Below are positions 1-24,973 of a DNA stretch of 24,973 nt, piece by piece. The DNA lies in the IMG/VR virus record IMGVR_UViG_2724679239_000007, positions 1-24,973 of that record, one strand, 5' to 3'. Made by a program: the position numbers and the translations under genes. Positions within the stretch are counted from its first letter, which is position 1. Each line of letters opens with the position of its first letter. The stretch comes from a virus (lineage: Duplodnaviria; Heunggongvirae; Uroviricota; Caudoviricetes). The notes under the pieces are model-generated. The model did no database searches. It saw only the letters and a list, made by a program, of their open reading frames with translations, and had not been told where the DNA came from.

Positions 1-343
1 TCAGGCATGGCACACCCCCTGACGAATACGGGCGGCGAATACCATCACGCAGCCAGCCGGGGATTGCTGGCGTGCTTCCTGTTCGCTGCTGGCCACGATG
101 TGAATCACGCGCGGTTGTGCGGTGCTCAGGGCGATAAAACGCCAGATGTATTTATTCAGGTCGTGCGAGTCCCGCCCTTGCGGGTGTGTGGTATGATTTA
201 ACATAGCTACCTCGATACTGTTGCTATCGTTGGTGGTTAGACGCCCTGCATGTGTTCCAGCACTGCGGGGCGTTGCGTTATTAAATGCACACGTGTTAAT
301 GTGTACACCTATCGAATGAAAACATAACGCCATAGGTGTACAC

Positions 344-538
344 ATGTCAACAATAATTAAACGCGATAAAAAACCCAAAGGGACAGGAAAGGCTCCCCCT
401 TTCCATATGCGTATAGCTCCAGAACTGAAAGAACAGTTTGATAGCGAGGCTAATAATGATGGTGTAAGCCTTGCTAACTGGCTTAAAGAGTTAGGGCGCT
501 CCGAACTAAAGCGGCGCGGTATCGAACCTAAGGGGTGA
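344..538 (+). CDS. Small ribbon-helix-helix-like DNA-binding protein (YlcI/YnfO, DUF3950-like)
   Basis: 64-aa ORF with motif HMRIAPELKEQF...GVSLANWLKELGRSEL, resembling Arc/MetJ-type RHH small prophage proteins; lies in an AT-rich segment. Family assignment from memory only. Confidence 0.4.
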   Translation: MSTIIKRDKKPKGTGKAPPFHMRIAPELKEQFDSEANNDGVSLANWLKELGRSELKRRGIEPKG

Positions 539-569
539 ATTACTACTTCTATGATAGGATATATTAACA

Positions 570-1013
570 ATGAAGAGATTTAGAACAATATTACTAAAAA
601 TACTCGGTGCAAAAACATCCATTGCCATATTATGTGTTTTTTGTGGAGCAAGCTTTTTGTTCGGCCAATATCTTAATGATATGAATCTATTCGCCAGCTC
701 AGGTGCAATTATTTCAGTTTTTGGATTGTTGTATACAATCAAGTTCACAACTTTAAAAAAATTATCTAATCGCGAAGCTGAAATTAATTCACGCAGTGGC
801 GTAACTGGCCCGCCATTGTCTGCGGAAGAATCACAAAAGATACGAGAAGAAAACTTAGCTAAAGCTCGAGTTGAGGTCAGAGAGGAAATAAAAGCTGAAG
901 TACTCGGGGTTGGACTAACTGTTTTTGGCACCATTATATGGGCATATGGCGGATACATAAAAATTATTCCATCCCTCGTAATGTGGATAAGACATTCATT
1001 GTTGATGCAATAG
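570..1013 (+). CDS. Hypothetical small membrane protein (two predicted TM segments flanking a charged helical segment)
   Basis: ATG start; 147 aa; hydrophobic stretches near the N- and C-termini with a charged central segment (EESQKIREENLAKARVEVREEIKAE); AT-rich codon usage; followed by a hairpin plus T-run. Confidence 0.45.
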   Translation: MKRFRTILLKILGAKTSIAILCVFCGASFLFGQYLNDMNLFASSGAIISVFGLLYTIKFTTLKKLSNREAEINSRSGVTGPPLSAEESQKIREENLAKARVEVREEIKAEVLGVGLTVFGTIIWAYGGYIKIIPSLVMWIRHSLLMQ

Positions 1014-1035
1014 GGAAAAATATAAAAATAAAACT

Positions 1036-1066
1036 GGCGACCACCTCGGTCGCCTTTACTTTTATC
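1036..1066 (+). terminator. Rho-independent terminator-like hairpin downstream of the membrane protein gene
   Basis: GGCGACC-acctc-GGTCGCC stem-loop followed by TTTACTTTTAT. Confidence 0.4.
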
Positions 1067-1229
1067 TAAAGTCCAATTGATAAAATAAAGAACTGCAGCA
1101 TCTATTCCTGCAAAACTTCATGCTTTCAGGACGGCTGCTCATATGTCATTTTTTAGCAGAAGATTTTGCCTTGCTGGTGGGGAGCTTCCCGGTTAACACG
1201 ATGTATCGTATAATCAGCAATGCGCGTGG

Positions 1230-1811
1230 TTACTGAATACGCTCACCAAAGTAAAACTCAGGCTGATATTCACGTATCAGCCTTTTTTCTTCTTCCTCCA
1301 GCTCACGCTTTTTGCGCTTACATGCCTGTAGCTCCCTCCCCTTCTCGCTGGCACTTATTTGATATTGCTCTTTACGGCGGGAAAAATCCTGTAATGCACC
1401 CCACGGGATACCATAAGCCCCCGTTTTTCTGATACCTGGTATCACATTCCTGAATACCCAGTTACTGAAACGATGGGCGAACGTGCCAGGAGTAACAGCT
1501 TTGCGACTTCTGGCGATCAGCTTGTAAAAACCAGATTCAGAAACGACGCTATGATTTGGATTTCCGCGAATACCGTAGCTTAAAGCGACGGTATTCTTCT
1601 CATCCACATCCAGAGCTTTTAGAGCATCGCGTGAGTTGCTTATTTCCAGAGCTTCACAAACATCCTTTGCAACAAACCACGGATCGCCGTTCAGATACAC
1701 CACACGAACATCCACGCCATCAAAGCGCAGAACGACAAGATCACGAATATCGCAGAATTTTTTTACTGAACGAGCGTACCCCTTGCCCGTCACGGCAATA
1801 TTTTTATTCAT
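1230..1811 (-). CDS. Bro-N domain protein (phage antirepressor-like) with C-terminal charged coiled region
   Basis: N-terminal region LVVLRFDGVDVRVVYLNGDPWFVAKDVCEALEI matches the Bro-N fold signature; C-terminus is a Glu/Lys/Arg-rich predicted coiled coil. Confidence 0.6.
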   Translation of the reverse strand: MNKNIAVTGKGYARSVKKFCDIRDLVVLRFDGVDVRVVYLNGDPWFVAKDVCEALEISNSRDALKALDVDEKNTVALSYGIRGNPNHSVVSESGFYKLIARSRKAVTPGTFAHRFSNWVFRNVIPGIRKTGAYGIPWGALQDFSRRKEQYQISASEKGRELQACKRKKRELEEEEKRLIREYQPEFYFGERIQ

Positions 1812-1869
1812 CGTTTTTTACCTCACATACAAAAAACCCCGCATTGCGTGCGGGGTATGAAAGATATTA

Positions 1870-2073
1870 TTAGTGGGGATTGGCCTGTTCTCGTTGTTTA
1901 TCTAACCATGCCTCTACATCTCTACGGTGCCAGGTATGCCGCCGCCCAATTCTGAACGGTTGAGGAAAACCATTATTTTCATCTTTCCAGAAATTGATGA
2001 ATGCGCTCATTGCCCCATAGCGCAAAATTTTCATTACGTCTTTAGTAAATAAAATATCTTCATTGGTATTCAT
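1870..2073 (-). CDS. alpA: AlpA-family transcriptional regulator / excisionase-like protein
   Basis: 67 aa; HTH pattern and the W-x-R-x-D-V-E-A-W-L C-terminal motif typical of AlpA/Vis proteins next to P4-type integrases. Confidence 0.65.
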   Translation of the reverse strand: MNTNEDILFTKDVMKILRYGAMSAFINFWKDENNGFPQPFRIGRRHTWHRRDVEAWLDKQREQANPH

Positions 2074-2085
2074 TTGCTGAACTCC

Positions 2086-3324
2086 TCAACCATTTACTAT
2101 TCTCAAACCTTTCTTACCACCGGATCTATTAATTACCCCTTTTCTCGCCTCATCAAAAAAATCTCCTACCCATTGCATCATAATTTTGCGTTGTTCTAAA
2201 TAAGTAGTTCTATTATAAATATCTCTTATTTTATCACCACTTTTATGTGCTAATGCAGCCTCAATAACATCAGGGTTAAAACCCTCCTCATTTAAAAGCG
2301 TACTCCACATCGAACGAAAACCGTGTAACGTTACAATCCCTTTGAACTTGCTGGCAGCAATTGGGGTATTGATAGTATTCTTTCCCATAGGAGCATCTTT
2401 TGTTCTGGAGGAAAAAAATATATAACGCCCTCTTTTTATTTTCTGCATTGTTCTTAGGATTCTAATAGCCTGTGATGAGAGAGGCACAACATGTTCACGA
2501 TGGCATTTCATTTTATGCGCGGGGATAATCCACAAGCCAGAATCAAAATCAATCTCGGACCACTCTGCTTTAATCGCCTCACCTGGCCTGACCATTGTCA
2601 ATATCTGGAATAAAAGTGCATTGTGAGCTATTTGATACTTATGAGGCACACTATCCCACCAACTCAGAAATTCAGGCAATCTTTCAACAGGTAGTGCAGC
2701 TAATGATTTATTTTTCTTTCCTGTGAATGCAGTTTTTATCTTAAGTAATGGATTCGTTTTCAATGCTCCACAATTTACAGCGTAATTCATAATTTCATTT
2801 AATCTTGATATTAATTTTTTTTGCAACGCATTCTTATCGGATACGGCATCCAGAGCATTAATAGCTACTGGCGCTGTAATTTTCTCTATGCTGTACTTAC
2901 CAAAGAAAGGAACAAGATATTTGTATACTTCATATTCGATATTATACAGCGTAGGTTTCCGCAATTCCGATCCCTTTTTAAAAGCGATCCATGCATTAGC
3001 AACAGCTTCAAATGTTTGTAGATTTTTTAGTGACATCTCAATTTTACGATTTTTCTTCTCTGTCACTGGATCAACTCCACGTGCAATCATTCGCCGAAGT
3101 TCATCACGTATTTCCCGTGCTTCCGCGAGTGAGAATTCAGGAAAACGCCCTATCGTGTATGTCTGCCGTTTCTTCGTTATCGGATGGCTATAACGGAAAC
3201 GCCACACTTTCCCACCAGCTTTACTCACATTCAGCAATAAACCGAACCCATCATAAACGGCATAGTCCTTTTCACGTGGTTTCATTCCCTTAACTTCAGT
3301 CACGGTTAATGGCTTTACCGGCAT
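2086..3324 (-). CDS. int: P4-type tyrosine integrase (DUF4102 arm-binding N-terminus)
   Basis: 412 aa; N-terminus LTVTEVKGMKPREKDYAVYDGFGLLLNVSKAGGKVWRFRY is typical of the P4 Int family; catalytic region with HGFRSMWST and a C-terminal IRDIYNRTTY tyrosine motif; AT-rich gene. Confidence 0.85.
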   Translation of the reverse strand: MPVKPLTVTEVKGMKPREKDYAVYDGFGLLLNVSKAGGKVWRFRYSHPITKKRQTYTIGRFPEFSLAEAREIRDELRRMIARGVDPVTEKKNRKIEMSLKNLQTFEAVANAWIAFKKGSELRKPTLYNIEYEVYKYLVPFFGKYSIEKITAPVAINALDAVSDKNALQKKLISRLNEIMNYAVNCGALKTNPLLKIKTAFTGKKNKSLAALPVERLPEFLSWWDSVPHKYQIAHNALLFQILTMVRPGEAIKAEWSEIDFDSGLWIIPAHKMKCHREHVVPLSSQAIRILRTMQKIKRGRYIFFSSRTKDAPMGKNTINTPIAASKFKGIVTLHGFRSMWSTLLNEEGFNPDVIEAALAHKSGDKIRDIYNRTTYLEQRKIMMQWVGDFFDEARKGVINRSGGKKGLRIVNG

Positions 3325-3485
3325 CTATCGCCCTCATTTTTTAGTCCGTCATGTAGTCCTTTCAAGTCGATAACAAGCGATAAACTAACTCATTATCAAG
3401 TAAAGAGAGGAAACACAAAAAATCACAACTCATTGAAAAGACTACAAAACGACACCAGAACATAAAAACAGGTAAGAAATGTACC

Positions 3486-4481
3486 CTACATCCAGAATGA
3501 CGCAATACGTGAGCGTCGGGGATCACCATAACGACTGCCATCCGCATTGATGGATTCACCATCCCGCAACCAGACCCCACGTCCGTTCAGCTCACGTTTT
3601 TGTTCAGGCATAATCCGTCCTGAACAGGAAGGACACTGAATATAAGCCGCCTCACTTGCCAGCACGGGATCGGCAATATCACGGAAACCAGCAACCACAT
3701 CGCCGCAGGGCTGAAAAAACTCACCACAGTGTGGACAGGGCCAGTACCAGCGACGGCGATCGCCACGGTTATAGAGCGACAGTATCCCCGTGGTTGGTGG
3801 AGCCTCATGCGGTGAAGTCCGTCGCCATTTCACATCCTTCACATCCCTGCCGGGGGAACTCTCCACCAGCGTCATACCGCTGGACATAAATGTGGTGGTA
3901 CGTTTTGAGGCAAGAGAGAAAGCATCCCCCTCGCCATCAATATCTTCCGGAAAACGGTCATAATCCGTCAGCGCCACGCATTTATAATCTGATGAGGACA
4001 TGATATTGACTGACGGCCAGCCGATTTTCAGGTAGTTGCCAGCAAGGAATGTTCTGTCATAAACGTTGTTGTCATTTTTGTTCGGACTCAGGCGACTGAC
4101 CACTTCCGGGCTGACGCGAAACGTTCTGGCGAGTCGTTTTTTGGAGTGTTCGCGGGCTTTTTCCTCCGTCATCTGAATGATCAGCATATCCGCAGGATCG
4201 CAAATCACGTTGTAAATCACCCAGCCGTCAATCAGGCCGATAGTCTTGCCGGTTCGTGCCGGGCCAACAAATATCACTGCGTCGTATTCACGCGAGGCCA
4301 GGCAGTTCATCGGCTCAATAACATACGGTGCCACCAGCGGATCCCACGGGACTGAGTTCCCTGCCCCCATGGGCACCCGCATATACTGAGCAACGGCATC
4401 AGCAACCCGCATTCGTCTCGGTGCGCGAAGGATATAACCTGAATCGGTTCGTGCTGCCTTTGCGGTTTCCTGATTCAGCAT
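3486..4481 (-). pseudogene. Terminase large subunit (lambda gpA-like), N-terminal ~331 aa only; 3'-truncated
   Basis: Similar to the lambda gpA N-terminal ATPase region (WPCPHCGEFFQ, GVWLRDGESI); the frame ends abruptly at about 3486 where the P4-type int upstream region begins; a full gpA is about 640 aa. Confidence 0.7.
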
Positions 4482-4975
4482 TACTCCTCCTGCTGTAATT
4501 CCTCCTCATCATCCGCACCTGCTTCGGTCACCCGCAGGGCTATCTGATCGCGCAGATCATCAATAATGGACTGAACACGGCTCACAGCGGCAGGCTGCAG
4601 ACCACAGTCACGTTCCAGAATATCCGGTAATGTCTCCAGCACCTGCACGACCGCTTTTGCCCAGATGGCAAACTCCCGTCTGACATCACTGGCCGGAATG
4701 AGTTGTGCCGTTTCCTGTTCGAACTTAAGACGCTCACGTTCAGACTGATACCAGGCTTTGCGCTCATGCGCGTCCATTTCGCCTTCTGCAACCGGCGGTG
4801 GTAATGCCAGAAATGCCGACACAATATCAACCACCCGATAAAGCTTGAGGTTGCTTTCATGCCCCCCTGCAACGGGTAGATTTTGCAGCCTTGCCGCAGC
4901 AGTCTGGCGATGTACACCTGACAGTGCCGCCAGTTGACTGATATTCAGCGTCAGATTTTTTAACTCTCGATCCAT
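4481..4975 (-). CDS. Terminase small subunit (Nu1-like DNA packaging protein)
   Basis: 164 aa; N-terminal HTH (LNISQLAALSGVHRQTAAARLQN) and acidic C-terminus resemble lambda Nu1 / Noh proteins; start overlaps the downstream terL start (ATGA). Confidence 0.7.
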   Translation of the reverse strand: MDRELKNLTLNISQLAALSGVHRQTAAARLQNLPVAGGHESNLKLYRVVDIVSAFLALPPPVAEGEMDAHERKAWYQSERERLKFEQETAQLIPASDVRREFAIWAKAVVQVLETLPDILERDCGLQPAAVSRVQSIIDDLRDQIALRVTEAGADDEEELQQEE

Positions 4976-5508
4976 ACCCGCTCCGGAATGTTTTAAACAT
5001 GCATCTTGCGAACAACTTTAGGCAAACGGTGTTAGTGATGAACAAAAAAATAATCAAAATCGACACCATAAAAATAAAACCACTGTAATATCAATCCATT
5101 ACAGTAGTGGTGATGACGAATGAAATTTCAAAAACTAGCCTTTTTCCGCGACGCTCCCGCCCCGTGGCAGGCCACCCCACCGGGAGGACCCGTCAGCCTG
5201 ACAGCCATGACGAACGTCTGATACAGCGCCCTGCATGAATGGCATCGGGATAATCCAGAAAGGAATAGCATCGTGCCCACAAGAATCTGTGTGAGTGTCC
5301 TGTTTCTTCCCCCCCGCACACTCACGCAGAAGGGGTTCCCCGTCGAGTTACGGTCATAGTTAATGCAGGAGACAGCGACGATATAGCGCACAGAAATAAA
5401 TCAAGCATCCATTGAATGCATTGCATCGACAGGAGTAATGGCGTAGGCTGAACCCTTGGCTCTCTTTCGCCGCCGGCAAATCTTCAGCGGATTATCCTTG
5501 GCCGGTTT

Positions 5509-5973
5509 TTATCTGAGGCATTGCTCACGAATGTATAGCTGTGCCCCTTCCAGTTGCTTCTGCATCGTCATCAATCGGTCTCTGAGGGTGAAATAATCCC
5601 GTTCAGCGGTGTCTGCCAGTCGGGGGCTGGTTGCATCATCCACGCCGGAGGAGGCGGTGGCTTCACGCACGGCTGGACAGACTGCTCTGATGCGCAACCG
5701 ACGACGACCAGCGGCAATATCATCACGCAGAGCATCATTTTCAGCTTTCGCATCAGCTAATTCCTTTGAATATTTTGCATCGAGTGCAGCAACGTCACGC
5801 TGGCGCACCTTCATATCAGTAATGATCGCCTCTGCCAGTTTCAGCTCTCTGGCATTGTCATCGCGTTGTGTTTTGTAGGTAATGGCGTTATCGCGGTAAT
5901 GATCTGTTGCCAGCCACAGAGCACTACAGACCATCAGCAGGACAATAATCACGCCATACAGAATCCGGTTCAT
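5509..5973 (-). CDS. rz: Rz i-spanin (lysis)
   Basis: The ORF-track frame 5509..6021 has a likely true start at MNRILYG (cat at 5971-5973); N-terminal TM followed by coiled-coil periplasmic domain; Rz1 embedded in the +1 frame. Confidence 0.75.
   Translation of the reverse strand: MNRILYGVIIVLLMVCSALWLATDHYRDNAITYKTQRDDNARELKLAEAIITDMKVRQRDVAALDAKYSKELADAKAENDALRDDIAAGRRRLRIRAVCPAVREATASSGVDDATSPRLADTAERDYFTLRDRLMTMQKQLEGAQLYIREQCLR
5571..5753 (-). CDS. rz1: Rz1 o-spanin lipoprotein (embedded in Rz)
   Basis: 60-aa ORF inside Rz in another frame; signal peptide with lipobox VVVGC and a proline-rich mature part (PPPPPAWMMQPAPDW). Confidence 0.7.
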   Translation of the reverse strand: MRKLKMMLCVMILPLVVVGCASEQSVQPCVKPPPPPAWMMQPAPDWQTPLNGIISPSETD

Positions 5974-5995
5974 TTCACCACCAGTGGATTTGCCC

Positions 5996-6901
5996 CTATA
6001 TTTCCAGACACCTGTTATCACTTAACCCATTACTGGCCTGCTGCCGTAGATATTCCCGTGGCGAGCGATAACCCAGTGCACTATGCGGATGCCATTCGTT
6101 ATAATGCTCGAACGCCTCTGCAAGGTTCTTTGCTGCCGTTAAACCGTCTGGTTTAGGCATGACACTGATGTAGTCACGCTTTATCGTTTTCACGAAGCTC
6201 TCTGCTATGCCGTTACTCTCCGGACTCCGCACCGCCGTGTTCTTCGGTTCAAGCCCCAACATCCGGGCAAACTGGAGTGTTTCATTAGCCCGGTAGCATG
6301 AACCATTATCCGTCAGCCACTCTACTGGAGACGCCGGAAGCTCGTTGCCGAAGCGGCGTTCCACCGCTCCCAGCATTACGTCCTGTACTGTTTCACTGTC
6401 GAAGCCGCCCGTAGTGACTGCCCAGTGCAGTGCCTCACGGTCACAGCAGTCCAGCGCGAACGTGACTCGCAGTTTTTCTCCGTTATCACAGCGGAACTCG
6501 AACCCGTCAGAGCACCATCGTTGATTGCTTTCTTTCACGGCCACTTTGCCTGTATGTGCCCGTTTCGATGGCGGTACAGCGGTTTTTCGCTCAAGCAACA
6601 GCGCATTCTGGCGCATGATCCGGTAAACCCGTTTGGCATTGATCGCAGGCATACCATCAAGTTCGGCCTGTCTGCGAAGCAGCGCCCATACCCGACGATA
6701 ACCATACGTGGGCAGCTCTCCGATAACATGGTGTATACGGAGAAGCACATCCGTATCATCTGAGTGACGGCTGCGGCGACCATCTTTCCAGTCATCGGTT
6801 CGTCTGAGAATTACGTGCAACTGCGCACGCGACACCCGGAGACAACGGCTGACTAAGCTTACTCCCCATCCCCGGGCAATAAGGGCGCGTGCGCTATCCA
6901 C
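5996..6901 (-). CDS. insD: IS2 transposase InsD (OrfB)
   Basis: 301 aa with DDE/rve integrase core; recognised as IS2 OrfB. Confidence 0.9.
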
Positions 6902-7224
6902 TTTTTTGCACGCCCATATTCAACGGCTTCTTTAAGGAGTTCATTTTCCATCGTTTTTTTTCCGAGCAGGCGCTGGAGTTCTTTAATCTGCTTCATGGCA
7001 GCAGCAAGTTCAGAGGCAGGAACGACCTGCTCTCCTGCGGCCACAGCAGTAAGACTTCCCTCCTGGTATTGCTTGCGCCAGAGAAATAACTGGCTGGCTG
7101 CCACACCGTGTTGCCGGGCAACAAGGGAGACCGTCATTCCCGGTTCAAAACTCTGCTGAACAATAGCGATCTTTTCCTGTGTAGTACGCCGTCTGCGTTT
7201 CTCCGGTCCTAAGACATCAATCAT
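6859..7224 (-). CDS. insC: IS2 InsC (OrfA) regulatory/HTH protein
   Basis: 121 aa from [12 protein letters not shown]; overlaps insD as expected for the IS2 programmed frameshift arrangement. Confidence 0.85.
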
Positions 7225-7315
7225 CTGCTCTCCAATGACTAGTCTAAAAACTAGTATTAAGACTATCACTTAAATAAGTGATACTGGTTGTCTGGAGATT
7301 CAGGGGGCCAGTCTA

Positions 7316-7410
7316 ACCAGCGTATCTGACCGATGAAATAACCGGAGCCCATAACCACAAACACCTGCCAGATAAGGATGAACTTCCAGGTGGATAATTT
7401 TTCAGCCATC
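7316..7410 (-). pseudogene. Small hydrophobic ORF (about 32 aa before insertion) between endolysin and Rz, clipped at its last two codons by IS2
   Basis: MAEKLSTWKFILIWQVFVVMGSGYFIGQIRW runs directly into the IS2 left end; after removing IS2 and one ACCAG copy the frame would end ...IRWW, with a TGA stop overlapping the Rz ATG. Confidence 0.25.
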
Positions 7411-7477
7411 ACTCGAATCTCCAGAATCAGTTTGCTAAAATCAAACACGTTTTCTCCTTTAGCTTTCCCATGGGCAG

Positions 7478-7513
7478 AAAACAAAACCCCGCTTGCTGCC
7501 AACAAACGGGGTT
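7478..7513. terminator. Bidirectional terminator-like hairpin between endolysin and the small ORF/Rz
   Basis: AAAACCCCG-(15 nt loop)-CGGGGTTTT with T-rich tracts on both strands. Confidence 0.35.
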
Positions 7514-7604
7514 TTTGCTTTTATTCACTTCCTTTTGCCAGTTTGCAGAATATCGTGTTATCCGCTTGTGTGAGCAAACGGCATTTTTCAGCAAAATATT
7601 CTGC

Positions 7605-8138
7605 TTATCTGTCGATCCCCCAGCACACCAGCGCACTCTCCTGGTCACGACGAATAACCTGACCGTAACAGTTATTTGAACGAATGCGGCAATCACGGCC
7701 ACCGTCCTTAATCCACCAGCGAATCGCCTCGCATGCGCCTTTACGATCACCGGCATTCAGCCGCTTATAAAACGTCGACGGGAAACACTTACCGGGGCCA
7801 ATGTTATAGGGACAAAATGACGCAATACCTGCTTTTTGTGGTTCGGTCAGTGGTACTTTTATATTGCGATCCACCCATGCCAGCGCCTTATCACGTTCAA
7901 TAGCGTTAACCTGGTCGCATTTTTCCTTCGACAGCTTCATTCCCGGTATGACGGGCTTACCATCCACCATTGTGGCACCACGACAGATGGTCCATATGCC
8001 AGAACCATCACGGTATGCCGTTGTGTGGTTACCTTCTTTTTCATCCAGAAACTGGTCAAGTATCTGAGGAGCAGATGCTCCTGCTCCAATCAGCGCCAGA
8101 ACTGCAGCTGACAGGCCGTATCTGATTTTTGCGTTCAT
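7605..8138 (-). CDS. SAR endolysin (phage 21-type lysozyme with signal-arrest-release N-terminus)
   Basis: 177 aa; N-terminal SAR segment YGLSAAVLALIGAGASAP followed by a lysozyme domain; paired with an S21-type pinholin upstream. Confidence 0.8.
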   Translation of the reverse strand: MNAKIRYGLSAAVLALIGAGASAPQILDQFLDEKEGNHTTAYRDGSGIWTICRGATMVDGKPVIPGMKLSKEKCDQVNAIERDKALAWVDRNIKVPLTEPQKAGIASFCPYNIGPGKCFPSTFYKRLNAGDRKGACEAIRWWIKDGGRDCRIRSNNCYGQVIRRDQESALVCWGIDR

Positions 8139-8243
8139 GGATATTTATCAGGATTTATCGGTTTCTGAACCCTGGATATGTTTATCTGTCCCGGCCTGTT
8201 GAATCAGGCGGGGAAAAGGTAAAGACAATCAAGAGGATTATTT

Positions 8244-8516
8244 ATGGACAATAACACCATTTCTCTACAGGAGTTGCTCGACTGCATTTCCAGGCTTCGG
8301 GATGATGTAAATGCCCTCACTGTTGCATTTTCATATCTGGCCTTCTCAATTCCCAGAGAACAAATGCAACCAACACTGGCATCGCTCCTGCTTGAATCAC
8401 GCAACCCCAAATGGTCCCAGGAACAACAAAATTCTTTCAAGTGGCTGGCGGCATTACTGGAAGAAAAATATGCTGGTAAAATTACCATTTCGGTGGAGTC
8501 TTCAGAGAACCAGTAA
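8244..8516 (+). CDS. Hypothetical protein, opposite strand to the late operon (possible moron)
   Basis: ATG start preceded by AAGAGGA; 90 aa; lies between endolysin and the DUF1327 gene, convergent with and overlapping the latter by about 35 bp. Confidence 0.3.
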   Translation: MDNNTISLQELLDCISRLRDDVNALTVAFSYLAFSIPREQMQPTLASLLLESRNPKWSQEQQNSFKWLAALLEEKYAGKITISVESSENQ

Positions 8517-8826
8517 TTCTTCCCGGTAGCTTTCCTTTGTAGGTTATCCACACATTCTGCGCCTCTAAAATTACGGGGCGCTTTTCCGGCGACTGCTCAC
8601 CCCCTTCACATAACCCGGCGGCAACATCCAGGAAGACCTGTCTGATGCTCCTTCTGGCTGCTGCCTCATAAAACTCCAGCGCGGCACCTTCAACACGGTC
8701 CAGCGAGATGTCCAGGTCAAAAATTTCACCGTCAACGCGTTTTTTGTCCCGTAACGCTAAAGTTACCGTAACTTTATTCTCAAAATTGCGGATCCCTTTC
8801 ACAATCAGTTCATAGTTTTGAGTCAT
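8482..8826 (-). CDS. YdfR-like protein (DUF1327) between holin and endolysin
   Basis: 114 aa; position and N-terminus MTQNYELIVKGIRNFENKVTV fit my recollection of the small protein found between S and R in Qin-type prophages; not verified. Confidence 0.45.
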   Translation of the reverse strand: MTQNYELIVKGIRNFENKVTVTLALRDKKRVDGEIFDLDISLDRVEGAALEFYEAAARRSIRQVFLDVAAGLCEGGEQSPEKRPVILEAQNVWITYKGKLPGRITGSLKTPPKW

Positions 8827-8830
8827 TGAA

Positions 8831-9046
8831 TTACTCTCCCCGTGCAGCCTTACGCTTGTCTTCTCTGATTTTGAAGTACAGATTTGTCAGATAAGTCAGG
8901 AAGCCCAGAACCAGACTCCCCAGCACACCAATCGCAGCCCACTGTGACGGACTGACCTGATCAAGCCACTGTAAAAACCAGTAGCCAGCACTGCCTGCGG
9001 AGGTGCCGTAGGCAATGCCCGTTGAAATTTTGTCCATGGATTTCAT
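8831..9046 (-). CDS. Pinholin S21-type (class II holin) with dual start motif
   Basis: 71 aa [28 protein letters not shown]...; M1/M4 dual start typical of holin/antiholin; two TM segments; charged C-terminus. Confidence 0.85.
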
Positions 9047-9099
9047 AGCCTCACCTCCGCAAATAACGGATGGCGTAGTTTTACACTGAGAGATGAAAG

Positions 9100-9131
9100 G
9101 GATTTGAAAAGAAAAGCCCGCAAAAGCGGGC
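9100..9131 (-). terminator. Terminator-like hairpin between the tRNA pair and the holin gene
   Basis: GCCCGC-TTTT-GCGGGC hairpin followed on the minus strand by TTTTCTTTTC. Confidence 0.3.
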
Positions 9132-9337
9132 GAAACGGTATCTACAGTAAGGAAAGCACTCTATCCAACAAACCACCCACAGTTAATCGGAATAAAAGCA
9201 GAGTGCTTATGAATGATCGCCTGCCCGAAGATTGGTATTTCTGCACAGCAATTTTGCAAAAAAGACGCTCATTCATAACCCAAACGTCTTTCAGTCACTC
9301 CGGGCTTTCCCATCATCGCAGACTGAAAGACTCTAAC

Positions 9338-9412
<75 letters not shown>

Positions 9413-9415
9413 ATA

Positions 9416-9491
<76 letters not shown>

Positions 9492-9675
9492 GCTGGTTCC
9501 TCGGGTGTGAATGAGATGCCCGGATACATAATTTACCCTTCCCTCGGAACCGCAGAGATAATACAAATAAATAACCAGAATTCAATATTTGCTTATTCGT
9601 CTGTCGAAAAAGTCAGCAGACTGAAAGACCGGTATTCACAACCACCAGCGCGTTTAACGTCCGGTGCTGTTTTTC

Positions 9676-9706
9676 GGACATAAAAAACCCGCTTAGTGGC
9701 GGGCTG
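9676..9706 (-). terminator. tR'-like rho-independent terminator downstream of the late promoter
   Basis: On the minus strand GCCCGC-CACTAA-GCGGGT followed by TTTTTTATG; sits about 50-100 nt downstream of the predicted pR'. Confidence 0.45.
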
Positions 9707-9744
9707 TAAAAATTCTTCTAACGTCAGACATAAAACGCCCATCG

Positions 9745-9785
9745 TTAGGGCAAACTTACCACAGATTCCGGAAAAATCAACCTTG
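9745..9785 (-). promoter_or_regulatory. pR'-like late promoter immediately downstream of Q
   Basis: On the minus strand TTGATT - 16 nt - TAAGTT directly after the Q stop codon; lambda-like placement. Prediction by eye. Confidence 0.35.
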
Positions 9786-10607
9786 TTATCTGGTTACCTT
9801 TTTTAACTGCCGCTCCGCCCATGCCTCTTCAATGTCAAACCGAACCACCAGTGTGTCATAGAATTGCTTAACAGTTTTTTCCCATGACGCGCGTGTTATC
9901 TGATTTGTCACCTTACATATGGCATTAAATGCCTCCGTTGACGGCAATCTTTCATAGCCACGACCACCACAACGCTGGCAGTCTCTGATAACAGGCATAC
10001 CACGTTTTACCGACTCTTCACGATGAATGGCGACACCACGCCCACGGCAATCCTTACAGGCGGTGGAGACCTCACCCTTTCCCCCGCATTCAGGACAGGC
10101 AACTTTTACCACTTCCCGGACTTTTTTCCATTCTTCCCAGTAAGACGGATACACACCCTTTGTACACTTTGCCCATACCGGCGGTTTACCATCCGGATAC
10201 TGGACCTTGTTTGTAAAAACTACGCTTTCAATAAATTTTTTCCCACCGCAACAAGGGCACTGTTTTTTACTCGCTGCACTGCGGGCATAATCCTCAAAAG
10301 CGTACGAAGCCATAATGCGCATCACTGCCGGTTTTATTTCTGCCGGAAGTTTTCTTAACGCCGCCACGCCATCACACCGACTGAGAGCATATTCTGTCAG
10401 TAGTTCTGTTGCCCGCTCCCGGTCATTCATACTGATGCCCATTTTCCCCAGGAACGCAGAAAATCCCATCTCAGCACGGTCTTGTGTCATACCCTGCGCA
10501 GCCATCACATCAGTGATACTCAGCGTATCTTTTGACGTCGAGACGGATGCATCAGTCAGACCTGGCGATTTTGGGGAGTAGTATTTCGGTAAATCTTCCA
10601 GCTTCAT
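9786..10607 (-). CDS. Late gene antiterminator Q-like protein (zinc-ribbon type)
   Basis: 273 aa with several CxxC pairs (CPCCGG, CPECGG, CKDCRG, CQRCGG); immediately upstream of pR'/tR'; start overlaps the rusA stop. Confidence 0.7.
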   Translation of the reverse strand: MKLEDLPKYYSPKSPGLTDASVSTSKDTLSITDVMAAQGMTQDRAEMGFSAFLGKMGISMNDRERATELLTEYALSRCDGVAALRKLPAEIKPAVMRIMASYAFEDYARSAASKKQCPCCGGKKFIESVVFTNKVQYPDGKPPVWAKCTKGVYPSYWEEWKKVREVVKVACPECGGKGEVSTACKDCRGRGVAIHREESVKRGMPVIRDCQRCGGRGYERLPSTEAFNAICKVTNQITRASWEKTVKQFYDTLVVRFDIEEAWAERQLKKVTR

Positions 10608-10984
10608 TTATTGACCTGCCCGTCATGCATTATTTCGTAAATCTTCACGCCCAGTCGCCCACCAGGAACGAGCTGACCGCGCACAATATTGATTTCATCA
10701 AACTGCTCGTCGTCTATAAGTAGTCCGGCATGCGTCAGCGCATCCAGTGGTGCCTTCAGGATATTGTCCAGGTCGCGGCGGCGCTTATCCGGTGGCTCTG
10801 CAATAATCTTTATCGCCAGCCTTCCGGACAGGTTTAATTTCAGCCGCTGCTGGCGAACAATTAGCGCCACATCACGGCGATAACGCTTTCCGGCTTCCGA
10901 GATGAAATACGTATTGCCATGACGTCGCCAGTAGGTATTCACCGTCGGCGGGTAAGGCAAAACAAATTCTATGCGTTCAGCCAT
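10604..10984 (-). CDS. rusA: RusA Holliday junction resolvase
   Basis: 126 aa; RusA signature PDKRRRDLDNILKAPLDAL and overall similarity to lambdoid RusA. Confidence 0.85.
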   Translation of the reverse strand: MAERIEFVLPYPPTVNTYWRRHGNTYFISEAGKRYRRDVALIVRQQRLKLNLSGRLAIKIIAEPPDKRRRDLDNILKAPLDALTHAGLLIDDEQFDEINIVRGQLVPGGRLGVKIYEIMHDGQVNK

Positions 10985-12040
10985 TCATGCTTTCCACTTC
11001 AGGACACCCGAATTTCTCGCGTGCATTAAAAAACGAATCAGCAACAACAGCTGGCTGCCGTGTTTTTCTTCAAAATCTTTTACCCCGGCGTGCAGTTCGT
11101 TATGACATTTACGGCACAGCGGAATAACAAACAAATCATCAGCCTTTGTTTCCATCCCTCCCAGTCCATGACCAATGATGTGATGCGGATCATCTGCCTG
11201 ATTACCGCACGTCATGCATTTCTGCGTTTTTACCCAGCGCGTGTATACAGGCATCTCTTCCCGTTGTGGTTTCTGGCGCTGGAGATACTGAGCCGGTGAC
11301 TCCGGATCAACGGCAATGCTGACCACCGTCTTTTCCTGTGGCGGGTTTTGCTGGTGGGCGTGAGGCAGCGGCGCAAGATTTTTTGTGCGCTGCTTCAGTA
11401 TGCTGGTGGCGGTCTGCTCTCCCGGTACGATGTCGCTTTCACGGTACATTGAGCGGATTTTTTCCGCACGCAACCCCAGCGAACGACGTAATACCGCTTC
11501 CGGTAGCGCGTCCGCCACCTGATTGCGGACCGCCCACCAGGATAATTCAGCCAAAGATAATTCACGCTCCTGCGTACCGCTTATTGCGTGACCGATGACG
11601 TCAATCATCCATGCTGACAGGTTTTGATGAGCAAGTTGCTCGAGTGATTCGGATGTCTGGTCACGCAGCTGGTTGTCGCAGTGCCAGCACAACACCATTG
11701 CGCCGGTACCATAACGGTGAATAACGGTTTCGCTGTGATGATAATCGCCGTGTGGCCACTGGCAGGATTTAATATGGCGCAACAGCCAGTCAGACAATGC
11801 ACCAGCACCACCAGCAGCACGAATTACCCGTGCGTTACTGAAAAACGGCAGCAATGTTTTGTCTTCCACCAGCGGCTGGCGAACGGCAGGAACGACCCCG
11901 GACGGCAGATTACGCATGCTTTTCGGTTCCGGCTCCACCAGTACCCGGGTATTGTGGAATACCGGCATGGATTCACGGCCCGGCTTAACGACCACCAGCC
12001 CGAGTTCCGGTACCAGAACAGGTCGAAGTAATACCCGCAC
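10985..12040 (-). CDS. DUF968-family protein (YdfU-like) with C-terminal HNH-like Cys/His cluster
   Basis: 351 aa; C-terminus CMTCGNQADDPHHIIGHGLGG...CRKCHNELH; typical nin-region neighbour of rusA. Confidence 0.55.
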   Translation of the reverse strand: MRVLLRPVLVPELGLVVVKPGRESMPVFHNTRVLVEPEPKSMRNLPSGVVPAVRQPLVEDKTLLPFFSNARVIRAAGGAGALSDWLLRHIKSCQWPHGDYHHSETVIHRYGTGAMVLCWHCDNQLRDQTSESLEQLAHQNLSAWMIDVIGHAISGTQERELSLAELSWWAVRNQVADALPEAVLRRSLGLRAEKIRSMYRESDIVPGEQTATSILKQRTKNLAPLPHAHQQNPPQEKTVVSIAVDPESPAQYLQRQKPQREEMPVYTRWVKTQKCMTCGNQADDPHHIIGHGLGGMETKADDLFVIPLCRKCHNELHAGVKDFEEKHGSQLLLLIRFLMHARNSGVLKWKA

Positions 12041-12041
12041 G

Positions 12042-12320
12042 TTACCTCCAGATGCGTTGCTGGAATGTACGGGACGGACGCGATGGGCGTTCGGAGTAAG
12101 GCAATCTGACTGAGATTATCCAGTGACGGTAGTCGAGACTAAGAGCTTTCTTAACCTCGTATCCGCGCCTGCGGTAACACTGAATTATCCATTCAGCCTG
12201 CTCTTCAGTGCATGGAGGGTGCTGGAACCATTCAGACTTGAATGCGTGAGAATACCGCTCGTGCGTGCAGGCAAGAACGGGCGAATTATCAGAATTGTAA
12301 TATTTTACGTTGCGTGCCAT
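12042..12320 (-). CDS. Hypothetical phage protein (Cys/His-containing, 92 aa)
   Basis: Compact ORF in the operon with the DUF968 gene; no family recognised. Confidence 0.35.
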   Translation of the reverse strand: MARNVKYYNSDNSPVLACTHERYSHAFKSEWFQHPPCTEEQAEWIIQCYRRRGYEVKKALSLDYRHWIISVRLPYSERPSRPSRTFQQRIWR

Positions 12321-12386
12321 CGGTTTTCTCCGGTGGCACGGTGTTACTCAGCGGGAGTTCAGCCCCGCGCAAGATTATAGATGAGT

Positions 12387-12638
12387 TTATTCTTCTGCAA
12401 AAGCTGAAAAGCCTGCTTTTATTCCGATCTCTTTCAGTGCCTGTAATGAAGTGACAAACTCACCTTCGCGCAAGATAAATCCGTCTGTCACTCGACCATC
12501 CACAAAATTAATTAACGCAGCCCCATTCTTTCGCAAACACATAATGCGGTAATGACTAACAAGATTTCCATTTTCAACGCACACAGCATAGAGGCCATCT
12601 TCACAAAAAATTTTACGCAGTTCTTCGATGTTCATCAT
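12387..12638 (-). CDS. Hypothetical phage protein (83 aa; possibly Rem-like by position)
   Basis: ORF between hokD and the DUF968 operon, the position Rem occupies in Qin; sequence identity not verified. Confidence 0.35.
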   Translation of the reverse strand: MMNIEELRKIFCEDGLYAVCVENGNLVSHYRIMCLRKNGAALINFVDGRVTDGFILREGEFVTSLQALKEIGIKAGFSAFAEE

Positions 12639-12747
12639 CAGAATCCTTCCGGATAATTAGCTCTCCCCTTTAAGGGACCATCCCTCTTATCCCTGCGCGC
12701 TACTTAAGTATTTTTGATTCTATTCCGGCACCGTCCAGATCTTCAAA

Positions 12748-12786
12748 CGCGTTGAAAATAAAAACAAAAACCCGCCGAAGCGGGTT
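12748..12786 (-). terminator. Rho-independent terminator downstream of hokD
   Basis: On the minus strand AACCCGC-TTCG-GCGGGTT followed by TTTGTTTTTATTTTC. Confidence 0.45.
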
Positions 12787-12854
12787 AAGTGCGGGTGCGT
12801 TGAGGATGCCTGCCACATCAGAGGTGGCGAGGGATTTCTCCCTCGCCGGGTCTC

Positions 12855-13010
12855 TTACTCCTCAGGTTCGTAAGCTGTGAAGACAGCGACCTCCGTCTGG
12901 CCGGTTCGGATTCGTACCTCGCAGAGGTCTTTCCTCGTTACCAGTGCCGTAACAATGACGGTTAAACAGATGACGATCAGGGCGATTAACATCGCCTTTT
13001 GCTGCTTCAT
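12855..13010 (-). CDS. hokD: Hok-family type I toxin (HokD/RelF-like)
   Basis: 51 aa from MKQQKAMLIALIVICLTVIVTALVTRKDLCEVRIRTGQTEVAVFTAYE: single TM plus the conserved Hok C-terminal motif. Confidence 0.85.
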   Translation of the reverse strand: MKQQKAMLIALIVICLTVIVTALVTRKDLCEVRIRTGQTEVAVFTAYEPEE

Positions 13011-13045
13011 AGCCTGCTTCTCCTGTGTAAGTTCACAGAGATATT

Positions 13046-14110
13046 GCAATTGCCTCAGGATAAGTAAGGGGAAATTGCACTATGCAAATGCAGCATCTGA
13101 TGGTTGGCTATCCTAAGTACTACCAAACGGCCGATTATGCGTTGAGGCTTTCAGTGATGGCTGATACAGCAACAATGAGAATGAAGGCTCTGCACTTCTG
13201 GGATAAACACGGTATTTCTGCGGCTTCTGAAGCCTTTGGCGTGTCCTGCCGCACGCTTTACTGGTGGCGTCAGTTACTGAACAAGGAAGGACCTGAGGGG
13301 CTAATCCCGCACAGTAAGGCACCTCTGGTGCGACGAAAAAAACACTGGCATCCCGATGTGCTGAAAGAGATTCGACGCCTCAGGACAGAGCTGCCGAACC
13401 TCGGTAAAGAGCAGATTTTTGTTCGCCTGAAGCCCTGGTGCGAACAGCGCTATCTGGCCTGTCCGAGTGTTTCCACCATCGGCAGAATGATCGCTGCCGC
13501 ACATGATAAAATGCGGATGATACCTGTGCGTCTGGGATCGCGGGGGAAGGCACTGCTTGTCAAAAAGCGGTCTGCCAAACCCCGCAGGCCAAAGCACTAT
13601 CGCCCGGTAAAGACAGGTGAGCTCATTGGGATGGACGCCATTGAGCTCAGAATGGGCGAACTGCGTCGCTATGTCATCACCATGATCGACGAATGCAGCA
13701 ATTACGCGCTGGCGCTGGCTGTGCCGTCACTCAACAGTGATATCGTCAATCACTTCTTCAGCCGCGCAGCCCGGTTGTTCCCGGTCGGTATCAGCCAGAT
13801 AATCACAGATAACGGAAAAGAGTTCCTGGGAAACTTCGACAAAACGCTGCAGGAAGCCGCTATCAAACACCTCTGGACCTATCCCTACACGCCAAAAATG
13901 AACGCTATCTGTGAACGTTTTAACCGGACGTTAAGAGAGCAGTTTATTGAATTTAATGAGATTTTACTCTTTGAAGATCTGGCGCTATTTAATCAGAAGC
14001 TGGCGGAATATCTGGTGCTGTATAACAGCAAAAGGCCCCATAAGGCGCTCGCGCTAATGACACCCGTGGAATATATTTTAAGAGAGAACAAAAATTGCAA
14101 TATGTGGTGG
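13046..14110 (+). mobile_element. Putative insertion sequence carrying a single-ORF DDE (rve) transposase, IS481-like; boundaries approximate
   Basis: Transposase gene plus short inverted ATATTGCAATT motifs at about 13051 and 14098; boundaries and target duplication not resolved by eye. Confidence 0.35.
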
Positions 14111-14278
14111 ACCCATACATCTCCTTGCCTTTCGGCACGTAAGAGGCTAATCTTCAGTTGTCGAGACATAAGACTGGCCTCACTTCGATTTATAGTCGGG
14201 TGGGGCTTTTCTCTATCTGCCTTTTGGTGTTCATGCCTGAGACAGATAGCCTCAAGCACCCGCAGCAATTCTACTTAA
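13082..14278 (+). CDS. DDE-type transposase (N-terminal HTH plus rve integrase core), IS481-family-like
   Basis: HTH region HFWDKHGISAASEAFGVSCRTLYWWRQ; catalytic D (GMDAIE), D (TDNGKEF) and E (ICERFNRTL) with about 58 and 35 aa spacing; the C-terminal tail beyond about residue 340 looks like read-through into flanking DNA. Confidence 0.7.
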   Translation: MQMQHLMVGYPKYYQTADYALRLSVMADTATMRMKALHFWDKHGISAASEAFGVSCRTLYWWRQLLNKEGPEGLIPHSKAPLVRRKKHWHPDVLKEIRRLRTELPNLGKEQIFVRLKPWCEQRYLACPSVSTIGRMIAAAHDKMRMIPVRLGSRGKALLVKKRSAKPRRPKHYRPVKTGELIGMDAIELRMGELRRYVITMIDECSNYALALAVPSLNSDIVNHFFSRAARLFPVGISQIITDNGKEFLGNFDKTLQEAAIKHLWTYPYTPKMNAICERFNRTLREQFIEFNEILLFEDLALFNQKLAEYLVLYNSKRPHKALALMTPVEYILRENKNCNMWWTHTSPCLSARKRLIFSCRDIRLASLRFIVGWGFSLSAFWCSCLRQIASSTRSNST

Positions 14279-14302
14279 CTATCCTTTTCCCGCAAATCGT
14301 TT

Positions 14303-14386
14303 TTATCCCCAGCGACAAATCGAATACACCACCAGCGCCACCGCCATTGCAATTCCCATCGTTGCGAATGCTTCAGGCCAGGTCAT
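14303..14386 (-). CDS. Candidate 27-aa hydrophobic peptide translationally coupled to the upstream 187-aa ORF
   Basis: MTWPEAFATMGIAMAVALVVYSICRWG; ATG overlaps the TGA of the 187-aa gene (ATGA) and has GGAGGA about 10 nt upstream; below the ORF-track size cutoff; coordinates may be off by 1. Confidence 0.3.
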   Translation of the reverse strand: MTWPEAFATMGIAMAVALVVYSICRWG

Positions 14387-14946
14387 CGCAAAACATCCTC
14401 CGCACTTATCAGTTCGTTCCGCTTCAGGTAGTCCATCGCCTTCTCCGGTAATTTGCGGTCTGGATTAGCTTTTTTCAGTTGACTGACCAGTCGTTTAACC
14501 CACATTGTTAATTCGCTAACCCGACTACTGGATGCTAGTAGGTTGTCGGCTTTACCCAGAATGACAGCACAGCAAGCCTCTTTGAGTACCCAGTCAACAG
14601 CGTCTTTCCATGCTCCGGTTTCGACTGGCGGATTTTCACGCTTAACCTGTTCATAGAAACGCACTGCTTTAATCAATCCTTCTGGTGTCAGTGGCACAGG
14701 TGTAGCGGTGAATAGAGGTTTAGGTGTTATCTCTGCACGTTTTGCGTATGCTTCAACTGTGTCAGGATTAAACAGGATTATGTTTTCGCCGTATTCCCAC
14801 GCTATCGGCTCTGCTTCCAGCGATGCCAGAGCAATTTTGAATAACTCACCCTCTACTCGTGCCACCCCTGAATTGGGGTGGCATTTCGCAATCGCTATTT
14901 TTAATTTAGCTTCTTCGATTAATTGCTCTTTTGTTAATTCAGTCAT
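14383..14946 (-). CDS. Hypothetical protein (187 aa), unassigned nin-region cargo
   Basis: ATG start; clean ORF with an AT-rich upstream spacer (about 14950-15100) that could hold its own promoter; no family recognised. Confidence 0.45.
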   Translation of the reverse strand: MTELTKEQLIEEAKLKIAIAKCHPNSGVARVEGELFKIALASLEAEPIAWEYGENIILFNPDTVEAYAKRAEITPKPLFTATPVPLTPEGLIKAVRFYEQVKRENPPVETGAWKDAVDWVLKEACCAVILGKADNLLASSSRVSELTMWVKRLVSQLKKANPDRKLPEKAMDYLKRNELISAEDVLR

Positions 14947-15104
14947 TTTTCATTACCGCCCTTTCGGGCGGCCTCCTGATGTTTTGAGGGTGCAGGAATC
15001 CCTCCTGTTAAGGATTAAATTTTATTTACAGTGCTGAGATTAATTATTCAGATTTGAATTATGTTTTCTCTTTCACTTCACGCAGTCCTGATTGTTAATT
15101 TGGC

Positions 15105-15521
15105 TCACAGTACCACCTCCTGCAAACTTCCCTTCCAGAAAGCCAGCACGCGCTGCATAGTTTCGCTCTGACGGCACTCTCGGCAAATTATGTTCTGTCT
15201 CCTGTTGTAACGGCGTATTTCACCATCTGGCAATGAATAAATCAGGTCAGGGTCGCTCTTCTTTTTCACTGCCGCTCTCGACATTTTTTTGCAGGCTTTT
15301 ATCCAGTCCTTACGAGCCTGCTCCGAAGGAAATATTCCATGTCCTGAACCATATACTGCGCCACTAACTACCAGCTCTTTCGCCAGAACTTCTATCAGGT
15401 GCCTCGTTGCTCCGGTTTCATCCTCCAGTTGCTTACGTGTTTTCCTCCCATCTCTGCGCACCAGTTCCACAATACGCGCCTTCAGTTGCTCCCGATATTC
15501 AGGTGTAAAAACGTTTCTCAT
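15105..15521 (-). CDS. Hypothetical phage protein (about 138 aa from MRNVFTPEY)
   Basis: ORF immediately downstream of the DUF1627-like gene; basic C-terminal region; no family recognised. Confidence 0.4.
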   Translation of the reverse strand: MRNVFTPEYREQLKARIVELVRRDGRKTRKQLEDETGATRHLIEVLAKELVVSGAVYGSGHGIFPSEQARKDWIKACKKMSRAAVKKKSDPDLIYSLPDGEIRRYNRRQNIICRECRQSETMQRVLAFWKGSLQEVVL

Positions 15522-15528
15522 AAGTGCC

Positions 15529-16290
15529 TCACCTTTCCGACACAACGCGACTGGAGGAATCGACAATCTGTCGGACAATATCCCGGTGTTTATTCAGCTC
15601 CCGCAGCGCGGCGCAGACGCGCTCCCACTTCTGGACATGATTTTTCGCCCGGCGCAGTTCGCAGTTTGCCAAATGCAGCGATGGTAAAATCAGGTCATCC
15701 GCCCGCGTTTCGGTGAACGATGGCAACGACTGCACAATGTCCGCCACAGTTTCTGTTTTAATTTCTTCCTGTGTTACAGTTTCCTGTGCTGGTAACGCAA
15801 CACCTGCTGGCTGAGGAAAGGCTTTACCATCAGTTTCCGTTACCAATGCGGCTTTCGGCTCTGCTGGTAAATTATCGTCCGGCATGCAGTAACGAAATTT
15901 ACCGTTCTGATTTACGCGAATCAGGCGACCTTTGCTGATTGCCTGAGCCAGCGTTGAAGCCACTTTGCGTGATGTGATACCGAACAGCGTAGCCAGCTCA
16001 TCCGCCGTTTGTGGTCCGCGTTGTTCAATCGTCGCGGTTAAATCGCACTCTGAGATTTTCGCTACTGTTGCTGTGGTGGTTTCTTCCGGCAGTTCTGCCT
16101 GCGCTGGCTGTTCCTGCTGAACGTTGTTATCAGCCACACGCCAGGTGTACGCGCTTTTATCAACAAAACCAGCCTTTTTCAGTTCCCATAGTTCGTTAAG
16201 CACTTCTTCACGACTGACATCAAGTCGCGCAGCAAGTTCTATGGATGTGGCTTTTCCCATTGCTTTCAGTGCGTCAAAAACAGTCTCCAT
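15529..16290 (-). CDS. DUF1627-like prophage protein with winged-helix-like segments
   Basis: 253 aa; N-terminal [43 protein letters not shown] and a second similar segment ([28 protein letters not shown]); typical position after the helicase loader gene. Confidence 0.45.
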
Positions 16291-16313
16291 TAAATTTTTT
16301 CTCCCGGTAAAAA

Positions 16314-17060
16314 TTACTTCGTGATTCCTGGCTGGACGACATTCTGGCGCCAGCTTTCCCAGTTAAAAGTCACCCAGCGCCCGCCGTTCATGGTCATGCG
16401 ATCCATAATCCTCTCGCCGAGCAACGTTTTCATGGCCTCATAGTTCAGGTTTGTCAGCATCCCCATACTGCGCATCGATGCTGTCCGGCGATCAACAATC
16501 TGATGCAGCACCACCTGCTCGTTTTTCGTCTCACGCTGAATGCCAATTTCATCAAGAACCAGCAGATCCACTTCGCACAGTTCCCGCAAAAATTTTTCGC
16601 CTGACTGCCCGTCGTCATAGCTGGCGTGCAGGGCACTCATAACATCAGCCACAGTAACCACTATCACTGTCTGGCCGTCTTTCAGCAGGCGATTCCCGAT
16701 AGCCGCCGCCAGATGGTTTTTTCCGGTACCAGGTTTTCCACTGAACGCGAAATTTGTACACCCGGTCATCAGTTCATCGGCGATGGATTTTGCCTGGCTT
16801 AACGCGTATCGCTGACCGTCGTTCTGCACCTGGTAATTCGCAAACGAACATTTGCGGTGCAACGGCTGGATGCCTGAGCGATTCAGAATTTTTTCCACCC
16901 GCAACTGACGATTCAGGCGGTTGATCTCCTCGCTACGTTTCTGGCCTTCGGCAAGCTGCCACTCGCGCCACTCCGCCACCGTTCTGTATGGAGCGGTTAC
17001 ATGTGGCGGGGTCAGTCTGCGGAGGCGTTCCAGAACACCACCTGTCGCAATATTTTTCAC
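16314..17060 (-). CDS. DnaC-like helicase loader / IstB-like AAA+ ATPase (replication protein)
   Basis: 248 aa; Walker [16 protein letters not shown] and Walker B LLVLDEIG; downstream of the O-like initiator. Confidence 0.8.
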
Positions 17061-17066
17061 AGTTCG

Positions 17067-18086
17067 TTACCCCCTGAACCCCGGCGGAATTTCGGTGTCC
17101 GGTTCAGAAATGTGATTCACACAACGCTGTACAGGCGAACGCCCCAGACGGATAACCAGCTCATCCCATTTTTCGCGAAGCTTTGACGGGCTCATGACGT
17201 TTTTTACCCAGAATGGATCCCGCTGTACCCGACCAAACATTTCGCAAATTTGCCTGTGAGTTCTGCCATCCAGCATCCGCATTGTGCGCACGTCATTGGC
17301 CCACACGGTCCAGTTTGGTTCTTTCGGTCGCATGATCTCGCCATCATCGCTGGCAGCCTGCTCGTAAAGACTCACGATTCGTCTCCAGATCCACTGCGCA
17401 CAAGCTAAATCTTCCTGGCTACCCCACTGGCGTTTTTTCGCACTGAACACAACCGCGTCAGGGTGTCGGGTTAAAAAATCCTGTTCAGCCGTCTGCATGT
17501 CCGGTTGCGAAGCTTCCGGACGAGAAGTGTTTTTATTCTCTGTAGTAATCTCTGTTGTATTCTCTGTAAGATCATCGGGCCATTTTGACCCGATGACATT
17601 GGGTCGTTTTGAACCAATGGAGCGTGTCATTTTGGCCTCTTCCATCGTGTCATTTTGACCTGATGGAGCGGCGCATTTTGACCTGATGGAATTGCTCACT
17701 TTGCCACCATCTAAAAGCTCGCTCTCGTAATTAATCGTGTAAAAATTAGTCATGTCACGCTTTGATTTGTTGAGCTTTTCGCAACGCAAAAGCCCCAGCA
17801 TTTTCAGACTTGCAAATGCGCGTTTTAACGTTGACTCTGACCAGAACGGGAACTGTTCCAGCCATTGTTCTGTTGTGTTATAAATCCAGCGAACCCCGTT
17901 ACATTCCATGCCGGAATTAGTATCTCTCAACCAGTAATGCAGCTGCTGCAGTACAATGGCTTCATTCAGGCCAATTTTCATCGCCAGCTGCGTATTAATA
18001 ACCAGTGGGCGTTCAGCAAAAAGAAGACTCATAATTCCATCCGGCTTTTTGTTGATATTGCTGACGATACGCATGCTTGAAAGCAA
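17067..18086 (-). CDS. Replication initiator / replisome organizer (lambda O-like) containing the origin iterons
   Basis: About 320-339 aa; N-terminal DNA-binding region, central segment encoded by the iteron repeats (SIGSKRPNVIGSKWP), C-terminal domain; true start probably the internal Met (MSLLFAERP). Confidence 0.6.
   Translation of the reverse strand: MLSSMRIVSNINKKPDGIMSLLFAERPLVINTQLAMKIGLNEAIVLQQLHYWLRDTNSGMECNGVRWIYNTTEQWLEQFPFWSESTLKRAFASLKMLGLLRCEKLNKSKRDMTNFYTINYESELLDGGKVSNSIRSKCAAPSGQNDTMEEAKMTRSIGSKRPNVIGSKWPDDLTENTTEITTENKNTSRPEASQPDMQTAEQDFLTRHPDAVVFSAKKRQWGSQEDLACAQWIWRRIVSLYEQAASDDGEIMRPKEPNWTVWANDVRTMRMLDGRTHRQICEMFGRVQRDPFWVKNVMSPSKLREKWDELVIRLGRSPVQRCVNHISEPDTEIPPGFRG
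17576..17712. repeat. Origin-of-replication iterons: six copies of a CATTTTGACC-GATGGA-like repeat at about 23 bp spacing
   Basis: Repeat cores start near 17581, 17606, 17628, 17651, 17674 and 17696; embedded in the O-like gene as in lambda ori. Confidence 0.6.
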
Positions 18087-18534
18087 TAGCTTTTTCTATA
18101 AGCTCGTCAGTCTCACGCTCCACAACAGCGGGATCTGCCAAAAGCAGACCGGACTCCACCACATCGCCATATTCTTTGTTTAACCCGGCGATCATGTACG
18201 TAATGCTTTTTCCGTCACTAATTTCACGATACAACCTGAAATCATTAATCCGGATAGCCTCCATAATTGCAGGCACTAGCGCCGTGAACTTTTCACGCTT
18301 ATCCCTGGTGTCGATAGCCTTCCAGCGTTCGAATATCTTCACTCGATTAACGCCAAGCGCTCGCTGATCAACCGCGCCACCTTCATCTGTGACACGCTGA
18401 ACATCGAGGTTCGGGCGCTCTTTCAGAGCCCAGAATGCTTCAGTGATTAATATCGTCGCCTGCTCCTGTGTCATTCCTGGTCGACATATCCAGGCATCCA
18501 GAGCCTCACGAGCCTGTTCAGGAGTGATTTTCAT
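18013..18534 (-). CDS. Hypothetical early protein in the cII position (possibly YdaT-like)
   Basis: 173 aa between the cro-like dicC and the O-like gene; helical; assignment by position and weak recollection only. Confidence 0.35.
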   Translation of the reverse strand: MKITPEQAREALDAWICRPGMTQEQATILITEAFWALKERPNLDVQRVTDEGGAVDQRALGVNRVKIFERWKAIDTRDKREKFTALVPAIMEAIRINDFRLYREISDGKSITYMIAGLNKEYGDVVESGLLLADPAVVERETDELIEKAIAFKHAYRQQYQQKAGWNYESSFC

Positions 18535-18745
18535 TGTTCAACCGCCCCGCCCGCTTCGTCTTACGATATTCGTCATAAACCTTGGGATCATACAGAAGCT
18601 CGCCGCCAGATGCCTCCTGTAGACGCATCGCGCGACCTTCAGGAACCAGCTCTTGCCATTGAGAAACAGCAGATGGGTCAACGCCAGCAGCTTTCGCTAC
18701 TTTGGCTTTCGTACCGTAAAAATTAATTACGTCTGATTTAAACAT
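18518..18745 (-). CDS. dicC: DicC-like Cro-type regulator
   Basis: 75 aa from MFKSDVINFYGTKAKVAKAAGV...PEGRAMRLQEASGGEL; closely matches DicC/YdaS-type Cro-like proteins; divergent from dicA. Confidence 0.75.
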   Translation of the reverse strand: MFKSDVINFYGTKAKVAKAAGVDPSAVSQWQELVPEGRAMRLQEASGGELLYDPKVYDEYRKTKRAGRLNNENHS

Positions 18746-18822
18746 CGCACCTCCAATATTGAGTTTTCTCAATGCTAATCACTCAAGGAATCTCAAGTCA
18801 AGGGTTATTAAGATATCTAAAT
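18746..18822. promoter_or_regulatory. dicA-dicC divergent promoter/operator region
   Basis: 77-bp spacer with the palindrome TTGAGTTTTCTCAA (18759-18772) and direct repeats CTCAAG; classic immunity-region layout. Confidence 0.5.
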
Positions 18823-19230
18823 ATGAACGAGAAAACTTTAGGTCAACGTATTAGAGAAAGACGTAAGCAGGTAGGCTTAAGTCAAAACGGTTTAAGCAAA
18901 GCTGCTGGCGTATCTGGCTCATCAATTTCATTATGGGAAAGTGACCATACAGCCCCGCGCGGGCAAAATTTGCATCGCCTCGCCGAGGTATTGCAATGTT
19001 CACCAACCTGGATACTGTTTGGCGACGAGGACAAAACACCAGCTCCCCCTGTTTCACTCGATAGTGCCTTAGACTTATCGGAAGATGAGTTAGAGATGCT
19101 GCGTTTGTATCGCGCACTTCCTAAATCAGAGCAACAAGCACAACTCAGCGAACTCCGCGCCCGCGTTGAGAATTTTAATCGCCTGTTCACCGAGCTATTA
19201 GAGGCTCGCAAACGCAACAAGCATCAATAA
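18823..19230 (+). CDS. dicA: DicA-like repressor (XRE-family HTH)
   Basis: 135 aa from MNEKTLGQRIRERRK; HTH plus C-terminal region (VLQCSPTWILFGDEDK...RARVENFNRLFTELLEARKR) closely matching DicA. Confidence 0.8.
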   Translation: MNEKTLGQRIRERRKQVGLSQNGLSKAAGVSGSSISLWESDHTAPRGQNLHRLAEVLQCSPTWILFGDEDKTPAPPVSLDSALDLSEDELEMLRLYRALPKSEQQAQLSELRARVENFNRLFTELLEARKRNKHQ

Positions 19231-19279
19231 TCATCCCTTCACAAAATTTTAAAGCCTTACATTTCAATGTATTGGCTTT

Positions 19280-19320
19280 ATCCTGCGCCAATACTTGAGT
19301 TTTCTCATCAAAAAGACTTG
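19280..19320 (+). promoter_or_regulatory. Second operator-like site / putative early-left (dicB operon) promoter region
   Basis: TTGAGTTTTCTCA at 19296-19308 repeats the 13-bp core of the dicA-dicC operator palindrome; upstream of ydfA. Confidence 0.4.
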
Positions 19321-19422
19321 ACGAAAAACAATGAGAAAACTAAATTACCTCCATCAACACACCGCACGGTGTTCTCAGCAAACAGTTCCGCTACCCCGGC
19401 GTTAAGGGGAAATGAGGTCAGC

Positions 19423-19575
19423 ATGGATACTATCGATCTTGGCAACAGCGAATCTCTGGTATGTGGCGTGTTCCCCAACCAGGACGGTACGTTCACCGCG
19501 ATGACATATACCAAAAGCAAAACGTTTAAAACCGAATCTGGCGCGCGTTGCTGGTTAGCCAGAAACACTGACTGA
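19423..19575 (+). CDS. ydfA: YdfA-like small protein
   Basis: 50 aa MDTIDLGNSESLVCGVFPNQDGTFTAMTYTKSKTFKTESGARCWLARNTD; first gene of the early-left operon; identity by recollection. Confidence 0.45.
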   Translation: MDTIDLGNSESLVCGVFPNQDGTFTAMTYTKSKTFKTESGARCWLARNTD

Positions 19576-19586
19576 TGAGGCTGACG

Positions 19587-19952
19587 ATGGAATTTAAAGA
19601 TTTACCGTCTGATGTACAGAAAACAGCAGCTCATACATTGCATTCTGTGCTGCGAGAAATCGGGAAAGATATTGCAAGCGAGCCAGCAAAAGATCTGGCC
19701 CGGAAAATCAAGACCGCTTTCGTTGAGCTTTATAATGTTGGCACTGACTCTGAAACTGTCGAGACCAAGACCGTAAGTTCACCAATATTCTCACTTGAGC
19801 CAGGCGTATTAGCAGGTGAAATATGCACCGAGATTTCCAGCGAACTGCTTCCGGTAATACGAGAAGCAATTTGCCGTCGCGGTTTGGATGGAAGTTACGA
19901 TCATGACGTCCTGCAAGTTCTCAGGACAATGGTGACTTCACTGGGGATTTGA
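19587..19952 (+). CDS. Hypothetical early-left operon protein (about 121 aa from MEFKDLPSD)
   Basis: ORF following ydfA in the same orientation; no family recognised. Confidence 0.35.
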   Translation: MEFKDLPSDVQKTAAHTLHSVLREIGKDIASEPAKDLARKIKTAFVELYNVGTDSETVETKTVSSPIFSLEPGVLAGEICTEISSELLPVIREAICRRGLDGSYDHDVLQVLRTMVTSLGI

Positions 19953-20121
19953 TCCCTGCGTCCTCTAACCTTTTGATATAGCGGTCCTCCAAGAAGCGGT
20001 AAATTTTGTCGAAATCATCTTTCCCCTCTAATTTATTCAGAGGATTACAGGACCCGTAAGTAGCGGCATACATTTCAACCGTTTTATCAAAAATATAAGA
20101 GACAAATTCTTCTTTAGTCAT
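19921..20121 (-). CDS. Hypothetical small protein (66 aa), antisense to the early-left operon, AT-rich
   Basis: MTKEEFVSYIFDKTVEMYAATYGSCNPLNKLEGKDDFDKIYRFLEDRYIKRLEDAGIKSPVKSPLS; AAGGAAA Shine-Dalgarno about 7 nt upstream of ATG; low GC relative to neighbours. Confidence 0.3.
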   Translation of the reverse strand: MTKEEFVSYIFDKTVEMYAATYGSCNPLNKLEGKDDFDKIYRFLEDRYIKRLEDAGIKSPVKSPLS

Positions 20122-20396
20122 ATAGATTTCCTTCTTGGTTATTCGGGATAAGAAGGATACCACCTCGCCTGACGTGGTTAAAAGCAGGCACACAACACGA
20201 AAGCGCACGGCGAAGTTCGTCTCACTGTACGGTGTCGTTAAATTTAATTCGACCGTGCGCTTCCGGTTGTGGCAACCCGCGAAATGGCGCGGCGGTAAGT
20301 ATGGCGGGGTTATTCCTTCCCCGTTGAGGACACCGGGTTGTCAGGTTGACCATACGCTTAAGTGACAACCCCGCTGCAACGCCCTCTGTTATCAAT

Positions 20397-20452
20397 TTTC
20401 TGGTGACGTTTGGCGGTATCAGTTTTACTCCGTGACTGCTCTGCCGCCCTTT
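20397..20452 (+). ncRNA. dicF: DicF small RNA (ftsZ-targeting antisense sRNA)
   Basis: TTTCTGGTGACGTTTGGCGGTATCAGTTTTACTCCGTGACTGCTCTGCCGCCCTTTTT matches my recollection of DicF, including the terminator hairpin GGCGG...CCGCC plus T-run; sits just upstream of dicB. Confidence 0.7.
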
Positions 20453-20623
20453 TTAAAGTGAATTTTGTGATGCGGTGAATGCGGCTAAGCGCACGCGGAA
20501 CAGTTAAAACCAAAAACAGTGTTATGGGTGGATTCTCTGTATCCGGCGTTAATTGTTAACTGGTTAACGTCACCTGGAGGCACCAGGCACCGCATCACAA
20601 AATTCATTGTTGAGGACGCGATA

Positions 20624-20812
20624 ATGGAAACGTTATTACCAAACGTTAATACGTCTGAAGGTTGTTTTGAAATTGGTGTCAGAATCAGTAACTCTGCATT
20701 TACTGAAGATGCCATTAACAAGAGAAAACACGAACGGGAGTTATTAAATAAAATATGCATTCTTTCAATGCTGGCACGTTTACGCCCGATGCAAAAAGGA
20801 TGCTGGCAATGA
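20624..20812 (+). CDS. dicB: DicB cell division inhibitor
   Basis: 62 aa METLLPNVNTSEGCFEIGV...INKRKHERELLNKICILSMLARLRPMQKGCWQ; closely matches DicB. Confidence 0.8.
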   Translation: METLLPNVNTSEGCFEIGVRISNSAFTEDAINKRKHERELLNKICILSMLARLRPMQKGCWQ

Positions 20813-21012
20813 ATACAGCAATTGCTCTCACTCTGATAGTTTTTCTTAATACGGGCGAGCCTGTTGACCTGGTTATTGACATTTACGGTTCAATGAAAGA
20901 ATGCACGGCTGCCGCAGCGGAACAGAAAACTCCCGGTAACTGTTATCCGGTCGATAAAGTTATTCATATGGACAATAACGAAATCCCGGCAGGACTTAAA
21001 ACAGCACCGTAA
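20809..21012 (+). CDS. ydfD: YdfD-like small membrane/lysis protein (DUF1482-like)
   Basis: 67 aa MNTAIALTLIVFLNTGEPVDLVIDIYGSMKECTAAAAEQKTPGNCYPVDKVIH; start overlaps the dicB stop (ATGA). Confidence 0.55.
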   Translation: MNTAIALTLIVFLNTGEPVDLVIDIYGSMKECTAAAAEQKTPGNCYPVDKVIHMDNNEIPAGLKTAP

Positions 21013-21092
21013 TTAATATCCGGTTTCATTTTTATATGCCAGCAATGGCAGGGATTTGTTCACCCTTAAATCTGTAATGAGGTTAAAACAAA

Positions 21093-23552
21093 ATGAGTAA
21101 AGTCTTTATTTGCGCCGCCATTCCGGACGAACAGGCAACAGCAGAAGGCGCTAAACCTGTGGCCACTGCCATTGAAGCAGGCGACGAACGCCGGGCAAGA
21201 GCCAAATTTAGCTGGTTATTTCTGGAACAATACCCGGAAGCTCAGGACTGTGCTTATAAATTTCTTGTCTGCGAGGATAAACCCGGCATGGCCCGCCCTG
21301 CTCTCGATTCCTGGGATTCCGAATATATGCAGGAAAACCGCTGGAATGAGGAGTCGGCTTCCTTTGTTCCGGTCGCCCCTGAACCGGATACAGAAACTGT
21401 TAACTTTAATCAGTTATCTGAAGACAAGCGGGCTGCTGTCCTTGTCAGATTCGGTACACATGAAAACATCACCGTGGATATGGTCATCAATGCAAGCGGG
21501 CTTCTCGGCGATGACGAGATGACGACTTTTGATGGACACCTCACTGAAGCAATTATCAGGACTAAAGAAATTAACGCCATGTATCCTGAGCGTCAGACTG
21601 AGTACATCAACGACGCCAGACGTGATTTAAAACCAACAGCCAAATGGCCCGACGTTCAGGCGTATTTTCTCGAACGTAAAAAACGCATGGAAAAGGAGCG
21701 CAAAGAAGGTGGAGCATATAATTCCGTCGTCGATCTTGCCCGCGCCAGAGTCAACCGGCAAGGCACTGAAAACTCTGCAGGAAAAACTGGCTCCGTAACT
21801 GCTGTCATTCGTCGCGAATACAGGCAGACATGGAAAACACTGGATGAAGAACTGGCCTACGCTCTCTGGCCTGGTGATGTGGATGCCGGAAACATTGACG
21901 GCAGCATCCATCGCTGGGCAAAAAATGAAGTTATCGACAACGACCGCGAAGACTGGAAGCGTATCTCGGCATCAATGCGCAAACAGCCTGATGCCCTTCG
22001 CTACGACCGCCAGACTATTTTTGGCCTTGTCCGTGAACGTCCGATCGACATTCACAAAGACCCTGTGGCACTGAACAAATACATTACTGAATACCTGACG
22101 ACAAAAGGCGTGTTTGAAGATGAAGAAACGGATCAGAGTCCTGCTGATGTTCTCCGGTCGTCAGCAACACAAACTGATGCAGTGGAAACAGAAGTATCTG
22201 GCACCCAAAAAAATGAAAGCGCACTGGAAGCTGAACCATCTGTAGAGCGTGAAGGACCGTTCTACTTCCTCTTTACCGATAAGGACGGCGAAAAATACGG
22301 TCGCGCAAACAAACTGTCTGGTCTGAATAAGGCGCTGGCTGCCGGGGCTACTGAAATCACCAAAGAAGAATACGTCGCCCGAAAAAATGGCACATACACA
22401 GGCTTACCGCAAAATACCAATGCCGCACAAAACTCTGAACAACCAGAGCCGGTAAAAGTTAACACGGTCGAAACAAATAAAAAAATGGAGACAGAAAATC
22501 TGCCTGATGCCGACAAAGTGCTTACTGCATCACGTGGTGAATTTGTTGAAGGAATTAGCGACCCGAATGATCCGAAGTGGGTTGAGGGGATCCAGACTCG
22601 CGATTCTGTGTACCAGAATCAGCAAGAAATGGAACAGAACGACCAGAAAGCGGAACAAAACAGCCCGGATGCGCAACAAAACGGGCCAGAAGTGCAACAG
22701 TCAGAGCCAACAGCACAACAGGAGACTGAAAAAAGCTGCAATACTTGCGGCCGGGCTGGCGGTGGAAAATGTCCGGACTGCGGGCCTGTTATGGGTAACA
22801 CAACATATCAGGAAACATTCGATGAAGAAAATCTGGCTGAAAAAGATTCGGAGAAAATGGAAAGCACTGCGCATTCTCGTAAGGAGAGCGCTGGTGACGC
22901 TCAGCATGGCAATAGCAGTGATGAAACTGGCGAGACGGCAAATCCCCCAATTCCGGTGAACAGTCATCATAAATACATATCCACCAGCAACAGAATGTGG
23001 ACTCATATGATGATCGACCTGGAAACCATGGGAAAAAATCCTGATGCTGCAGTTATCTCAATAGGTGCAATATTTTTCGATCCGCAAACCGGAGATATTG
23101 GGCCAGAATTCAGTAAGACCATCGATCTGGATACTGCTGGCGGTGTCATTGACAGGGACACCGTTAAGTGGTGGCTGAAGCAATCGCGCGAAGCGCAGTC
23201 TGCCATTCTGGCTGATGAAATCCCGTTAGATGATGCACTGTTGCAATTACGGGAATTTATCGACGAAAACTCTGGTGAGTTTTTTGTTCAGGTCTGGGGC
23301 AACGGAACCAGTTTCGACAACGTAATTTTACGCCGTTCATACGAACGACAGGGAATCCCCTGCCCGTGGCACTACTGCAATGATCGCGATGTTCGCACGA
23401 TCGTTGAACTGGGAGGAGCCATGGACTTCGATGCCAGAACGGCTATTCCATTCGAAGGCGAGCGCCACAATGCACTTGATGACGCCCGTTACCAGGCAAA
23501 ATACGTTTCAGCTATCTGGCAAAAACTGCTCCCAAGTCAGGCTGATTTTTAA
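21093..23552 (+). CDS. Large multi-domain protein with C-terminal DEDDh 3'-5' exonuclease domain (intact YdfE-like exonuclease)
   Basis: 819 aa; N-terminal domain of about 330 aa, acidic Gln/Glu-rich low-complexity linker, zinc-ribbon CNTCGRAGGGKCPDCG, C-terminal exonuclease motifs MIDLETMG (Exo I), WGNGTSFDNV (Exo II), HNALDDARYQAKY (Exo III). Confidence 0.6.
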   Translation: MSKVFICAAIPDEQATAEGAKPVATAIEAGDERRARAKFSWLFLEQYPEAQDCAYKFLVCEDKPGMARPALDSWDSEYMQENRWNEESASFVPVAPEPDTETVNFNQLSEDKRAAVLVRFGTHENITVDMVINASGLLGDDEMTTFDGHLTEAIIRTKEINAMYPERQTEYINDARRDLKPTAKWPDVQAYFLERKKRMEKERKEGGAYNSVVDLARARVNRQGTENSAGKTGSVTAVIRREYRQTWKTLDEELAYALWPGDVDAGNIDGSIHRWAKNEVIDNDREDWKRISASMRKQPDALRYDRQTIFGLVRERPIDIHKDPVALNKYITEYLTTKGVFEDEETDQSPADVLRSSATQTDAVETEVSGTQKNESALEAEPSVEREGPFYFLFTDKDGEKYGRANKLSGLNKALAAGATEITKEEYVARKNGTYTGLPQNTNAAQNSEQPEPVKVNTVETNKKMETENLPDADKVLTASRGEFVEGISDPNDPKWVEGIQTRDSVYQNQQEMEQNDQKAEQNSPDAQQNGPEVQQSEPTAQQETEKSCNTCGRAGGGKCPDCGPVMGNTTYQETFDEENLAEKDSEKMESTAHSRKESAGDAQHGNSSDETGETANPPIPVNSHHKYISTSNRMWTHMMIDLETMGKNPDAAVISIGAIFFDPQTGDIGPEFSKTIDLDTAGGVIDRDTVKWWLKQSREAQSAILADEIPLDDALLQLREFIDENSGEFFVQVWGNGTSFDNVILRRSYERQGIPCPWHYCNDRDVRTIVELGGAMDFDARTAIPFEGERHNALDDARYQAKYVSAIWQKLLPSQADF

Positions 23553-23616
23553 TGTTCAACCCCGGTTGTCGTCCACCAGCTATAGTGGCGGCGACCATGA
23601 TTAGCGAACAACGCTC

Positions 23617-23865
23617 ATGGCAAGACTTATTCTGCTCACTGAGTGGGCAAAAGAGGAATTCAGTGAACCGGTCCCTACTCCGGGTACATTAAGTAAATAC
23701 GCTAAAGCCGGAATGATATTTCCCCTCCCCAAAAAAGTTGGAAGACACTGGCGAGTGGATCCACGGGCTCGTTTTGTCGGAATGGTAAGCAAGCCTGAGG
23801 TGATCGCCACAGATCACCCGGCTTTAAAGAGGATACTGGAAGATGGCTCGCCCTCGAAAATATAA
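23617..23865 (+). CDS. xis: Excisionase (Xis-like)
   Basis: 82 aa; winged-helix excisionase-like core (LTEWAKEEF...AGMIFPLPKKVGRHWRV); overlaps the int start as in lambda xis-int. Confidence 0.55.
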   Translation: MARLILLTEWAKEEFSEPVPTPGTLSKYAKAGMIFPLPKKVGRHWRVDPRARFVGMVSKPEVIATDHPALKRILEDGSPSKI

Positions 23866-24973
23866 AACCGATGTTCCGGGGTTATCTCCGTATTTTGACA
23901 AAAGAAATAACAAAGTTTACTGGCGGTACAGGCATCCCATCACAGGCAAAAATCACGGACTCGGCAGTATTGACCAGAAACTGGCGGAAACCATTGCAGC
24001 AGAAGCAAACAGCCGCCTTGCCAGACAACAAATGGAACAAATGTTCAGTCTGCAGGAAAAAATTATTAGTGATACCGGCGGTTCATCAACCGTTTCAATT
24101 TTTCTGAATAGTTACAGAAAAATTCAACAGGAAAGATATGAAAACGGAGAGATCAAACTCAACACGCTAAAACAGAAAGCGGCCCCTCTCAGAGTGTTTG
24201 ATGAACGTTTTGGAGCCAGGCAATTAGATGCCATAACCGTAAAAGATATTGTATCGGTGTTGGAAGAATACAAAGCAAGAGGACATAACAGAATGGGACA
24301 AATTTTCAGGAAAGTACTGATCGATGTTTTCCGGGAAGCTCAACAAACAGGCGATGTCCCGCCAGGGTTTAATCCGGCAGAATCGGCAAAAAAACCACAG
24401 GTACGGGTATCAAGGCAACGACTGACCTTTGATGAGTGGATGATGATTTATAACGCAGCGGAAAAAGAGGGTTACTTTTTACAGCGTGGCATGTTGCTTG
24501 CGCTGATGACAGGGCAGCGTCTTTCGGATATTAGCAAAATGCAGTTTTCGGATATCCGGGATGGCTATCTTCATGTTGAACAGCAAAAAACGGGAGCCCG
24601 AATTGCTATCCCTCTGGCTCTGCGTTGCGATAAATTAAATCTTACCCTGGATGATGTGGTGTCATCCTGTCGCGATTGCGTTCTTAGTCCGTGGTTATTG
24701 CACCACCATCACGCGAAAGGGACAGCTAAGCGCGGCGGAATGGTTAAACCAGCAACGTTAACTGTTGCATTTAAAAAAGCCCGGGATTCTGTAGATTACA
24801 ACTGGTGTGCCAATGGTACCCCACCCTCTTTCCATGAGCAGAGATCTTTATCAGAACGATTGTTCAGAGAACAGGGAATTGACACCAAAACTTTGCTGGG
24901 CCATTCGAATCAAAAAATGACCGATATTTACAACGACGCACGCGGTAAGGAGTGGAAAAAACTGGTCGTTTGA
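23843..24973 (+). CDS. int: Lambda-family tyrosine integrase (prophage int at the element edge)
   Basis: 376 aa; C-terminal catalytic region HEQRSLSERLF and LLGHSNQKMTDIYNDARGKEWKKLVV parallels lambda Int (HELRSLSARLY, LLGHKSDTMASQYRDDRGREW); stop codon at the window end. Confidence 0.85.
   Translation: MARPRKYKTDVPGLSPYFDKRNNKVYWRYRHPITGKNHGLGSIDQKLAETIAAEANSRLARQQMEQMFSLQEKIISDTGGSSTVSIFLNSYRKIQQERYENGEIKLNTLKQKAAPLRVFDERFGARQLDAITVKDIVSVLEEYKARGHNRMGQIFRKVLIDVFREAQQTGDVPPGFNPAESAKKPQVRVSRQRLTFDEWMMIYNAAEKEGYFLQRGMLLALMTGQRLSDISKMQFSDIRDGYLHVEQQKTGARIAIPLALRCDKLNLTLDDVVSSCRDCVLSPWLLHHHHAKGTAKRGGMVKPATLTVAFKKARDSVDYNWCANGTPPSFHEQRSLSERLFREQGIDTKTLLGHSNQKMTDIYNDARGKEWKKLVV

Follow-up and report, generated by a model that had tools for sequence, protein, structure and literature searches.

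The first kilobase of the window, which comprises positions 1–24,973 of the IMG/VR virus record IMGVR_UViG_2724679239_000007 (24,973 nucleotides), holds two small genes close to a P4-type integrase gene. This raises the question of whether both genes belong together as one cargo system, and what each of them does for the element that carries them. Both open reading frames and the 31-nt spacer between them proved to be real, and the terminator that had been claimed behind them was found as the hairpin GGCGACC-N5-GGTCGCC followed by a T-run.

344–538 (+): Arc/Mnt-type ribbon-helix-helix (RHH) protein, 64 aa; core regulator and candidate repressor
570–1013 (+): predicted inner-membrane protein, 147 aa, of an uncharacterised family; three predicted TM helices and a predicted cytoplasmic helical hairpin
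1036–1054 (no strand): bidirectional intrinsic terminator, common to the RHH-cargo unit (+) and the convergent Bro-N gene (−)

The hairpin scores as a terminator on both strands and therefore also serves the convergent Bro-N gene; the terminator scan returned 7 terminator-like sites per 2.2 kb compared to 1.9 expected. The original prediction further described positions 340–1100 as AT-rich, which applies mainly to the membrane gene with a GC content of 0.369, whereas the RHH gene (0.456) resembles the Bro-N gene (0.462). The integrase gene (0.387) is equally AT-rich, and a strong contrast exists only with the left flank (0.581). An antisense ORF at 506–958 (−) was rejected for lack of support and for its overlap with the conserved membrane gene, and a promoter-like site at 564–592 (+) because its start would fall within the membrane ORF. 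For the RHH gene, the promoter scan gave no convincing site of the sigma-70 type.

Based on gene order and domains, window positions 1–3483 represent the integrase-proximal part of a helper-embedded PICI (HE-PICI) satellite with a gene set of int, AlpA, Bro-N, Icd-like and primase genes, followed by a piece of the interrupted helper gene.

1–210 (−): 5′ part of an Icd-like gene, which opens the leftward replication operon (NCBIfam NF033153 phage_ICD_like, E=7e-20; PHROG 6196, E=2.5e-43)
1230–1811 (−): Bro-N domain, antirepressor-like protein of the “Bro zone” (Pfam Bro-N, E=1.8e-18; PHROG 2593 anti-repressor, E=4e-83)
1870–2073 (−): AlpA-like HTH regulator/excisionase (PHROG 66, E=9e-7; weak HTH_17 match)
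2086–3324 (−): P4-type tyrosine integrase of the satellite (Arm-DNA-bind_3, Phage_int_M and Phage_integrase domains)
3483–4481, also given as 3486–4481 (−): N-terminal half of a large terminase of the lambda gpA type, first 331 codons (GpA_ATPase, E=1.5e-72)

Genes at the AlpA position of sister islands match Phage_AlpA, and the replication operon continues past the window edge with Icd-like, DUF4222, primase and SSB genes, according to the annotation of the identical locus in E. coli UK_Dog_Liverpool. The similarity of the terminase gene to intact phage genes runs out at ~3483, which marks the junction with the interrupted helper gene; the terL gene of phage Ayreon shows 99% identity up to this point. 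An intact composite is present in E. coli IMT16316, where the same satellite is inserted in and co-oriented with the prophage late gene and is flanked by both terL halves. The strain from which the window derives has lost the distal half by deletion. These sequence comparisons identify the island as a helper-embedded PICI that interrupts the large-terminase gene of a lambdoid prophage. Its zones follow each other as integrase and AlpA, Bro zone, primase-based replication zone and late zone, in the order described for HE-PICIs, which combine integrase and AlpA, a dynamic “Bro zone”, a primase/SSB replication zone and a late zone with captured capsid and terminase genes (Tommasini, Mageeney & Williams 2023, PMC10111431). 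No site name containing GpA was found in the text and the supplementary lists of PMC10111431 that were searched, with A_Terminase_1_132/246 and B_Phage_portal_2 being examples of the names given, and gpA-type terL may represent an additional HE-PICI insertion site. The earlier description as a P4-type integrase island was correct for the integrase, but not for the island itself. A P4-type island was rejected because the psu, sid and delta genes are missing; the annotation of the complete element in L001 and L117 includes no P4 core gene (psu, delta, sid, epsilon or alpha), and its late zone instead contains a ClpP-protease/capsid fusion gene along with a DUF1441 gene. What the island shares with P4-like satellites is limited to the integrase type and a primase.

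The assignment of the 64-aa protein to the RHH fold was borne out by profile matches to Arc/Mnt and PHROG 228 as well as by an AF2 model. A profile of 26 homologues matches P22 Arc (1b28) over its whole length (residues 2–49, E=3.3e-4) and Mnt at E=0.074, and the protein matches the “Arc-like repressor” family PHROG 228 at E=9e-6; the sequence relationship to Arc/Mnt spans the beta strand and both helices. In the AF2 monomer, a disordered basic arm precedes an extended stretch at residues 19–25 and helices at 26–38 and 43–57 (pLDDT ~90 for the helices). The extended stretch received no strand call, as expected without a partner chain. Some homologues are annotated as “HicB family antitoxin”. 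This assignment was rejected because no HicA-like ORF lies beside the RHH gene in the window or in the sister loci, and because the match to PF05534 (18 bits) stays below the 21-bit cut-off and covers the RHH part alone; the RNase-H-like HicB domain is absent from this protein of only 64 aa. A DNA search detected the RHH gene in 283 of 5426 complete E. coli genomes. It is present in 106/106 related loci, whatever lies behind it, and is always divergent from the Icd-like/primase operon. From this distribution, the 64-aa protein is a conserved core gene product of the satellite lineage.

A different picture emerged for the region downstream of the RHH gene, which is delimited by similarity breakpoints.

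539–1250 (no strand): variable cargo slot with membrane gene, terminator and spacer

Nucleotide homology to sister islands (88–91% identity) stops at 534–538, right at the RHH stop codon, and weak homology to the E. tarda island returns at ~1252. Across the 106 loci, the slot contains the family of the 147-aa protein (TM147) in 21 cases, a SWIM protein in 13, PD-T7-1 in 8 (PADLOC, 2e-153) and a putAbiC protein in 5 (Pfam, 2.8e-16), while other loci carry further genes or are empty; it also houses genes without annotated function, with alternatives of 118, 176, 180 and 241 aa being equally uncharacterised. Conserved flanks and exchangeable content give the slot the signature of a hotspot. Experiments have validated PD-T7-1 as a defence gene (bioRxiv 10.1101/2022.05.12.491691), and PICIs are known to bear immune systems at their 5′ and 3′ ends (PMC11364771). 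Thus, the view of the membrane protein as accessory cargo of an integrase-associated element, the slot of which elsewhere carries PD-T7-1 and putAbiC, is well in line with the data. The proposed two-gene cargo pair, however, did not hold: the RHH gene belongs to the backbone in all 106 loci and is followed by the membrane gene in only 21, and the homology breakpoint at the RHH stop codon lies between both genes. The pair recurs at the same position in 21/106 loci, whereas 85/106 RHH loci lack the membrane gene. Outside the Enterobacterales, the membrane gene has no RHH partner (10 non-enterobacterial genomes and Acinetobacter plasmids), and in Xenorhabdus it is located elsewhere in the island, between int and alpA and on the strand opposite to the RHH gene. 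Going by these breakpoints and occurrences, the RHH and membrane genes are not one system, and the membrane gene is a separate, swappable single-gene cargo.

The region upstream of the RHH gene, up to its start codon, contains a perfect 14-nt inverted repeat with arms 19 nt apart, bracketing a predicted leftward promoter.

299–312 (no strand): putative RHH operator, left arm ATGTGTACACCTAT, perfect 14-nt inverted repeat with 332–345
332–345 (no strand): putative RHH operator, right arm ATAGGTGTACACAT, overlapping the RHH Shine-Dalgarno-like AGGTG and the ATG
321–350 (−): sigma-70-like leftward promoter of the Icd-like/primase operon, −35 TTGACA at 350–345 and −10 TATGTT at 326–321

The promoter is a consensus match only, with 10 of 12 matching positions. 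In all related islands, its TTGACA, next to the right arm, forms part of the conserved codons ATG-TCA-ACA of the RHH gene, and its −10 element lies between the putative operator arms in every island inspected. In the islands of Edwardsiella, Enterobacter, Klebsiella, Kluyvera and Providencia, the position of the inverted repeat is kept and its sequence is changed. Over the 106 loci, the core of the repeat covaries with the beta-strand motif of the RHH protein, and each beta-strand class has its own core; these loci are redundant, so that the covariation rests on ~8 independent classes.

Beta-strand PPFHMR: core GTGTACACCTA
Beta-strand PAFQ[IV]R: core GTG[TC]GTACCTAT
Beta-strand PQF[RK]MR: core GTGG[CT]CACCTA
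Beta-strand PMFNVR: core GGTATAGACCTA
Beta-strand PTFQIR: core GTACGTACATAAC
Beta-strand PPFQFR: core TGTAATGTGT

Since the core changes together with the DNA-reading strand of the protein, we marked the inverted repeat as the putative operator of the RHH protein. As a dimer of dimers, the protein would bind both arms (299–312 and 332–345). Because the arms bracket the leftward promoter and overlap the RHH translation start, this binding would repress the replication genes of the satellite in the quiescent element and, at the same time, autoregulate RHH synthesis. We infer that the RHH protein represses the leftward promoter. In Gram-negative PICIs, the activator AlpA is the master regulator, and the founding paper calls the existence of a repressor “unclear” (PMC6092414), so that a repressor role of the RHH candidate would be new; our literature search turned up no description of an RHH repressor in PICIs.

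As a separate observation, a candidate small RNA was noted at the start of the replication operon.

205–285 (+): candidate small RNA, cis-antisense, made up of two hairpins plus a T-rich tail

The candidate is complementary to the Shine-Dalgarno sequence and start codon of the Icd-like gene. RNAalifold predicted 20 pairs across 23 islands, 14 of them with compensatory double changes, and several pairs are G-U in most sequences and hence valid only on the + strand. An extended −10 element (TGgTATGAT) was read from the sequence at 189–197. An Rfam search of the region gave no match at threshold (sub-threshold: SymR-like, E=0.24, as the best though weak match of the candidate RNA; MicX-like, E=0.012), and a C4 or isrK immunity RNA of the P4/P1 type was rejected as there was no Rfam match.

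Next, we turned to the 147-aa protein, for which two hydrophobic segments had been proposed. There are three instead (~13–31, 42–57 and 112–130), visible as three Kyte-Doolittle peaks of 1.4–1.9, with 5 K/R before TM1 and 11 K/R in the 58–108 loop. The AF2 model is all-helical (pLDDT 68), with helices at 16–34, 38–75 and 85–126 and amphipathic helices at 2–12 and 134–145. Conserved motifs of the family are the GVTGPP turn in the hairpin, DMNLFASSG and GTxIWAYG. As originally stated, no described system could be recognised: scans of the protein and of 38 relatives against Pfam, NCBIfam, PHROG and PADLOC assigned them to no family. The best hits in PADLOC-DB v2 were HEC-01B for the protein (E=0.035) and, for the relatives, matches of three members (best E=0.0073). 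No Pfam family, including SieB, Imm, holins and SLATT, matched the protein at E<0.2, and the relatives showed only scattered sub-threshold matches. A profile search of the PDB found no relative of the family (best fish-egg lectin, E=0.27; Csx28, E=2.7), tblastn against 50,697 phage genomes gave no match to the protein, and a literature search for the RefSeq accessions returned nothing. A link to the thrW-located PICI EcCIMP1, the superinfection immunity of which is unexplained, was rejected because this PICI does not carry the pair.

The family comprises 69 clusters at 50% identity with E<1e-3 and is proteobacterial. In a Moraxellaceae defence island, relatives are neighbours of TIR, DarTG, FRG and PHP-ATPase genes, an Aidingimonas relative adjoins a TIR gene, and in one relative an Mrr_cat nuclease is part of the same protein (E=1.6e-25). 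On small Acinetobacter plasmids, relatives are surrounded by toxin-antitoxin genes, and at least one relative (Francisella) is located amid hydrogenase-maturation genes outside any island, judging by N-terminal sequences. The membrane gene has no conserved partner gene in the distant loci compared, and its upstream neighbours are mutually unrelated.

The 31-nt spacer, the lack of a terminator between both genes and the terminator at 1036–1054 suggest that the 147-aa gene would be co-transcribed with the RHH regulator. Consequently, the protein would be made in the quiescent state, comparable to lambda rexAB with cI. It would insert into the inner membrane with three helices and its N-terminus inside, and would most likely protect the cell population against incoming phages. 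Possible modes are membrane permeabilisation upon infection, resulting in abortive infection, or a block of genome entry. From its position, we infer that the 147-aa gene is a reasonable defence candidate, bearing in mind that guilt by position is weak evidence, that PICI accessory regions also carry non-defence genes and that no deposited phage genome yielded the protein. Taken jointly, the satellite architecture and the defence-cargo reading appear probable, if by a small measure; a specific membrane mechanism, considered alone, is a tentative proposal.

The layout of the two genes, essentially that of the original prediction, would at first sight also suit a cognate two-gene module, that is a toxin-antitoxin or abortive-infection pair with the RHH protein as antitoxin or regulator of a membrane toxin: a small RHH gene comes first, a larger gene follows 31 nt behind, and one terminator closes the unit, which is the usual type II arrangement, and the HicB labels and the weak PF05534 match point in the same direction. 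Such a module is nevertheless highly improbable, considering the RHH gene in every island compared to the membrane gene behind it in 21, the homology break between them, the ten non-enterobacterial genomes and the Acinetobacter plasmids that have the membrane gene but neither RHH nor a conserved partner, the Xenorhabdus location of the membrane gene between int and alpA on the other strand, the missing HicA and RNase-H-like HicB domain, and a putative operator that overlies the replication-operon promoter and not only the pair's own start. The separate cargo could also have a role other than anti-phage defence, be it in the life cycle of satellite or helper (lysis timing, helper interference), in maintenance or addiction, or in membrane stress. 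Two relatives weakly resemble Phage_holin_3_6 (best E=0.0015), the small Acinetobacter plasmids carrying the family are rich in addiction modules, one relative sits in a housekeeping neighbourhood, and regulators and virulence factors are known among the accessory genes of PICIs (PMC6092414; PMC11773190). However, the membrane gene is missing from most sister satellites and is therefore dispensable for the satellite cycle. Other islands carry PD-T7-1 or an AbiC-like gene in the same slot, relatives lie in defence islands or are fused to an Mrr nuclease, and none of the phage genomes searched contains the gene, although a lysis gene should occur there. Altogether, we consider a non-defence role unlikely and retain the reading as defence cargo.

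For the RHH protein, the repressor role has to be weighed against that of a local autoregulator, which would merely provide a promoter for the cargo behind it and leave the replication operon under the control of AlpA, the antisense RNA or both. [quoted passage not shown] The placement of the −35 element within the first RHH codons and of the −10 element between the arms is, however, conserved in every island inspected, so that binding to the arms must overlap the leftward promoter, and the RHH gene is retained in islands with an empty slot. We consider a purely local role rather unlikely. Combining the repressor and defence-cargo readings, the locus might comprise a new family of single-protein inner-membrane anti-phage effectors, spread across Proteobacteria by satellites, small plasmids and defence islands, together with an Arc-like protein as the missing master repressor of a large Gram-negative PICI lineage, which would act on immunity-group-specific operators, drive expression of any defence cargo plugged in behind it and maybe be countered by Bro-N at helper induction. 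We put this combined picture forward as speculative.

If the 147-aa protein is anti-phage, it would represent a compact, single-gene and widely distributed defence family that is missed by PADLOC and Pfam. The position right after the RHH stop codon constitutes a precisely bounded PICI hotspot that can be mined for further candidates. In addition, the Arc-like gene with its covarying putative operators offers a testable repressor candidate for Gram-negative PICIs, and the covariation suggests immunity groups among satellites. In kind, none of this is surprising, as satellite defence hotspots are already known and repressor-linked exclusion genes are classic.

In the cI-rexA-rexB unit of phage lambda, a repressor gene is followed by a membrane-acting exclusion or abortive-infection function within one transcription unit that is expressed in the quiescent state. 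The locus described here resembles it as a putative transcription unit with a candidate repressor first and a proposed exclusion function behind, but there is no relationship in sequence or fold, and it features a single cargo gene, an RHH instead of an HTH protein and a satellite host. The immI regions of P22 (Arc, Mnt, Ant) and P1 (c4 RNA, icd, ant) likewise share several elements with the island, namely a candidate Arc-type repressor with a putative operator over a promoter, antirepressor-like Bro-N and Icd-like genes nearby, and a candidate structured RNA antisense to the icd-like start. They differ in gene order and targets; the RNA matches neither Rfam C4 nor isrK, and the regulated operon in the island is that for primase and replication. 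With Stl (Rpr) of SaPIs and Gram-positive PICIs, the island has in common a regulator divergent from the replication operon and accessory genes on the integrase side (PMC6092414), whereas homology is absent, the integrase points the other way, and a repressor of Gram-negative PICIs is not established. In comparison with HE-PICIs, the element follows the four-zone plan with the RHH-cargo unit within the Bro zone, while PMC10111431 makes no mention of an Arc-like gene or the 147-aa protein. Finally, although the 147-aa protein has no similarity to PD-T7-1, to AbiC-like proteins or to any PADLOC model, these single-gene defences occupy the very slot behind the RHH gene in sister islands, and with its conserved flanks and exchangeable content the slot resembles the hotspots for defence genes known from P4-like satellites and PICIs (Rousset 2022; PMC11364771).

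The first 3483 nucleotides of the window hold the integrase-side part of a helper-embedded PICI (HE-PICI), a satellite inside a lambdoid prophage, with the following genes:

Genes of the satellite in the window
1-210, minus strand: Icd-like gene, beyond the two plus-strand genes
344-538, plus strand: RHH gene, 64 aa
570-1013, plus strand: membrane gene, 147 aa
1230-1811, minus strand: Bro-N gene (PHROG 2593 anti-repressor, E=4e-83)
1870-2073, minus strand: AlpA-like HTH gene
2086-3324, minus strand: integrase gene int

An identical locus in E. coli UK_Dog_Liverpool (L001) runs on with DUF4222, primase and SSB genes, then a ClpP-protease/capsid fusion gene and a small-terminase-like gene of the DUF1441 type. 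The integrase adjoins codons 1-331 of a large terminase of the lambda gpA type, with 99% identity to the intact terL of phage Ayreon up to window position 3483, and in E. coli IMT16316 (L117) the same ~10-kb element lies between both terL halves, within a complete lambdoid late region. Such an arrangement is that of the HE-PICIs described in PMC10111431 (Tommasini, Mageeney and Williams), which consist of an integration, a Bro, a replication and a late zone, four in all. The original prediction had spoken of a P4-type island; the element is not a P4-like satellite, because psu, sid and delta genes were not found in it.

The large-terminase gene that harbours the satellite is thus of the lambda gpA type, and the junction falls at ~3483 (window 3325-4975; L117 5338-18331). 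The window's strain is without the distal terL half, gpW and the portal gene, and E. coli IMT16316 has both terL halves but int/alpA disrupted by IS1. Late-gene insertion is also found in an Edwardsiella island, which cuts the portal gene, and in a Klebsiella island, which cuts TerL_ATPase. No site name with 'GpA' was found in the text and available supplements of the HE-PICI paper (PMC10111431), so gpA-type terL may be an additional late-gene target of these elements. The satellite late zone (L001 9030-11686; L117 6825-9765) has its own ClpP-protease/major-capsid fusion gene and DUF1441 small-terminase-like gene, only ~71-73% identical to helper-type copies and consistent with captured late genes. 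A strong terminator-like hairpin between the alpA-like gene and Bro-N (1836-1856, minus strand) and a second one inside the 3' end of Bro-N (1260-1283) point to regulation of the transcription that passes from alpA into the Bro zone. The surrounding prophage encodes sok antitoxin RNA (14114-14261, minus strand, 117 bits) and DicF RNA (20398-20449, plus strand, 77 bits); tRNA-Gly and tRNA-Thr genes lie at 9338-9491.

The window shares nucleotide homology (88-91%) with sister E. coli islands up to 534-538, the RHH stop codon, and in a second RHH lineage homology likewise ends at this codon. Behind it, 106 related loci were compared:

Occupants of the slot (window 539 to ~1250)
147-aa family: 21/106 loci; uncharacterised
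118-aa SWIM-finger protein: 13/106 loci; Pfam SWIM, E=3.2e-5
~450-aa protein: 8/106 loci; PD-T7-1, PADLOC E=2e-153
227-aa protein: 5/106 loci; Pfam putAbiC, E=2.8e-16
241-, 176- and 180-aa proteins: few loci each; without family
Small ORFs or empty: remaining loci
Occupant coordinates: putAbiC-like, L093 4228-4911; SWIM-finger, L070 4217-4573; 241-aa, L081 4220-4945; 176-aa, L047 4205-4735; 180-aa, L099 4201-4743

PD-T7-1 has been validated by experiment as a defence gene of E. coli (bioRxiv 10.1101/2022.05.12.491691), and in PICIs immune systems are known from both the 5' and the 3' end as well as from beside pri (PMC11364771). Together with the homology break and the alternative occupants, this identifies the slot as a sharply bounded cargo/defence hotspot, whose occupants appear placed for co-transcription with the regulator. 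PD-T7-1 (L013 6218-7573, Edwardsiella tarda; also L049) stands directly behind an RHH gene of the window's operator class, in an island itself embedded in a prophage portal gene. The putAbiC-like protein has an N-terminal membrane helix and the SWIM-finger protein a weak PADLOC PDC-S62 match; both, as well as the 241-, 176- and 180-aa proteins, are candidates for further defence genes.

The two reading frames, the 31 nt between the RHH stop and the membrane gene start, and the terminator hairpin (G+C-rich, 1036-1054) are as originally predicted. T-runs follow the hairpin on both strands, making it a bidirectional terminator common to the convergent Bro-N gene. The claim that 340-1100 is AT-rich holds for the membrane gene (GC 0.369) and not for the RHH gene (0.456; compare Bro-N, 0.462); the contrast with the flanks is real on the left (1-210, 0.581), whereas the integrase gene is also low (0.387). 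A 150-aa ORF antisense to the membrane gene (506-958, minus strand) is without homology support, overlaps a gene conserved across Proteobacteria and is probably spurious.

The RHH assignment was confirmed by a profile of 26 homologues, which aligns with full-length P22 Arc at E=3.3e-4 and with Mnt at E=0.074, by PHROG 228 'Arc-like repressor' (9e-6), and by an AF2 model in which a disordered basic arm and an extended segment are followed by two confidently predicted helices. Some database entries name homologues 'HicB family antitoxin', which reflects the shared RHH motif only: PF05534 stays under its cut-off, and HicA and an RNase-H-like domain are absent. The gene is present in 283/5426 complete E. 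coli genomes (DNA search), has 242 matches in IMG/VR, and invariably points away from the divergent Icd-like/primase operon in islands of Escherichia, Edwardsiella, Enterobacter, Providencia, Klebsiella, Kluyvera, Citrobacter and Xenorhabdus. It is a backbone gene of the satellite.

A perfect 14-nt inverted repeat, with 19 nt between its arms at 299-312 and 332-345, extends over the RHH start codon and brackets a sigma-70-like leftward promoter (-35 TTGACA at 350-345, -10 at 326-321). This TTGACA is contained in ATG-TCA-ACA, the conserved first codons of every RHH homologue, and a TAnnnT hexamer lies between the arms in every island inspected. Across the 106 loci, which are redundant and amount to ~8 independent classes, the repeat keeps its position and its core varies with residues of the predicted DNA-reading strand.

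Beta-strand and repeat core
PPFHMR: GTGTACACCTA
PAFQ[IV]R: GTG[TC]GTACCTAT
PQF[RK]MR: GTGG[CT]CACCTA
PMFNVR: GGTATAGACCTA
PTFQIR: GTACGTACATAAC
PPFQFR: TGTAATGTGT

Arc contacts bases through Gln9, Asn11 and Arg13. In the Arc alignment, the varying strand positions correspond to Gln9 and Asn11, and the residue matching Arg13 is invariant across the homologues. Judged from sequence, this covariation is the signature of a co-evolving repressor and operator, as in immunity groups, and we infer that the 64-aa protein represses the replication operon and regulates itself. That it only autoregulates, leaving the replication operon unrepressed, is the less probable reading. The founding paper on Gram-negative PICIs describes AlpA as activator and calls it unclear whether a repressor exists (PMC6092414); a literature search gave no subsequent description of an RHH repressor for such elements. 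Arc-like, Ant/Bro-like and Icd-like genes occur together here in a way reminiscent of the immI regions of P22 and P1, which leads to the speculation that an AlpA-driven Bro-N 'antirepressor' could lift RHH repression upon helper induction.

Beside the Icd-like gene, a conserved two-hairpin RNA element with a T-rich tail (205-285, plus strand) lies antisense to the Icd-like Shine-Dalgarno sequence and start codon, downstream of an extended -10 TGgTATGAT (189-197). Compensatory changes occur in 14/20 pairs (23 islands), and frequent G-U pairs are compatible with the plus strand only. Against Rfam, the C4/isrK models were not matched and only a weak SymR-like match was obtained. The element is a candidate cis-antisense immunity RNA.

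The 147-aa protein has three hydrophobic segments (~13-31, 42-57, 112-130) rather than the two first reported, and AF2 helices at 16-34, 38-75 and 85-126 (pLDDT 68). There are five K/R before the first segment, and a stretch with 11 K/R (58-108) separates the second and third, suggesting an N-in topology in which a helical hairpin faces the cytoplasm. Comparison with Pfam, NCBIfam, PHROG and PADLOC models, PDB sequences, solved folds and viral folds did not identify the protein, in line with the initial failure to recognise a described system. In PICIs of Kluyvera, Citrobacter, Salmonella and further Enterobacteriaceae, this slot is taken by homologues with 70-81% identity, one being recorded in 1178 blocks of an assembly collection; the window allele is rare, being present in 4/5426 complete E. 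coli genomes. An exhaustive profile search gave 69 clusters (50% identity) with E<1e-3, and the family was not found in deposited phage genomes. Conserved are DMNLFASSG...FGL in the second helix, E..G...GTxIWAYG in the third and, in closer relatives, a GVTGPP turn in the cytoplasmic hairpin. Some members carry extra modules: four added N-terminal membrane helices (P0051/P0053/P0054), an N-terminal zinc ribbon (P0057) or, in one case (P0088, 513 aa), additional membrane helices together with an Mrr_cat nuclease at the C-terminus (E=1.6e-25). The settings of relatives with 42-48% identity vary. A defence island of Moraxellaceae has one with FRG/DUF1889 on one side and TIR, DarT-NADAR and PHP-ATPase genes on the other; in Aidingimonas the neighbour is a TIR gene, and in Paraburkholderia a resolvase lies close by. 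Others lie among toxin-antitoxin genes on small Acinetobacter plasmids and, in one Francisella case, beside what are presumably hydrogenase-maturation genes, as read from sequence. In Xenorhabdus, the membrane gene lies between int and alpA, on the opposite strand to the RHH gene. Its upstream neighbours are mutually unrelated; thus, the gene travels alone.

Consequently, the idea of a two-gene cargo in an integrase-associated element survives for the membrane gene, which sits in an exchangeable slot, and fails for the RHH gene and for the pair, since the two are distributed independently. The same distribution contradicts a cognate toxin-antitoxin pair, which we consider very unlikely. In the arrangement we modestly favour, a satellite with anti-phage cargo, the Arc-like protein would keep the replication operon shut and drive its own operon, the membrane gene would be plug-in cargo expressed along with the regulator while the satellite is quiescent, and its product would counter incoming phages from the inner membrane. 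That the cargo serves something other than defence is a rather improbable alternative. Within the anti-phage reading, any specific mechanism is at best tentative. We lean slightly towards infection-triggered membrane permeabilisation over the other classic mode, because occurrence in distant hosts, plasmids and defence islands argues against reliance on one phage's entry machinery, conserved small-residue faces of helices 2 and 3 suggest tight packing or oligomerisation, and the only sizeable soluble part is predicted to be cytoplasmic.

Helper-embedded PICIs, satellite defence hotspots and repressor-linked exclusion genes are already known. The membrane family, a hotspot edge that falls exactly at the RHH stop codon and an Arc-like regulator with covarying operators in Gram-negative PICIs seem to be undescribed; that a widespread new single-protein membrane defence and the missing PICI master repressor are both at hand is a doubtful combination. 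The proposed layout, membrane cargo made with and beside the RHH regulator, resembles rexAB of lambda, made with cI, and the accessory genes beside stl in SaPIs.

Follow-up and report, generated by a model that had tools for sequence, protein, structure and literature searches.

A probable PICI-type satellite in the large terminase gene of a lambdoid prophage, with an integrase outside the published helper-embedding clade

Why does the large terminase gene (terL) of a prophage break off halfway, next to the integrase gene of what looks like another element? This question is raised by the window analyzed here, the whole 24,973-nucleotide stretch of IMG/VR virus record IMGVR_UViG_2724679239_000007. 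The original prediction left two solutions side by side, either a P4-type integrative element seated inside the packaging module of a prophage or two elements joined by deletion, and considered a junction inside a terminase gene atypical for an integrase. The remark was reasonable, but satellites that sit within late genes of a prophage were published in 2023 as helper-embedded PICIs (HE-PICIs), with Eco567.11capE as prototype (Tommasini, Mageeney and Williams, 2023, NAR Genom Bioinform, PMC10111431). In this study, we propose that window positions 1 to ~3488 are the int-proximal end of an ~11-kb PICI-type satellite embedded in the terL gene of its helper, and we give this explanation as a whole a probability of roughly 85%. 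The helper appears to be a Qin/DicF-type lambdoid prophage, in which the satellite was presumably integrated through site-specific recombination by its tyrosine recombinase. Judged from gene content, the satellite would be ordered as int/AlpA, Bro, a replication zone with primase and SSB, and captured late genes. The first of the two solutions is thus borne out by complete relatives, a set of att sites and a reading frame that is restored on excision.

The structural elements of the locus are collected in Table 1. As predicted, the terL frame stops at about position 3486 after 331 residues and is followed by ~160 bp and an AT-rich P4-type int, alpA and Bro-N gene, all on the minus strand; the expected terminase length of 640 residues was an underestimate, the full-length proteins of this GpA family measuring ~700 amino acids (701 in the intact locus L085). 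The GC content is 0.36-0.41 over positions 1750-3500 versus 0.52-0.55 in terL and terS. The terL fragment comprises the whole ATPase domain without the nuclease domain (Pfam) and is identical to the intact TerL of L085 in 329 of 331 residues. Satellite genes and terL point in the same direction, that of the late operon, and the reading frames of int, alpA and bro are unbroken. No terminator-like site was found on the minus strand between the terL fragment and int (3325-3488), while a promoter-like site lies at 3365-3336, within the int-proximal attP arm.

Table 1. Features of the satellite and the adjoining helper genes in the window.
Feature	Position	Strand	Evidence or remark
Icd-like small gene, 67 aa	1-204	-	PHROG 6196; window starts within the island here
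Variable accessory spot of the satellite	344-1013	+	two ORFs, 344-538 and 570-1013
Bro-N gene (anti-repressor-like), Bro zone of the satellite	1230-1811	-	Pfam E=1.8e-18; PHROG 2593 anti-repressor E=4e-83
Terminator-like hairpin in the gap between AlpA-like gene and Bro-N gene	1836-1856	-	8-pair stem with 6 G-C, then TTTTTTG
AlpA-like excisionase/regulator (putative), 67 aa	1870-2073	-	PHROG 66 'excisionase and transcriptional regulator' E=9e-7
int, P4-type tyrosine integrase, 412 aa	2086-3324	-	Pfam Arm-DNA-bind_3, Phage_int_M, Phage_integrase
Spacer between terL fragment and int	3325-3485		161 bp, non-coding
int-proximal attP arm	3325-3488	-	carries GGACTA-N6-GGACTA; gives TAG stop 3486-3488
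terL N-terminal ORF of the helper prophage	3486-4481	-	331 codons; GpA_ATPase residues 41-304 (Pfam)
Crossover identity block CATCCAG	3489-3495	none	7 bp; coding strand CTGGATG, within F-W-M codons 329-331
Helper small terminase subunit (terS), DUF1441	4481-4975	-	Pfam E=3e-41; PHROG 141 'terminase small subunit' E=7e-74
Putative helper cos region	5120-5191		~90% identical copies, twice per complete related satellite

The assignment of the small gene behind int is putative. A single PHROG match stands behind its AlpA-like label, which we count against the embedded-satellite reading; the Pfam HTH_17 match is below threshold, BLASTP finds no similarity to P4 Vis, and in relatives PGAP annotates the gene as an HTH regulator (WP_001095275). 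The Icd-like gene at the window end is collinear with positions 23498-23701 of the complete relative L001, annotated there as 'host cell division inhibitor Icd-like'. The window stops within the island at this gene and thus does not show how this copy ends on the other side or continues into the terL 3' half, which likewise counts against that reading. The accessory spot varies in gene content among the relatives L001, L002 and L003. Its first ORF encodes a 64-residue YlcI/YnfO (Arc-like) protein with a weak Arc-like/HicB match, its second a predicted membrane protein of 147 residues without Pfam, PHROG or PADLOC match; PADLOC matched neither. P4-type immunity RNAs (C4/isrK) were not detected in window positions 1-5600 with Rfam at gathering and E-value thresholds.

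Comparison of attB (L085), attL (L001), attR (window and L001) and attP maps strand exchange to the 7-bp block CATCCAG, the identity being bounded by mismatches on both sides. The block has the features of a tyrosine-recombinase overlap, about 7 bp long and identical in attP and attB between divergent flanks. In terms of predicted domains, this core, at codons 329-331 of the GpA-family terL, sits exactly at the hinge between ATPase and nuclease, and the aligned attP brings no replacement sequence for the terL 3' half. The attP base just past the core changes GAG to TAG directly after M331, and integration therefore leaves a clean ATPase-only fragment. In silico excision returns a TerL ORF of ~700 residues in three loci, with GpA_ATPase at residues 41-304 and GpA_nuclease at 326-644 (Pfam).

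Of 5,426 complete E. coli genomes, 86 have this int arm fused to terL at precisely the nucleotide seen in the window, and because of this recurrence the junction is not a chance arrangement. Among the complete E. coli genomes carrying the int arm, 86 of 90 have this terL junction. In ~1,385 further genomes terL is uninterrupted and homology to the window starts exactly at 3483/3484; this comparison with intact genomes, proposed in the original prediction to define the breakpoint, places the break at the core. The site is occupied in ~1.6% of complete E. coli genomes, or ~6% of the target terL copies. Complete islands measure 10.3-11.3 kb and end at the missing terL 3' half, where the 7-bp core recurs as a direct repeat of the kind that the original prediction proposed to look for. 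Contrary to the suggestion that the element replaces the terL 3' end together with head and tail genes, all complete relatives examined (L001, L002, L003, L087) have the rest of terL intact beyond the island, followed by portal, capsid and tail genes that are likewise intact. Coverage of the window by any complete E. coli genome is at most 58%.

The collinear relatives add what lies outside the window itself: a DUF4222 gene, a primase, an SSB, a protease-MCP fusion and, in some, a TerS. The satellite TerS is 71% and the fusion protein 57% identical to the helper's own proteins. A cos-like block of ~75 bp is conserved among four helper and six satellite copies, and in the helper this putative cos region lies upstream of terS, in the same position as cos of phage lambda. 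Two points from these islands weigh against the embedded-satellite reading: variants L003 and L087 have no satellite TerS, and each satellite has two cos-like copies.

How the composite came about can be explained otherwise. A P4-type island may have entered an off-target site in terL once, inactivating the prophage, after which the decaying composite was inherited vertically and embedding would have no adaptive role. Such a dead-end accident would agree with the IS2-like element in the late operon of the window helper; it lies upstream of terS and terL and may have left this helper defective and its satellite stranded, which also weighs against the embedded-satellite reading. It would also agree with the tail or capsid pseudogenes of several relatives and with the truncated look of many helpers reported in PMC10111431. 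We nevertheless regard it as improbable, since the junction recurs in no fewer than four different prophages and places in the chromosome: a Qin-like prophage (EC21GDE043, NZ_CP099721), a prophage beside yjjG (strain C6), an Stx1a prophage (O157) and a Qin-like prophage (O121). Carrier strains also include UK_Dog_Liverpool (NZ_CP031653) and O157 FDAARGOS_293. The terL targets of the carriers share 66-99% nucleotide identity, with divergent ones at 66-86%. These four contexts and divergent targets also make a single clonal carrier lineage with one helper prophage unlikely. Moreover, the core co-varies with its target, reading CATCCAA at both ends of the O157-type island (L003), the same terL site is used in Salmonella by an integrase with 75% identity to that of the window, and a subgroup with a 59% identical integrase targets the homologous codons of lambda-type gpA; a decaying accident also fits poorly with int, alpA and bro having stayed intact.

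That int, alpA and bro are instead a native phage module, either a moron or a second integration module, is very improbable. The genes are indeed co-oriented with the late operon, and lambdoid phages often carry genes of the Bro-N and anti-repressor type, L003 having one in its lysis region. The same terL is, however, uninterrupted in the ~1,385 genomes mentioned above, the island is equipped with a primase, SSB, capsid gene and cos-like copies of its own, and deposited phage genomes contain no close relative of the integrase (all matches <40% identity). A deletion or recombination joint of two unrelated elements, or an assembly chimera, for which the abrupt composition change at the one junction visible in the window could be taken, is effectively refuted by the identical junction in 86 independently assembled complete genomes, by the reciprocal junction with the same core and the missing terL half 10.3-11.3 kb away, by the clean set of attL, attR, attB and attP and by empty-site homology that breaks exactly at the core.

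For the embedded satellite, we propose a life cycle modeled on 11capE, for which experiments showed that the satellite excises late, once the composite has replicated (PMC10111431). With the satellite inside terL, the helper would be without terminase until the satellite has left. Upon induction, the helper would replicate and its Q-dependent late transcription would run into int and alpA; the satellite would then excise late, by which terL would be restored, and would replicate from its own primase and ori. Helper TerL would package it via the cos-like copies, assisted in some variants by the satellite's own TerS homologue, into capsids that may be built with the satellite's own protease-capsid fusion protein. 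All of these dynamic steps are taken over from a satellite with an integrase only 25% identical. The same model predicts for the left flank of this copy, over ~7-8 kb, a primase, SSB and protease-MCP gene, a gaagaagtaaat-type sequence, CATCCAG and terL from E332.

The similarity to HE-PICIs extends over most of the architecture. Like those elements, the satellite lies co-oriented within a late gene of the surrounding prophage, here terL split at codon 331, and is arranged in the same four zones (int/AlpA, Bro, replication with primase and SSB, late), the last two of which are seen in relatives. In both cases attP is devoid of replacement sequence and the target stays disrupted until excision, performed here in silico, and a cos-like sequence is common to satellite and helper. 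Between a related island and 11capE, the primases are 87% identical. In contrast, the AlpA-like proteins are barely similar, and the window integrase scores 85.5 bits against 11capE Int, below the cutoff of at least 400 bits that defines the HE-PICI clade in PMC10111431. TerLs of the Terminase_1 family contain the published 'A' sites (Terminase_1:132 and :245/246), whereas the hinge of a GpA-family TerL is used here; in the parts of the PMC10111431 supplements that were accessible, neither 'GpA' nor this core with its flanks appears, and GpA terL is not among the 14 published sites. For an integrative element in the terminase gene of a Stx prophage, or for PICIs interrupting a terminase, the literature yielded the Tommasini paper and its preprint only.

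The arms of attP differ from those of HE-PICIs in sequence rather than in geometry. In the window, GGACTA-N6-GGACTA reads as TAGTCC on the plus strand at 3342-3347 and 3354-3359, its centre being 141.5 bp from the crossover centre on the int side. L001-L003 have a co-oriented copy of the motif in their far arm, at -77, and the observed motif count was reached in only 1 of 5,000 shuffles. HE-PICI attP sites carry a doubled tgTGTATTGCantgTGTATTGCa at -81/+132 (PMC10111431), comparable distances to the -77/+141.5 of the doubled GGACTA here. Their arm motif is TGTATTGC instead of GGACTA, and the HE-PICI motif has no match in the window with up to three mismatches allowed.

With P4, the satellite shares a P4-type integrase with an Arm-DNA-bind_3 N-terminus and arm-type repeats in attP. 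The annotated P4 arms consist of tandem repeats with a 12-bp period at about -75/+134, which matches the geometry found here, but their sequence is GGGGGCA. P4 integrates into a tRNA-Leu gene, which it regenerates, whereas the window element truncates a protein-coding phage gene. The helper of P4 is P2-like and the one proposed here lambdoid; sid, psu, delta and epsilon are neither annotated nor detected in L001 and L002 (annotation; Pfam). The int-alpA-primase backbone of ~10-15 kb, the lambdoid helpers and presumed cos packaging are shared with cos-type PICIs such as EcCICFT073 (Fillol-Salom et al. 2018/2019, summarized in PMC10111431). Those PICIs, however, occupy chromosomal sites and contact their helper in trans only, instead of being embedded in it; some variants of the satellite studied here additionally encode a TerS homologue and a protease-capsid fusion. 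The module of cf-PICIs is larger, with portal, protease, major capsid, head-tail connectors, TerS and HNH, compared to only the protease-MCP fusion with or without TerS in the related islands. Elements of active lysogeny, such as the Listeria comK prophage and the sporulation skin element, likewise split a gene without replacing it and restore it by precise, timed excision. Here, the split gene belongs to another mobile element and its regulation would serve the satellite, not the cell.

The integrase itself is closer to P4 Int (33% identity, 208 bits) than to 11capE Int (25% identity), both by bit score and in the tree. PMC10111431 attributes helper embedding to one integrase clade and asks if a peculiarity of this clade explains the tropism. 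Nine sampled relatives of the window integrase with 45-96% identity all lie beside phage late genes (9/9), which suggests a second integrase clade with late-gene tropism. That this clade is separate from the published one, P4-proximal and characterized by GGACTA arm sites is the interpretation we lean towards. Its members (45-96% identity) come from Escherichia, Salmonella, Raoultella, Enterobacter and Pantoea and occupy or adjoin eight or more different late-gene sites in phages of several morphotypes. These include the hinge of GpA terL, in two divergent TerL lineages, as well as a protease/capsid gene, a truncated gene for the major capsid protein, a gene of the neck/tail region, the terS/terL region, the portal region and the baseplate region of a myovirus. 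At 41% identity, by contrast, a relative integrates at tRNA-Pro. The relatives for the clade were taken from a large protein database; species-representative genomes scanned with the integrase, among which the carriers do not figure, contain relatives of at most 41% identity. Loci L106 and L107 have integrases that are ~96% identical (nucleotide); their attP flanks are the same, while cores and targets differ. This pair provides a natural experiment on the evolution of new integration sites.

Helper-embedded satellites as such have been known since 2023; the integrase lineage, the arm motif and the GpA terL target set the present one apart. If our reading is correct, helper embedding is a convergent, recurrent strategy of satellites and not the peculiarity of one clade. 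An integrase of 23-25% identity that uses other arm sites and is nearer to the tRNA-targeting P4 Int is combined with a nearly identical backbone, which points to a lifestyle under selection in satellites that exchange their integration modules, and less to the mechanics of the integrase. Annotation pipelines report the split terL as two terminase pseudogenes, and such composites could therefore be mis-scored as defective prophages. Helpers of medical relevance, Stx1a prophages among them, would also have their terminase production gated. The satellite of some O157 strains lies in terL of an Stx1a prophage, and packaging of the toxin phage would then depend on satellite excision. Also within O157, prophage Sp7 of strain Sakai, which has been described as 'chimeric lambdoid/P4-like', may be a candidate for the same element.

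The junction at about window 3488 is a real junction between a lambdoid helper prophage and a satellite embedded in its terminase gene. ORF, domain and GC data bear out the original prediction that a broken terL abuts AT-rich P4-type int, alpA and Bro-N genes, the GC content being 0.36-0.41 in the int region against 0.52-0.55 in terS/terL. From position 1 to about 8,100 the genes lie on the minus strand, except for the two small accessory ORFs. The predicted full length of 640 TerL residues was too low, as full-length members of this family have about 700.

Features of the window and of related E. coli loci (window positions unless a locus is named)
Feature	Position	Strand	Remarks
Icd-like gene	1-204	minus	from translation
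Two small accessory ORFs	344-1013	plus	
Bro-N gene	1230-1811	minus	Pfam and PHROG matches
Strong terminator-like hairpin	1836-1856		
AlpA-like excisionase/regulator	1870-2073	minus	67 aa; PHROG 66, E=9e-7
int	2086-3324	minus	tyrosine integrase, 412 aa; N-terminal P4-type Arm-DNA-bind_3
Non-coding spacer	3325-3485		161 bp
Arm motif GGACTAcatgacGGACTA	3342 and 3354		plus strand reads TAGTCC
terL fragment	3486-4481	minus	331-aa ORF; sole Pfam match GpA_ATPase, residues 41-304
terS	4481-4975	minus	DUF1441 protein; PHROG "terminase small subunit"
Helper cos-like copy	5120-5191		upstream of terS
Rz	5509 to ~5976		
IS2-like element	5985-7316		1.33 kb; PGAP "IS3 family"
IS2-like terminal inverted repeats	5993-6024 and 7275-7306		
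Lysozyme gene	7605-8138		
tRNA-Gly and tRNA-Thr genes, sok antitoxin RNA (hok/sok), DicF sRNA	among 9338-9491, 14114-14261, 20398-20449		helper landmarks
Right-end ORF	23843-24973		integrase candidate by position, as in related prophage L085
attB			...ggaccctc CATCCAG aatgacg...
Far junction			...ggcccctc CATCCAG gaagaag...
Window junction			...gtacccta CATCCAG aatgacg...
attP			...gtacccta CATCCAG gaagaag...
cos-like pair, L001	17445-17545 and 19985-20080		
cos-like pair, L002	13165-13262 and 16488-16583		
cos-like pair, L003	8960-9065 and 11495-11600		
Junctions, L106	13019/24172		
Junctions, L107	12993/23614		

Complete islands of 10.3-11.3 kb, arranged as in the window, occur in related E. 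coli genomes: EC21GDE043 (L001), strain C6 (L002), O157 FDAARGOS_293 (L003) and an O121 genome (L087). On its far side each ends at the other half of terL, which bears the annotation "terminase gpA endonuclease subunit, missing N-terminus"; genes for portal, protease-capsid and tail come next. L001 matches window 1-5243 collinearly at 97.4% identity, and position 1 of the window maps within the island at the Icd-like gene. Comparison with the intact, 701-aa TerL of the empty-site prophage L085, which matches 329 of the 331 residues of the fragment, places the breakpoint: in the four-way att alignment identity is confined to 7 bp (CATCCAG, window 3489-3495) with a mismatch at either edge, the pattern that a tyrosine recombinase's overlap region should show. 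The direct repeat that had been proposed as a check is present, as this 7-bp block, at the far junction in the related genomes. At either junction of the O157-type variant the block reads CATCCAA, which on the coding strand changes a Phe codon synonymously from TTC to TTT. The A at 3488, contributed by the island, changes codon 332 from GAG to TAG, and the truncated TerL therefore ends cleanly after M331. Joining the flanks in silico regains an ORF of about 700 aa at three loci, and since the restored protein contains GpA_ATPase (41-304) and GpA_nuclease (326-644), the insertion lies at the interdomain hinge. The sequence evidence shows precise tyrosine-recombinase integration at this hinge, with clean gene truncation.

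Of 5,426 complete E. coli genomes, 90 carry the int-proximal arm, at 98 places in all, and 86 cover at least 80% of an 82-bp query laid across the junction. The target terL family is present in about 1,385 of the genomes, with about 1,504 places in total. In uninterrupted copies homology to the window begins exactly at 3483/3484. Among the helpers are Qin/DicF-type prophages from several backgrounds, one prophage adjacent to yjjG and the Stx1a prophage of O157 FDAARGOS_293. The uninterrupted copies of the target gene and the differing helpers rule out that int-alpA-bro is a native phage module. Of the two origins originally considered, a P4-type element within the packaging module stands, while two elements joined by deletion does not, as the same junction recurs in different helpers. 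That recurrence equally dismisses an assembly artefact. In the Stx1a prophage of that O157 genome (L003, NZ_CP022050.2) the same satellite type occupies terL, with the junction at 18516 and stx1AB at 25788-27014, and carriers of the int arm include many O157, O121, O145, O45 and O111 genomes.

The element fits the helper-embedded PICIs (HE-PICIs), a kind already published (Tommasini, Mageeney and Williams, 2023; PMC10111431). That survey mapped 491 satellites to 14 sites, which fall in nine lambda-cognate late genes. The satellites share the orientation of the late operon, are divided into zones for int/AlpA, Bro, replication and late genes, and have an attP without replacement sequence. The primase of the L001 island, collinear with the window, is 87% identical to that of the prototype 11capE. 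Its late zone holds helper-derived genes, among them a TerS homologue 71% identical to the helper's TerS and a ClpP-protease/major-capsid fusion that shares 57% identity with its helper counterpart. What differs from the published kind are the integrase lineage, the arm motif and the target family. The window Int shares only 25% identity (85.5 bits) with 11capE Int, against a survey cutoff of at least 400 bits, and is nearer to P4 Int (33%, 208 bits). The published arm motif was not found in the window. Published terminase sites are Terminase_1-family proteins, whereas the window site is a GpA-family terL, and no GpA site is listed in the supplements of that paper. A full-text literature search found no description of such an element beyond PMC10111431.

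The int-proximal attP arm carries GGACTAcatgacGGACTA centred 141.5 bp from the crossover, and in complete islands the far arm has GGTACTAaatctgGGACTA in the same orientation, with its centre at -77; the observed motif count was reached in only 1 of 5,000 shuffles. In P4 attP, as annotated, tandem arm repeats of 12 bp lie at about -75 and +134, and in published HE-PICIs the doubled motif TGTATTGC lies at -81 and +132 (PMC10111431). The geometry is thus generally P4-type, but the motif sequence is specific to the integrase family of the window. Every family member has GGACTA upstream of int, whereas P4 and 11capE lack it. Its presence in the tRNA-Pro-targeting outgroup (L104) shows that the arm motif predates the shift to late-gene targets. 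The L104 arm (3440-3500) has a doubled GGACTA and an extra inverted TAGTCC pair nearer int.

A search of a large protein collection returned a graded series of Int relatives in Enterobacteriaceae, and for ten of these we inspected the co-oriented region immediately upstream of int.

Integrase relatives and the region upstream of int
Identity to window Int	Host	Upstream region
96%	E. coli	GpA terL hinge, the window's own site
75%	Salmonella	GpA terL hinge, core as in window
63%	Salmonella	portal, then 484-aa Peptidase_S78-like protein
59%	E. coli	head genes, tail-completion gene, then truncated phrog_1072 gene
51%	Raoultella	major capsid gene cut to 153 aa
50%	E. coli	Portal_3, Mu_F, Pa193_gp24
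50%	Enterobacter	baseplate genes
49%	E. coli	HNH, Terminase_2 terS
45%	Pantoea	terS, terL, portal_3
41%	Pectobacterium	chromosomal yejK-yejL-yejM; tRNA-Pro(GGG) directly upstream of int

No tRNA lies near int at any of the nine late-gene loci. In five of the nine the int-side junction alone was inspected, and some relatives could have their target in a different satellite instead of a prophage. For the 59% subgroup, interruption is confirmed in two annotated E. coli genomes. In TUM9812 (L107) a lambda-type gpA is split after 331 codons at core CACATCTGGAC, between SFHIW and TAYSP, a position homologous to the window split between SFWM and EG, and in-silico excision regains gpA. In PapRG-04-4 (L106) a 188-aa neck/tail-region gene is split at core CTCTTTTGGAC. 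The two int genes share about 96% nucleotide identity and the attP flanks are identical while the cores differ, so that the pair suggests a recent change from one integration site to the other. In a neighbour-joining distance tree of a small sample, the 28 integrases at 47% identity or above form a clade (79/100 bootstrap) holding eight of the nine late-gene contexts; its sister group includes the tRNA-Pro targeter and the Pantoea case, with P4 Int (32%) and 11capE Int (23%) outside. These data point to a second integrase clade specialised in late genes.

Each complete related satellite contains two GC-rich cos-like blocks of about 75 bp, flanking the protease-capsid gene and shared with the helper, where the matching sequence lies upstream of terS; one copy may be a relic of late-gene capture. 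The DUF1441 TerS homologue is present in L001 and L002 and absent from L003 and L087 (O157 and O121 types), and L002 also has fragments of tail-assembly genes, so that the late zone is a dynamic one.

The satellite is co-oriented with the late operon, and no terminator-like site was found between the terL fragment and int. For 11capE, satellite excision occurs late, following the composite's own excision and its replication (PMC10111431). By analogy with 11capE and general PICI biology, helper induction would lead to replication of the composite, and late transcription would read on into int and alpA. Excision would then re-create terL, the helper having no terminase until the satellite departs, and the freed satellite would replicate and, through its cos-like sites, be packaged in capsids that its own protease-capsid fusion influences.

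Cargo and landmarks mark the helper as a Qin/DicF-type lambdoid prophage. The IS2-like element sits in its late operon between the lysozyme gene and Rz. Because this insertion lies upstream of terS/terL, polarity may have crippled the helper, and the composite may no longer be inducible. In the satellite, two ORFs separate the Bro gene from the Icd-like gene: a 64-aa YlcI/YnfO (Arc-like) one (344-538) and one for a predicted 147-aa membrane protein (570-1013) with no match in Pfam, PHROG or PADLOC; the contents of this spot vary among related satellites, as at defence or accessory hotspots. The O157 Sakai prophage Sp7, for which PMC2669165 gives the description "chimeric lambdoid and P4-like" and reports an Int and a Vis of P4-like type, disruption of an alpha-like gene and spontaneous excision, might be a composite of the same helper-embedded kind.

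Follow-up and report, generated by a model that had tools for sequence, protein, structure and literature searches.

A hokD gene as the probable downstream half of a hok/sok locus split by an IS481-family insertion sequence

The hok/sok loci, such as parB of plasmid R1 or hokW-sokW of prophage Sp5 (PMC8621323), share a set of canonical parts that we use here as the basis of comparison: a Hok toxin of about 50 amino acids, an overlapping mok frame, the pairing of the tac and fbi elements at the 5′ and 3′ ends of the mRNA, and a cis-antisense RNA, Sok, with its own promoter. Chromosomal hok loci of E. coli K-12 inactivated by insertion sequences (IS) are described by Pedersen and Gerdes (1999), as relayed in PMC7337300 and PMC12214031, and with K-12 hokA and its IS150 as precedent, an IS-inactivated chromosomal hok locus is a previously described, ordinary kind of object. 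A different arrangement is relB-relE-hokD (relBEF), found in Qin of K-12. Regarding the particular IS group that we discuss below, we found nothing in the searchable literature that links the IS481 family or ISKpn28 to hok targeting or to promoter targeting; the only mention of the association that we found is a passing, descriptive one, "Insertion of ISKpn28 upstream of hokG" (PMC6339943).

Here, we analyze a hokD gene present in a stretch of viral DNA of 24,973 bp, which we refer to as the window. The gene looks like an orphan, with an IS next to it. Judging from the sequence on both sides of the IS, this "orphan" hokD represents the downstream portion of a hok/sok locus of the ordinary kind that the element has cut in two. 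We are confident in a reading in which the hok/sok locus was split by a simple IS insertion, hok is restrained by its disconnection, and the IS group is drawn to sites proximal to −35 hexamers. The precise and recurrent position of the IS, more than the inactivation of hok itself, is the less ordinary part.

The two halves of the locus

The toxin gene is an intact 51-aa open reading frame (ORF) on the minus strand (12855–13010), and it is 100% identical to HokD of K-12. With 82.9 bits against the Pfam family HOK_GEF (PF01848, cut-off 22), it is a small (~50 aa) hydrophobic toxin of the Hok type, and relatives of the locus have this ORF annotated as hokD. A terminator scan places the intrinsic terminator of the hok mRNA at 12769–12786 (minus strand; AACCCGCTTCGGCGGGTT followed by a T-run). 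Next to it, the fold-back inhibitory element, fbi (12793–12805, minus strand; CCTCAACGCACCC), is complementary to tac at the 5′ end of the mRNA. An earlier note on this DNA, made from the sequence alone, had reported an intact Hok-family gene of this length with its terminator and a 3′ hairpin, and we agree with it on all of these. In the window, fbi and tac are now ~1.4–1.45 kb apart, with the IS between them.

The IS is best classed as an IS481-family element of the ISKpn28 group, 1096 bp long (13024–14119, plus strand), with imperfect terminal inverted repeats (TGTGTAAGTTCAC.../TGTATGGGTCCAC...). Its boundaries come from full-length matches (1–1096) elsewhere: the whole element is found at numerous loci across 1,073 E. 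coli genomes, with up to 38 full-length copies per genome. Copies of the IS group occupy 2,253 places in the complete E. coli genomes and 2,578 places in PLSDB. The IS ends are identical in loci L001 and L004–L012, the inverted repeats start with TGT, and 5-bp duplications are present at 12 distinct sites. We observe, then, all that one asks of a discrete IS: terminal inverted repeats, short target duplications, and copies at unrelated sites. An IS-end scan of species-representative genomes finds the E. coli variant of the element at 3 loci only (2 in E. albertii, and 1 in a likely contaminant contig), so the variant looks confined to Escherichia, and such a scan looks of little use as a census.

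The transposase ORF (13082–14278, plus strand) runs opposite to hok, as the earlier note had noticed. It has Pfam matches to rve, rve_3, HTH_32 and, weakly, LZ_Tnp_IS481, and it scores 220.9 bits with the NCBIfam model for IS481 transposases (NF033577, transpos_IS481), slightly below the cut-off of 224, compared to 97.5 with the IS3 model; near-identical IS copies in RefSeq are labelled either IS481 family or ISKpn28 family. The frame has 346 codons within the IS and here continues across the Sok gene, for a total of 398 aa. There is no stop codon for it inside the element in the window copy, in the consensus E. coli copy or in ISKpn28. The distance from the IS tip to the hok ATG is just 13 nt (71 bp from ATG to ATG for the two genes), and not the approximately 40 bp that had been estimated; the interval previously given for hokD, 12748–13080, takes in 57 bp of the IS left end.

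Directly beyond the IS, we find a complete control region (14120–14295). The Rfam sok model (RF01794) matches the minus strand at 14114–14261 with 117.1 bits (gathering score 59, E = 2e-26, model positions 1–157), and in an uninterrupted relative the RF01794 match ends exactly on the hokD ATG. The 5′ leader of the hok mRNA (14120–14261, minus strand) includes tac (14250–14261), upstream stem-loops, the Sok target and the start of mok. A putative hok promoter can be read from the sequence at 14268–14295 (minus strand; TTGCGG at 14290–14295, a 16-bp spacer, and TAGAAT at 14268–14273), with 6 nt between it and the 5′ end, GGGTGC; with 8/12 consensus matches it falls below the scan threshold. The mok frame survives as a truncated ORF, mok′ (13993–14169, minus strand, ATG at 14167–14169; part of the listed ORF 13993–14268), which enters the IS and meets a stop codon after 127 nt of it, so that mok and hok neither overlap nor are coupled in the window.

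On the plus strand, the putative Sok promoter (14125–14153) consists of a −35 TTGCCT (14125–14130), a 17-bp spacer and a −10 TAATCT (14148–14153). It is the positional homologue of TTGCGC-17-TATCCT and TTGCGT-17-TATCCT in the plasmid hok/sok loci L011 and L130, respectively. It is also below the generic promoter-scan threshold: the Sok and hok promoters have 7–8 of 12 matches to the consensus, and both are assigned by positional homology. The predicted Sok antisense RNA gene (14160–14212, plus strand) would be ~53 nt long with approximate ends, located by sequence, fold and position. Its predicted end is a hairpin, CCTCAC...GTGGGG, followed by CTTTTCT, at a position homologous to that in the plasmid Sok genes, and a terminator-like site is found there (14197–14219, plus strand). 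The earlier note had seen no mok/sok-like control region, and it had itself named a canonical sok in the flanking sequence as evidence that would speak against its reading. The RF01794 match is such evidence, and the control region is there in full.

The IS is flanked by two copies of GGAGA (read on the hok strand), as seen in the junction sequences: the hok-proximal copy (13019–13023, minus strand) is the hok Shine-Dalgarno (SD) sequence, and the leader-proximal copy is at 14120–14124 (minus strand). This perfect 5-bp target duplication is the signature of a simple insertion without deletion; the IS entered an intact canonical hok/sok locus at the hok SD, duplicating GGAGA. On the leader side of the IS remain the first ~20 mok codons, the Sok target, the complete predicted Sok gene with its promoter, tac and the putative hok promoter. 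On the hok side remain the hok ORF, the regenerated SD, fbi and the terminator.

Removing the IS plus one GGAGA repeat in silico results in a canonical hok mRNA of 395 nt. In its minimum free energy fold, nucleotides 1–12 pair with nucleotides 356–368 (tac/fbi), a pairing found in the reconstruction only, and its mok is 68 aa and overlaps hok. Of 5,426 E. coli genomes, 4,007 carry the locus without the interruption. As at IS-inactivated chromosomal hok loci of the K-12 hokA, hokC and hokE type, the IS of the window lies close to the toxin ORF without entering it, 13 nt upstream of the ATG, and IS-free alleles exist elsewhere. With 1096 bp of IS between them, the leader and the toxin ORF do not form one transcription unit, and this is a disrupted member of the hok/sok family, not a working one. 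The label "orphan" is right in that hokD is detached from its controls and has no relBE; it is wrong if taken to mean a gene lacking a sok/mok region or a Qin remnant stripped of relBE.

Expression of the separated toxin gene

Can the toxin still be made? To judge from the arrangement of its signals, hok is most likely silent: the insertion deprives it of its promoter and of the translation coupled to mok. The gene is ~1.25 kb away from its only recognisable promoter. And mok ends inside the IS, which precludes the coupling on which translation of hok depends. In addition, the hok SD-AUG region has a predicted unpaired probability of 0.26–0.37 in every context tested, and the ribosome-binding region would stay mostly base-paired. 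The toxin would be held back by disconnection rather than by Sok, which is probably still made. How toxin expression is restrained had previously been called unclear; the loss of the promoter together with the loss of mok translational coupling is the answer that we infer. The puzzle of the window is then removed, as the toxin would not be uncontrolled but disconnected from its expression signals.

IS481-family members are known to drive outward transcription, as in the case of the Bordetella IS481. Alternatively, hok could still be expressed, either from an outward promoter in the IS or by read-through from the hok promoter, and the toxin would be kept in check otherwise (a closed SD, low translation). 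All IS-bearing loci that we examined retain an intact hok ORF and SD, a terminator scan finds no intrinsic terminator on the hok strand inside the IS, and a lenient promoter scan of that strand reports weak promoter-like sites, the best of them with 8/12 matches and poor −35 hexamers. However, the standard scan finds no site on the hok strand inside the IS at the usual threshold of at least 9/12, which leaves a promoter reading outward from the left end of the element unsupported. A read-through transcript would include, after the mok′ stop, ~970 nt of untranslated antisense RNA before reaching hok, which would usually invite Rho termination. Moreover, a leaderless transcript escapes Sok, so any appreciable translation of Hok should be lethal, and yet 59 genomes carry this arrangement. 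The intact ORFs say little here, given that the IS copies, being identical, must be recent. We consider continued expression of hok rather unlikely.

As a separate observation, the hok ORF is intact and the duplication regenerates its SD, so RNA reaching hok from the IS would in principle be translatable.

Insertion sites of the IS group

The hok-IS-sok arrangement is present in 59 E. coli genomes; EPEC E2348/69 is one strain that has it (NC_011601.1, 1281243–1282782). The five of them that we examined have the same site, the same orientation and the same duplication, and their IS copies show 0 differences while the flanks differ at up to 67 of 175 nt. (The window copy of the IS is 12 nt, or 2 aa, away from the copy that is identical across five other hok-IS-sok loci.) The same geometry is found at a plasmid hok locus, at hokA, at hokE-like and at other Hok ORFs. 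Among 30 distinct left flanks, 8 have a Pfam-verified Hok ORF whose start lies 3–15 nt away from the tip of the element, and ISKpn28 is at a hok/sok locus in all 7 of the 7 plasmid copies sampled. The target duplications differ among hok subfamilies (GGAGA, GGAGG, CACAG and GTGCT), with the insertion at the homologous nucleotide. A single ancestral insertion behind the 59 genomes does not explain an identical IS within flanks up to 38% different, nor that other hok subfamilies have been struck with different duplications.

What do the sites have in common? At 17 of 26 distinct sites, the trinucleotide TTG follows the right end of the IS at positions 6–8, compared to a 1.6% background (P ~5e-25); the whole sample is of 26 + 7 sites, several of which share a common descent. 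For TTG sites away from hok, 11 out of 12 have a −10-like hexamer at a spacing of 16–18 nt, versus a 5.1% background (P ~7e-14). There is no sequence signal in the left IS flank. About one quarter of the sampled sites do not fit the rule, and most of those misfits are without a target duplication. A plain "CAA/TTG beside the duplication" target motif is insufficient, as the −10-like hexamer at 16–18 nt is also strongly enriched, and for that reason the target looks like a whole promoter. In the window, the Sok −35 starts 6 nt from the IS tip, that is, the insertion point is 5 bp upstream of the hexamer.

The position relative to promoters is a statistical pattern that these sites display; that the element targets promoters is what we infer from it. 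Elements of the group would insert such that their right end precedes the −35 hexamer of a sigma-70 promoter by 5 bp and that transposase gene and promoter share one direction. Since the Sok −35 abuts the hok SD, hok/sok loci would be repeatedly cut there. A more general proposal, which we hold tentatively and at somewhat less than even chances, is that IS481 elements of the ISKpn28 group are promoter-targeting (exactly 5 bp upstream of the −35, co-oriented, and biased to strong Sok promoters), that they systematically disarm hok on prophages, chromosomes and resistance plasmids while the antitoxin is spared, and that recombination between copies swaps the upstream regions of hok genes.

The recurrence could also be explained without any target specificity, by one ancestral insertion spread through prophage and plasmid recombination, or by selection for hok inactivation. 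Lambdoid prophages are mosaic, and the mismatched duplications of loci L132, L135 and L136 show that IS-mediated recombination shuffles flanks; IS150 and IS186 are also present at hok loci of K-12 (PMC12214031), which suggests selection or tolerance. But the insertions are at the homologous nucleotide in distinct hok subfamilies whose local sequence and duplication differ, the sites away from hok have nothing in common but a promoter-like TTG-17-TAnnnT at a constant distance of 5 bp, and selection for inactivation would not keep both the position and the orientation constant down to the nucleotide. An explanation free of target specificity seems to us quite improbable. In addition to promoter targeting, selection could contribute to the hok bias, as these insertions would be harmless with Sok spared.

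The wider pattern offers a concrete, testable reason for the presence of IS beside hok genes, an association on record, according to later accounts, since the 1999 work in K-12. It would provide a bacterial IS that may recognise promoters, either as promoter DNA itself or as promoter-bound RNA polymerase. It also implies that many of the annotated hok/sok "addiction" modules on resistance plasmids of Klebsiella, Enterobacter and E. coli are split and probably non-functional, which is relevant when inferring plasmid stability from annotation, or when targeting Sok therapeutically.

Comparison with known systems

With relBEF of Qin in K-12, the window shares an identical HokD, a 3′ UTR that is 99% identical, and the downstream rem and ydfU-like genes. 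Of the two, only Qin has relBE. Neither RelB nor RelE is found anywhere in the 24,973-bp window (tblastn with K-12-type queries, best E = 0.15; nothing by blastn either), which bears out the earlier note on the absence of relBE, and hokD is accordingly not preceded on its own strand by either gene, nor is there any relBE remnant between 14120 and 14300. The note had the IS occupying the place of relBE; instead, the IS sits, with its 5-bp duplication, inside what was an intact hok/sok locus. It is extremely unlikely that the IS replaced or deleted the relBE of a Qin-type relB-relE-hokD in the window, leaving a hokD whose mok/sok control disappeared long ago or had never existed: the identity of HokD with that of K-12, the rem and DUF968/ydfU genes in Qin order and the missing relBE are in its favor, but directly beyond the IS is a complete sok/mok/tac leader, the perfect duplication indicates a simple insertion with no deletion, and in silico excision of the IS restores a canonical hok mRNA.

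In relBEF of the K-12 type, for its part, the sok/mok leader is missing altogether, and the resemblance to intact hok/sok loci extends only as far as GGAGA, the site of the IS in the window. Junctions of relBE, spacer and GGAGA are also present on 124 plasmids. Recombination between IS copies may have fused relBE to hokD at GGAGA in K-12 Qin. An IS footprint at the K-12 relE-hokD junction was considered and rejected: of the 71-nt spacer, just 3 nt (ACA) agree with the tip of the element, and the remainder does not resemble it.

In comparison with hok/sok of plasmid R1 and hokW-sokW of Sp5, the canonical parts can be recognised in the window too, with Sok and its promoter as predicted elements and the mok overlap and the tac/fbi pairing after removal of the IS. 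Prophage homologues such as hokW-sokW also have the same lambdoid position, from the replication/nin region to the Q antiterminator. Unlike in R1, the parts in the window are not contiguous: the 1096-bp IS stands between hok on one side and its promoter, mok and the Sok target on the other, and with such a separation, regulation of the R1 type cannot operate on the window hok.

The IS itself is closest to ISKpn28, common on plasmids of Klebsiella and Enterobacter. Both are 1096 bp long, with the same termini, a 5-bp duplication, an open transposase frame without internal stop, and the same insertion point in hok/sok, and they have 74.7% nucleotide identity across all 1096 bp and 80% amino acid identity. 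The window copy belongs to an E. coli/E. albertii variant, distinct from ISKpn28.

Finally, the closest described arrangement is hokA-IS150-sokA of K-12, where, as in the window, the IS is between the sok/mok leader and hok, outside the reading frame, and IS-free alleles exist in other strains. In MG1655, IS150 is 32 nt upstream of the hokA ATG, and mokA and sokA are annotated as pseudogenes on either side. The two loci differ in the IS family (IS481 in the window, IS3 for IS150) and in the state of the antitoxin, as the predicted Sok and its promoter are wholly intact in the window while the K-12 hokA locus is missing ~39 nt that include the Sok −10. And unlike the hokA case, the type of IS present in the window recurs at the homologous nucleotide across many hok subfamilies and replicons.

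Hok gene and leader on either side of an insertion sequence

The hok gene at 12855-13010 (- strand) encodes a 51-aa product, MKQQKAMLIALIVICLTVIVTALVTRKDLCEVRIRTGQTEVAVFTAYEPEE, which is 100% identical to HokD of the K-12-type relB-relE-hokD loci and reaches 82.9 bits with the Pfam HOK_GEF model, whose cut-off is 22. Downstream of it are an intrinsic terminator at 12769-12786, found by a terminator scan, and a 13-nt element, CCTCAACGCACCC, at 12793-12805. The intact Hok-family gene and the terminator described in an earlier note are thus borne out, as is the lack of relBE: there is no RelB or RelE coding sequence anywhere in the window.

The same note had seen no mok/sok-like control region, and here it does not hold. 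An Rfam search of the whole window places a full-length match to RF01794 ("sok") on the far side of the insertion sequence (IS), 1.1 kb upstream of hok. The match covers 14114-14261 on the same strand as hok, with 117.1 bits for a gathering score of 59 (E = 2e-26). In PEC422, an uninterrupted relative, RF01794 ends exactly on the hokD ATG, so that the match in the window is the hok mRNA leader. Removing in silico the IS and one repeat copy, we obtain a hok RNA of 395 nt that extends from GGGTGCTTGAGG... as far as the terminator. In the MFE structure, nt 1-12 are paired with nt 356-368, which is the tac/fbi fold-back characteristic of hok mRNAs (PMC9841398). The reconstructed mok has 68 aa, starts at nt 93, and overlaps hok (ATG at nt 151). 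Uninterrupted forms of the 435-nt core are present in 4,007 of 5,426 complete E. coli genomes.

Positional homology assigns a putative promoter to each RNA. For hok we read TTGCGG-16-TAGAAT at 14268-14295 (-); for Sok, the cis-antisense RNA, we read TTGCCT (14125-14130)-17-TAATCT (14148-14153) on the + strand, and on that strand also a Sok hairpin and then CTTTTCT, ending near 14212. These plus-strand elements sit where plasmid hok/sok loci have the Sok promoter (TTGCGC-17-TATCCT and TTGCGT-17-TATCCT in those compared) and the Sok RNA. Both window promoters agree with the consensus at only 7-8 of 12 positions and are not flagged by a generic promoter scan. Directly upstream of the hok promoter there is also a 27-aa hydrophobic ORF, MTWPEAFATMGIAMAVALVVYSICRWG (14303-14386, -); at the matching place in strain TB4019 (L006 2849-2953) a small hypothetical CDS is annotated.

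The combination of DicF, rem, DUF968 (ydfU-like), RusA and a Q-type antiterminator identifies the window as a Qin/Kim-like lambdoid prophage region. The DicF sRNA is full-length (20398-20449, +; Rfam RF00039, 76.7 bits). The Q-like antiterminator gene (9786-10607) is closely followed by two tRNA genes (9341-9412 and 9419-9491, -); related prophages, such as that of PEC422, carry tRNA-Ile and tRNA-Arg at the equivalent position.

The insertion sequence and the probable restraint of the toxin

Three lines of evidence place the IS at 13024-14119. Similarity to IS-free hokD loci breaks off at its edge; 1,073 E. coli genomes carry full-length matches (1-1096) to the interval, at many unrelated sites; and the junctions read ...gcctgcttctcc / TGTGTAAGTT...CCCATACA / tctccttgcc.... 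The flanking 5-bp direct repeat is tctcc, that is, GGAGA on the hok strand, the hok Shine-Dalgarno (SD). The earlier note was right about an IS upstream of hok on the opposite strand, but its distance of about 40 bp is too long: 13 bp separate the hok ATG from the tip of the IS.

The transposase ORF starts at 13082 (+) and has rve and HTH domains (Pfam); its best NCBIfam model is the IS481 family, at 220.9 bits for a cut-off of 224. The frame has no stop within the element in the window copy, in the consensus E. coli copy or in ISKpn28, which means that the transposase C-terminus is set by the flanking DNA (348-398 aa depending on the site). In the window the frame (13082-14278, +) runs in the Sok direction and extends across both the promoter and the gene of Sok. 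Sites in E2348/69 (L010) and in a plasmid hok/sok locus with ISKpn28 (L130) illustrate the same effect.

The insertion leaves hok with its ORF, its terminator, the fbi element and a regenerated SD, and without its promoter, the Sok target, the tac element or mok; the mok frame now enters the IS and stops at 13993. A promoter scan of the hok strand within the IS finds no site matching at least 9 of 12 positions, and in a lenient scan the best sites reach only 8/12. The predicted unpaired probability of the hok SD-AUG is 0.26-0.37, for the native transcript and for a start inside the IS alike. Judging from the sequence, the best-supported reading is that the toxin would be restrained by transcriptional and translational disconnection. 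The Sok gene and promoter are untouched; Sok is probably still made, and would no longer be relevant to hok. The description of this hokD as an orphan is therefore fair as to function, but a sok/mok region exists and the locus does not derive from a loss of relBE.

Recurrence at hok loci and a proposed promoter rule for the target

Of the complete E. coli genomes, 59 have exactly this hok-IS-sok arrangement, EPEC E2348/69 and O103:H2 strains among them. Five of these loci were examined (L001, L004-L007). All share the nucleotide position of the IS, its orientation and the GGAGA duplication, and there is no difference between their IS copies; in the flanking leader as many as 67 of 175 nt differ, and the prophage genes nearby also vary. 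The window copy differs from this common copy at 12 positions, with two amino acid changes (T29I, R334K), and the closest copy in complete E. coli genomes is at most about 99.0% identical to it. It is a distinct sublineage, apparently still under constraint, or possibly a metagenome consensus.

Other hok genes are hit as well. At a plasmid hok the IS stands 13 nt before the gene, with GGAGA duplicated, and in strain B4103-1 it stands 15 nt before hokA, with CACAG duplicated. For a wider sample, we located the left-end 24-mer in metagenome and genome contigs, which yielded 30 distinct left flanks. In 8/30, an ORF above the Pfam HOK_GEF threshold begins 3-15 nt from the IS tip (hokD-like, hokA-like, hokE-like and plasmid-type among them), and in all eight hok and the transposase gene are divergent. 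In E. albertii NBRC 107761, a 553-bp contig with a hokD-like gene has GGAGA as its very first bases, and at its other end, shortly after the hok terminator, there is a further IS left end; a second contig has a hokE-like ORF 3 nt from an IS left end.

What these targets have in common appears in the right flanks, compared at 26 distinct sites from complete genomes, metagenome contigs and viral contigs. TTG follows the 5-bp duplication directly in 17/26, for a background of 1.6% per position (P about 5e-25), and at any other offset in at most 4/26. The two peaks of information content, at positions 6-9 (TTGa) and 29-34 (TAtAnT), are a -35 and a -10 that are 17 bp apart. Among the TTG sites outside hok loci, 11/12 have a -10-like hexamer at 16-18 bp (background 5.1%, P about 7e-14), for example TTGACA-17-GATAAT (L008), TTGCCA-17-GATAAT (L009) and TTGAAT-17-TATAAT (L010). 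The left flank carries no sequence signal. Most sites that break the rule also lack the target duplication, and so are probably rearranged. As read from these flanks, the feature common to the IS targets is a promoter.

At hok loci the promoter targeted would be that of Sok. Its -35 abuts the hok SD, which explains the nucleotide-precise recurrence of the IS. The element may recognise promoter DNA or promoter-bound RNA polymerase, and the hok bias may partly reflect tolerance, Sok being spared. We found no account of this promoter-directed behaviour in the searchable literature.

Two sites outside hok loci deserve mention. In E2348/69 (NC_011601.1 486208-488503) a gene with the annotation DinQ-type type I toxin has the IS ~150 nt upstream, and the perfect-looking TTGAAT-17-TATAAT stands 5 bp past the IS right end, antisense to the leader of the toxin. 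Another type I toxin-antitoxin family besides hok/sok may thus be split by the IS in this manner. The most frequent non-hok phage target (L090/L095, IMG/VR; 17 viral contigs, two related alleles) has a promoter-like TTGAAA-17-TAAATT, and after it a conserved GC-rich structured sequence, ggtgtggtgaatccccctatgcggagggg..., that may be an unannotated phage small RNA.

Comparison with relBE and other hok loci

When the K-12-type relB-relE-hokD (L002 3930-4025) is compared with intact hok/sok, similarity stops at the same GGAGA (K-12 sequence ...gcgttgacaGGAGAagcaggctATG). An E. cloacae plasmid (L136, OW967212.1 107697-109592) reads, on the hok strand, relE, spacer, GGAGA, ISKpn28, GGAGG and a plasmid-type hok. 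Its RelE is 100% identical to that of K-12, its spacer is the K-12 relE-hokD spacer with one nucleotide different, and the DNA next to the IS is not promoter-like. The mismatched duplication marks it as an IS-mediated recombinant. The relE-spacer-IS junction is found in 124 plasmids and one E. coli plasmid. Such junctions indicate that IS copies at hok SDs do swap the DNA upstream of hok genes, and recombination between two IS copies, with later loss of the IS across the 5-bp repeats, may be the origin of the Qin relBEF fusion.

ISKpn28 has the same tips as the window IS and is related to it in sequence (74.7% nucleotide and 80% protein identity). In E. coli it occupies the identical point of a plasmid hok/sok locus, and each of six more copies, sampled on Klebsiella and Enterobacter plasmids, is likewise at a hok/sok locus. 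The inactivation of chromosomal hok loci by IS elements is already established. A comparison of IncHI5 plasmids lists, uncommented, "insertion of ISKpn28 upstream of hokG" in most of them (PMC6339943). Two papers, both citing Pedersen and Gerdes (1999), regard K-12 hokA, hokC and hokE as inactivated through insertion elements near the reading frames, and hokD through rearrangement (PMC7337300; PMC12214031).

In MG1655, the upstream distance from the hokA ATG to IS150 is 32 nt, and the element has the mokA and sokA pseudogenes on either side. Compared with hokA of B4103-1, the K-12 gene (L131, 3720200-3722500) is missing ~39 nt of its leader where IS150 joins it, among them the mok start and the Sok -10, so the IS150 insertion came with a small deletion. 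The promoter-directed, site-specific behaviour of this IS group is the part worth following up; the locus itself is modest. It is a further case of an IS-inactivated hok, by an IS of another family than the IS150 of K-12 hokA.

Follow-up and report, generated by a model that had tools for sequence, protein, structure and literature searches.

Small membrane proteins such as AcrZ, KdpF, CydX/AppX, MgtS and PmrR have 20-50 residues, one hydrophobic helix and conserved short termini, and the small single-transmembrane regulators of enterobacteria are often unannotated and, as a rule, exert their effect on a larger membrane protein to which they bind. The 27-residue peptide that we describe resembles these regulators in being tiny and in having one predicted helix, with a spacing of small residues (G11-x3-A15 and A13-x3-A17) that is typical of helix-packing faces. 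It has, however, no sequence similarity to them (the best NCBIfam match is KdpF, with an E-value of 0.029 and 14 bits against a cut-off of 27), and it differs from them in being phage-borne, promoterless and always overlap-coupled to a variable upstream gene. The type I toxins (Hok, IbsC, ShoB, DinQ and TisB) constitute a second point of comparison, as they are likewise tiny hydrophobic peptides and a Hok locus adjoins the peptide here. Unlike these toxins, the peptide has neither a promoter of its own, nor a long structured leader, nor a conserved antisense RNA; it is embedded in an operon and is not PF01848-like. The manner in which it is connected to the preceding gene is reminiscent of the known ATGA-coupled pairs translated by termination-reinitiation, with the same 4-nt stop/start overlap and a Shine-Dalgarno (SD) motif located in the upstream coding sequence at 7-9 nt. 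Such pairs are usually functional partners that stay together, whereas the peptide cistron is portable and occurs on many unrelated upstream genes. The fourth comparison concerns the exo-xis or 'ea' accessory genes of lambdoid and Stx phages (Ea22 variants), with which the 187-aa protein encoded just upstream of the peptide shares exchangeable segments and the same mosaicism. These genes sit between exo and xis, whereas the block considered here lies in the rightward operon, between the replication and the nin-like genes; moreover, Ea22 and DUF551 proteins match Pfam models, whereas the 187-aa protein matches neither. Mosaic C-terminal variability has been described for Ea22 of Stx phages in a study that makes no mention of a 27-aa ORF (PMC10834534).

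The window, namely the whole stretch of DNA that was analysed, comprises 24,973 nt of a Caudoviricetes record (IMGVR_UViG_2724679239_000007). The features on which the argument turns are the following.

14303..14386, minus strand: 27-aa peptide ORF, encoding MTWPEAFATMGIAMAVALVVYSICRWG, a predicted single-pass membrane micro-protein
14383..14386, minus strand (read 14386..14383): ATGA overlap, with the TGA of the 187-aa gene inside the ATG-A of the peptide
14396..14401, minus strand: GGAGGA SD of the peptide, contained in the final codons of the 187-aa gene, 9 nt ahead of the peptide ATG
14383..14946, minus strand: 187-aa gene, encoding a mosaic phage accessory protein of PHROG 660

The original prediction had placed on this stretch a 187-aa ORF whose stop codon overlaps the ATG of a 27-aa hydrophobic peptide, with a GGAGGA ribosome-binding site embedded in the upstream gene, and all of these elements were found, the last one at 14401..14396. 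The peptide ORF measures 84 nt, stop codon included, and occupies the -1 frame relative to the upstream 187-aa frame; this extreme shortness may be the reason why gene callers skip it. The peptide is predicted to have an acidic N-terminus, a hydrophobic core covering residues 7-23 and an arginine (R25) near the C-terminus, and its mean Kyte-Doolittle hydropathy of 2.1 over residues 7-23 is that of a small hydrophobic peptide in the sense used for type I toxins. The consensus of the family reads MxWP[ED]AF-(hydrophobic, small-xxx-small)-YS[ILV]CRWG, in which G11, A13 and A15 are invariant in eight representative variants and A17 is kept in seven of the eight. No promoter-like site was detected at the ORF on either strand, the ORF matched no family in Rfam, and the peptide matched none in Pfam, NCBIfam, PHROGs or PADLOC.

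Comparison of the available copies makes it very likely that the 27-codon ORF is a real gene. An exact-pattern scan of IMG/VR fetched 119 loci which, together with those of phage 933W and strain S163-2, gave 121 copies of the peptide, a recurrence beyond what chance would produce. The length is remarkably uniform, since 114 copies have exactly 27 residues, the others being two in-frame variants of 25 residues, three that read through the stop codon and two that are truncated; loss of the frame in homologous prophages, which would have told against the peptide, is thus not what was observed. Among the 70 distinct 324-nt segments of this set, the commonest base reaches a frequency of mostly 0.9-1.0 between position -13, where the SD lies, and the stop codon, third codon positions being lower; its frequency amounts to 0.3-0.8 upstream and to 0.3-0.7 from the first base past the stop. 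As conservation rises at -13 and falls past the stop codon, the conserved unit is exactly the SD plus the ORF; this confinement also implies that no leader or antisense RNA is conserved with the peptide.

The pattern of substitutions points in the same direction. The first search pattern fixed codons 1-7, and a second, degenerate pattern, from which a wider set of diverged copies was obtained, fixed the ATG and parts of codons 3-6, 21-22 and 25-26; since positions fixed by a pattern are uninformative, the statistics were restricted to codons 8-27 or 8-20. Over codons 8-27, pN/pS is 0.33 in the peptide frame against 1.42 and 1.33 in the other two frames of the same strand, and in the wider set (53 distinct DNAs encoding 27 peptides, codons 8-20) it is 0.44 against 1.05 and 1.64, the values of 0.33-0.44 being only moderate and many of the sequences in the set being closely related. 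Entropy by codon position in the 53 distinct DNAs is 4.7, 3.7 and 9.6, the third position being about twice as variable as the first and second, and the copy of the window differs from that of the virulent phage Av-05 at 5, 2 and 13 first, second and third codon positions, respectively. The more distant copies of BP-4795 and PhiR12_1, with 59-63% amino acid identity, retain the 27 codons, the hydrophobic core and both end motifs, M-x-W-P-[ED]-A at the start and Y-S-x-[CF]-R-W-G at the end. Frame, length, start and stop are therefore kept across diverged homologues, under a purifying selection that is specific to the peptide frame among the frames of its strand. On the opposite strand, the frame that shares the wobble position has an equally low ratio (0.29), as the geometry predicts. 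Coding in this antisense frame was considered and rejected, for the sole reason that the window contains no ORF with a start codon there. A plus-strand ORF of 97 aa at 14158..14451, antisense to the peptide, was likewise rejected, its frame having a pN/pS of 1.37.

It could be argued that what is conserved in the 98-nt block is the nucleic acid itself, for instance a recombination linker at module boundaries or an RNA element located where the operon ends, the peptide frame being incidental. The block is short, its internal nucleotide conservation is high, and mosaic junctions fall exactly at both of its ends and, in loci devoid of the block, exactly past the ATGA. Such an element would nevertheless be hard to reconcile with variation concentrated at third codon positions and a low pN/pS found only in the peptide frame among same-strand frames, or with copies that diverge by about 25-35% in nucleotides and still keep 27 codons, start, stop, end motifs and hydrophobicity. 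In addition, the observed deletions are in frame, and Rfam offers no match. We thus regard conservation as nucleic acid as very improbable, and retain that of a coding sequence.

The relationship between the peptide and the preceding gene can be considered from two angles, the signals that join them and the identity of the partner. The ATGA is present in all loci examined, 122 of 122 and 144 of 144. Residue 2 of the peptide is T, S or N in all copies, and all codons for these residues start with A, so that the TGA of the upstream gene is preserved. A purine-rich, SD-like motif lies 7-9 nt before the peptide ATG in every type of upstream tail seen. The overlap, of which the conservation across homologues was to be verified, and the embedded SD are universal, and fit a translational coupling of the peptide to the upstream gene. 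The identity of the upstream gene, in turn, is highly variable, with 75 different ORFs falling into 42 clusters. At least four unrelated C-terminal tails precede the peptide:

tail ...KAMDYLKRNGLISxEDxLR, as in the 187-aa protein of the window
tail ...HWMPLPEPPQEVNQ, of DUF551 proteins
tail ...NDLKNIEQEVNR, of L0139 of 933W
tail ...GWNACRAAMLKKKGMNQ, of Av-05

The commonest variant of the peptide is joined to all three common tail types and, among them, to every downstream context. What lies downstream of the peptide varies as well, from hok/sok to a terminator hairpin or to another gene, for example the DUF4222 gene in BP-4795. The reverse sampling consisted of 80 loci drawn by similarity to the 187-aa protein, and its redundancy makes the proportions rough: the C-terminal tail of this protein was present in 72 sampled loci, with the peptide next to it in 25 and absent in 47 (~65%). 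In these 47 loci, similarity breaks exactly past the ATGA or GTGA. Taken together, these comparisons indicate that the peptide is a free-standing module, whose link to the 187-aa protein is positional and not specific.

These results bear directly on the proposal, put forward in the original prediction, that the two genes constitute a dedicated module in which a membrane toxin and its soluble 187-aa partner would kill the cell or exclude phages. The peptide does share its small size and hydrophobic character with type I toxins, its coupling to the upstream gene is tight, and a genuine toxin locus, hok/sok, adjoins it. However, the identical peptide stands behind the 42 upstream clusters and the unrelated tails described above, and the C-terminal module of the 187-aa family does without it in the 47 loci of the reverse sample. 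None of the PADLOC defence models matches the peptide or the 187-aa protein at E <= 0.1, the peptide lacks its own promoter, and it is found in virulent Avunavirus phages as well as in early lytic operons. A dedicated pair of this kind must be judged very improbable, and the idea of a toxin or of an exclusion function for the peptide has no support so far. Its occurrence in early lytic operons and in strictly virulent phages fits better with an accessory gene of the lytic cycle than with an exclusion gene expressed from the prophage.

The 187-aa protein itself had been described as belonging to no recognisable family. This is correct for Pfam, where nothing was found at E <= 0.1, Ead_Ea22 (PF13935) and DUF551 (PF04448) included, and for NCBIfam, with no family match; it does not hold for PHROGs, since the protein is a full-length member of PHROG 660 (E 1.4e-75, residues 1-187 aligned on profile positions 3-193 of 193), a family without known function. 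The protein also has 96% identity to an existing cluster of 187 aa. Alignment and an exhaustive HMMER search divide it into four exchangeable segments, at roughly residues 1-50, 48-94, 79-131 and 124-187, which elsewhere are joined to Ead_Ea22 or DUF551 domains; in related phages, the protein has Ea22, EaA and DUF551 genes as neighbours. The search, run against 1.84 billion representatives, retrieved no more than 493 clusters; each of these is a segment-wise mosaic, and none is informative as a relative. The suggested structure prediction and remote-homology search yielded the PHROG 660 match but no fold: the AlphaFold2 model, built from 32 sequences, is poor (pLDDT 58.7, pTM 0.39), Foldseek with this model found nothing in BFVD or the PDB at E <= 0.001, and PDB sequences searched with a profile returned nothing better than a non-significant match to DnaI (E 0.18). 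The 187-aa protein can only be described as a helical, mosaic accessory protein drawn from the Ea22/DUF551 gene pool.

The region upstream of the 187-aa gene comprises three nested features.

14947..15104, minus strand: spacer of 158 nt, with 39% GC against 48% for the whole window
14947..15051, minus strand: conserved leader (~105 nt) within the spacer, carrying an AGGAGG at 14977..14972
14955..14972, minus strand: hairpin GCCGCCC-GAAA-GGGCGGT between the AGGAGG of the leader and the start codon of the 187-aa gene, followed by AATGAAAA-ATG

An AT-rich spacer of 150 bp had been anticipated at this place, and its size and composition are close to what was announced; it is, however, not merely AT-rich, as it includes a conserved leader of about 105 nt that accompanies the N-terminal module of the protein. 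Conservation of this leader is seen wherever no other gene directly abuts the N-terminal module, and does not depend on which gene lies upstream. No promoter was found in the spacer on the minus strand, and we read it as an intercistronic leader. The spacer has conserved hairpins, and the seven pairs of the one listed above are kept in most sequences; the fold z-score is -2.0. As the changes are one-sided only, with no compensatory ones, an RNA structure is not demonstrated. The hairpin, if it forms, may reduce the distance between the SD and the ATG of the 187-aa gene. A similar arrangement exists in T4 genes 38 and 25, where a hairpin brings the SD near the start codon.

At a larger scale, the setting is that of the early-right operon of a lambdoid prophage, and the same order is found in E. 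coli PEC422 as annotated by PGAP. The genes succeed one another as follows.

cI-like repressor, plus strand, first in the order
cro-like, YdaT-like and then O-like genes, after the cI-like repressor
16314..17060: DnaC-like gene, after the O-like gene
15529..16290: DUF1627 gene, after the DnaC-like gene
15105..15578: DUF977 gene, after the DUF1627 gene and before the 187-aa gene
after the 187-aa gene: the peptide ORF, hok/sok, two small ORFs and the DUF968 gene (10985..12040)

The hok/sok locus that follows the peptide is split in the window by an insertion sequence.

14268..14295, minus strand: putative hok promoter, TTGCGG-16 nt-TAGAAT, starting 8 nt after the peptide stop and deduced from the start of the Rfam match at 14261
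14120..14261, minus strand: 5' leader of the hok mRNA and sok antisense region (Rfam RF01794, match 14261..14114, 117 bits)
13025..14119, plus strand: IS481-family insertion sequence of 1095 bp, with a 6-bp target duplication, AGGAGA, which is the hok SD
12855..13010, minus strand: hok (HokD-like) coding sequence, 51 aa (PF01848 match, 2.7e-23)

The insertion in the hok SD leaves the hok coding sequence on one side and its promoter, the mok start and sok on the other, and the locus no longer forms a single hok/sok unit; in E. coli PEC422 the same locus is uninterrupted. The neighbouring IS of the original prediction is therefore present, yet what lies between it and the peptide is no empty gap: the IS sits inside the hok SD, in a locus of which the Rfam match begins 42 nt past the peptide stop codon. 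The same arrangement is found in phage 933W beside the annotated mokW/hokW/sokW, the peptide stop being again 8 nt before the hok -35 hexamer. The TTGCGG/TAGAAT promoter presumably belongs to the hok module and not to the peptide gene.

This proximity, identical in the window and in 933W, and the presence of hok just downstream in about half of the first set of loci, could suggest that the peptide ORF is part of hok/sok, as an upstream frame controlling access to the hok promoter or the folding of the hok mRNA. Several observations make this highly improbable. In 55 of the 112 informative loci there is no hok within 600 nt, and a terminator hairpin or another gene is found instead; conservation ends at the peptide stop codon, upstream of the point where the Rfam hok/sok model starts; many hok loci exist without the peptide ORF; and here the ORF is intact although hok has been disconnected by the IS. 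Scarcely credible, finally, is the possibility that ribosomes enter the 27 codons through a -1 frameshift, so that a fraction of the upstream protein would carry a membrane anchor at its C-terminus. Such a shift, if it took place at the last sense codon, would give the reading ATG ACC TGG, but no slippery heptamer (X XXY YYZ) precedes the overlap in any tail type (GAATCAATGA, TTTTGCGATGA, GAAATGATGA), and the conserved ATG with an SD-like motif at 7-9 nt bears the marks of initiation.

The 98-nt stretch of SD plus ORF was found in 1631 of 5426 complete E. coli genomes (~30%), at 3098 places and with a maximum of seven per genome. It occurs in 93 phage records, among them Stx phages such as 933W, as well as BP-4795 and, within the virulent Avunavirus, Av-05 and 24-2-1, and in 181 plasmids (155 from Escherichia, 25 from Salmonella and one from Klebsiella), most of which are non-mobilizable and of ~90-100 kb; on account of their size and of the DUF551 and eaa neighbours, the plasmids of ~90-100 kb are taken to be phage-plasmids. 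This taxonomic range is the one seen in collections of phages, plasmids and proteins. Homologues of the peptide were sought in the ea22-ea8.5 gap of phage lambda and after yfdS (DUF551) in the CPS-53 prophage of K-12, and none was found at either place.

Despite this abundance, annotation has left almost no trace of the gene. In 933W, Stx2 phage I, BP-4795, PhiR12_1, Av-05, 24-2-1 and the PGAP-annotated PEC422, an unannotated gap of ~80 nt is exactly filled by the peptide ORF. The protein collection contains the peptide only sporadically, as 'hypothetical protein', as 'bacteriophage protein' or mislabelled as 'DUF551 domain-containing protein, partial', and the 44-aa read-through variant used as query retrieved sporadic entries bearing the same 'hypothetical' or 'bacteriophage protein' names together with mislabelled 'DUF551, partial' entries. 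The 27-aa peptide is absent from the supplements of three Ribo-seq studies of EHEC, and its sequence was not found in the literature searched. The peptide family is new, annotated copies being very rare and neither a family entry nor a name nor a paper being available for it; its kind, that of small membrane proteins missed by annotation, is known. On present evidence, the peptide is not a new type of system.

The reading that we favour, and hold to be probable, is that the 27-codon ORF is a genuine, routinely unannotated gene for an inner-membrane micro-protein, carried as a portable unit of SD and ORF and coupled to the last early accessory gene. We propose that this promoterless module is made up of ~13 nt containing the SD and of the 84-nt ORF, overlapped by an ATGA (or TGATG) with the last gene of the Ea22/DUF551/'ea' early accessory block. 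Ribosomes finishing the upstream gene would most likely re-initiate on the peptide, which would then be made whenever that gene is translated, whichever gene it is. In the window, this role would fall to the gene of the 187-aa PHROG 660 protein, located in the rightward early operon after the replication genes. According to the positive-inside rule, the single helix of the peptide would span the inner membrane with its acidic N-terminus out and with R25 and the C-terminus in. It can be hypothesised that it acts in early lytic development by binding a membrane protein through the face of the helix that bears the small residues, as AcrZ and KdpF act on their partners.

It is conceivable, though unlikely, that the peptide is a portable membrane effector, added by phages behind whichever early accessory gene comes last, and the unrecognised cause of some of the phenotypes ascribed to the exo-xis/Ea22/DUF551 region of Stx phages. 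If this were true, it would account for phenotypes such as a bias in the lysis-lysogeny decision, effects on host physiology, and mild membrane toxicity or exclusion, and deletion or truncation of the upstream gene would silence the peptide through the loss of translational coupling. Because the peptide is tightly overlap-coupled to the gene that precedes it, knock-outs or truncations of Ea22/DUF551-type genes could be polar on the peptide and be misread. A single base change (ATGA to ATAA) removes the peptide and leaves the upstream protein unaltered. The gene concerned is present in about 30% of complete E. coli genomes and in the reference Stx phage 933W, and is yet essentially invisible in annotation.

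The hok/sok toxin locus downstream of the 27-aa peptide ORF is present in the window as two halves flanking an insertion sequence. The exact insertion site is the Shine-Dalgarno sequence of hok, and the element lies between the hok coding sequence on one side and sok, the mok start and the predicted hok promoter on the other. The locus is uninterrupted in E. coli PEC422, which carries a related prophage; the interruption is reminiscent of the chromosomal hok loci of K-12, which are inactivated by IS elements. The features of this region and those discussed below are as follows.

Features of the window, with one frame from another phage
13025..14119 (+), IS481-family element of 1095 bp with a 6-bp duplication, AGGAGA
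14120..14261 and 12855..13010 (-), hok/sok, in two parts on either side of the IS
13082..14278 (+), IS481-family transposase reading frame, without a stop codon within the element
12765..12846 (-), isrK-like Rfam match, below threshold (score 25.7 bits, cut-off 50)
14947..15051 (-), conserved leader (~105 nt) preceding the 187-aa gene
14158..14451 (+), long open frame running opposite the peptide ORF and its upstream gene
636..1385 of the Stx2 phage I locus (L239), ORF-38, a long antisense frame
20398..20449 (+), full-length DicF antisense RNA (Rfam RF00039, 76.7 bits)
9341..9491 (-), two tandem tRNA genes (Rfam)

The transposase frame stops only 159 nt beyond the IS end (14119), within the hok leader, and the C-terminus of the protein is thus set by the insertion site. 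The isrK-like match finishes with a strong terminator hairpin directly past hok, and is probably just the 3' end of the hok mRNA together with its terminator.

The leader of the 187-aa gene has a GCCGCCC-GAAA-GGGCGGT hairpin between its AGGAGG and the ATG, with 8 nt separating the hairpin from the ATG. Two GGAGG motifs are alternative potential pairing partners for a CCCTC stretch. The leader matched no Rfam family, and no compensatory changes were found in it among 10 sequences. DicF lies across the immunity region, on its other side, a placement like that in the Qin prophage of K-12. The tRNA genes lie downstream of the nin/Q-like region, and the related prophage of PEC422 has tRNA-Ile and tRNA-Arg at the corresponding position.

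The long antisense frame at 14158..14451 is probably spurious, its pN/pS of 1.37 indicating that it is not under purifying selection; one such frame bears a CDS annotation in an old phage record. In public records, the peptide or its fragments are sometimes named 'DUF551 domain-containing protein, partial' (protein clusters P0121-P0135 and P0303-P0346), and clustering at 90% groups it with an unrelated 121-aa DUF551 protein. The phage record PP818812.1 (H26), named Actinobacillus phage vB_Apl-pPE4, contains E. coli-like Ea22-type genes and also carries the region described here at ~90% identity; its attribution to an Actinobacillus host looks odd.

Among the 80 loci sampled by similarity to the 187-aa protein (L159-L238), the relatives of its gene that lack the peptide lose similarity exactly past the ATGA or GTGA, so the 4-nt overlap itself marks a mosaic junction.

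Follow-up and report, generated by a model that had tools for sequence, protein, structure and literature searches.

The analysis reveals that the open reading frame at positions 21093-23552 of the window (the whole stretch of DNA analysed, 24,973 nucleotides) is an intact ydfE gene in the repressor-controlled, dicB-type early-left operon of a Qin/Rac-like lambdoid prophage, and that its product is modular, with a RecE-family, non-catalytic scaffold making up the first 636 residues and a predicted DEDDh domain placed behind it. YdfE is most likely a 3'-5' DNA exonuclease of the early-left operon with DNA ends as its site of action; a role in defence, or RNA as the substrate, is less likely. 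The gene is surrounded as follows.

20398-20449, + strand: DicF sRNA (Rfam, 76.7 bits)
20624-20812, + strand: dicB (Pfam DicB on called genes of L007)
20809-21012, + strand: ydfD-like DUF1482 gene (Pfam DUF1482 on called genes of L007)
21093..23552, + strand: full-length YdfE-family exonuclease coding sequence, 819 aa plus stop, ATG start (ORF listing, PHROG 2082)
23617-23865, + strand: excisionase (PHROG 629; gene calls of L007)
23843-24973, + strand: tyrosine integrase (PHROG 7244/1; gene calls of L007)

The gene order upstream of ydfE (dicF, dicB, ydfD) is the same as in the Qin prophage of K-12, in which the dicB promoter, repressed by DicA, transcribes ydfD-ydfE (PMC11430063). The recombination-gene position that the original prediction had assigned to the ORF is confirmed, as it lies last in the early-left operon and directly before xis-int. 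No annealase gene was recognised between ydfE and xis-int, in the early-left operon, or among ~21 other scanned ORFs of the window, which counts against a function in DNA-end processing. The prophage in the window looks defective, with IS elements and a truncated terminase, and ydfE is nevertheless intact, so that a host-beneficial role would also fit.

The ORF listing returns exactly the predicted 819-aa protein, in one unbroken frame on the + strand, with a GAGG Shine-Dalgarno sequence ~9 nt upstream of the ATG and a PHROG 2082 match spanning residues 1-819. An identical protein is present in GCA_001515005.1, for which matches to YdfE_N (PF27430), YdfE_C (PF27432) and an Rv2179c-like domain are precomputed, and the RefSeq name of the family is 'exonuclease'. 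Matches to ydfE occur in 4142 of the 5426 complete E. coli genomes and cover at least 80% of the gene in 2182 of them; ydfE is thus a common, already catalogued prophage gene, of which the copy in the window is an ordinary one. A fusion artefact of two genes, which had been named as a possible refutation, was checked and rejected on the grounds of the single 819-codon frame, the orthologues encoded as single 823-aa coding sequences in E. coli DCE7 and phage HannyBb (complete genome), and the long matches in the 2182 genomes. The gene is under purifying selection, with dN/dS of 0.23-0.26 overall and 0.02-0.14 across every folded domain. The K-12 copy (b1577), a pseudogene into which IS2E has inserted, shows 67% identity to residues 1-257 of the present protein, in line with the IS2 truncation named in the original prediction; because the K-12 gene is truncated, the present ORF shows the full-length architecture, again as anticipated. 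No biochemical or genetic data on the YdfE family, and no functional study, were found in the searchable literature. The modules of the protein are arranged along the gene in the following order.

21093..21755, + strand: YdfE_N-type domain, residues 1-221 (alpha/beta subdomain ~1-100, helical subdomain ~105-221)
21828..22112, + strand: helical domain shared with RecE (~278-350), YdfE_C, residues 246-340 (BLASTP against RecE)
22254..22388, + strand: small beta-hairpin/helix domain between disordered linkers, residues 388-432 (AF2)
22503..22622, + strand: motif ASRGEFVxGISDPNDPKWVxGIQTRD, common to RecE, residues 471-510 (85% identical to K-12 RecE)
22614..22718, + strand: five degenerate heptads QNxxxx[E/Q], equivalent to 21-nt DNA repeats, residues 508-542 (in-frame reading)
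22737..22781, + strand: CxxC-x7-CxxC, putative minimal zinc ribbon or knuckle, residues 549-563 (Cys positions)
22782..23000, + strand: acidic low-complexity linker, residues 564-636 (composition; RecE alignment)
23001..23549, + strand: DEDDh (DnaQ-like) predicted 3'-5' exonuclease domain, Rv2179c/DexA family, residues 637-819 (Pfam PF16473)

BLASTP aligned YdfE residues 262-620 with residues 278-591 of Rac RecE (E 4e-50), the identity to K-12 RecE rising to 85% at residues 471-510 and reaching 70% at the Cys element. The NCBIfam RecE model (PRK09709) matches at residues 452-621, and the RecE equivalog NF007259 scores 247 bits, below its cutoff of 1269, with a good match over residues 452-621 only. 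The nuclease region of RecE (606-866) gave no BLASTP alignment in YdfE, in which no Pfam DUF3799/PDDEXK match was obtained; a phmmer probe made of the RecE nuclease matches other homologues, the YdfE query itself lying outside that search. YdfE is a relative of RecE, with homology over residues ~262-620 (including the putative zinc element) to its non-catalytic part, and differs only in the nuclease head, a DexA-like DEDDh domain sitting where RecE has its PD-(D/E)XK 5'-3' nuclease. The original statement that the protein is not of RecE type holds for the catalytic domain, which is DEDDh, but not for the body, which is homologous to RecE.

Within the scaffold, the helical domain (residues 246-340) is the most widely conserved module, being found in nearly all long homologues by the phmmer module map, with a pLDDT of 94-98 and dN/dS of 0.12-0.14. 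The small domain at residues 388-432, present in many homologues, is predicted by AF2 with pLDDT >90 between flanks of <50 on either side and shows dN/dS of 0.02-0.05, and the motif at residues 471-510 shows 0.06-0.11. The heptads read in frame as QNQQEME / QNDQKAE / QNSPDAQ / QNGPEVQ / QSEPTAQ, adjacent 21-nt units having 12-16 of 21 bases in common, and Tandem Repeats Finder reports a repeat at 22633-22699 (period 21, 3.2 copies, 74% matches); their copy number differs among relatives, exactly two heptads being missing from K-12 RecE. The Gln/Glu/Asn-rich repeat noticed earlier is thus real, but narrower (residues 508-542, 22614-22718 in frame) than the first estimate of about residues 500-560 and positions 22600-22740. 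The four-Cys element, likewise foreseen, consists of two closely spaced CxxC pairs, of which Cys549, 552, 560 and 563 are all kept in the DCE7 and HannyBb orthologues and in K-12 RecE, consistent with a putative zinc site; it is missing from most of the distant family members in the phmmer module map, and Pfam gives only a weak DUF2321 match on this segment (E 0.11). The homology to RecE stops within the acidic linker at DETGE(T/V)A(N/D)P, and dN/dS over residues 511-636 is ~0.31.

The C-terminal domain matches PF16473 over residues 637-809 and the entire model (positions 1-177/177) with E 1.2e-65 and 221 bits against a cutoff of 27, an annotation that places it with DEDDh and not PD-(D/E)XK enzymes. 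The Exo I, II and III motifs originally pointed out do align with the DEDD family: D642, E644, D742, H792 and D797 correspond to D7, E9, D119, H186 and D191 of T4 DexA, and Exo I (D642/E644), Exo II (D742) and Exo III (H792/D797, Hx4D) are invariant across 8 aligned heads. DexA (8kel) is the only significant solved relative of the head in both sequence and profile searches (E 8e-7 with the single sequence, 4e-17 with the profile), and dN/dS of the head is 0.12. Because DexA is the nearest solved relative and the alternative heads act on DNA, we infer that DNA is the favoured substrate.

Those alternative heads emerged from a survey of 69 long homologues plus the query, in which the head is DEDDh in 10, the RecE nuclease in 13 and a third tail in ~19; stand-alone relatives of this third tail (E ~1e-65) score above the Pfam Rad52_Rad22 cutoff and bear the NCBI name Rad52/Rad22. 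The scaffold composed of YdfE_N and YdfE_C occurs with DEDDh, RecE PD-(D/E)XK or Rad52/Rad22 annealase heads, or with an unassigned tail. In K-12 Rac and beside P0131 (RecT Pfam E 2e-36), recT is the gene after the one with the PD-(D/E)XK head, five independent DEDDh-head loci (seven contigs) lead directly into xis/int, and a recT neighbour is kept only by the 5'-3' (PD-(D/E)XK) version of the scaffold. Phage mEp235 has, within its Erf-SSB-Exo-Abc2 recombination module, a stand-alone protein homologous to the head (53% identity), and DnaQ-like nucleases have been reported independently in lambdoid Rec modules (PMC12315714).

In the predicted mechanism, derepression of the early-left operon would lead to production of YdfE as an active, metal-dependent 3'-5' exonuclease, which would act at DNA 3' ends, either tails, flaps or duplex ends. 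The scaffold would bring the head to the same place or partner as is used by RecE and the Rad52-headed relatives, and YdfE would serve phage DNA-end processing in recombination-dependent replication or repair, working without a cognate annealase of its own. We consider it somewhat better than an even chance that this ydfE, with its RecE-like scaffold and DEDDh head, encodes such a DNA 3'-end exonuclease for phage end processing. Counting against it, the 3' tails on which annealases and RecA work would be lost to a 3'-5' exonuclease; such nucleases usually inhibit recombination, and int-proximal DnaQ-type genes are not counted in the Rec modules (PMC12315714).

We also speculate, at a distinctly lower level of confidence, that the YdfE/RecE body is a general lambdoid adaptor delivering swappable DNA-end effectors to a common target, be it a DNA end, a host protein or the replisome. 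Nucleases of both polarities (5'-3' and 3'-5') and a Rad52-type annealase may be among these effectors, together with at least one further tail, and the DEDDh form may be an annealase-independent 3'-end eraser, controlling the fate of 3' single-stranded DNA and not serving as a recombinase partner. Such an eraser might prevent RecA or RecBCD-Chi processing by the host, or clear away the 3'-ended DNA by which host defences are triggered.

Among the alternatives to DNA-end processing, an unlikely one that nevertheless deserves consideration is that YdfE is a nuclease of the HREX kind, carried by the prophage for defence or superinfection exclusion, and that its DexA-like head degrades the incoming DNA of other phages, for example those with modified cytosines, and spares host DNA. 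The E. coli DexA homologue EcD (HAK9828821.1) is reported to digest T4 DNA and to protect cells against T4 (PMC12153337), and the maintenance of ydfE, intact and under purifying selection, in an otherwise degraded-looking prophage agrees with this role, as do the matches in 4142 of 5426 complete genomes. However, EcD appears from its position numbering to be a stand-alone head lacking the 636-aa scaffold, and that scaffold is common to recombination proteins of the RecE-RecT and Rad52 types. The DexA residues W152 and D169, which are proposed to recognise 5hmC (PMC12153337), align with C762 and A781 of YdfE, the latter pairing being less certain because the alignment is gapped there, and the equivalent of W152 is W, Y, R or V among the homologues. 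In addition, the tetramer-forming D90 of DexA, the loss of which is said to spare unmodified host DNA and thereby to make EcD host-safe (PMC12153337), is kept as D714 in YdfE; DexA S87 corresponds to P711. The gene is also situated in a repressor-controlled lytic operon, not at the position of a lysogen-expressed moron (PMC11430063). Finally, PADLOC gives only a weak match to a generic DEDDh model (E 5e-4), which lends nothing to the connection with defence-system signalling molecules suggested earlier.

Still less probable is a role as an Rv2179c-like 3'-5' exoribonuclease, with RNAs (those of the host or transcripts of the operon) or oligonucleotides, either short or cyclic, as the substrates to be trimmed or degraded, possibly to counter defence. 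RNases do occur among DEDDh enzymes, RNase T and Orn being examples. The top-scoring Pfam family takes its name from Rv2179c, an exoribonuclease of M. tuberculosis, a point counting against a DNA exonuclease, and homologues are sometimes called '3'-5' exoribonuclease' in RefSeq or phage records. Against an RNA substrate, the head profile, which reaches the DNA exonuclease DexA with E 4e-17, retrieved no chain described as an exoribonuclease among solved chains at E up to 1, the heads exchanged on the scaffold (RecE nuclease, Rad52 annealase) are DNA enzymes, stand-alone homologues are flanked by SSB and Abc2 within a module for DNA recombination, and K-12, with its broken ydfE, is still annotated with the DicF sRNA. 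That the ORF is a relic without function, or two genes joined in error during assembly or annotation, as the IS elements and truncated terminase of the prophage and the K-12 pseudogene might imply, is scarcely credible and already contradicted by the uninterrupted 819-codon frame with its intact catalytic pentad, by the same single coding sequence annotated in E. coli and in the complete HannyBb genome, and by the 2182 genomes matching at least 80% of the gene, with dN/dS of 0.02-0.14 in the folded domains.

The value of these observations lies in the architecture and the comparative pattern, and not in the locus in the window. RecE-RecT is widely used in recombineering, but for the ~600-residue body of RecE the one lead to a function is that the full-length protein boosts linear-linear recombination (PMC11611040). 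Since nucleases of opposite polarity, or an annealase, are found in nature on the same body, and recT accompanies only the 5'-3' version, the pattern offers a handle on the role of the body. An abundant predicted 3'-5' exonuclease is flagged in E. coli and E. albertii prophages, which could affect phage recombination, prophage-host DNA metabolism or phage exclusion; if the adaptor and eraser proposal were true, it would represent an undescribed functional class in about three quarters of E. coli genomes.

The architecture of YdfE is worth comparing with those of known systems. K-12 YdfE (Qin, b1577) occupies the orthologous position after dicF-dicB-ydfD and carries Pfam YdfE_N and YdfE_C, but is cut after ~256 homologous residues and is devoid of the linker, Cys element and nuclease. 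Rv2179c belongs to the same Pfam family, PF16473, but is only remotely related, no solved chain described as an exoribonuclease being retrieved by the head profile, and its substrate is RNA and its gene lies in a chromosomal, not a phage, setting. T4 DexA (PDB 8KEL/8KEN), which digests DNA in the 3'-5' direction and takes part in intron homing driven by double-strand breaks, and EcD (PMC12153337) are of the same DEDDh subfamily, with the D/E/D/H/D residues in alignment; they are small stand-alone proteins, whereas in YdfE the domain forms the C-terminal head of a chain of 819 aa and is missing the DexA insertions. The stand-alone DnaQ-like exonucleases of phages epsilon34 and mEp235 (gp30) (PMC12315714) have 53% identity to the head and lie in the early-left operon, but they are without the scaffold and contiguous with annealase and SSB genes, whereas the YdfE head is part of a protein with a RecE-like body and has no such genes in its neighbourhood. 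RecE itself (exonuclease VIII, Rac, K-12) likewise comes from a large gene close to xis-int, in the late part of the early-left operon, and has in common with YdfE the helical domain, the GISDPNDPKWV motif, the heptad repeat, the four-Cys element and the acidic linker. In clear distinction, the first ~220 residues of YdfE are of the YdfE_N and not the RecE N-terminal type, the PD-(D/E)XK nuclease of RecE (~606-866) is replaced by a predicted DEDDh domain of unrelated fold and opposite polarity, and recE is followed by recT in Rac, whereas ydfE is followed here by xis and int.

The gene at 21093–23552 (+) encodes an 819-aa protein in which an intact DexA-subfamily DEDDh centre is joined via disordered linkers to a RecE-type body, and which lies, without an annealase of its own, in a repressor-controlled lytic operon. 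This architecture is close to certain, and we lean, with some reserve, toward a DNA 3′-5′ exonuclease of phage DNA-end metabolism. The reading frame is that of the original prediction, the ORF finder giving the same limits, an ATG start, and 819 codons, with a GAGG ribosome-binding site ~9 nt 5′ of the start. Residues 637–809 match the Rv2179c-like DEDDh domain in Pfam (E 1.2e-65, 221 bits versus a cutoff of 27), and RNase_T matches weakly over the same residues. When this C-terminal head is aligned with those of eight relatives and with T4 DexA, whose sequence was translated from its T4 entry, D642/E644, D742, and H792/D797 fall on DexA D7/E9, D119, and H186/D191, bearing out the earlier assignment to the DEDD family. 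In one 752-aa homologue (P0208; DEDDh head at ~568–750), the Exo I motif has lost its Glu to Lys (DLKTMG) and the Exo II motif its Asp to Ala (SFANV), suggesting from sequence a head that is probably catalytically dead and yet kept on the scaffold. The last residues of the query are QADF, an acidic residue followed by Phe (...LPSQADF, window 23526–23549), as in its closest relatives, whereas more distant heads terminate in ...LTAN; any resemblance, a loose one, to acidic, aromatic C-terminal tips for protein docking is pure speculation.

The body tells a different story from the statement that the protein does not look like RecE, which holds for the catalytic domain only: residues 262–620 are homologous to RecE 278–591 (BLASTP E 4e-50), and the NCBIfam RecE equivalog matches residues 452–621 with a score far under its cutoff. 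Identity to K-12 RecE is 85% at residues 471–510 (ASRGEFVxGISDPNDPKWVxGIQTRD), 70% in the Cys element, and below 40% in the remaining segments, and the homology ends at DETGE(T/V)A(N/D)P, just ahead of RecE's crystallised nuclease domain. Of the predicted zinc ribbon, what stands is the set Cys549, 552, 560, and 563, forming CxxC-x7-CxxC, with all four kept in two orthologues and K-12 RecE; a map of modules in 69 long homologues, with the RecE alignment, detected this element only in the closest relatives of the query and in K-12 RecE. The Gln/Glu-rich repeat exists as described but is narrower (Tandem Repeats Finder, 22633–22699, period 21, 3.2 copies, 74% matches), with five in-frame heptads at 22614–22718 (QNQQEME / QNDQKAE / QNSPDAQ / QNGPEVQ / QSEPTAQ), exactly two of which are missing from RecE in the alignment. 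An AF2 model of residues 1–470 (59-sequence alignment, mean pLDDT 83.6) contains three ordered units with disordered linkers between them.

Ordered units in the AF2 model
Residues 1–221, alpha/beta subdomain and helical subdomain
Residues 246–340, helical domain, common to the query and RecE
Residues 388–432, small beta/alpha domain

An exhaustive HMMER search with residues 1–470 returned only 186 cluster representatives from 1.84 billion proteins, so the scaffold family is narrow. In the 69 long homologues (mapped by phmmer and Pfam), the N-terminal module is either YdfE-type or RecE-type, the helical module is present in nearly all, and the C-termini fall into four types.

C-terminal types on the scaffold
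DEDDh head, 9 homologues and the query
RecE PD-(D/E)XK nuclease head, 13 homologues (14 by Pfam DUF3799)
Third tail, ~19 homologues
Fourth tail (PHROG 26058), ending ...DDLPAxAxxLAxxV..., P0126 (locus L014, 4001–6109) and relatives

All four combinations of N-terminal module and nuclease type were seen; P0131, which pairs a PD-(D/E)XK head with an N-terminus of YdfE_N type, implies that the two assort independently, and in P0122 (527 aa) YdfE_N and YdfE_C are joined directly to a DEDDh head, with neither linker nor Cys element. A profile of the third tail (signature KKSLTDAxKKALSxLGFSADVxLG) retrieved stand-alone Pseudomonas proteins of ~243 aa (E ~1e-65), several of which NCBI names Rad52/Rad22 family DNA repair proteins, and four of the five scanned passed the Rad52_Rad22 Pfam cutoff (PF04098). 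The third tail is thus predicted to be a Rad52/Rad22-family annealase domain fused to the YdfE_N/YdfE_C scaffold, an assignment based on sequence only, since fold searches with its AF2 model were uninformative. PHROGs call these proteins 'exonuclease' (phrog_2489, phrog_7838), which looks like a mis-annotation. The fusions are probably the 'RecE-2' proteins of Zheng et al., described as RecE relatives without the nuclease domain (PMC12315714). For the fourth tail, neither a Pfam or PDB match nor an adjoining nuclease or annealase gene was found.

The plus strand from 18.7 kb to the window end carries a typical Qin/Rac-like early-left operon of a lambdoid prophage, with the gene order of K-12 Qin.

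Early-left operon
18772–19230, +, HTH repressor
After the HTH repressor, +, DUF1391 (ydfA-like) gene
After the DUF1391 gene and before DicF, +, PHROG 33007 gene
20398–20449, +, DicF sRNA (Rfam)
20624–20812, +, dicB
20809–21012, +, DUF1482 (ydfD-like) gene
21093–23552, +, 819-aa gene, between the DUF1482 gene and the excisionase
23617–23865, +, excisionase, directly after the 819-aa gene
23843–24973, +, integrase, last gene of the window

In K-12, the DicA-repressed dicB promoter reportedly drives transcription of ydfD and ydfE (PMC11430063). Promoter-like and terminator-like sites near the 819-aa gene are no commoner than in shuffled sequence, so we infer its co-transcription with the operon from the gene layout. 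An antisense ORF (19921–20208, −, PHROG 34441) lies between the ydfA-like genes and DicF in the otherwise plus-strand operon. Neither the operon nor ~21 other scanned ORFs of the window yielded a recognisable annealase gene. Outside the operon the prophage looks damaged, judging from two transposase genes and an ATPase-only terminase ORF beside a second integrase.

Features outside the early-left operon
2086–3324, −, second tyrosine integrase, adjoining the terminase ORF
3486–4481, −, terminase large-subunit ORF, 331 aa, ATPase domain alone
5996–6901, −, IS-type transposase ORF, rve domain
9341–9491, −, two tRNA genes (Rfam)
13082–14278, +, IS-type transposase ORF, rve domain
14114–14261, −, sok antitoxin RNA, overlapping the long transposase ORF at its 3′ end (Rfam)

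Gene neighbourhoods follow the type of head. PD-(D/E)XK heads have an annealase gene immediately next, as in recE-recT of Rac and in P0131 (L011, 768–4354), whose stop overlaps the start of the next gene, a RecT-family member (PF03837, E 2e-36). After the Rad52-headed P0184 (L008, 5001–7205) come a Sipho_Gp157 gene and, next, xis-int. DEDDh heads adjoin xis and/or int directly in five independent loci on seven contigs (the window, E. coli DCE7, phage HannyBb, and P0139 and P0222, two contigs each). The window gene fits the published description of sporadic DnaQ-type genes beside int, excluded from Rec-module membership (PMC12315714). Phage mEp235 has, within its Erf-SSB-Exo-Abc2 recombination module, a stand-alone protein homologous to the head (53% identity).

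The head would be a metal-dependent 3′-5′ exonuclease acting on DNA 3′ ends, and the scaffold presumably delivers each head to one common site or partner. Plausible roles would be trimming of 3′ tails or flaps, or end resection, in recombination-dependent replication; alternatively, it may restrict host processing of 3′ ends. The proposal is weakened by the usual antagonism of 3′-5′ nucleases to recombination (PMC12315714) and by the lack of an annealase partner for the query. A phage-defence nuclease is an unlikely alternative, suggested by EcD, an E. coli DexA homologue reported to digest T4 DNA and protect cells (PMC12153337), and by the persistence of an intact gene inside a decayed prophage. 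However, EcD seemingly consists of the head alone, DexA W152 and D169, proposed for 5hmC recognition, align with C762 and (less surely) A781 in the query, the Asp whose loss reportedly makes EcD host-safe is still present as D714, and the operon is under repressor control. An RNA or oligonucleotide nuclease, to which the Pfam name (Rv2179c-like) and some annotations point, is more doubtful still: DNA is favoured as the substrate because T4 DexA is the only significant solved relative of the head (E 8e-7 in a single-sequence search, 4e-17 in a profile search), the head profile brought up no solved chain labelled an exoribonuclease at E up to 1, and every other head found on the scaffold acts on DNA. 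That the gene is a relic or a fusion artefact, the latter a caveat of the original prediction, is scarcely credible for a single 819-codon ORF that has an annotated single 823-aa CDS as counterpart in both E. coli DCE7 and the complete genome of phage HannyBb, matches over at least 80% of its length in 2182 complete E. coli genomes, and dN/dS values against those two orthologues of 0.23–0.26 overall, 0.02–0.14 in each folded domain, and 0.3–0.57 in the linkers.

The gene is thus conserved under purifying selection. Synonymous divergence from the DCE7 orthologue (L001, 12001–14469; window 21093–23549, by segment) ranges from 0.02 (residues 1–221) to 1.05 (residues 471–510), which indicates recombination breakpoints within the gene and a putative mosaic history. 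The exact protein is recorded in assembly GCA_001515005.1; the closest N-terminal matches (98% identity) are named Escherichia albertii, and the best E. coli DNA match to the gene has only 89% identity. K-12 ydfE (67% identity to residues 1–257) is truncated by IS2, in agreement with the original prediction, b1577 being a pseudogene overlapped by IS2E.

The family is already catalogued: PHROG 2082 ('exonuclease') covers residues 1–819, precomputed matches from a newer Pfam release divide the N-terminus into YdfE_N (PF27430) and YdfE_C (PF27432), and RefSeq uses 'exonuclease' and '3′-5′ exonuclease'. With matches to the gene in 4142 of 5426 complete E. coli genomes, the window copy is an ordinary member. 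Our literature search found no paper characterising YdfE or the YdfE-DEDDh architecture. What has apparently not been spelled out before is that RecE's body occurs with a head of opposite polarity, that a RecE-type body also bears a Rad52-type annealase, and that recT adjacency tracks only the 5′-3′ head.
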